DNA from: a virus
Taxonomy: Duplodnaviria > Caudoviricetes
Direction: 5' to 3' (one strand)
IMG/VR virus record: IMGVR_UViG_3300033067_000757
Coordinates: 1 to 32,708 of that record
DNA: 32,708 bases
The translations under genes and the position numbers were made by a program. This document shows positions 1-32,708 of the stretch, piece by piece. The notes beneath the pieces are model-generated. The model did no database searches, was not told the origin of the DNA, and was given only the letters and a program-made list of their open reading frames with translations. Within the stretch, counting starts at the first letter, position 1. The number at the start of each line of letters is the position of its first letter.

Positions 1-1147
1 TTGCGCAACAAAACGCAGATACGCTTTTGCAATTTGCAAACGCTGAATTAAATTTATTTTTAGAAAATAACAAATCTAAATTAATTGGAGCTAAAATTTT
101 AACAGATGAGTTATTAGCGGAAGAAACTCGAAGATTAGAATTGATTGACAAAAAAAGAATTGAAAATTTAGCAAAAGAAAAAGGAGTTGATGTTGCTAAA
201 TTAGAAGCTAAAAAATTAAACAATGAACAATTAACAATTGCTGAATTAGAGTTTGAAACCGAAAAAATAAAAATAGCAAGTGAAACTGATGCAACTATTC
301 AATCAAATAAGAAAAATTTAGAAGAGCAAATTAAACAACAAAAGGCAGAGCAGTTAATATTAGATAATGAGCTTGAATTAGCGGCTGCTCAATCCAAACA
401 AGAAGCGGCGGCAATAAAAGCTGAACAAGATTACCAAAACGAAATCGGTCGTTTTAGAAAATTATTAGCTGATAAAAAAATAACCCAAGACCAATTTGAT
501 GCTTTTAAAAAAAGCGCAGATGATAAAAAAGCTGAATTAGATAATGTTAGACAAATTCAACAAGTACAATCTGCTTTAGGTGGTTTAAATAATATTGCTG
601 GAGCTGTTGGTTCTTTATTTGGGCAATCAAAAGAATTGGCTTTGGTTCAAGCTGGTATTAATGGCGCAATGGCTATTACTTCTATATTAGCGCAATATCC
701 TAAATTTGATGGAGGTTTTGCAATGACAGCAGCAATAATAGCAGCCGGTGCAACCACCGTAGCGCAAGTTGCAAAAATATCGAGTGCTAAAACACCAGCT
801 ACACCAAAATTTGAAAAAGGTGGTATACAAGAAATTGGCGGTAAAAGACATAGCGCTGGAGGCACTAAATTTTGGGGCGAAGATGGAACGCGATTTGAAG
901 CCGAAGCTGGTGAAGGAATTGGAATATTAAACCGTAATGCATTCGCATCTTTTATGGACTTTAATAACTCTCATAGTAGTGGTAAAAGCAATGGCGGATT
1001 TTTTGCTGGTGGTGGAATTATTACGCAAGGTGTACGCCCTGAAACTTTAAACATTGATAACGTTGTAGATGCAATAGCGAGTATACCTGCTCCTGTAGTT
1101 GCAGTTGAAGAAATTCAAACCGTAGGTAACAGATACGCTACAGTTGT
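1..1147 (+). repeat. Imperfect terminal direct repeat, left copy (pairs with 31571-32708)
   Basis: 1-76 is identical to 31571-31646 and 1071-1147 is identical to 32632-32708. The interior is diverged; copy lengths are 1147 vs 1138 bp. Confidence 0.97.
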
Positions 1148-1166
1148 AAATGGTGCAAATTTATAG
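1..1166 (+). CDS. Tape measure protein, C-terminal part (allele A; 5'-partial, continues from 29884-31570 on the circle)
   Basis: Open frame from the window edge to TAG at 1164-1166. Coiled-coil K/E/A-rich region followed by a Gly/Ala hydrophobic segment and FEKGG/FAGGG motifs typical of siphovirus TMP C-termini. Homologous to 31571-32708. Confidence 0.85.
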   Translation, partial: AQQNADTLLQFANAELNLFLENNKSKLIGAKILTDELLAEETRRLELIDKKRIENLAKEKGVDVAKLEAKKLNNEQLTIAELEFETEKIKIASETDATIQSNKKNLEEQIKQQKAEQLILDNELELAAAQSKQEAAAIKAEQDYQNEIGRFRKLLADKKITQDQFDAFKKSADDKKAELDNVRQIQQVQSALGGLNNIAGAVGSLFGQSKELALVQAGINGAMAITSILAQYPKFDGGFAMTAAIIAAGATTVAQVAKISSAKTPATPKFEKGGIQEIGGKRHSAGGTKFWGEDGTRFEAEAGEGIGILNRNAFASFMDFNNSHSSGKSNGGFFAGGGIITQGVRPETLNIDNVVDAIASIPAPVVAVEEIQTVGNRYATVVNGANL

Positions 1167-1178
1167 TATATTAGCAAA

Positions 1179-1424
1179 ATGAAAATTAAAAACATTTTAA
1201 ACGGTTGGGGTAATTTCATTGAAAAAAGTGAGGTTACTGAAGCAATGGCAGAAAGTCGAGCGGCTCAATGCATTAAATGTAACGAATGTAAAGAAGGCAA
1301 ACTATTGGCACTTATAAAAGATGACTTAAAAGAAATTGAAGGACATTATTGTGCGTTATGCTATTGTCCGGTATCTGCAAAAATTAGAAGTAAATTAGAA
1401 ACTTGTCCGCTTTATAAATGGTAA
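1179..1424 (+). CDS. Small Cys-rich, putative Zn-binding phage protein
   Basis: CxxCxxC...CxxCxC...CPxxKW pattern in 81 aa; TATATTAG (promoter-like) at 1167-1174 just upstream. Confidence 0.7.
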   Translation: MKIKNILNGWGNFIEKSEVTEAMAESRAAQCIKCNECKEGKLLALIKDDLKEIEGHYCALCYCPVSAKIRSKLETCPLYKW

Positions 1425-1642
1425 ACTATGAATTTTTAAAAAGTACTGATTATAAACTTTTTTTAGAATATGTAAAAAGGGGGATTATTTCTGTACACAT
1501 AATGGATTATTTAACGGTTTATGAAACGTACCTAAACGAAATAAAAACCAATAAAAAATCAATTGCAATTACTTATTGTGCTGAAAAATATAATTGTTCA
1601 GAGCGTACTATTCACAACGTCATTAACTTTATGCTTCGCTAA
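1418..1642 (+). CDS. Small HTH protein, possible Mor/C-like late transcription activator
   Basis: C-terminal HTH-like AITYCAEKYNCSERTIHNVI; lies just upstream of the head operon promoter. Confidence 0.55.
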   Translation: MVNYEFLKSTDYKLFLEYVKRGIISVHIMDYLTVYETYLNEIKTNKKSIAITYCAEKYNCSERTIHNVINFMLR

Positions 1643-1783
1643 AATATTATTTAATTGATTTTCAAACTCCTTATATTCGGGAGTTTTTTTATACGCAGGT
1701 GTCAATGCTTTTTTTATAGCTTGATAGCTTTGAACGCTCAAAGAATAAATTAAAGCAATTAGAGAAATTGTAAATATTATCAT
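1598..1783 (-). CDS. Small single-TM membrane protein (moron-like)
   Basis: ATG at 1783; N-terminal hydrophobic IIFTISLIALIYSLSV; own TAAATTTG promoter box at 1787-1794. Confidence 0.5.
   Translation of the reverse strand: MIIFTISLIALIYSLSVQSYQAIKKALTPAYKKTPEYKEFENQLNNILAKHKVNDVVNSTL
1664..1690 (+). terminator. Intrinsic terminator after the Zn-finger/HTH genes
   Basis: AAACTCC-N9-GGAGTTT stem followed by a T run. Confidence 0.55.
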
Positions 1784-1786
1784 AAT

Positions 1787-1794
1787 CAAATTTA
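1787..1794 (-). promoter_or_regulatory. Bacteroidota sigma-A -7 box (TAAATTTG) for the 1783 ORF
   Basis: Matches TAnnTTTG, 3 nt from the ATG (near-leaderless mRNA). Confidence 0.5.
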
Positions 1795-1854
1795 CTTACC
1801 AAATCACTTTTATTTTTGCAATATTAGTTTCAAAAAACGCCTTTGATACAATTG

Positions 1855-1862
1855 TATATTTG
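1855..1862 (+). promoter_or_regulatory. Bacteroidota -7 box (TATATTTG) for the head operon
   Basis: TAnnTTTG consensus, 5 nt before ATG 1868. Confidence 0.65.
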
Positions 1863-1867
1863 TGCCT

Positions 1868-2932
1868 ATGGAAGGAACTATTTATATAAACGGACTTATC
1901 GGTAGCTATGAAGACCAAAAAGGTACTGAGCTAATTGATATAATTCAACAAGTGAAATCCCAAACGGGTGCAACTTCTTTTCGTGTTCATATTAATTCAG
2001 AGGGTGGTGTTGTAGACACTGGCTTTGATATTTTTAATTACTTAAAATCTTTACAATTACCAATTACAACTGTAGGTAGTGGCTTAGTTGCTTCAATTGC
2101 TACGGTTATTTTTATGGCTGGTGATACTAGAATTTTAACAAACGGTACTCAGTTTATGATACACTCTCCAATGGGTGGTATTGATGGGACAGCAGACGAA
2201 ATTGAAGCGTATGCACAAAGCGTAAGGGATTGTGAAAACAAACTTATTAAATTCTACACAAATCAAACAGGATTAGGAACTGATGCAATTGCACCGTTAT
2301 TAAGAAATGAAACTTGGTTAACTCAAGACCAAGCAACCTCTTTAGGTTTTGCAACTTTATTAAACGAGCCTATCCTTGCAAAAGCGTATCTTAAATTAAA
2401 TAATGATAAACCAATGACAAAAGAAGACAAAAGCTGGATTGAAGAGAAGTTCTCTGCGATTCTAAATTCATTTAAAAAGCAAATTGTAAACGTAGTTTTA
2501 CAAGACGCTAATGGTGTAGCAATAGACTTTACCGAAGTAGCAGAGGGAGAAACTCCAGCTGTTGGTGCAGTTGCTACAATTGACGGACAACCTGCTGAGG
2601 GTGAATATGTAATGCCTGATGGTAGCACATTCATTTTTGTAGCTGGAGCATTAACAGAAATTGTTTTAGTGGCAGACCCTAACGAAGAGTTAGACGCATT
2701 AAGAAAACAATTAGCTGACAAAGAAGCTGAATTACAAGCGAACGCTACTAAAATAGCTGAACAAGAAGAGGTTATCACTAACATCGTAAAAGAAGTAAAA
2801 GAGTTAAAAGCTGGTATTACTTCTCGTTTTAATGATGACAAGAAAAAAGACAAAAAAGACGGTGATGATGATCCAATCGTAAATCATGCAGCATCCGCAC
2901 TAGAAAACTTAAAAAACAAAAGACGTAAATAA
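1868..2932 (+). CDS. ClpP-like prohead protease fused to a C-terminal scaffold coiled coil
   Basis: INSEGG, GLVASIATVIFMAG (catalytic Ser), FMIHSP (His) and ETWL motifs; C-terminal coiled coil; precedes the capsid gene. ATG 1868 chosen because GTG 1862 overlaps the promoter box. Confidence 0.92.
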   Translation: MEGTIYINGLIGSYEDQKGTELIDIIQQVKSQTGATSFRVHINSEGGVVDTGFDIFNYLKSLQLPITTVGSGLVASIATVIFMAGDTRILTNGTQFMIHSPMGGIDGTADEIEAYAQSVRDCENKLIKFYTNQTGLGTDAIAPLLRNETWLTQDQATSLGFATLLNEPILAKAYLKLNNDKPMTKEDKSWIEEKFSAILNSFKKQIVNVVLQDANGVAIDFTEVAEGETPAVGAVATIDGQPAEGEYVMPDGSTFIFVAGALTEIVLVADPNEELDALRKQLADKEAELQANATKIAEQEEVITNIVKEVKELKAGITSRFNDDKKKDKKDGDDDPIVNHAASALENLKNKRRK

Positions 2933-2934
2933 CT

Positions 2935-4005
2935 ATGGCATCAGAAATTACATCAAGTTTCGCTTTCAACAGAGAGGAACTTAAAGACTGGTCAAAAGTA
3001 ATCAATGAATTAACTTTTGGCGACCCAACTCTTAATGAGTTGCACGATATCGAGCAAGGTATCAAATACAATCAGCAAATCGTATTCGCTGGTAGAATGG
3101 GTTTAATGGGTAAAACCGTAACAGGATGTACTCCGAACGCAGTAGCGGGAGTTGCATTAACTGAGAAAACTTGGACTCCGGTAGATATGGACTTTAGATT
3201 AGAGCACTGTTCTGCTGATGTAAATGCACAAGACAAATTGATCCGTCAAATGTCAAAAATGAACCCAGACTTTTACAACGTAATTGAAGGTTCAAACAGC
3301 GTAGTAGGTAACTTTTTAGTTGCTAAAGTTGTTGAAGGTTTTAACGAAAACTTATTGCGTCAAGCATGGTTTGAAGATACAGCGGCTGCTTTAACAAGTG
3401 GTGGTGGAGTTTTCAAAGTAGGTACTGATTTAGGTTTCTTTAATTCTTACAATGGATTTTTCAAACAAATCTTTACTGAAATCCCAAGTACTGATGCTAA
3501 ATATGTGGCTATTACTAAAAATGCTGCTGCTTCTTATGCTTTACAAACTTTAGCTTCAGGAGATGCAATCGCAACTTTAAGAGCTATGTATTTAAAAGCA
3601 GACTCTAGATTGTTAGATTCAGGAAACGCACAATTTTATGTAACTAGAACTATTTTTGATGGTTACTTAAATGACTTAGAATCAATCCAAAACACTGGTG
3701 GTGGTAATACTGTCATCAATGAAAACGGACAAATTTCATTAACTTACAGAGGTATTCCTGTTGTAAAAATGGATGTTTGGGATAGAGTTATTGCTGCTTA
3801 CCAAGACAATGGAACTAAATGGAACTTACCTCACAGAGCGGTTTTATCAACTCCAATGAACTTAAAAATCGGAACTTTAGCAACTGATGACTTCGGTGCT
3901 TTAGACGCTTTTTACGATCAATACCACAAAGTAAATGTTATTGATGGTGTTTACACTATGGATGCTAAACTTTTAGAGAAATATTTAACAGTAGCGGCTT
4001 ACTAA
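2935..4005 (+). CDS. Major capsid protein
   Basis: 356 aa directly after the protease; strongly biased codon usage (TTC/AAC/ACT/GCT); LTYRGIPVV HK97-fold-like motif; followed by a terminator. Confidence 0.85.
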   Translation: MASEITSSFAFNREELKDWSKVINELTFGDPTLNELHDIEQGIKYNQQIVFAGRMGLMGKTVTGCTPNAVAGVALTEKTWTPVDMDFRLEHCSADVNAQDKLIRQMSKMNPDFYNVIEGSNSVVGNFLVAKVVEGFNENLLRQAWFEDTAAALTSGGGVFKVGTDLGFFNSYNGFFKQIFTEIPSTDAKYVAITKNAAASYALQTLASGDAIATLRAMYLKADSRLLDSGNAQFYVTRTIFDGYLNDLESIQNTGGGNTVINENGQISLTYRGIPVVKMDVWDRVIAAYQDNGTKWNLPHRAVLSTPMNLKIGTLATDDFGALDAFYDQYHKVNVIDGVYTMDAKLLEKYLTVAAY

Positions 4006-4020
4006 GCCGTTACTTTTTTT
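3991..4020 (+). terminator. Intrinsic terminator overlapping the capsid stop codon
   Basis: GTAGCGGCTT-ACT-AAGCCGTTAC stem (one G-U pair) followed by T7. Confidence 0.8.
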
Positions 4021-4040
4021 AACTTTTAAAATATAAAGAT

Positions 4041-4625
4041 ATGCCGTGTGAAGGATTAATTACAGCGAACATTTTATTTGATTGCGATAACCCTAGTATT
4101 GGAGGTTTAGAAACTGATGTATTGTTAATCAATGCTGAAGATATAAATATTGCTACTACTACAATTAGCTCTACAAATAAAACATTAATGACTAACCTTG
4201 CATTGAAAGCTACAAAAGTAGGATTTCTATTACAAGGAGTTAAACAAATCAATGGTACTAGTTACGAATTGGTTAAAAAAGAATTCGGTCCGGACAAATT
4301 TAAACACATGTTTACAGGTGTTATTTTGAACCCAAGTGCAGCAAACAAATTACAAGCTACTCAACTTTCAGAAGGTGGGAAATATGTAGTTGTTGTTGAG
4401 CAAAAATGGAAAGGCGCTTTAAACGCAGATGCATTCCAAGTTTACGGGTACAAATCAGGTTTGGAGTTAATGACATTGACTTACAACTCAAAAGAAAACG
4501 ACGGTACAATTTCATTCACTTTGGAAAGTACTGAAGGTTTTGAAGAGCCAATAGTTCCAATGACATTATTAGAAACAGACTACGCTACTACAAAAATTGC
4601 ATTTGATGCAAAATTCTTGTCATAA
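4041..4625 (+). CDS. Major tail tube protein (putative)
   Basis: 194 aa, beta-rich, with N-terminal 'C...C...IGG' and 'YGYKSGL' resembling Bacteroidota phage tail tube proteins; biased codons. Confidence 0.6.
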   Translation: MPCEGLITANILFDCDNPSIGGLETDVLLINAEDINIATTTISSTNKTLMTNLALKATKVGFLLQGVKQINGTSYELVKKEFGPDKFKHMFTGVILNPSAANKLQATQLSEGGKYVVVVEQKWKGALNADAFQVYGYKSGLELMTLTYNSKENDGTISFTLESTEGFEEPIVPMTLLETDYATTKIAFDAKFLS

Positions 4626-5040
4626 GTGGCATAAAATGGATGTGGAATCAATTATCGGAGGCACGACCTCCGATAATGTTTCACTTTTAAAATTATTCTT
4701 AATAGATTATAAACAAGAATTCTTTGTTGAAACTGTTAACGCTTCATGTACTAAATGCATAGTAAGTTATCACAAAGAATTTATTAAAAAGTACAGAAAA
4801 ATGGAAAATCAATCACAATATTTACTGCACAAAAAAAGAGAAGGCTTACAATTAGAGTTTGGCGGTTCTCTTTTAATTACAAATGAAAACATTACAGATC
4901 GTTACGCTGAAAAGTTAATAAAAAGATTTAAGGAATTAAACGAGGATTTTAAACTAGATGATTTGTTTGAGAAATTTCCTACTGAAATAAAAGAAATAAA
5001 AGAAACTGCAAAGCCTAAGGCTAAAAAAACCACTAAATAA
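4606..5040 (+). CDS. Hypothetical phage protein
   Basis: ORF between tail tube and portal; ATG at 4606 or 4636; CxxC motif and basic tail. Confidence 0.65.
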   Translation: MQNSCHKWHKMDVESIIGGTTSDNVSLLKLFLIDYKQEFFVETVNASCTKCIVSYHKEFIKKYRKMENQSQYLLHKKREGLQLEFGGSLLITNENITDRYAEKLIKRFKELNEDFKLDDLFEKFPTEIKEIKETAKPKAKKTTK

Positions 5041-6212
5041 TGAAAGTTACAGTCCTAGATATAATCAAAAGGGCGGTTAAGTGGGATAAAAAATTAGAAA
5101 TTTATCAAAACGGAGAGGACAACTTATACCCTGAGCGTATTGATAGAGTTATAAACAACTCCGTAACTGCTAAAATGGCATCCGAAATGATGACTCAATA
5201 CTTATTGGGTAAAGGGTTCGGAGAGGCGGACAACTTCAAAATAAATAAAGACCAAAAATTAATTGATTTTGCTATTGATGTAGCGGATAGTTTAGTACGC
5301 CAAAGAGGTGTTGCTATTCATTTTGATTATAATTTAAATTTTGAAGAGCTTAATCCAAAAGTAATTGATTTTACAAAAATTCGTTTAGGTAAAAAAGATA
5401 GTGAACATTATAACGGTAAAATTTTGTTTAAAAACGACTGGTCAGATAACCAAGAGAAACCAATAATTTTTGATGTTTTTAATAGAAACCTTGATGTTAT
5501 AAAAGCACAAATTAATAAGGCTGGAGATATTGAAAAATACAAAGGTCAAATTATGTATATAAATTTAGATAGTAGATATTATTATCCACTTTCAAGAGTT
5601 GATGCGGTTTTAAATGATTGCGATTCAGAAAGTCAAGCGGCTATTTATAAAAACATGATTTTGCGTAAAGGTTTCTTTGGTAAGACCGTTATAATGACGC
5701 CTCCTTTGGTAAGTAATGACGAACCGGAAATGATTGTTAACGATGCTGGGCAATTAGTAAGAAACAGACAATTTACAGCTAGAGAAGCTGAGGCGGATGT
5801 AGTTAAAAAAACAATTGAAAAGTTTATTGGTAGTGAAAACGCTGGGGGCGCAATGATGATTGAAAGCCCTGATTTTATAAATGGTATTGATAGTATTTTT
5901 AAAATTGAAAAAATCGACTCTACTTTAGATGACAAAATGTTTGAATATACTGAGAACTCAGTAAGTAAAAATATTTTAATGGCATTCAATAACTTACCCG
6001 TTGTATTAGTCAAATCACCTGATAGTGCAATGTTTGGCAACAGCGGGTCAAGTTTATTAGAAGCTAAAAAAATGTACTGGGAAAACACTAGTAAAGAGCG
6101 TAATAAATTAGAAACTATTATTAATGATGTGGTTCAAAATTTACAAACTTGGAACGGACAATATATTTTTATTCAAACATTAATACAACCCGTAACACCA
6201 GCTGCAATATGA
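5040..6212 (+). CDS. Portal protein
   Basis: 390 aa; NGEDNLYP, YYP and GSENAG motifs typical of Bacteroidota phage portals; followed by a connector gene. Confidence 0.8.
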   Translation: MKVTVLDIIKRAVKWDKKLEIYQNGEDNLYPERIDRVINNSVTAKMASEMMTQYLLGKGFGEADNFKINKDQKLIDFAIDVADSLVRQRGVAIHFDYNLNFEELNPKVIDFTKIRLGKKDSEHYNGKILFKNDWSDNQEKPIIFDVFNRNLDVIKAQINKAGDIEKYKGQIMYINLDSRYYYPLSRVDAVLNDCDSESQAAIYKNMILRKGFFGKTVIMTPPLVSNDEPEMIVNDAGQLVRNRQFTAREAEADVVKKTIEKFIGSENAGGAMMIESPDFINGIDSIFKIEKIDSTLDDKMFEYTENSVSKNILMAFNNLPVVLVKSPDSAMFGNSGSSLLEAKKMYWENTSKERNKLETIINDVVQNLQTWNGQYIFIQTLIQPVTPAAI

Positions 6213-6718
6213 TAACAACGCCCTTAATAACACGTGCTGAAATACAGCAATATAAGCAATTAAGTAATTCAATTAATAATGCAAAATTAAACGAATTGAT
6301 TTTACAAGCGCAAATGGTTGATTTATTTCCTTTGCTAGGTGAACAGTTGTTTTATGATATATTAAACAACCCGAGTACTTACACAGCTTTATTAAACGGT
6401 AATATTTACACTTATAACGGAATTACTTACACTAACGTGGGTTTGAAAGCGGTTTTAGCGCATTACACTTACGCTAGGTATTCTCTTTATGGTGATGTTA
6501 TAGATACGGCTTTTGGTTTAAAAGCCAAATTAAATAATGACGTATCAGAAAAAATTGACTACCCGATGAAAAAGACTTTATACGAGCATAATTGTAATTA
6601 CGCTTTTAACCTTTGGTTAAATGTGGAAAGCTATTTAATGCGAAATAATATTGCAAAGTATTTTAAATGCGGAACCAAATCAGATAATAAAAATTTTAGA
6701 ATTTCAAGGATAGGATAA
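6209..6718 (+). CDS. Head-tail connector/adaptor (DUF6712-like)
   Basis: ATG 6209 overlaps the portal stop (ATGA); 'AQMVDLFPLLGEQLF' and 'GLKAVLAHYTYARY' motifs. Confidence 0.65.
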   Translation: MITTPLITRAEIQQYKQLSNSINNAKLNELILQAQMVDLFPLLGEQLFYDILNNPSTYTALLNGNIYTYNGITYTNVGLKAVLAHYTYARYSLYGDVIDTAFGLKAKLNNDVSEKIDYPMKKTLYEHNCNYAFNLWLNVESYLMRNNIAKYFKCGTKSDNKNFRISRIG

Positions 6719-6740
6719 TTAATTTAAAAAATAAAAAAAA

Positions 6741-7031
6741 ATGCAACATTTAGATTATGCTTTAAACGGCAATCAAGGAGTAGGTCAATTCGGACAGTAC
6801 GGATTAAGAGTTTTAACTAGTAATGCAATTGCAAAGGAAACTTTTATAGCAATTCAAGTTATTACGGACTGCGTAATTTCTAGTAAATTACATGCATACG
6901 AAACTAACAATATTGAAATTGTAGGCGACGAAGAAATAACTAGTTTAGCTTTAGAAGCTGGAACGGTAATTTACGGAAGATTTTACGACTTAGAAGTAGC
7001 AAGCGGAAAAGTAATTGCTTATAAAGGTTAA
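6741..7031 (+). CDS. Small virion structural protein (beta-rich)
   Basis: 96 aa ending GTVIYGRF...VASGKVIAYKG; upstream of the fibre module. Confidence 0.55.
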   Translation: MQHLDYALNGNQGVGQFGQYGLRVLTSNAIAKETFIAIQVITDCVISSKLHAYETNNIEIVGDEEITSLALEAGTVIYGRFYDLEVASGKVIAYKG

Positions 7032-7034
7032 TTT

Positions 7035-7187
7035 ATGCTAGGGCTTGGAAACAATTTAAAAAAACATAGCTTTGGCTTTGATAATACTATCAAATTAGCT
7101 ATTGCGGCTTTTAAAATTAGGGTTGCAGCAGACGCTGGAACTTTTGAAGCTGAAAGCTGTTTAAAACAACAATTAAAAAAGATTTAA
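7035..7187 (+). CDS. 50-aa protein carrying the AFKxRVxxDxGTFEAxxCL motif (not in the ORF track)
   Basis: MLGLGNNLKKHSFGFDNTIKLAIAAFKIRVAADAGTFEAESCLKQQLKKI; fills the gap between two genes exactly; motif shared with 26568-27740. Confidence 0.75.
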   Translation: MLGLGNNLKKHSFGFDNTIKLAIAAFKIRVAADAGTFEAESCLKQQLKKI

Positions 7188-7188
7188 A

Positions 7189-8313
7189 ATGAGTTTATTT
7201 GAAAGTGCAAGTTTGTGCGTAACGCCAAACGGAACGAAAGCGAGTAAGTTATACGCTATAAAGCCAACTGATGGAAGTGGTGATTTATCAGTAACAAGAG
7301 CAACAAGTGGTGATACAAGGGTAAACGCAAGCGGACTTATTGAAACAGTTTCTGCTAATGTGCCACGTTTAGACTATTCAAACGGAAGTTGTCCGAGTAT
7401 ATTAGTAGAGCCGCAAAGAACGAATTTAGTTTTAAGAAGTCAAGAATTTGATAATATAGCTTGGACTAAATTTTCTTCTACTGTAACAACTAATAGCGTT
7501 ATTTCACCTGATGGTACACAAAATGCAGATACGGCAACTTTTACAGGAGATATTAATTCAAGTGTATTAAGACAAAGTGTAATATTAACAATAGGCTCTA
7601 CTTATACTTTTTCAATATATGCACGAACTCCATCTGGAACAGGTACAATGTCTATTGATTTAGGAGATGGCAGTAATGTAACAAGGACTATAAATTCAAG
7701 TTGGAATAGATATACATTTACGCTAGTTGCAGGTGCATTTCCTCACATAGATATATCTTCTACAACTGCTTCAACTTATTATTTATGGGGTGCTCAATTA
7801 GAATTAGCAAGTTACGCTACTTCATACATTCCAACAGTAGCAAGTGCTGTAACACGTAACGCAGATGTAATATCTAAAACAGGTATAAGTAGTTTAATAG
7901 GGCAAACAGAGGGGACTATTTTTGTTGATTTTTATTATACTCAAAATAGCGGAAGTAGTATTGTATCAATATTTAATACCGCTGTTTCAAATTCAATTTT
8001 CTTTGAAACTTTTAACAATATTTTATATTTAACTATTATTACAAGTGGTGCTTTAGTTTGTCAAATTCCTTTTACAACTCTTACAAATCAAAATTATAAA
8101 ATAGCGGTTGGATATAAACTAAATGATATTGTATTTTATGTAAATGGTAGCCAAGCAGGAGTAGATACGAGTGCTACAATTCCAGCAACAAATGAAATTA
8201 ATTTAGGGTTTTTAGGTGCAAGTTTTACGCAACAAAAAACAAATATAAATACAACTGCTCTTTGGAAAACACGTTTAACTAATGCTGAATTAGCGGAAAT
8301 CACAACTTTATAA
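7189..8313 (+). CDS. Fibre/spike protein with carbohydrate-binding and ConA/LamG-like domains
   Basis: N-terminal 'VTRATS..TRVNASG..PRLDY..LVEPQRTNL', 'WGAQLE..ATSYIPT..VTRNAD' and a C-terminal 'EGTIFV..YVNG' beta-sandwich; Thr/Ser rich. Confidence 0.75.
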   Translation: MSLFESASLCVTPNGTKASKLYAIKPTDGSGDLSVTRATSGDTRVNASGLIETVSANVPRLDYSNGSCPSILVEPQRTNLVLRSQEFDNIAWTKFSSTVTTNSVISPDGTQNADTATFTGDINSSVLRQSVILTIGSTYTFSIYARTPSGTGTMSIDLGDGSNVTRTINSSWNRYTFTLVAGAFPHIDISSTTASTYYLWGAQLELASYATSYIPTVASAVTRNADVISKTGISSLIGQTEGTIFVDFYYTQNSGSSIVSIFNTAVSNSIFFETFNNILYLTIITSGALVCQIPFTTLTNQNYKIAVGYKLNDIVFYVNGSQAGVDTSATIPATNEINLGFLGASFTQQKTNINTTALWKTRLTNAELAEITTL

Positions 8314-8633
8314 TGGAAATATACAAATTAAAATATTCAGACAAAGAAACTGCAATAGCTGATTTATTAGCGAAGCAAGTTTACGTAGAAAGCGAACAAG
8401 TAACCGTACAAGATACCGAACAAGTATTATCTTACGGACAAGGTATACAAGCAATAGTAGAGATAGGTTTAATAGTTTTAGAGAATGGAACTTACGATAG
8501 TGAATTTAATGAAATAACTGCACCTGTTTACGCAGATGGATATCATTTTGACGTAATTAGCGAAAAAGAAATTAAGTTTGAAAACGCTATTGAAGTAAAC
8601 AATCCTAAACATACTTTTGCAGGATATGAGTAA
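8313..8633 (+). CDS. Fibre-associated small protein (chaperone or cap)
   Basis: Translationally coupled to the fibre gene; acidic; ends 'NNPKHTFAG'. Confidence 0.55.
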   Translation: MEIYKLKYSDKETAIADLLAKQVYVESEQVTVQDTEQVLSYGQGIQAIVEIGLIVLENGTYDSEFNEITAPVYADGYHFDVISEKEIKFENAIEVNNPKHTFAGYE

Positions 8634-8826
8634 AAAAGAAAGAATAGATTTATTCCTATCAAAATGGGTAAGTCGTAAACTAACAGTTTTTGTTGTAGCT
8701 TCTGCAGGTTTATTTTCAGGAGTTATAACGTCAACTGATTGGGTTATTATTGCAACTTCTTACATAGCTATTGAGGGAGCAACTAATATTGTAGAACGAT
8801 TAATGAAAAGTAAAAATGTCGCATAA
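8626..8826 (+). CDS. Holin-like membrane protein
   Basis: Two hydrophobic segments after an 'SRKL' motif; upstream of the endolysin. Confidence 0.65.
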   Translation: MSKKERIDLFLSKWVSRKLTVFVVASAGLFSGVITSTDWVIIATSYIAIEGATNIVERLMKSKNVA

Positions 8827-8983
8827 CGATTTAAAATTGTATTTTTTTAATAGTATTAGTATGCTGTTAAGTTTCTCTAACATAGAAAACGCTTTAAAGA
8901 TAATTCTATTAATTGCTTCTATATTTTATACAGTTTTAAAAACAATAGAAACTTATAAAAATAAAAATAATGAGAAAAATTAA
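8816..8983 (+). CDS. Second small membrane protein (holin/antiholin-like; not in the ORF track)
   Basis: MSHNDLKLYFFNSISMLLSFSNIENALKIILLIASIFYTVLKTIETYKNKNNEKN; overlaps both neighbours. Confidence 0.6.
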   Translation: MSHNDLKLYFFNSISMLLSFSNIENALKIILLIASIFYTVLKTIETYKNKNNEKN

Positions 8984-9377
8984 TTATATTGTAATTCATT
9001 GCACAGCTTCGCAACCAACTGCTACTAAACAATCAATTTTAAATTACTGGAAAGATGTATTAAAATGGAAAACAGTAGGTTATCACAGGTTAATTGATGC
9101 AGCTGGAGTAATTCACGAATTAGCAAATTACGAACAGGTTACAAATGGCGTAAAGGGTTTTAATTCAGTATCAATTCATTTTAGTTATATTGGAGGCATA
9201 GACGAAAAAGGAAAGCCAAAAGATACTAGAACACCAAAACAAAAAGAAAGTTTATTATACCTAATAAAACAAGCCAAAAAACAATTCCCTAATGCAATAG
9301 TGCAAGGACATAAAGATTTTGGAGTTAATAAAGCTTGTCCAAGCTTTGAAGCTAAAAGCGAATACAAAAGTATTTAA
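8970..9377 (+). CDS. Endolysin, N-acetylmuramoyl-L-alanine amidase (Amidase_2, T7 lysozyme-like)
   Basis: IVIHCTA, GYH, SIHFSYIGG, GHKDF and KACPSF Zn-binding motifs. Confidence 0.93.
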   Translation: MRKINYIVIHCTASQPTATKQSILNYWKDVLKWKTVGYHRLIDAAGVIHELANYEQVTNGVKGFNSVSIHFSYIGGIDEKGKPKDTRTPKQKESLLYLIKQAKKQFPNAIVQGHKDFGVNKACPSFEAKSEYKSI

Positions 9378-9378
9378 T

Positions 9379-9453
9379 CAAAAAAACCCTTACAAAGTTG
9401 GCAAGGGTTTTTTCTTATTAACTAAACAAAACTATTATGAAGTAGCAAATATA
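9379..9453 (-). ncRNA. Candidate ~60-nt sRNA with its promoter
   Basis: TATATTTG box (9446-9453, minus strand) followed by CUUCAUAAUAGUUUUGUUUAGUU and the terminator; no ORF on that strand. Confidence 0.4.
9380..9413. terminator. Bidirectional intrinsic terminator
   Basis: AAAAAAACCCTT-N10-AAGGGTTTTTT just after the endolysin stop. Confidence 0.8.
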
Positions 9454-9514
9454 ACATAATTTTTTATCATACTAATATTTTTATAAATTATTTAAAATTT
9501 TAAACGAATAAATT

Positions 9515-10732
9515 ATGGCATCACACGAAACTAGATTAAGCTCTTTAGAAGCTATTGCTTTGGGTTTTGTACCTAAAGAAAGAAAAGAGAATAACAAACA
9601 CGCAAACCCTAGATATTACTTAAATGATGATCAGTATGAACAACTAAATAAAATTAGGGATTTTCACAATACACAATTTAAACAAGTTCGCAGAACTTTA
9701 AACGAACAGGGCAATGTAATTTCTAGTGTTGAAAAATTAAGTCCAAAGGAATTAATTGATATTCCGAAAAACCACGAAATTAAAAGGGTTTCAACTAACG
9801 TTTCAACACAGCAGCAATGGGTAATTACTGAACCGGTAAAAGAAGTAAACCTAGAAAAAGAAATTGATTTTACAAATATTTTTAAAGATAAAGTAAAGCC
9901 AATTAAATTACCTAAAATTTCAAGTAAATTAGATTTATCAATATTTGATAGGTTAGTTTATACTGATGTCCATATTGGTATGGAAGTAAACCAAAACGGA
10001 TATAGTTTATACGATGGTGCTTGGAATGAAGCAGAAATTGAAAAGCGTTTAGAAACAATGGTTTACAATACGCTAAAAAATAAGCAATCCGATATTTTAA
10101 TAATACACGAGTTAGGCGATTTTATGGACGGTTACGATGCAGTAACTACTCGAGGAGGGCATAGTTTACCACAAAATATGGATAACCAAAAAGCGTTTGA
10201 TGTAGGTTTGGCTTTTAAAATTAAAATGATTGATGCTTTAATTCCTTACTACAATAAAATAGAATGTATTAATATTTGTAATGATAATCACGCTGGAAGT
10301 TTTGGTTATATTGTTAATTCTGCATTTAAAGCGTATATAGAGCTTAAATACGAAAACGTTAAGGTAGTCAATCAAAGAAAATTTATAGACCATTATATCG
10401 TAGAAAACAGATGTTTTATTTTAACTCACGGAAAAGACGATAAAAATATGAAGTTTGGTTTTAAACCACATTTAGATGCGGTACAAATTGAAAAGATTAA
10501 AAACTATATTGATGAGTATAGACTGCATTATTTTACAATAGAATTTAGCAAGGGTGATAGCCATCAATTACTTTTAGACTTTACTTCTTCAAGTGCTTTT
10601 GAATATCAAAATTTTGGTGCTTTTTCTCCACCATCGGACTGGGTAAAAACGAACTTCAAAAACACAAACAGTAGTTTTATAATATTTAACTATTACGAGA
10701 ACCAAAAAAGTATTAACCCTATAATATTTTAA
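9515..10732 (+). CDS. Calcineurin-like metallophosphoesterase
   Basis: TDVHIG (DxH), GDFMDG (GDxxD), NDNH, THG and GDSH motifs. Confidence 0.75.
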   Translation: MASHETRLSSLEAIALGFVPKERKENNKHANPRYYLNDDQYEQLNKIRDFHNTQFKQVRRTLNEQGNVISSVEKLSPKELIDIPKNHEIKRVSTNVSTQQQWVITEPVKEVNLEKEIDFTNIFKDKVKPIKLPKISSKLDLSIFDRLVYTDVHIGMEVNQNGYSLYDGAWNEAEIEKRLETMVYNTLKNKQSDILIIHELGDFMDGYDAVTTRGGHSLPQNMDNQKAFDVGLAFKIKMIDALIPYYNKIECINICNDNHAGSFGYIVNSAFKAYIELKYENVKVVNQRKFIDHYIVENRCFILTHGKDDKNMKFGFKPHLDAVQIEKIKNYIDEYRLHYFTIEFSKGDSHQLLLDFTSSSAFEYQNFGAFSPPSDWVKTNFKNTNSSFIIFNYYENQKSINPIIF

Positions 10733-10734
10733 TT

Positions 10735-10857
10735 ATGTCAGATTTACAAAGAATACAAAGGATATTAAAATTCAATTATAACAGAGGTTGTAACAAAGAA
10801 AGCGTAAATAAAGTTTACTATTCACTATTAAAAGTAAAATATGAAAATAGAAATTAA
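10735..10857 (+). CDS. Hypothetical 40-aa protein
   Basis: MSDLQRIQRILKFNYNRGCNKESVNKVYYSLLKVKYENRN; fills the operon gap. Confidence 0.5.
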   Translation: MSDLQRIQRILKFNYNRGCNKESVNKVYYSLLKVKYENRN

Positions 10858-11008
10858 ACATTGCGGATTTACTTTTACAGTAGAAACGCCAAATGACGAT
10901 TTGACAACAGATGAAATGTTTGACATTTTTACTGGTTTACTTATTCAATTAGGTTATCAACAGCAAAGTATTAACGAAGCAATAAAAGAATTAGCAGATG
11001 GAAACTAA
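10841..11008 (+). CDS. Hypothetical 55-aa protein
   Basis: MKIEIKHCGFTFTVETPNDDLTTDEMFDIFTGLLIQLGYQQQSINEAIKELADGN; overlaps both neighbours. Confidence 0.6.
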   Translation: MKIEIKHCGFTFTVETPNDDLTTDEMFDIFTGLLIQLGYQQQSINEAIKELADGN

Positions 11009-11618
11009 AAAAATAAATTATTTAACTTGGCTTGGCTGGGTTTTATTCATTGCATTACTATTTTTTAAAGGCTGCAATCCTGAGCCAAAATTTGCAGAAA
11101 AGATAAAAATACAAACCAAAGAAATAAAAGGAGATGCAATAATCAAAACCAATATAGTACACATTCCAATTACCAAAAAGGTACGCGATACAGCTGGAGT
11201 AGGTTTTTACGTTTCACAAATAGATAAATTGTTTGAGGAAAATAATCGTATGCAATTAGAGTTTATTAAAATGGATAGTTTAGCACAAATAGAAGCATAT
11301 AACAAAGCAATCGAAATAAACGCTTTTAAGCAATCATTTGAGGATAGTTATATAAATGCTCAAGTAAGCGGAGAAGTAAGCGGAAAGATACACGCTATGA
11401 AGTTTGACTACACTATTAAGGCTCAAACTTTAGAAGTAGATGCGCCAAAACGTAAATTAAGCGTTTTAGGAGGCTTTTTTATTGCAAATGATATACAACT
11501 ACAAAAACCTTTATTTGGTGCAGAATTAGATATATTAAATAGAAAAGGCAACCTGTTGAGGGTCGCCTTAGATACTGAAAAAAGATTTTACTTTGGATAT
11601 AGCAAAAAGTTATTTTAA
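10998..11618 (+). CDS. Membrane/lipoprotein, spanin-like candidate
   Basis: N-terminal hydrophobic stretch ending FFKGC; C-terminal amphipathic beta-strands ending YFGYSKKLF; last gene of the lysis region. Confidence 0.5.
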   Translation: METKKINYLTWLGWVLFIALLFFKGCNPEPKFAEKIKIQTKEIKGDAIIKTNIVHIPITKKVRDTAGVGFYVSQIDKLFEENNRMQLEFIKMDSLAQIEAYNKAIEINAFKQSFEDSYINAQVSGEVSGKIHAMKFDYTIKAQTLEVDAPKRKLSVLGGFFIANDIQLQKPLFGAELDILNRKGNLLRVALDTEKRFYFGYSKKLF

Positions 11619-11837
11619 ATTTTCGTTATAAAATTGTTGTACTTTGTTTTTTAAATTTAGTATGCTTTGCTCAGAAAAAATATTATTGTGTTTAATTTGA
11701 TATTGTACTATTGCATCAATAATCCTTTCCTCTTCTAATTTTTCGGCTTGTTCAATCAAATCATAAAATGAAACATCATTATTAATAACGCCAATTTTCA
11801 ATTGCTCTTCTAACCAACTTACTGCTTTTACTTTCAT
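11610..11837 (-). CDS. Hypothetical early protein (AVxWL...QAxxLE family)
   Basis: ORF with an A-rich start region; similar to the N-terminus of 13436-13780. Confidence 0.7.
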   Translation of the reverse strand: MKVKAVSWLEEQLKIGVINNDVSFYDLIEQAEKLEEERIIDAIVQYQIKHNNIFSEQSILNLKNKVQQFYNENLK

Positions 11838-11878
11838 AATTATTTAGTTTTAAATGTCAAGTTTTTTCTATTGTTTAC
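11835..11878 (-). repeat. Intergenic module copy 1 (GTAAACAATAGAAAAAACTTGACATTTAAAA...ATG)
   Basis: 31-bp core (11848-11878) identical to 12527-12557. Confidence 0.9.
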
Positions 11879-11909
11879 CTGCTATCGTTATTACCGATAT
11901 TAGATAAAA

Positions 11910-11999
11910 TTATTTATTTTTAAGTTCGTTTAAAATTTGTATTAACAAATAAGTTATAAAACATATTTGTAATAATATAATTGCTAGTGTTAATTTCAT
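11910..11999 (-). CDS. 29-aa hydrophobic peptide, copy 1
   Basis: MKLTLAIILLQICFITYLLIQILNELKNK; paralog at 18253-18342. Confidence 0.65.
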   Translation of the reverse strand: MKLTLAIILLQICFITYLLIQILNELKNK

Positions 12000-12002
12000 A
12001 AT

Positions 12003-12104
12003 TTATTTATTTAATAATTTAAGTAAAAATTGTTTAAAAATTGCTATTTGATTTCTTAAATCTTTTAGCGGAATTAATTGAGGTTCAATGTTTTTTTGTC
12101 TCAT
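12003..12104 (-). CDS. Hypothetical 33-aa peptide
   Basis: MRQKNIEPQLIPLKDLRNQIAIFKQFLLKLLNK; starts at a partial copy of the repeat module (12102-12123). Confidence 0.45.
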   Translation of the reverse strand: MRQKNIEPQLIPLKDLRNQIAIFKQFLLKLLNK

Positions 12105-12117
12105 ATCTTATTTGTTT

Positions 12118-12264
12118 TTAAATTTCTGTTGCTTCTTCGATTAGTTGTTGTATTTCGTTAAGTTTATTTTTATTAATAACATAACCACTTCTTAAATTTC
12201 TTTCAAAGTCTTTTAACATTTCCAACATTTTATTATACTTTAAATCTTTTTCTTTATTTTCCAT
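12118..12264 (-). CDS. Hypothetical 48-aa protein
   Basis: MENKEKDLKYNKMLEMLKDF...IQQLIEEATEI; tightly packed between neighbours. Confidence 0.6.
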   Translation of the reverse strand: MENKEKDLKYNKMLEMLKDFERNLRSGYVINKNKLNEIQQLIEEATEI

Positions 12265-12269
12265 AACTC

Positions 12270-12515
12270 TTATTGTTTAGATATTTTTATTTCTTGTTTA
12301 ACTTCTTTCCAATAAATATTTGATAATTCAATGTCTTCTCCATAAGTACCTCCGCTACCTAATATTGGTAAACTTGGACTTGATTCTATTATCTTATCAA
12401 CTGCTATTAACGCACATTGCTTTGCTAAAGGCATTGCATTTATTAAAGGGTATTTGTTTTTTACAACTTCATAAAATTGTAAAACTAATTCTTTTGCGTT
12501 TTGTTTTGTTTTCAT
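12270..12515 (-). CDS. Hypothetical early protein (AKQCALIAVD...YWxEVKQEI type)
   Basis: ORF track; ATG embedded in repeat copy 2. Confidence 0.75.
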   Translation of the reverse strand: MKTKQNAKELVLQFYEVVKNKYPLINAMPLAKQCALIAVDKIIESSPSLPILGSGGTYGEDIELSNIYWKEVKQEIKISKQ

Positions 12516-12562
12516 ATCTTATTTGTTTTTAAATGTCAAGTTTTTTCTATTGTTTACTTGAC
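12513..12562 (-). repeat. Intergenic module copy 2 with intact GTCAAGT-N14-ACTTGAC inverted repeat
   Basis: Arms at 12535-12541 and 12556-12562; shares CATATCTTATTTGTTTT with 12102 and 18340. Confidence 0.9.
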
Positions 12563-12565
12563 TTG

Positions 12566-13417
12566 TTATTTGTTTTGTTTAATATAATCAATCACTACTT
12601 CACACATTTTACTTGCTGAATAATCTCTACGTTCTGTTATTTCTGAATGTAGAAAGTCTAGTATTAGTTCATTTTGAAATTTAGCACCTGCAAGAAAATC
12701 TTTTTTGTGATTTTCTTGGAATACATCTTGGAATACAGATGCATTTGTTTTTTTTGAGTATTTTAAAGCAGCTTCTTCAAGTGTTTCTTTTTCGCACAAT
12801 TCTTTAGCTTCTTTTTCAACTTGTTTAGCTATTTCAGGGTCGCCATTTTTTTCTAACCAATCATCAATAAGGTTTATTTTTGGTAAAAGCTCTTCCTTCA
12901 TATTAGCTTTAAATTTATAATTTAAATTACCAAATTCATCTGTTTCCGCTATTATAGCTGTGTTTGCAAATAATTCTTTAAATGTTTTGGGTTGATAAGG
13001 CTCTTCTTTTTTAATATTAATAAAAAAACTTCTACTAAAATCTAACCATTCAACATCAACTACACCACAACTTGGGTGCTTAATAAACCATTCAAGGAAC
13101 TCATCATCAATAGCTTGTACGCCATTTTTAATTAAATCATGGTCTGTTGTTAAAATAACCTTATAACAGTTTTTTATTTTATTATTTTTAAGCCATGATA
13201 CTTGAAACAATTTGCCATAATTATCTACATCATCTGTAATAACATAGTCATTTTCATTAAGTCCATCGTTATTAGTAATATAAATATTTTGATATGTGTT
13301 TTTTAAAATAATTTCAAACCAATTAGTAGTGTCAGACTTTATAATCATAAAGTTATTATTTTGACTTTTTAATAATCTACTTGGTTTTTTGCTTGGTAAG
13401 ATAAATAAATTTTTCAT
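12566..13417 (-). CDS. Hypothetical mosaic early protein (KPSRL N-terminus; ETLEEAA module)
   Basis: 283-aa ORF; contains a 12-bp tandem duplication at 12714-12737. Confidence 0.8.
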   Translation of the reverse strand: MKNLFILPSKKPSRLLKSQNNNFMIIKSDTTNWFEIILKNTYQNIYITNNDGLNENDYVITDDVDNYGKLFQVSWLKNNKIKNCYKVILTTDHDLIKNGVQAIDDEFLEWFIKHPSCGVVDVEWLDFSRSFFINIKKEEPYQPKTFKELFANTAIIAETDEFGNLNYKFKANMKEELLPKINLIDDWLEKNGDPEIAKQVEKEAKELCEKETLEEAALKYSKKTNASVFQDVFQENHKKDFLAGAKFQNELILDFLHSEITERRDYSASKMCEVVIDYIKQNK

Positions 13418-13435
13418 AATTTTTTTGTTTAGTGA

Positions 13436-13780
13436 TTAAATATTAAAAAAAGTTCCTAAAATAAACCTTGCTACAAAATAGGCAATTCCTAAAACACAAA
13501 TTGCATAGCTGATTATTTTATAAATAGATATTTTTTGTTTTACAGGTTCATCTTTAAATATTGCAAACAATTCTCTAATTAAAAAGTCGCTTGGGTTTTT
13601 AAGGTTATCAAATTTTAATATCCATTTTGCAAACTCAATAATTTCTTTTTCGTTTTTTTCCTGTTGATCCTTTTCAATTTCTTTAGCCTCAATCATAATT
13701 GGATTGTTTGGGCTGTGAATAATAAGACCTTTAATTTTTAAATAATTTTCTAAAAATTCTAATGCTGATTGATTTTTCAT
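13436..13780 (-). CDS. Hypothetical protein with C-terminal TM helix
   Basis: IISYAICVLGIAYFVARFILG hydrophobic tail. Confidence 0.7.
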   Translation of the reverse strand: MKNQSALEFLENYLKIKGLIIHSPNNPIMIEAKEIEKDQQEKNEKEIIEFAKWILKFDNLKNPSDFLIRELFAIFKDEPVKQKISIYKIISYAICVLGIAYFVARFILGTFFNI

Positions 13781-13953
13781 AATAATTTTAGTTTTTGTTG
13801 TTTAACTTCTTTTCCGGTATTTCTGCAAAATTCAATTTTTTGCTTTACCATTTTTAAAATTTCTAATTGCTGCGTAATTGGTATTTCGTAATACATAAAT
13901 AAAGCTATTATTTCATTTGCTTTTATATTACTGGATGTTTTTCTTTTTATCAT
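13777..13953 (-). CDS. Hypothetical 58-aa protein
   Basis: MIKRKTSSNIKANEIIALFMYYEIP...QQKLKLL; ATGA overlaps at both ends. Confidence 0.6.
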   Translation of the reverse strand: MIKRKTSSNIKANEIIALFMYYEIPITQQLEILKMVKQKIEFCRNTGKEVKQQKLKLL

Positions 13954-14210
13954 TCCGTAATGTTTTCGTAATTTTTTCTAATTACCGTTTCAACTTGGTG
14001 ACCTATTTTATTTAAATAAGTTCCTTTGCTTATTTGTTTGCTATCAAACACAGTCTCCAATAATGGCTCGAGAGCTAATTCAAATGCCTCTCCTTGCTTT
14101 ATTATTTCTTTAGCAAGTAAACTATTAGCTCTTATTTCATTTAGCTCTGTAATAAGCAAATATGTAAGCACTGCTATTTGATGCGTTTGTAAATGATGTT
14201 TTTTACTCAT
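13950..14210 (-). CDS. Hypothetical protein
   Basis: 86-aa ORF directly downstream of leader element 1. Confidence 0.7.
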   Translation of the reverse strand: MSKKHHLQTHQIAVLTYLLITELNEIRANSLLAKEIIKQGEAFELALEPLLETVFDSKQISKGTYLNKIGHQVETVIRKNYENITE

Positions 14211-14219
14211 ACTATAAAA

Positions 14220-14349
14220 ATAAAAATGCCTTCCTATTTTTGTGCAGGGTCTGAAGCTACACGCAAATAAAAAGGCTAATTTTTTTAAGTTACCTAAATT
14301 TCAGACCGTAACTACGATGCAAATATATACTTTTTTTTATATAAACAAA
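14220..14349 (-). promoter_or_regulatory. Promoter plus two-hairpin leader/attenuator, element 1
   Basis: TTTG-N18-TATATTTG (14349-14320); hairpin AGUUAC/GUAACU with loop GGUCUGAA; terminator GCCUU..AAGGC with apical loop UUCAGACC. Confidence 0.7.
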
Positions 14350-14377
14350 ATAATTTGTAAAAATATTTAAAATTTAC

Positions 14378-14620
14378 TTATAAAAAAGTTCCTAAAATTT
14401 GAATGTTTGCCAGTTTGCTATCTTCTACTGGGTTTGATTGCATAAAATTTAATGAAACTGATTGCCCGTAACATTCGCAAGTTGGGTTTCCTAAGTCATC
14501 AGTTGTAAAATTTACAAAGCCAGCTGTAACTGGTTCAAAATTTCTAAAATCTGAATGATTAAATGATGCTGAAAAAACAATAATTTTATTATCTATTGTT
14601 TTAATGTACTTTGTTGCCAT
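14378..14620 (-). CDS. Hypothetical phage protein (SAGF/CYGxSxSL type)
   Basis: 80-aa ORF; 'HSDF..PVTAGF..CYGQSVSL'. Confidence 0.7.
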   Translation of the reverse strand: MATKYIKTIDNKIIVFSASFNHSDFRNFEPVTAGFVNFTTDDLGNPTCECYGQSVSLNFMQSNPVEDSKLANIQILGTFL

Positions 14621-14652
14621 AATTTTTTATTTTAAAAGTTAATATTATTTTT

Positions 14653-15078
14653 TTATCTGCCAAAAACTAGCATAAAAGCATCTCTAGTTTCTTGGTTAGT
14701 TCTCATTTTTAATCCAGTTAATTTTTTAAAATCAATTGCGTTTATTTTTTTTCGAGTTGGTTTAATTTCTATATAATACAGCTTTAAATACTGGCACATT
14801 TCAATTATTTTATTTGCAGTTTCAAAATTTCGCCCTGTATTTTCGCCAATTTTTGAATTAAAAGCAGCTGAATAGTTTTGTTTTGTATGCCAATTTGACT
14901 TATTTAAAGACCCTTTTTCAATATAAATAGTTGGTTTCTCTTCTCGTTCTTTATAGAATTTTAGAAAATCATACAATTCAAAAAAAGTTAAATTTTTTAA
15001 AAGGTAATCATTACCATTTTTAAAACAAACACCGTTTTTATGCACATCAGGATCAATGCCAATTAAAAGTTTTCCCAT
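14653..15078 (-). CDS. RuvC-like Holliday junction resolvase/endonuclease
   Basis: IGIDP, YIE and TNQETRDA RNase-H-fold acidic motifs. Confidence 0.75.
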   Translation of the reverse strand: MGKLLIGIDPDVHKNGVCFKNGNDYLLKNLTFFELYDFLKFYKEREEKPTIYIEKGSLNKSNWHTKQNYSAAFNSKIGENTGRNFETANKIIEMCQYLKLYYIEIKPTRKKINAIDFKKLTGLKMRTNQETRDAFMLVFGR

Positions 15079-15911
15079 TACTCTAGTATTGAATTTTTAA
15101 AAGTTTCAAAATCATACATGTTTTTTTTAAGATAATTTGAGACTAAAACATTTTTACATTTATTTTTTACTAATTCAATTGGTTTACCGGATTGAATTTT
15201 TGTATTTAAATCTAAAAGCAAAGGCTTAGTTATCAAATTATTTTTTTTATTTATTTCGGTTCTTTGCTCAGTTGCATAAATTAAAAGCTGTTCGTTGTAA
15301 AGCGCTTTTTTTTCCTCCTCAGTTATTTTAATTTTTCCCGAAGTAAATAAATCATTGTAAAGTAACCAAGCGTTTTTTGAAAATTTATCGGTTTTAATTT
15401 CATCATAAAGCATTTTAATAAATTGCAATCTAATTTCTTTTTTCTCTTCAGTAGTTTTTTCGGGCATTGTATTTAGTAAATTTTGTTTTTGACTATTGTA
15501 ACCTCTTAAACTTTCGTTTCTAAAATCAATATAAGCCTGTAATACTTCGCCAATTGAAATGCAATCTAAAAGCCTAAATACTTTTATGTTTTCAAATTCT
15601 CGAGCTGCATACATTTTGAAAGCCTCTTTTATTTCCTCAATTGTTAAATTTCCAAACTTTGATTTCAAAAAATCTTTTACAACTAGCATTTGAATTTTTA
15701 AATCGTCTGCCTCTTCTTGATTTGAACATTTAATATTTAGCAAAGTAACTAAATAATTTATTAAACTATCAAATTCCTGTACATTTTGAACTTGTTTTAA
15801 TTTTGGATAGTCCTCATTGATTTTTGCTAGCAAGGGTTTCGAGTGCATCAGCTGTGCTAAAGCGAAATTGTTTTTTTGTTCCTGTATTTGTAAACTGTTG
15901 TTTTCCATCAT
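15078..15911 (-). CDS. Putative helicase loader / replication protein P-like
   Basis: Overlaps the initiator gene; 'LTIEEIKEAF..Y...IGEVLQAY'. Start taken at ATG 15911 or 15908. Confidence 0.5.
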   Translation of the reverse strand: MMENNSLQIQEQKNNFALAQLMHSKPLLAKINEDYPKLKQVQNVQEFDSLINYLVTLLNIKCSNQEEADDLKIQMLVVKDFLKSKFGNLTIEEIKEAFKMYAAREFENIKVFRLLDCISIGEVLQAYIDFRNESLRGYNSQKQNLLNTMPEKTTEEKKEIRLQFIKMLYDEIKTDKFSKNAWLLYNDLFTSGKIKITEEEKKALYNEQLLIYATEQRTEINKKNNLITKPLLLDLNTKIQSGKPIELVKNKCKNVLVSNYLKKNMYDFETFKNSILE

Positions 15912-16545
15912 TTGTGTGATTAAAATTATTTTCTTTATCGTGCCATTCCCATTTAAATCCACTCCAATTTTTTGAAACTATAAATTCTAAAATTTCATTT
16001 AAATTACAAGTTCGTTTTTCTATTTCTTTAATAAAATTATTAAATGCTGTTTGTGTGTTTGTTGCTTTTTTAGTTTTTCTAACTTTAATCCAGTCATTAA
16101 CTAAATCCTTTTGAAATCCATAATCAACTAAACAATTATAAAAAGAAAATTTTAAAGGCGTAGCCTTATTATTATTATCTATATTATTTATTTCTAATTG
16201 TTTATTGTTAATTATTAATTGTTTATTGTTAATTACTGGTAGGGGTTGCTCTTTGGGTATGGTGCCACTTACCCTAGTAGGGTATGGTATAAGGGTTTCT
16301 TTATTTTTTAAAGCTATTTTAGCATCTTCATAGCCTTTAACTTGTTTTAATAAAGAATGTTTTTGACTTAAAAAAGCAAATTTAGGCATTCCTAAAAGAA
16401 CAGGCTCAACTCCTGTAAATTGATATTCACAAATAGCTAAAAGATAATCAGATCTATCTTTGTCATTTTCAATTTCTAAAGCAATATCATAATAACTTTT
16501 ATAAAAATTAAATTGTTTTCGTTGCAAAAAAATATCTTTTGACAT
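15814..16545 (-). CDS. Replication initiator (DUF6291-like N-terminus, lambda O-type layout)
   Basis: FNFYKSYYD..LAICEYQFTG N-terminal domain; low-complexity repeat linker; C-terminal 'WIKVRKTKK...KNWSGF' domain. Confidence 0.7.
   Translation of the reverse strand: MSKDIFLQRKQFNFYKSYYDIALEIENDKDRSDYLLAICEYQFTGVEPVLLGMPKFAFLSQKHSLLKQVKGYEDAKIALKNKETLIPYPTRVSGTIPKEQPLPVINNKQLIINNKQLEINNIDNNNKATPLKFSFYNCLVDYGFQKDLVNDWIKVRKTKKATNTQTAFNNFIKEIEKRTCNLNEILEFIVSKNWSGFKWEWHDKENNFNHTNDGKQQFTNTGTKKQFRFSTADALETLASKNQ
16165..16300. repeat. Putative replication origin inside the initiator gene
   Basis: 20-bp direct repeat TAATTGTTTATTGTTAATTA at 16195 and 16216 in an AT-rich tract; GGGTATGGT at 16255 and 16280. 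Confidence 0.5.
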
Positions 16546-16547
16546 AA

Positions 16548-16769
16548 TTAAGATCCTTTCATTTTAGATTGCACATGTAATAAAGTCCCAATAAAAGAGT
16601 GTAATTCTTTTTTACTTAAATTTACAGATAAAATATTATCACAAATTTCGATAGGAAAATAAGTATATTCAATACCAATATTTACAAAATTATTATCAAG
16701 CTCTAAAATATATAAATCATATTTTGAATTTTCTTTAATTGATTCTTGTGGTGTTAAATTGTGTTTCAT
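16548..16769 (-). CDS. Hypothetical protein
   Basis: 73-aa ORF between leader element 2 and the initiator. Confidence 0.7.
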   Translation of the reverse strand: MKHNLTPQESIKENSKYDLYILELDNNFVNIGIEYTYFPIEICDNILSVNLSKKELHSFIGTLLHVQSKMKGS

Positions 16770-16787
16770 ACAAAATTATTTTAAATT

Positions 16788-16891
16788 AAAAAAGCCTTAT
16801 ATTCCTTTGGGCATCCACTCCCGCCAGAATATAAGGCAAATATTTTACTGTAGTATACTGTGGATGTTTCAACTACTTAACTGCAAATATA
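16788..16891 (-). promoter_or_regulatory. Promoter plus two-hairpin leader/attenuator, element 2
   Basis: TATATTTG (16891-16884); hairpin GUAGU/ACUAC with loop CAUCCAC; terminator GCCUUAUAUUC..GAAUAUAAGGC+U6 with apical loop GUGGAUG. Confidence 0.75.
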
Positions 16892-16903
16892 AAAAATAAA
16901 TTT

Positions 16904-16932
16904 AAACCTACTAATAAATAGTAGGTTTTTTT
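16904..16932. terminator. Hairpin/terminator after the DUF3127 gene
   Basis: AAACCTACTA-N5-TAGTAGGTTT perfect 10-bp stem. Confidence 0.6.
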
Positions 16933-16933
16933 A

Positions 16934-17203
16934 TTAAAAATTTGTTTCAATTTTCCAAGCGTTTAAAGAGCAATACCACTTTCCGTTATAAGGATTGCCT
17001 TTTATATTAACAGATACCTTAACGGGGTTACCAAGTGCCAAATTATCTAACAAATCGCATTTGTCTTGCACAAAATCAATAGGTATTTCTTGAGAGTATT
17101 GCTCATCGGTTTTAATTACCAATAATCTTTTTTTAAAAGTTCCTTGACTACCTACTATTTCTGTGTTTCCAATATGGATTACATTTCCAATTACTTCATT
17201 CAT
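16934..17203 (-). CDS. DUF3127 family OB-fold, SSB-like protein
   Basis: FKKR..T.EQY.Q.I..DF.QDK...V.V..NIKG..YNGKWY.SL.AWKI. Confidence 0.85.
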   Translation of the reverse strand: MNEVIGNVIHIGNTEIVGSQGTFKKRLLVIKTDEQYSQEIPIDFVQDKCDLLDNLALGNPVKVSVNIKGNPYNGKWYCSLNAWKIETNF

Positions 17204-17222
17204 TTTTTATTAATTTAAATTA

Positions 17223-17372
17223 TTATTTACCATAAGTTTTTAAAGTTAACTCAACTCTTTTTTTCTCTTCTAACAAATCAATAAATTTTAACCTGTAAGA
17301 ATTTATAAACTCTTTTAACCTTTCGTTATACAATTCTAATTGCTCAACGTTATCTGTAATATCATCAAACAT
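17223..17372 (-). CDS. Hypothetical 49-aa protein
   Basis: MFDDITDNVEQLELYNERLKEF...LKTYGK. Confidence 0.55.
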   Translation of the reverse strand: MFDDITDNVEQLELYNERLKEFINSYRLKFIDLLEEKKRVELTLKTYGK

Positions 17373-17376
17373 AAGA

Positions 17377-17658
17377 TTATATTTTTAAAAAATACTCTTT
17401 AAATCTACCCTCTAAATATTGGTCTTCTACAGGAATATTCCAAATATCTTTAAGGTCTTTAATCCTCCTACGCAGGTCTCCAATTCCGTATTGAATTAAA
17501 GCCACTGATGTAGTTAATTTCTCACCACGTAACAAAGCATCATAAACTATTTGACATTGCTTAGAAAGCTGTTTTTTGTTTTTCTCAAATTGCTCTTGAT
17601 TTTCCGCTGTGTTTTCTATGTGATTATAAAATTTTGTGTTTAGTTTTTTATTTTCCAT
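17377..17658 (-). CDS. Winged-HTH DNA-binding protein
   Basis: QCQIVYDALLRGEKLT...YGIGDLRRRIKDLK. Confidence 0.7.
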   Translation of the reverse strand: MENKKLNTKFYNHIENTAENQEQFEKNKKQLSKQCQIVYDALLRGEKLTTSVALIQYGIGDLRRRIKDLKDIWNIPVEDQYLEGRFKEYFLKI

Positions 17659-17662
17659 TTTA

Positions 17663-17884
17663 TTAAATTTTTATATCAATATCAATTTGAATTAAAAAAC
17701 TCGTTTTTCTTTTTATCGTTGGGTAATTTTCTACTAACCATTTTGTTAAATCATCTTCTTTTTCAGACTCATCAATGTGAAAAATAGCAAAAGTATTTAT
17801 TAAATGCCCTTTGAATATAGAATTTATTTGTAAGTGCTCAGGGATTTCCGAATACTTAATTACTGATCTAGTTATTTTTTTCAT
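17663..17884 (-). CDS. Hypothetical protein
   Basis: Likely start ATG 17884 (MKKITRSVI), which has an A/T-rich start region. Confidence 0.65.
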   Translation of the reverse strand: MKKITRSVIKYSEIPEHLQINSIFKGHLINTFAIFHIDESEKEDDLTKWLVENYPTIKRKTSFLIQIDIDIKI

Positions 17885-17926
17885 AATAAAAAAAACGATT
17901 GACCTGTACATCGTGAGGTTAGTTGA

Positions 17927-18220
17927 TTAAATTTTAATTATAGCTTCCAGTCTTAATGTTATTGAATAAATATCTGCTAAAATATCTTCATTGTTATACA
18001 ATAAACTTTCATAACAACTAAGCTGATTTGCTCCAGGTGTATTAATTGGCGTTTCAATTTCTTTTTCTGTGTATTCGCCGCCTAATTCTTTAGTAATTAA
18101 ATCTAGCCTTTCACAAGCTTCAAATAATTTATTAGCAAACATTTGATGTCTATAATTAAGGCTTCCTAACCAAGACTCAGCAATTTCTTTTTTTGCACTT
18201 TCTTTACATACATTTTCCAT
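17927..18220 (-). CDS. Hypothetical protein flanked by a bipartite inverted-repeat element
   Basis: 97-aa ORF; flanks at 17891-17925 and 18225-18254. Confidence 0.7.
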   Translation of the reverse strand: MENVCKESAKKEIAESWLGSLNYRHQMFANKLFEACERLDLITKELGGEYTEKEIETPINTPGANQLSCYESLLYNNEDILADIYSITLRLEAIIKI

Positions 18221-18252
18221 AATATTGGTAGCACTTATCCTTGCAATCGGTT

Positions 18253-18342
18253 TTAATTGTTTTTAAGTTGTTTTAAAATTTGTAATAATAAATAAGTATT
18301 AATACATAATTGTAATACCATAATTGATAGTGTTAATTTCAT
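18253..18342 (-). CDS. 29-aa hydrophobic peptide, copy 2
   Basis: MKLTLSIMVLQLCINTYLLLQILKQLKNN; paralog of 11910-11999. Confidence 0.65.
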   Translation of the reverse strand: MKLTLSIMVLQLCINTYLLLQILKQLKNN

Positions 18343-18383
18343 ATCTTATTTGTTTTAAATGTCAAGTTTTTTCTATAATTTAC
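18340..18383 (-). repeat. Intergenic module copy 3
   Basis: CATATCTTATTTGTTTTAAATGTCAAGTTTTTTCTA matches 12513-12549 with a 1-nt indel. Confidence 0.9.
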
Positions 18384-18393
18384 TAAAACCTTT

Positions 18394-18507
18394 TTAATAT
18401 TCAATACATCCAAACATACAAATCGGATTAATACAATACCCTCCAATAGGACATTTTTTTACAAATTTTCTAGCAAATAATTCTCTTTTTCTAAATACTT
18501 TTTTCAT
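18394..18507 (-). CDS. 37-aa basic, Cys-rich peptide
   Basis: MKKVFRKRELFARKFVKKCPIGGYCINPICMFGCIEY. Confidence 0.5.
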   Translation of the reverse strand: MKKVFRKRELFARKFVKKCPIGGYCINPICMFGCIEY

Positions 18508-18523
18508 GATTTTTTATTTAATT

Positions 18524-18595
18524 TTAATTTTCATTTCTAGTTATAACAATTAAAGCTATTATAAATAATAACATTACTGCAAAAAAATTCCACAT
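18524..18595 (-). CDS. 23-aa hydrophobic peptide
   Basis: MWNFFAVMLLFIIALIVITRNEN with an AAAATT-ATG start region. Confidence 0.4.
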   Translation of the reverse strand: MWNFFAVMLLFIIALIVITRNEN

Positions 18596-18601
18596 AATTT
18601 T

Positions 18602-18775
18602 TTAATTTGGAATACCATAACCAATTGGGTTTTTTTCTACATCAAAAACATCATAAAAGTAGCCTATTTTTTCAGTTAATTTAACTGCTTCTTTTCGTGT
18701 TTTTACAAATTTTGTTTTCTTACTTTGGACATATTTCGTTACCTCATAACCTATGTCATTAAACATTCTTTCCAT
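18602..18775 (-). CDS. Hypothetical 57-aa protein
   Basis: MERMFNDIGYEVTKY...IGYGIPN. Confidence 0.6.
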   Translation of the reverse strand: MERMFNDIGYEVTKYVQSKKTKFVKTRKEAVKLTEKIGYFYDVFDVEKNPIGYGIPN

Positions 18776-18838
18776 AATAGTTTGATTTTAAATTAATGGC
18801 AATATTATTTTTTTTTGCCGATTTTATATTATTTTTTT

Positions 18839-19027
18839 TTATTCAATTTCTTTATACGTTAATAAAAAAGCTGTTAAATCTTTTAAAGTATTGAAAACAA
18901 AACATTCGTCGGTATAATCTGAAATACCAACTACATTGTGTCTAGTGTTGTTAACATAAACAATAAAACCGTTATTTGTTTTATGAATATCTAATTTTGC
19001 AAAAGTTTCTTTTAATTCTTTTTCCAT
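18839..19027 (-). CDS. Hypothetical protein
   Basis: 62-aa ORF 'I.KT.NGFIV...VFNTLKDL'. Confidence 0.65.
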   Translation of the reverse strand: MEKELKETFAKLDIHKTNNGFIVYVNNTRHNVVGISDYTDECFVFNTLKDLTAFLLTYKEIE

Positions 19028-19048
19028 TGTTTTAATTTTTAAGTTATT

Positions 19049-19669
19049 TTAAATATGTGATGATTGATGAAGCCTTAAAACTTTTGAGTCTTCCTTTTTG
19101 TTTTTAAAAATAAAATCCCTAGCCTGCTGCTCAGATAAATGCGTTTTAACAGATCCGACCTGATAAGCAAATTCGCCTTTTAAATTTTTATTCTTAATAC
19201 TTTCAAAAATAGTGTCTTCATTGTAGTTAGATTCAATCGCATACAAATCGTAGTTTTTAGCCTCTATTTTTTCTAGGTGGGCTGTATCTGTAATGTGGAT
19301 TGTTTTATGCTCTCCCTTATAAAGCCTGTAGCCAAAATTTGGCACGTCGTGGTATAATATTACTGGAGAAACTTTAAAACAATTGTAATCATAAATAACA
19401 CCCGCCTTTAAAATATCTAGGTTTTTAATCCCTTGTAAATGATCAGCTAAAAACTCCCCACATGCAAATCGCAATGTAGGGCGTTCAAAAGCTAATTTTT
19501 TAATTGTCGCCAAGTTAAAATGGTCTCCATGTATGTGAGTCAATAAAACTATTTGCAAATTGCTTTGATAATTTTTTATCATAGAATAAGAAACTCCCAT
19601 ATCAACGGCAATTGTGTCATGGTATATAACACAATTACCCTTTGACCCTGTTGACAATACCTTGTACAT
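19049..19669 (-). CDS. MBL-fold metallo-hydrolase (probable nuclease partner of RecT)
   Basis: STGSKGN, THIHGDH, HDV, TDT, ESNY, HLS and LH motifs. Confidence 0.9.
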   Translation of the reverse strand: MYKVLSTGSKGNCVIYHDTIAVDMGVSYSMIKNYQSNLQIVLLTHIHGDHFNLATIKKLAFERPTLRFACGEFLADHLQGIKNLDILKAGVIYDYNCFKVSPVILYHDVPNFGYRLYKGEHKTIHITDTAHLEKIEAKNYDLYAIESNYNEDTIFESIKNKNLKGEFAYQVGSVKTHLSEQQARDFIFKNKKEDSKVLRLHQSSHI

Positions 19670-20445
19670 TACAATAAAACTTTTTCAGTTACAACATCTA
19701 CAACCTCTTTTTGTTCTAACACAACCTGATCAACAACCTCTCTGTGGTTTACGTCTAAAGTTTCAGGTTCGTTATACAAATCGTCTTTTTCTGTATCTGT
19801 ATGCGTTTCAATAATTCTTTTTATCGAAGCGTTTATTAATGTTTTTTCATACATTTCACGTTCCCAAGCCCAAAAATTGCCGTTCTTACCCATTGATTTA
19901 TCTCTACGCTGGTCTAAGTCTGCCTTTGTATAATACTTCGGTCTAACATCACCGTTATTAAATTCTACTACGCAATAACCTCCAACTATCTCACCCTTAA
20001 AAGAGGGTACATGCTTATCTATTTTTAAAACTCCGTTTTCAAAGTGCATTGAAAATTCATCTTCTGAATTGATTAATACCGGAATTACATCTTTTACATC
20101 GCACATTTGTTTGGCTGTAAAAATTAAACCTTGATATTGCCACCCAAATCTAAGTGATTTTCCAGTCGGTGAGTCTTTGTCATTTTGTACAAAGAAGTAA
20201 CAATGGTTTTTTTGAAAGTCTAGCTTGTTTGAAAACATTTTTAAAAATGCTTTTGTTACACTAATTGACGGCACCTGTTCTACATCTTTCATTGTAGATA
20301 ATTTTTCCATTGCAAAGAATACGCTTTCTTTAAATGTTTCCGGTAATGAAACAAATTTAGATGCTGACATCGATTCCATTTGTTTGATTACTTCCGAACG
20401 TACTTTCGATGGTTCATAAACTGCTACTTGATTTTGATTTTCCAT
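19669..20445 (-). CDS. recT: RecT-family ssDNA annealing recombinase
   Basis: HCYF..., YQG, IVGGY, 'W..EMYEKT' motifs; DUF1351-RecT-MBL synteny. Confidence 0.8.
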   Translation of the reverse strand: MENQNQVAVYEPSKVRSEVIKQMESMSASKFVSLPETFKESVFFAMEKLSTMKDVEQVPSISVTKAFLKMFSNKLDFQKNHCYFFVQNDKDSPTGKSLRFGWQYQGLIFTAKQMCDVKDVIPVLINSEDEFSMHFENGVLKIDKHVPSFKGEIVGGYCVVEFNNGDVRPKYYTKADLDQRRDKSMGKNGNFWAWEREMYEKTLINASIKRIIETHTDTEKDDLYNEPETLDVNHREVVDQVVLEQKEVVDVVTEKVLL

Positions 20446-20447
20446 TT

Positions 20448-21455
20448 TTAAATGTTTTTGTAGTTAATATTATTTTGCTTCATGTATTCTCCTAATGCTC
20501 TTAATTGTGTCATTGTGGCTGTAACCTCAAATGATGCTTTTTTTAATGGCTCCGGCTCTGTTATTTCTTTTGGTGCAGAAATAGGCTGTGAAATATTTTT
20601 GGAGTTTGAACCTTGTATTGGTGATATGTTTTGACTTTGTTTAGCTTTCAAGTCGTTTAATTTAACCTCAACCTCTGCAACCTTTTTAATAAAATCCTGC
20701 TCAGTTAAATTTTCAATATCATTTCTAGTAATATAAATATCAGCATTAAATTCATAGGCATCTGTAATTACTACAAAAACCAATCCCAAATCTAATAATC
20801 TATTTTTTCTGTTTTGCGTTACAACTGCTTTTATTTTAGCCGTTTCAATAGCCTCCATTTGTTTTCTATTTTTTACCGAAGTAATGGCACTTGAAACATT
20901 TAAACTGCTTTTATACTCTGTAAGGGTTTCCGCTTCAAAATCACTAGCCTTAATTAAATTCAAATCATCGTTTACTTTTGTGATGAATTCAAAAATTTGC
21001 TCTTTGTATTTTTTCTCTGTAACTGAAAGGTTTACATCAATTCCAACCCTATCAAAAGTAATAAAATCTATGCATTCCGCAATACATAATTCGTTAAAAT
21101 ATGCCTCAATTGATTGCTTTTTTTCTGTTTTAATTTTACTCTCAACAAAATCTATTTTGTCTTTTAAGGTTTCAATAGCCGATTTATACCTTTCTGAAAT
21201 TTCAACCTTGTAAACGCTTTCAAATTCATTATAAGGATTGTTTACGCTTTCCTTTATAAACTTTCTTTGTGCCTCAAAGTCTGTTAATTCCTTATTCAAT
21301 TCGGCTCTCAACTCTTTTAAAGATTTTACCGTTTCAACTGTGGCAACTTGCTTATCAAGTTCCAGCTCTTCAATTCTTTTTAAAACCTCTTTGCCTACTT
21401 CCTGTAAGCTGTGAGAAATAATAGGGGATTGCACTAATTTAATTTCGTTTTGCAT
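20448..21455 (-). CDS. DUF1351-family coiled-coil protein
   Basis: 'K..RAELNK....E.QRK.IK....PY.EFE' and C-terminal 'L.EYM..NNI.Y'. Confidence 0.8.
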   Translation of the reverse strand: MQNEIKLVQSPIISHSLQEVGKEVLKRIEELELDKQVATVETVKSLKELRAELNKELTDFEAQRKFIKESVNNPYNEFESVYKVEISERYKSAIETLKDKIDFVESKIKTEKKQSIEAYFNELCIAECIDFITFDRVGIDVNLSVTEKKYKEQIFEFITKVNDDLNLIKASDFEAETLTEYKSSLNVSSAITSVKNRKQMEAIETAKIKAVVTQNRKNRLLDLGLVFVVITDAYEFNADIYITRNDIENLTEQDFIKKVAEVEVKLNDLKAKQSQNISPIQGSNSKNISQPISAPKEITEPEPLKKASFEVTATMTQLRALGEYMKQNNINYKNI

Positions 21456-21475
21456 TTTGTTTAATATTTAGTTGT

Positions 21476-21763
21476 TTATAATTTAAGTAATATTTCAAAT
21501 CCTGATTGTCCAGCTGTATACCTTAAAGTCTTGTGCGTATCTGAATTTAAATAATCGTTTTGCAATTCTAATTCGTAAGGATCTAATTGTGATTGAATTT
21601 TGAATTTTAAATTTTTTAAAGAGTTCCAGCGGTAAGTCTTAATATCATTATTTTGATAATTAATACTACATGCTCTCATCAAATCTGAAACCCTTTGAAG
21701 TTGGTTTCTTAATTCTAATCTAATATTTTTATTAATATCTTGATTATTTGTAATTTGTTTCAT
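21476..21763 (-). CDS. Hypothetical protein
   Basis: 95-aa ORF in the early operon. Confidence 0.6.
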   Translation of the reverse strand: MKQITNNQDINKNIRLELRNQLQRVSDLMRACSINYQNNDIKTYRWNSLKNLKFKIQSQLDPYELELQNDYLNSDTHKTLRYTAGQSGFEILLKL

Positions 21764-21822
21764 AATTTTGTCTTGTCAATTTAAAAAATATAATTTTTCC
21801 CAGTATGTAGGTGCTGGGTTTT

Positions 21823-22077
21823 TTATTTTAACTCTAATTGCTTTTGGTATTTTGCTCTAAAATAACCCTCGCAATCCGCATTTACTTCCAATGCATTCAT
21901 ATTTCTTTTTTTCAATTCGTTTTCAAACGCCTTCTCAAATTTCTTAAATGTGATAATAGCATCTAATACTTCTCTATTCTCAAAGCAAATTTTTAACATA
22001 CCATTTACTTTGATTACGTTTTCGTCTACTTTTTCAGAAGTAAAAACCTCTTTTACTTTTACAATAAATTTTTTCAT
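21823..22077 (-). CDS. Hypothetical protein
   Basis: 84-aa ORF in the early operon. Confidence 0.65.
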   Translation of the reverse strand: MKKFIVKVKEVFTSEKVDENVIKVNGMLKICFENREVLDAIITFKKFEKAFENELKKRNMNALEVNADCEGYFRAKYQKQLELK

Positions 22078-22081
22078 AATA

Positions 22082-22282
22082 TTAATTTGTTTTAAAAATT
22101 TCTTTTTCTGTCTTACTGGTGTGAAACATAATTAGCTTTACTGAGAAATAATGTTCTAACCTTTGAGACTTTCTTTTTGCATAAGCGTAAATGGTTCCCT
22201 CTGAAACCCCTAAGGCATTCGCAATTACTTCTCTCAATTGCCAATCCTGTCTAATTAATTGGTAAACCTCATCTTCTAACAT
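22082..22282 (-). CDS. Cro-like HTH transcriptional regulator
   Basis: IANALGVSEGTIYAYAKR HTH; first gene of the leftward operon. Confidence 0.75.
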   Translation of the reverse strand: MLEDEVYQLIRQDWQLREVIANALGVSEGTIYAYAKRKSQRLEHYFSVKLIMFHTSKTEKEIFKTN

Positions 22283-22300
22283 ATTATTTTAATTATTAAA

Positions 22301-22448
22301 TACAAATCGTCTTGTATTATTTGTTCGGTACAAATATATAAATAGATTTTAAATAAGCAATACTATTGCAAAAAATAATTAAACTTTTTTACTAATTTAT
22401 AATAATTATAAATAAATAATGTTTACTAAAATAATTTTTATAATTTTG
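22301..22448. promoter_or_regulatory. Divergent promoter region with palindromic operator candidates
   Basis: Leftward TTG-N19-TATATTTG (22360-22331); rightward TAATTTTG (22441-22448); palindromes GCAATACTATTGC (22357-22369) and TACAA-N6-TTGTA (22301-22316). Confidence 0.65.
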
Positions 22449-22473
22449 TAATGTAATTAAATCAAATACTAAA

Positions 22474-22983
22474 ATGATAAATTCAAAGAAATTAAAAATA
22501 TCTGAAATAAAATTAAACCCGAATAATCCTAGATATATTACAGATGATAAATTTAAAAATCTAGTAAAATCAATAAGGAATTTTCCGCAAATGCTTGACA
22601 TAAGACCTATTGTTGTTAATAAAGATATGGTTATACTTGGAGGCAATATGAGATTTAAAGCATGTATAGAAGCTGGACTAAAAGAAATACCAGTTATTAT
22701 TGCAGATAATTTAACCGAAGAGCAGCAAAAAGAATTTTTAATTAAAGATAATGTTTCGGGCGGAGTTTGGGACTTTGACATACTTGCCAACGAATGGGAT
22801 GCAGAATTACTAAATGAATGGGGTTTAGATGTTCCAATAGTAAATGAACCCGAAGAAGAAGAAGAAGAAAAAACATACATTCCAACTTATAAATTTGAAG
22901 TAAGTTGTAATACAGAAATAGAAAAAAACAATTTAATGGCTAAACTTTTAGAAGAAGGTTACAGCTGTACAGACGATTATTAA
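22474..22983 (+). CDS. ParB/Srx N-terminal domain protein
   Basis: NPNNPR, L..SI..F, PIVV, ILGGNMR, IKDN..G.WD motifs. Confidence 0.9.
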   Translation: MINSKKLKISEIKLNPNNPRYITDDKFKNLVKSIRNFPQMLDIRPIVVNKDMVILGGNMRFKACIEAGLKEIPVIIADNLTEEQQKEFLIKDNVSGGVWDFDILANEWDAELLNEWGLDVPIVNEPEEEEEEKTYIPTYKFEVSCNTEIEKNNLMAKLLEEGYSCTDDY

Positions 22984-22984
22984 T

Positions 22985-23191
22985 ATGAAACAATCAAAAA
23001 AACATTCAGCAATAGAAAGTATTACAAATGTATTTGTAGGATTAATAACTTCATTTTTAATTCAATTAGTATTATATCCAATGCTTAATATTCCTGTTAC
23101 ATTTTCTCAAAATATAATTATAACTTTAGTTTTTTTTGTAGCTTCTTTTATTAGAGGTTATTTAATTAGAAGGTTTTTTAATAAATTTTAA
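22985..23191 (+). CDS. Small two-TM phage protein (QSKKHS..ES.TN type)
   Basis: Two hydrophobic helices; C-terminal RGYLIRRFFN. Confidence 0.7.
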   Translation: MKQSKKHSAIESITNVFVGLITSFLIQLVLYPMLNIPVTFSQNIIITLVFFVASFIRGYLIRRFFNKF

Positions 23192-23193
23192 TT

Positions 23194-23589
23194 ATGGCAT
23201 ATAAAACAAAAACTTTATTTAATACAGCAATGGAGCAAATCAATAAAAACAAATTATTTTTTATTGAAGATATTATTGCTTTTATGCCTTGTGCAAAGTC
23301 AACTTTTTACGAGCATTTTCCGAACGATTCGAACTACTATAAAATAATGTTTGAAGAATTGGAAAAAAACCGTACTGAGTTAAAAGTCTCAATGCGGTCA
23401 AAATGGTACAAATCAAATGCACCAGCTTTGCAAATGGCTTTAATGAAATTGTTATCGACGCCTGAAGAGTTACGAAAATTATCAATGCATCATCAAGAGG
23501 TTACGCAAACAAATTTTAATGTTGATGCAAAAGATTTAGATGAGGCAGAAATTAAAAGAATAAAAGATGCTTTAGAAAATGCTTACTAA
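23194..23589 (+). CDS. terS: Terminase small subunit
   Basis: HTH-like 'IIAFMPCAKSTFYEHF'; overlaps the TerL start. Confidence 0.7.
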   Translation: MAYKTKTLFNTAMEQINKNKLFFIEDIIAFMPCAKSTFYEHFPNDSNYYKIMFEELEKNRTELKVSMRSKWYKSNAPALQMALMKLLSTPEELRKLSMHHQEVTQTNFNVDAKDLDEAEIKRIKDALENAY

Positions 23590-24967
23590 TGAAGACAAAG
23601 TTTTAAAAATAATGTGTGAAACTGATTTATTATTTTTCACACGTTACATTTACAAAGAAAATACAAGGCGCAATTTTAACACTGCGCCTCATTTTATTGA
23701 AATAGCTAATACACTTCAAGAAGTTGCAAAAGGTAATATTAAAAGACTTATAATTAACATACCGCCTCGTTATGGCAAAACAGAGCTAGCTGTTAAATGT
23801 TTTATTGCATGGTCTTTGGCTAAAAATCCAGCCTCTAAATTTATTCACTTATCATATTCAGATAGCTTAGCGCTTGATAATTCAAGTCAAACAAAAGAGT
23901 ATATTGAATCTGACTCGTTTCAAAAGCTATGGCAAATGAAACTTAAAAAAGATGCACAATCAAAATCTAAGTGGTTTAATGATTGGGGCGGTGGTGTTTA
24001 TGCCACTGCATCGGGTGGTGCAATTACGGGTTTTGGTGCAGGTGTTACTGATTCAAAACAATTTAGCGGTGCAATTATAATCGATGACCCTTTAAAGCCT
24101 GACGATGCGTTTAGCGAGGTTAAAAGAAAAGCAGTTAACGAACGATTTAATAACACAATTAGATCGCGTGTAAATGACAGAGAAACCCCAATAATTGTAA
24201 TTATGCAACGCTTACACGAAGACGACATGAGCGGATTTCTTTTAAATGGTGGTAGCGGTGAAAAGTGGCATCATTTATGTTTGCCAGCTTTAAATGAAAA
24301 CAATGAGCCATTATGGAAAGAAAAACATACATTTGAGGAATTAGAACAAATTAGGCAAGGAAGCCGATATACTTTTGCTGGACAATATATGCAAACTCCT
24401 TCACCTGATGAGGGTGGAGAATGGAAAAAGACTTGGTTTGAAATTATACCAAGACAATTAATACCGCCTTTAAAATGGAATATGTATATTGATGGTGCAT
24501 ATACAAAAGATAACGCAAACGACCCTACAGGAATACAAATTGCTGGCAAATATAATAACGATTATATTATACTTACTTCTATTGATAAATATTTAGAAAT
24601 GCCGGAACTATTAAAATTCATTCCTGAATTTATAAAAGCTGTCGGAGTTCAAATCAATATGATTTACGTAGAACCAAAAGCTAGTGGTAAAAGTATCGCA
24701 CAATTAATAAAACAACAAACTAGATTAAATATTACAGAAATTAAAAGCGACTTTGTGCAAATGTCAAAAATTGAACGCGCACGATCTGTAAGTCCATTTA
24801 TTGAAAGCGGGAGAGTAAAATTAATTGAGGGCAGCTGGAACGAACATTATTTACAACAAATTGCAATTTTTCCAAATGGTAAACATGATGAGCATATCGA
24901 TTTAACTTCTTACGGTATTGAAAAAGAATTAATGCAAAAAAGCACTAATATTAATTTAAAAGTATGA
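23579..24967 (+). CDS. terL: Terminase large subunit
   Basis: PPRYGKT Walker A, IIIDDP Walker B, MQRLH, YMQ.P, and nuclease residues D..., VE.KASG, HDEHID. Confidence 0.95.
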   Translation: MLTNEDKVLKIMCETDLLFFTRYIYKENTRRNFNTAPHFIEIANTLQEVAKGNIKRLIINIPPRYGKTELAVKCFIAWSLAKNPASKFIHLSYSDSLALDNSSQTKEYIESDSFQKLWQMKLKKDAQSKSKWFNDWGGGVYATASGGAITGFGAGVTDSKQFSGAIIIDDPLKPDDAFSEVKRKAVNERFNNTIRSRVNDRETPIIVIMQRLHEDDMSGFLLNGGSGEKWHHLCLPALNENNEPLWKEKHTFEELEQIRQGSRYTFAGQYMQTPSPDEGGEWKKTWFEIIPRQLIPPLKWNMYIDGAYTKDNANDPTGIQIAGKYNNDYIILTSIDKYLEMPELLKFIPEFIKAVGVQINMIYVEPKASGKSIAQLIKQQTRLNITEIKSDFVQMSKIERARSVSPFIESGRVKLIEGSWNEHYLQQIAIFPNGKHDEHIDLTSYGIEKELMQKSTNINLKV

Positions 24968-25503
24968 AACAAATAACGGTCAGAGAATACACAGAGTTAG
25001 CACCTGATAAGCAATTACCTTACATAACCTTATTTACTTCGTTAAAAGAAAAAGCATTGCTTACAATTAAAATAAACGAGCTTTCTTATAACGAGGTCAG
25101 AAATTTATTAAAAAAACTTTCAGTTAGTTCTGAAGTAGAAGATATAAAAACAATCTTTGTGGACGCCTTAAAAATAGACGAATTAGAATTTTATTCGCTA
25201 CCTCTACAAAATTTTTTCCAAATAAAAAAATATATATCAAATTACTTTGTAAATTTGCAAAAGAAGGAAACCCAATTATTACAATCTGTAAATGAAGACA
25301 CAGGCGTTTGGGATATGGCTGGAGGCGAAAGATTAAACGAGTTTGCAGATATATTACCACTTTCACAATTAGCAAAAATATACGGTGGTTACCCGTTTGA
25401 TTATGGAACTAAAAAATATATTGAAATAATTTATTTGCTGCGTATGAATAACGTACAAGGGCAAGTTGAAAAAGAATATCAAAAATTAAAAAGCAAAAAA
25501 TAA
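24964..25503 (+). CDS. Putative tail assembly chaperone
   Basis: 179 aa, helical; 'AGGERLNEF..LSQLAK..G' resembles Bacteroidota siphovirus chaperones; at the head of the tail block. Confidence 0.45.
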   Translation: MKQITVREYTELAPDKQLPYITLFTSLKEKALLTIKINELSYNEVRNLLKKLSVSSEVEDIKTIFVDALKIDELEFYSLPLQNFFQIKKYISNYFVNLQKKETQLLQSVNEDTGVWDMAGGERLNEFADILPLSQLAKIYGGYPFDYGTKKYIEIIYLLRMNNVQGQVEKEYQKLKSKK

Positions 25504-25676
25504 TGAATAGTAAATTAACAATTGATAAATTTATCAAAGAAATTGACAAAGAGGCTTTGTCAAAACAAGGTAAAACAATGAATGATGTTACTCTTTGGGT
25601 GAACGAAAAAATTTATACCGATTTACAGCCTTTTTTAAAAGAAGGTAAGTACAAAGGAATTACAATTATTTGTTAA
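25503..25676 (+). CDS. Hypothetical 57-aa protein
   Basis: MNSKLTIDKFIKEIDKEAL...YKGITIIC; TAATG coupling; abuts the next ATG. Confidence 0.6.
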   Translation: MNSKLTIDKFIKEIDKEALSKQGKTMNDVTLWVNEKIYTDLQPFLKEGKYKGITIIC

Positions 25677-26111
25677 ATGGCAGATTTAGTTAGAATATTA
25701 GAAACCTTTTGCGCTGCAAATAACGTGCAGTTTCACTATGGTAATAAGTCGCACTTAAATTTAATTGATGCTGGTTCGGATTTAGAACCTAATAAAATTC
25801 ATTTATTATTATTCCCATTAAGACGTGGTAATTTTATTGATAGCGGAAGAACTTATAACGGTAATTTCTTTTATGTAAAGCCCGATAATTTTGCACAGGA
25901 ATATTTTAACGAAACCCCTGGTAATAATTTGCAATCTAAATACAAAACTTGTATTGAGCCGCTTATCACTTCTTTAGATACTATTGAAAAAAAATTAAAA
26001 TGGTGTGAAGACATTGATATTTTAAGTTGGGAAAGCGTAGACGCTGTTGATGTACTAGATGCAAACATGAGCGGGTTATATGTAACGTTCCAATTTAAAG
26101 TTTATGAGTAG
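25677..26111 (+). CDS. Putative tail terminator/completion protein
   Basis: 144 aa; C-terminal 'LDANMSGLYVTFQF' strand; gene context. Confidence 0.5.
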   Translation: MADLVRILETFCAANNVQFHYGNKSHLNLIDAGSDLEPNKIHLLLFPLRRGNFIDSGRTYNGNFFYVKPDNFAQEYFNETPGNNLQSKYKTCIEPLITSLDTIEKKLKWCEDIDILSWESVDAVDVLDANMSGLYVTFQFKVYE

Positions 26112-26568
26112 TAAAGTACTATCTAGGGAGTTTGAACTTTTAAAAAAGGATTTGATAATTGCCTATGATGCCAAAGGGATGCGAGCGAGTGGAAAGTTTG
26201 CCGATACTTTAGAAGTTCAAGTTACGGGATTAACGGCTAAATTATTCGGAGAGGATTATTCTCAACAACTTGAAACGGGGCGAAAGGCTGGCAGATTTCC
26301 ACCGATTAATGCTATTGAACAATGGATAAAAGATAAGGGCATAGCAAACAGAATACAAGGCGAAATATCAATAAGTAGTTTGGCTTTTCTAATCGCTAGA
26401 AAAATTGCCCGTAATGGTTGGAAACGTGAAGAGCATGGAGGCGTGCAATTAATAAGCGAGGTTGTAACCGACCAAAGAATACAAAATATAATTGATGAGG
26501 TTGGAGCTGAACAGGCTTTGATTTATTCAACAGAAATAATTAAACTAGTAAACGAAATAGCAGTATAA
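26104..26568 (+). CDS. Tail completion/neck protein (HK97 gp10-like)
   Basis: ASG, E.GRK.G..PP..I..WI..KG, AFLIARKI...G motifs. Confidence 0.65.
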   Translation: MSSKVLSREFELLKKDLIIAYDAKGMRASGKFADTLEVQVTGLTAKLFGEDYSQQLETGRKAGRFPPINAIEQWIKDKGIANRIQGEISISSLAFLIARKIARNGWKREEHGGVQLISEVVTDQRIQNIIDEVGAEQALIYSTEIIKLVNEIAV

Positions 26569-27740
26569 TGGCGATAATATTTGATAAACAATTAACACTT
26601 ACGGATTTATTACTTTCGTACAATAATAACACCGTAACTTTTAAAAGTAATTCCGGTTTAATACAAAGCAAAGCTACTTTAACATTTGGCAGCAAAGTAT
26701 TTACTTTGTTTCCTGATCCAGCTAGTAAGTTTCATTTTAATTTTAAATACAGCGTTTCAACTTTAATTAATGGAACTAATAACTTCGCAGACTTAGCCGA
26801 TTTCGACTTAGTAACACCAATTGCAAACGCTTTTAAAACACGTGTAATAAATGACGGTGGAACTTTTGAAGCGTTTGATTGTTTATTTTCACAAATCGAT
26901 AGTTTAGGAGTTGCACCAATTATTAATATTACAGATTATATTTACAAAAATTACAACGTAGTTTATACCGTATTTTTTACAAATAATACTAGCGAAACAC
27001 AAACCATAAATTACAGCTTTTTAAGTGCTTATGTAAACCCTCAAAGCTATAAAAAATTATACCCTCAATACCCTTTCCAAGTTGCAGGGCAATATATTTT
27101 AAAACCAATATCTTATTTTAAAAATTGGTTAGGATACCCTTTTGACATTACATATTACAACGGGGTTTTAAATGATTTGACTTTTATTGTAAATGGAGTT
27201 ACGAAAACTATACCAAATACAAACCGAATAAATAGAGTTATATTTTCAGATGGTGAAAGCAATTTCTTTAATTTACAAAATGGTTACAATACCGTTAATG
27301 GAATTTACATTGAGCAAATTGGTAACGCTTGCGACGGACATTATTTAAAATTTTTAAATTCATTTGGTGGCTGGAATTATTGGCTATTTAATAAAGGAAA
27401 CGAAACTTTAACAACTAAAGATTTAGGGATTATTAATAACGATTATGAGGATGTTGTAGATACGATTTCACCATACATAAATATTGGTAAAACTTCTGAA
27501 ACGAATATTACAGTTGTACAGGAAAACTTGACACCTGATGAATTATTAATTTTAAACGATATATTGGAAAGCCCAAAAGTATATTTATTTACTGCAGAGC
27601 AAAACCAATTAGCACAGCCAAATGATTGGTTAGAAGTTTCAATTAAAAGCGGAGCCTTTAGGGTTTCAAATGCGCGTGAGAAAATGACTTCTTTAAGTTT
27701 AAATATTGATTTACCAATGAATAATACCAAAACTTTATGA
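26568..27740 (+). CDS. Tail-tip (distal tail-like) protein
   Basis: C-terminal 'KFLNSFGGWNYWLF..LNDILESPKVY' domain typical of Bacteroidota siphovirus tail proteins. Confidence 0.6.
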   Translation: MAIIFDKQLTLTDLLLSYNNNTVTFKSNSGLIQSKATLTFGSKVFTLFPDPASKFHFNFKYSVSTLINGTNNFADLADFDLVTPIANAFKTRVINDGGTFEAFDCLFSQIDSLGVAPIINITDYIYKNYNVVYTVFFTNNTSETQTINYSFLSAYVNPQSYKKLYPQYPFQVAGQYILKPISYFKNWLGYPFDITYYNGVLNDLTFIVNGVTKTIPNTNRINRVIFSDGESNFFNLQNGYNTVNGIYIEQIGNACDGHYLKFLNSFGGWNYWLFNKGNETLTTKDLGIINNDYEDVVDTISPYINIGKTSETNITVVQENLTPDELLILNDILESPKVYLFTAEQNQLAQPNDWLEVSIKSGAFRVSNAREKMTSLSLNIDLPMNNTKTL

Positions 27741-29884
27741 GGCTAATTATAAACGGGTTTGATATTGAACTGGAACCAGACGAAAAAATTGCTAGAACTT
27801 TACAGGTTAATGATATTTTAACTTTAAGTAATAGGCAGTCGAATTATACCAATACTTTTTCAATACGTAGAACTGATAAAAATAAGCAAACATTTGAATT
27901 ATTAGGAGTTGTTGGAATTACTTCTTTTGTACCTTACCAATTAAATGAAGTTTATCTTTATACAGATGACGGAGAGTACATAGTTCATAAAGGGCGGGCC
28001 GTGGTTCAGTCAACTGACAAAGATTATAAACTTAACCTTTACGATGGTAATATCGATTTATATAAGGCAATAGAAAATAAAAGTTTGGGCGATTTAAACT
28101 TGTCAGAAATTGACCATATTAAAACGCTAGCTACTGTTGTAAATACTTTTACAGCTAATTTGAATTATAAATATTTAATTGCGGATTATAACGGTAAAAT
28201 GATTTATAACACCAATAGAATTAATATTGATTATTTAGTACCGAGTGCAAAAGTTAGTTATTTATGGAATAAGATTTTTAGTGAGTTTGGTTTTACATAC
28301 AGTGGCTCAGTATTTAATACTGTCGATTTTACAAACCTTTGGTTATCATTTCCAAAAGTTAGTCCTCCACAAGGTGCGCCTATTACCGTATTAAACACTA
28401 TAACTACAACTGTAACAGACCAAGCTCCACCACAAATAAATTATGTAGTTACGCAAACGGGAACTTATTTTTTTACAATAGCTGATTATTCGACTGGTTC
28501 GGCTTATGCTGACATTTGGAATCAAAACGGCTATACTGGAAACACTTATACGCTTAATAATAGAATTTTTGTTAATGGTGTTTTAGCTTTGACTGATATT
28601 ATTGAATTACAAATTGGCGATGTAATAACTACTGATTATATTTTTGAAGAAACGTTAAATTTAGGTGAGTATTATTATGAAACTTATGTAGGTGATTTTC
28701 AATATGAATTTATTTTAGAATTTTATCAAGGTCAAATTATTAGTTTTTCAAACGAGCTAAAAGATTTTAGCATTAAAGATTTTATAACTGAAATACTTAA
28801 TCGTTTTGGCTTAACACCATTCAAAGACAAATATACAAATCATTATAAATTTTTAACATTACAGGAACTTTTACAAAATAACCAAGTAATTGACTGGAGC
28901 CGAAAACAGAATAAGTTTGTAGAAAAGATTTCAGAGCGTTACATTTTTGGAAGCTATGCACAGAAAAACAATTTCACTTACAAATACAACGACCCTGAAA
29001 GCGATTACTACAACAGCGATATTTTAATAAACAACATAAACCTTGCCGATGCAAAAACGGTTGTTAATTCCAAAGTATATGCACCTGAAAAAGACAGAAC
29101 TATTTTAATACACAATTTACAAACTAACGTTTATAAAATGTGGAATAAAGAAGTCAAAGATAACGGAACTGTAGAATATAGAGCTTTACAAAAAAGATAC
29201 TATTTTTTACGTGAAGCATCGCATACTTTTACAACTACAACACAAATAGGAAGTGAAACAGCTGGTTTGCATCAAGATATTACAACCGTACCAGTCGAAA
29301 GTTTTTATAATTTACGAATGGAAGACGTTATAAGAAATTACTACGGTAATATTGGCGCCATTTTAAACTATTCAAAAATTATTGACGCAACTATTTACCT
29401 AAATGAAACCGATATAGCAAATATTGACTTTAGTAAATTATATTGGATTAAGGAATTATCTAGCTATTTTATTTTAAACAAAGTAAATAATTTTATAAAA
29501 AAAGGAATTACAAAAGTAGAACTTATAAAAGTAGATTATGCAGCACCAAACAATGACCCTATAAATGTAGAAGATAACGGCTTTCAATTATTAATTGATA
29601 TTGTAAAGGGCGTTATACCTAGGTTACATTTTGGTTTTAATCAAAGAGATATTACAGCAAGGGAAAATGAAGTAATAACAATTTATCAAGATACGGTTTA
29701 TAATGCAAATGAGTATTTTGTACCTTTAGTAACTGCAATTGGAGGAAAAGTTACTAGGGCAGATTTAAACATAATAGAGGTTTCATTTGCAACTAGCGGA
29801 AATTATAATTTAAGCGCTACAGTAGCAAATAATGACCGTACAATAGAATTAGAATCTAACGTTTTAAACATAACAATAATATAA
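27737..29884 (+). CDS. Tail hub/baseplate (Tal-like) protein
   Basis: 715 aa; N-terminal 'Q.NDI..L.NRQSNYTNTF', 'IDWS.K' and 'YAQKN.F.Y' motifs. Confidence 0.65.
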   Translation: MRLIINGFDIELEPDEKIARTLQVNDILTLSNRQSNYTNTFSIRRTDKNKQTFELLGVVGITSFVPYQLNEVYLYTDDGEYIVHKGRAVVQSTDKDYKLNLYDGNIDLYKAIENKSLGDLNLSEIDHIKTLATVVNTFTANLNYKYLIADYNGKMIYNTNRINIDYLVPSAKVSYLWNKIFSEFGFTYSGSVFNTVDFTNLWLSFPKVSPPQGAPITVLNTITTTVTDQAPPQINYVVTQTGTYFFTIADYSTGSAYADIWNQNGYTGNTYTLNNRIFVNGVLALTDIIELQIGDVITTDYIFEETLNLGEYYYETYVGDFQYEFILEFYQGQIISFSNELKDFSIKDFITEILNRFGLTPFKDKYTNHYKFLTLQELLQNNQVIDWSRKQNKFVEKISERYIFGSYAQKNNFTYKYNDPESDYYNSDILINNINLADAKTVVNSKVYAPEKDRTILIHNLQTNVYKMWNKEVKDNGTVEYRALQKRYYFLREASHTFTTTTQIGSETAGLHQDITTVPVESFYNLRMEDVIRNYYGNIGAILNYSKIIDATIYLNETDIANIDFSKLYWIKELSSYFILNKVNNFIKKGITKVELIKVDYAAPNNDPINVEDNGFQLLIDIVKGVIPRLHFGFNQRDITARENEVITIYQDTVYNANEYFVPLVTAIGGKVTRADLNIIEVSFATSGNYNLSATVANNDRTIELESNVLNITII

Positions 29885-32708
29885 TGGCAAAAGTAGTAAT
29901 CGCAGAACTGGAAATTGACATCACTGCACTTTTAAAATCAACTTCGGATTTAAAAAAAGAAATTGATGCGCTTAAAAATACACAAAAAGATTTAGCCGCT
30001 TCAGGCGATAAGTCAAGCGAAGCATTTGTTGCAAACGAGGCAGTTTTAAAATCGTTAAATAGTGCCTATGCTTCAAATGTAAAAGTAATACAGGAAAGTG
30101 GAAAAGCAACAGCAACACAAGCAGACCAATCAGAACTTTTATCTTTAGCATTAAGTCAAGAAGCTACTAGTATAGCTGAAGCGCGTCAACAAAACCAATT
30201 ACTAAATAAAATGCGTAATGAAACAAACGTTTCTACTGTTGAAGGAAAAGCACAACTAGAAGCGTTAAATGCTAAATTGGATGAAAATAATAATTTTATA
30301 AAAGCAAATGGCGATCAATATTTGCAACAAAAAATTAACATAGGTAATTACAAGGAAGGTATAAAAGAAGCTTTTCAAGAAATGAATATCTTTAATGGTG
30401 GTATTGGTGGCTTTATACAACGTAGTCAAGAAGCCGGAGGAGTAACAAATCTTTTATCTAATTCATTTGGTGGAATGATACAAGGTATAATGGGAATTAC
30501 TAGGGCTTCACTTGCTTTTATTGCTACGCCAATCGGTGCCGTTATTGCTGCAATTGGCTTAGTAGTTGGCGCCCTAGTGAACTATTTAAAATCTTCCCAA
30601 GAAGGTATAGATGCAGTTACATCAGTAACAAGACCATTACAAGCTATTATGTCATCTTTAATAGGTGTATTGCAAAACGTAGGGAAGTTTTTATTTGAAG
30701 CGTTTAGCAATCCTAAAAAAACGCTTACTGAATTATATGATTTTGTTAAACAAAATTTAATTAATCGATTTACAGCGTTTGGCAAAATATTAGAAGGTAT
30801 TATTGAATTGGATTTTAAAAAAGTTACAAATGGAGTTTTACAAGCTGGTACGGGTGTTGAAAATTTAACTAGTAAAATTCAAAACGGAGCGAAGGCAACG
30901 GGTAAGTTTTTAGACGAAGCAATTAAAAAAGGACAGGAAATTGACGCACTTAAAAAACAAATTGAACGTAGCGAGCTGGCATATCAAAGACAACAAATTA
31001 AAACCAACGATTTAATTGACCAGCAACTATTAATATCAAAAGACACATCTAAGTCTTTTTCTGAACGTGCTGCTGCATCAAATGAAATTATACGACTTAC
31101 AACAGAACTTTCTAAAAAAGAAGAGGAAATTATACAAAAGAAAATTAAGGCTTTGCAATTAGAGTACTCAATGAAAGATGCAAAATCTATCACTATTGCA
31201 GAACAACAAAAATTAATTGATTTAGAAAAGCAGCTAGATGAAGCGCAAGATAGAGGTTTAAACGCTCGTTTAGAACAAACTAAAGTATTATCGGGTTTAA
31301 AAAAAGAACAGGAAGCGCAAGCAAAAGAAGCTCAAGCTAAAGAACTTGAAAGACAAAACAAAGCTATTGAAGCGCAACTAACAAAATCACGTCAAGAAAT
31401 TGAATTGTTTAAGGTAAAAGAAAGTGAAAAATCTAAAACAGCCGAGCAACAATACCAGTTTAATAAACAAATTTATGATAAAGAAAATGCTGATTTAAAA
31501 CTTCAATACGATAAAGGTAAAATATCAAAATTACAATACGAAACAGATAAATTAAAATTGTCTCAAACATTTGCGCAACAAAACGCAGATACGCTTTTGC
31601 AATTTGCAAACGCTGAATTAAATTTATTTTTAGAAAATAACAAATCAAAACTAGCCGGGGCGCAAATTTTAACAGATGAACTAGTAAAAGAAGAGGAAAA
31701 AAGGTTACAATTAATTGACCAAAAAAGAATTGAAAATTTAGCAAAAGAAAAGGAAATTGACGTTGCTAAATTAGAAGCTAAAAAATTAAATAATGAAGCC
31801 TTAACAGTTGCGGAAATAGAATTCGAAACTGAAAGAATAAAAATTTCAAGCGAAACAGATAACACTATACAAGCCAATAAAAAAACTTTAGAAGAGCAAA
31901 TTAAGGCCCAAAAAGCTGAACAGTTAGCAATTGATAACGAGTTGGCCTTAGCTGAAGCCCAAACAAAAGCGGAAGAGGAAGCCGTAAAAGCAGAACAGCA
32001 ATATCAGTTAGAAATGCAAAGGCTTAATAAATTGCTTACTGATAAGAAAATTACTCAAGACCAATTTGATGCATTAAAGGCAAGCGCTGATAAGAAAAAA
32101 GAAGAGAACGAAAAAATAGCTTCTTTAAATAGAACTACAGCAACTTTACAAGAAATGGGTAAAGTAACCGCAGGACTTGAATCTATGTTTGGAAAAAACA
32201 AAGCTATTGCTTCTGCAACTGCTTTAATAAACGGAGGATTAGCTGTAACTGAAATTTTAAAAACTCCTTCAGTATTACCAGAGCCAGCGGCTTCAATTTC
32301 AAGAGCTATTCAAATTGGTGGAACTATTGCAACAACAGCAAGAAGTATATCACAAATTAACTCAGCTAAATTTGAAAAAGGAGGTATTCAAGAAATTGGC
32401 GGTAAACGTCATAGCGCTGGAGGTACTAAATTTTGGGGAGAAGACGGTACACGTTTTGAAGCTGAAGCAGGCGAGGGAATTGGAATATTAAACCGAAATG
32501 CGTTTGCGTCTTTTATGGACTTTAACAACTCACATAGTAGCGGTCGAAGTAACGGAGGTTTCTTTGCTGGTGGTGGAATTATTACGCAAGGTGTACGCCC
32601 TGAAACTTTAAACATTGACAACGTTGTAGACGCAATAGCGAGTATACCTGCTCCTGTAGTTGCAGTTGAAGAAATTCAAACCGTAGGTAACAGATACGCT
32701 ACAGTTGT
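29884..32708 (+). CDS. Tape measure protein (allele B; runs off the 3' edge, about 947 aa if completed with 1148-1166)
   Basis: ATG 29884; long open frame with coiled coils, 'KINIGNY' and the hydrophobic 'AFIATPIGAVIAAIGLVVGALV'. Absent from the ORF track because it has no stop in the window. Confidence 0.88.
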   Translation, partial: MAKVVIAELEIDITALLKSTSDLKKEIDALKNTQKDLAASGDKSSEAFVANEAVLKSLNSAYASNVKVIQESGKATATQADQSELLSLALSQEATSIAEARQQNQLLNKMRNETNVSTVEGKAQLEALNAKLDENNNFIKANGDQYLQQKINIGNYKEGIKEAFQEMNIFNGGIGGFIQRSQEAGGVTNLLSNSFGGMIQGIMGITRASLAFIATPIGAVIAAIGLVVGALVNYLKSSQEGIDAVTSVTRPLQAIMSSLIGVLQNVGKFLFEAFSNPKKTLTELYDFVKQNLINRFTAFGKILEGIIELDFKKVTNGVLQAGTGVENLTSKIQNGAKATGKFLDEAIKKGQEIDALKKQIERSELAYQRQQIKTNDLIDQQLLISKDTSKSFSERAAASNEIIRLTTELSKKEEEIIQKKIKALQLEYSMKDAKSITIAEQQKLIDLEKQLDEAQDRGLNARLEQTKVLSGLKKEQEAQAKEAQAKELERQNKAIEAQLTKSRQEIELFKVKESEKSKTAEQQYQFNKQIYDKENADLKLQYDKGKISKLQYETDKLKLSQTFAQQNADTLLQFANAELNLFLENNKSKLAGAQILTDELVKEEEKRLQLIDQKRIENLAKEKEIDVAKLEAKKLNNEALTVAEIEFETERIKISSETDNTIQANKKTLEEQIKAQKAEQLAIDNELALAEAQTKAEEEAVKAEQQYQLEMQRLNKLLTDKKITQDQFDALKASADKKKEENEKIASLNRTTATLQEMGKVTAGLESMFGKNKAIASATALINGGLAVTEILKTPSVLPEPAASISRAIQIGGTIATTARSISQINSAKFEKGGIQEIGGKRHSAGGTKFWGEDGTRFEAEAGEGIGILNRNAFASFMDFNNSHSSGRSNGGFFAGGGIITQGVRPETLNIDNVVDAIASIPAPVVAVEEIQTVGNRYATV
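31571..32708 (+). repeat. Imperfect terminal direct repeat, right copy
   Basis: See 1-1147. Confidence 0.97.

Follow-up and report, generated by a model that had tools for sequence, protein, structure and literature searches.

Two predicted kissing-loop leader RNAs of one phage and their place in a widespread RNA family of Bacteroidota phages

The window (the whole stretch of DNA that was analysed, 32,708 nucleotides of a Flavobacterium-type phage) contains two minus-strand elements, here termed E1 and E2, whose presence, location and shared architecture are as the sequence-only reading had described them. Each is composed of a sigma-A promoter box, a 5' hairpin (P1), an A-rich linker, a long hairpin (P2), a U-tract and a gene, and in both of them the P1 loop carries a segment (the key) complementary to a segment of the P2 loop (the anti-key), a match that is likewise seen in the sequence. 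The features of E1 are the following:

14320..14327, minus strand: E1 sigma-A -7 box TATATTTG, of the Bacteroidota type, with a TTG-type -33 element further upstream
about 14315, minus strand: E1 predicted transcription start
14288..14313, minus strand: E1 hairpin P1 (AGUUAC/GUAACU, 6 bp, 14-nt loop), supported by covariation
14300..14307, minus strand: E1 key (L1) GGUCUGAA, in the P1 loop
14277..14287, minus strand: E1 A-rich linker, 11 nt
14228..14276, minus strand: E1 hairpin P2, 18 bp, terminator-like, with a GCCUU/AAGGC closing base
14248..14255, minus strand: E1 anti-key (L2) UUCAGACC, in the P2 loop
14216..14227, minus strand: E1 U-tract, kept in homologues collected without a U-tract criterion
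13950..14210, minus strand: 86-aa ORF with no assigned function, the first gene behind E1 (ATG 14210)

E2, its gene block and the region immediately upstream comprise:

16934..17203, minus strand: DUF3127 single-stranded DNA binding protein (SSB), immediately upstream of E2
16904..16928, no strand assigned: inverted repeat in the gap from the SSB gene to the E2 promoter, with overlap of the -33 region; resembles a terminator on either strand
16884..16891, minus strand: E2 sigma-A -7 box TATATTTG; transcription is predicted to begin at about 16879-16878
16850..16876, minus strand: E2 hairpin P1 (GUAGU/ACUAC, 5 bp, 17-nt loop)
16860..16866, minus strand: E2 key (L1) CAUCCAC
16838..16849, minus strand: E2 A-rich linker, 12 nt
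16794..16837, minus strand: E2 hairpin P2, 15 bp, terminator-like
16812..16818, minus strand: E2 anti-key (L2) GUGGAUG
16783..16793, minus strand: E2 U-tract
16548..16769, minus strand: 73-aa ORF with no assigned function, the first gene behind E2 (ATG 16769)
15814..16545, minus strand: replication initiator, O-like/primosomal (phrog_6451, 3.5e-21; phrog_678, 2e-16)
15078..15962, minus strand: 294-aa ORF in the usual helicase-loader position, by place only, with no identity from searches
14653..15078, minus strand: Holliday junction resolvase (phrog_1770, 3e-17)

The genes behind E2 had been taken for an initiator, a loader and a resolvase; the first and the last of these are backed by the profile matches listed above, whereas the loader was not identified and the block begins with the 73-aa ORF. 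A GUAGUU motif that had been counted as a separate element is merely the 5' arm of P1 and varies within the family. The -7 box is expected at -12..-5 relative to the start site, according to the accessible part of PMC9723704. Folding of the P2 regions gave z = -4.2 for E1 and z = -3.7 for E2, and their long stems are beyond the reach of a simple terminator scan, which listed neither P2. P1 by itself folds weakly in both elements (z about 0) and is taken as supported because of covariation across homologues, not because of its folding energy. Each key is found in the window solely as its two partner halves. Since the E2 7-mer by itself is not rare (at least two matches in 24 of 100 shuffles), significance was drawn from the homologues.

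By comparison of homologous loci, E1 and E2 are members of one widespread RNA family of Bacteroidota phages. A loop-loop complement of at least 6 bp is present in 39 of 40 elements that were collected without a loop criterion, while by chance a complement of this length arises in 37 of 1330 cross-key pairs and in 5.8% of shuffled loops; homologues thus keep the complementarity, the loss of which had been set beforehand as a refuting check. Among 19 hand-picked sequences, 92.7% of the cells of the kissing helix are paired (20-43% when the helix is slid) and double changes occur in seven of the eight kissing pairs, counts that were made with shuffle and slide controls and are not fully corrected for phylogeny. 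The loop-loop covariation suspected from the two copies in one genome is thereby borne out, although the elements represent roughly a dozen lineages by eye, which makes the correlations less independent than p-values suggest. Across phages, the comparison shows covariation of all three predicted helices, together with the box, both hairpins and the U-tract. P2 holds many G-U pairs across homologues and is folded better by the sense strand in 27 of 31 elements, and therefore appears to act as RNA on the sense strand.

As in intrinsic terminators, P2 is a G-C-closed hairpin with a U-rich tract directly after it. At least six T occur in the next 10 nt for 36 of 39 matches obtained without a U-tract criterion, and at least seven T of nine are found in 23 of 31 elements, compared with none of the 35 other genes of the window at -18..-10. 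Because start codons in the C-type lineage are mostly 45-52 nt off, the U-run is assigned to the hairpin; the tract is interrupted in some elements (AUUAACUUUU in G003 and G011). Every element has a gene within 10-52 nt downstream, and these genes include helicases, HNH/EndoVII nucleases, initiators and small ORFs heading primase operons.

At each of the two corresponding sites the close relative G003 also has an element, with a different key, and no element was found for the initiator relatives G001 and G002. Three elements are present in hattifnatt9-1, which infects Flavobacterium LMO9. Host chromosomes showed no excess, with matches in 7 of 401 Flavobacterium-genus genomes against 12 control matches, and the three true elements from Flavobacterium-genus genomes sit on short contigs of 4-35 kb. 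One R1 match in Chryseobacterium was rejected as an ordinary terminator. The first viral search pattern was also discarded as too loose (about 13,000 estimated stretches); it yielded one true element in ten matches having the full promoter box.

Two geometries can be distinguished within the family: the linker measures 16-27 nt where the key abuts the 3' strand of P1 (17 elements) and 7-15 nt where a spacer of 4-9 nt follows the key (14 elements), ranges that do not overlap, and the distance from key to anti-key amounts to 44 +/- 3 nt. This tracking of P1-loop geometry by linker length points to pairing of the key in cis. The geometry of the predicted RNAs shows an intramolecular kiss and does not indicate whether that kiss would raise or lower termination. 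In folding snapshots, which represent a nested model only, key pairing has the lowest energy until the 3' arm of P2 is largely made, and from then on full P2 wins. The linker lengths also fit a relaxed RNA with P1 and P2 fully formed and the kiss in place.

It is proposed, with about an even chance of being correct, that E1 and E2 are ligand-free attenuators resembling the guanidine-IV riboswitch, in which the kiss and the closure of the terminator would compete and thereby dose helicase, initiator and HNH genes. RNA polymerase would start just ahead of P1 and make a structured leader of ~95 nt, in which the P2 loop would emerge about 44 nt behind the key and pair with it before the 3' arm of P2 exists. 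Held by the short A-rich linker, the kissed form would impede zipping of P2 at its G-C base and result in read-through; the same hindrance by a kissing loop is proposed for guanidine-IV in the available parts of two studies (PMC11611296, PMC7736828). If P2 zips first, transcription would end at the U-tract with release of the ~95-nt RNA, and only part of transcription would pass into the genes behind the leader. The split would be set by polymerase speed, Mg2+, temperature or some protein, not by a metabolite, and the cassette would dose genes that are costly in excess, namely initiators, helicases, primases and HNH nucleases. Divergence of the keys would then represent compensatory drift and not a system of addresses. 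As a counterpoint, a weaker promoter could give a fixed leak, and no trigger was identified.

The kiss could also be purely structural, locking the leader or the released RNA into a compact nuclease-resistant fold or stabilising the terminator, with read-through set by the U-tract alone. This is somewhat unlikely: it agrees with a linker length that offsets the P1-loop geometry, so that the key reaches the top of complete P2, with a P1 that begins within a few bases of the predicted 5' end, the place for a protective cap, and with loops that hold no conserved ligand-type residues, but the constant proximity of a gene is that of cis regulators, and in the only studied RNA of the same topology, as far as its description was available, the complete terminator disfavours the kiss.

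A distinctly unlikely variant is a mobile, ligand-free kissing-loop attenuator whose terminated product feeds back in trans. Here, the released ~95-nt RNAs would pair with nascent leaders of the same key and block the cis kiss, so that the operon shuts as genome copies or co-infecting genomes build up, giving each operon a private genome-copy counter. Keys are indeed unlike inside each of the eight genomes having two or three elements, but this orthogonality is at chance level (1 cross-reactive pair observed vs 2.6 expected, P=0.31, with low power). The fixed gap of ~44 nt would offer a time window, the full terminator of guanidine-IV loses the kiss (in the portions of its studies available), which would free both loops, and the genes behind the elements are replication and nuclease genes; against this, an intramolecular partner should beat a partner in trans.

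A reading in which a phage or host protein, such as an antiterminator or the neighbouring SSB, lands on the kissed fold and switches read-through on is quite improbable. An SSB homologue lies at most 1.5 kb upstream in 12 of 33 elements, and one subfamily conserves both its A-rich linker and a GCCU/AGGC base; however, P2 base sequences are unlike between subfamilies, cassettes were found moving with unrelated genes, and neither the window nor the G003 ORFs that were scanned gave a recognisable antiterminator.

The suggestion that the variable loops are element-specific addresses defining immunity groups, standing in for a CI repressor in the manner of P4 CI or P1 c4, could draw on the different keys of G003 and on the fact that no CI was recognised in the window, but it did not hold up and is now highly improbable: 34 records of phages that infect one pair of host strains, Flavobacterium LMO6/LMO9, share a key and its element at 100% identity (Hattifnattvirus and Muminvirus members included), orthogonality is at chance, no full key recurs as a second, seqC-like target within 400 nt downstream in any of 37 elements with keys of at least 7 nt, a conserved antisense promoter is absent (opposite-strand TAnnTTTG lies close to 6 of 33 elements, in no fixed place, against a background of 1.08 per kb), and host chromosomes are without elements above control. 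Since scanning of the window and of G003 ORFs gave no recognisable integrase, and the window no CI, there may be no lysogenic state that needs protection.

Among Bacteroidota phages the family is a common predicted regulatory RNA that no catalogue lists, and its presence in cultured phages of Flavobacterium and Cellulophaga makes direct testing feasible. For testing the steric model of the cis attenuator, nature offers dozens of keys and two geometries. If the kiss controls termination, antitermination of the guanidine-IV style would be extended to a ligand-free, sequence-independent form, possibly with tunable parts for Bacteroidota genetics, and phages without a recognisable repressor would gain a means to dose replication and homing-nuclease genes. 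If feedback in trans proves true, the family would amount to a collection of orthogonal transcription switches that occur in nature and can be reprogrammed.

No paper on a family of kissing-terminator leaders was found among titles and abstracts from a largely open-access literature and in main-text passages of Weinberg 2017; the family may overlap with one of the 8,495 unnamed viral csRNA candidates of Fremin 2023. The view that the elements belong to no recognised named family also agrees with Rfam 15, in which nothing came near the gathering score for the whole window, for E1 and E2 singly or for nine homologous loci; this release may lack a guanidine-IV model.

Replication genes or read-through are controlled by RNA alone in pT181 attenuation, the ColIb-P9/IncB pseudoknot and HK022 put. 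Both pT181 and ColIb-P9/IncB depend on an opposing promoter that makes an antisense RNA, and such a promoter is not conserved in the present family; the HK022 put RNAs are two adjacent polymerase-binding hairpins without a loop-loop helix. P1 c4 is grouped with P4 CI, as a phage leader with complementary loops and an antisense RNA acting in trans. The P4 CI RNA and its seqA-seqC attenuation, as described in the available part of PMC4825925, share with the present family a phage leader with complementary loops before replication genes and premature termination; P4, however, depends on an antisense RNA that is processed and acts in trans, and on another target downstream, whereas here the terminator hairpin itself holds the complementary loop and no third copy of the key was found. 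The 5' intrinsic terminators of T4 mobE and segF (PMC2988022) are similar in that incomplete termination early in a homing-endonuclease gene limits the transcript, with about 30% termination at mobE, but in the passages available they are simple hairpins within the coding region, without a dedicated promoter, a 5' hairpin or a kiss. In tug-of-war antitermination (bioRxiv 10.64898/2026.06.17.733018), an upstream RNA structure also suppresses an intrinsic terminator without a shared stem sequence; the accessible text describes a spacer that has to be very short and a mechanism free of loop-loop contact, in contrast to a linker of 7-27 nt and an engaged terminator loop here.

The guanidine-IV riboswitch (GGAM-1/mepA motif; PMC7736828, PMC11611296; parts of both papers) is likewise a leader ahead of a gene, in which a 5' hairpin and an intrinsic terminator hairpin pair loop to loop over a flexible linker and the kiss competes with terminator closure, as proposed there and predicted here. 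In that system, the kiss impedes the terminator and weakens gradually during P2 elongation. It is found mostly before sugE and, in the lineages listed in those parts, outside Bacteroidetes, whereas the present elements occur in Bacteroidota phages before helicases, nucleases, initiators and unassigned ORFs. Its loop nucleotides are 97%-conserved and bind guanidine; the phage loops lack such ligand-pocket conservation (33 different key strings, with A at the second-last position in 21 of 33 as the top bias) and instead form variable Watson-Crick keys of 6-9 bp.

Both leader elements lie at the coordinates, and possess the architecture, assigned to them in the sequence-only reading: a promoter box, a 5' hairpin (P1), an A-rich linker, a long hairpin (P2), a U-tract and a gene.

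~14216-14327, minus strand: leader element E1
~16783-16891, minus strand: leader element E2

According to PMC9723704, the Flavobacterium TAnnTTTG (sigma-A) box is positioned at -12 to -5 relative to the start site, which places the predicted starts at ~14315 (E1) and ~16878 (E2), a few bases from P1, and yields predicted transcripts of ~95 nt at the U-tract. A covariance model of 19 sequences that excluded E2 and did not model the loop-loop pair recovered E2 (50 bits, E=1.7e-6), and the two elements are therefore assigned to a single family.

This family is a real, uncatalogued phage RNA family. A homologue of E1 was found by blastn upstream of the hattifnatt9-1 helicase gene, where the P1-loop sequence (key) and its complement in the P2 loop (anti-key) read GCUUCGAC/GUCGAAGC. 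A linker-only pattern, containing neither loop complementarity nor the AGGC/U-run, returned 23 viral loci (13 true elements and 10 unrelated matches), and in all 12 complete elements the two loops complement each other and AGGC leads into a U-run. When a descriptor without a loop criterion was run on 267 loci and the window, loop complements of at least 6 bp were present in 39 and of at least 7 bp in 37 of 40 elements, a redundant set in which 13 share one key family, against background rates of 37/1330 among cross-key pairs and 5.8% among shuffled loops. Loop-loop complementarity is thus kept across homologues, and the proposed covariation was also borne out: among 19 aligned sequences, hand-picked after they had been seen, the 8-bp helix formed by key and anti-key (the kiss) is 92.7% paired (20-43% when slid), with double changes in 7/8 pairs. 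In this alignment P1 and P2 likewise covary, with many G-U pairs in P2. A general descriptor without key criterion gave 36 candidates in 24 phage records, 26 of them with a key, and a key-based search without U-tract or start-codon criterion gave 39 hits in 27 records (785 kb) and 7 in reversed sequence; at least 6 T occur within the next 10 nt in 36/39 hits. Removal of 4 false-looking hits and 2 from a near-duplicate genome left the 33 elements (31 distinct P2) used for later counts. Cellulophaga phage phi19:1 carries an element upstream of a primase block; in host genomes, the pattern stays at control level (7/401 vs 12 control matches). Three viral loci present unusual features:

L136, 2162-2300: variant element with an extra palindromic hairpin in the linker and key GCAUCAC
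L425, 8158-8301: C-type element overlain by the GenBank hypothetical protein morran9-1 gp042, probably a spurious protein call on RNA
L265 (IMGVR_UViG_3300006037_000587), ~262-384: comparable layout in which the -10 box is of TACAAT type, with a weak R1 score; its 5' end GCCAAAACC is complementary to sequence around the apex of a long GCCUU/AAGGC hairpin accompanied by a U-tract and a Shine-Dalgarno-like site, a possible sign that a parallel element exists beyond Bacteroidota

P2 has the look of an intrinsic terminator. It is closed by G-C, the sense strand gives the better fold in 27/31 cases, and at least 7 T of 9 come directly after it in 23/31, a feature of 0/35 other window genes at comparable start-codon distance. 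Therefore, the downstream gene would be made only through read-through or weak termination. In folding snapshots, which are a nested approximation, key pairing is best until the P2 3' arm is mostly made, after which full P2 is favoured by 7-12 kcal/mol. The kiss would be held by 6-9 Watson-Crick pairs alone, probably with no ligand. On balance, the elements are predicted to act as ligand-free kinetic attenuators, a reading given even weight and one that leaves the sign of the effect on read-through aside. That the kiss instead forms a structural lock is rather unlikely.

The distance from key to anti-key is 44 +/- 3 nt, reached through two geometries. In 17 elements the key abuts the P1 3' strand and the linker measures 16-27 nt; in the other 14, including E1 and E2, a 4-9 nt spacer follows the key and the linker measures 7-15 nt, with zero overlap between the ranges. 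Such compensation between linker and P1 loop, seen in non-independent lineages, is what an intramolecular meeting of the loops would predict. A third key copy was absent from the window and from the 400-nt stretch that follows each of 37 elements, and antisense promoter boxes occurred at background level (6/33 elements), so that a trans, antisense-type system tested negative; feedback in trans by the released RNA is improbable, and a protein trigger acting on the element slightly more so. Keys are distinct within 8/8 multi-element genomes, and within lineages they shift stepwise with compensation (GUGAGACG, GUGAGAAG, GUGGAACG), a pattern that would be expected of drift. The earlier proposal of variable loops as addresses or immunity determinants is hardly tenable, because one 100% identical element is shared by 34 records (25 GenBank and 9 RefSeq duplicates) from phages infecting one and the same pair of host strains, and cross-reactive key pairs within genomes are not significantly depleted (observed 1 vs expected 2.6, P=0.31).

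The leader cassette is mobile, with 1-3 copies per element-bearing genome. Both window positions are also occupied by elements, with other keys, in G003, an uncultured close relative (97% complete) whose sequence is near-identical as far as the E2 promoter box and beyond it carries another element lineage and another initiator. The 86-aa gene occurs behind E1-like leaders with other keys, behind inserted helicase/methylase genes, or with no adjacent leader. First genes in 30 distinct cases comprise 4 helicases, 5 HNH/EndoVII nucleases, 5 members of a small-ORF family heading primase blocks in annotated phages, one T5orf172 protein, 3 proteins that PHROG classes as initiator/primosomal and 1 further initiator relative; the remainder are of unknown function. 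An SSB homologue lies at most 1.5 kb upstream of 12/33 elements, usually followed by a hairpin overlapping the -33 region.

The virus record is linear (32.7 kb, GC 29.8%, CheckV completeness 86%), and cultured Flavobacterium phages are among its relatives. Recognised genes encode terminase, portal, Clp-type protease, amidase, RecT, SSB, initiator and resolvase; no integrase or CI was recognised. Most G003 proteins match the window at ~80-99%, and 9 of its 17 ORFs without a window match were scanned, with integrase or repressor in 0/9. Since ORFs cross both ends, the record may represent an almost complete genome in circularly permuted form. Further window features are:

1-1166: open frame already running at the left contig edge
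9372-9453, minus strand: promoter box, short transcript and keyless terminator hairpin, convergent on lysis genes and with similar stretches in G007 and G009-G011; possibly a small or antisense RNA
18220-18600 and 11840-12120, minus strand: intergenic regions sharing repeated blocks AAAAAACTTGACATTTAAAAC and ACAAATAAGATATGA and a short frame beginning ATGAAATTAACACT; probably recombination-prone small-gene cassettes
16904-16928: inverted repeat AACCT...AGGTT 3' of the SSB gene, overlapping the -33 region of the element promoter and conserved at the same position in G003, G004, G006 and G008-G011; it could terminate transcription in both directions, serve as an operator, or do both
21799-21818, plus strand: terminator-like hairpin between two small ORFs, on the opposite strand to the early genes
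29884-32708: long tape-measure-like ORF continuing past the right contig edge

No family in Rfam 15 matches the elements and no description was found in the literature search; an unnamed overlap with the 8,495 IMG/VR candidates of PMC10690425 is possible. The phage elements do not belong to the guanidine-IV, P4 CI or antisense plasmid systems. In the guanidine-IV riboswitch, as described in PMC11611296 and PMC7736828, the topology is the same, and a kissing loop impedes full terminator formation and fades as P2 lengthens. Conserved loop residues are absent from the phage elements, which makes a metabolite ligand unlikely. The phage elements probably work like this riboswitch.
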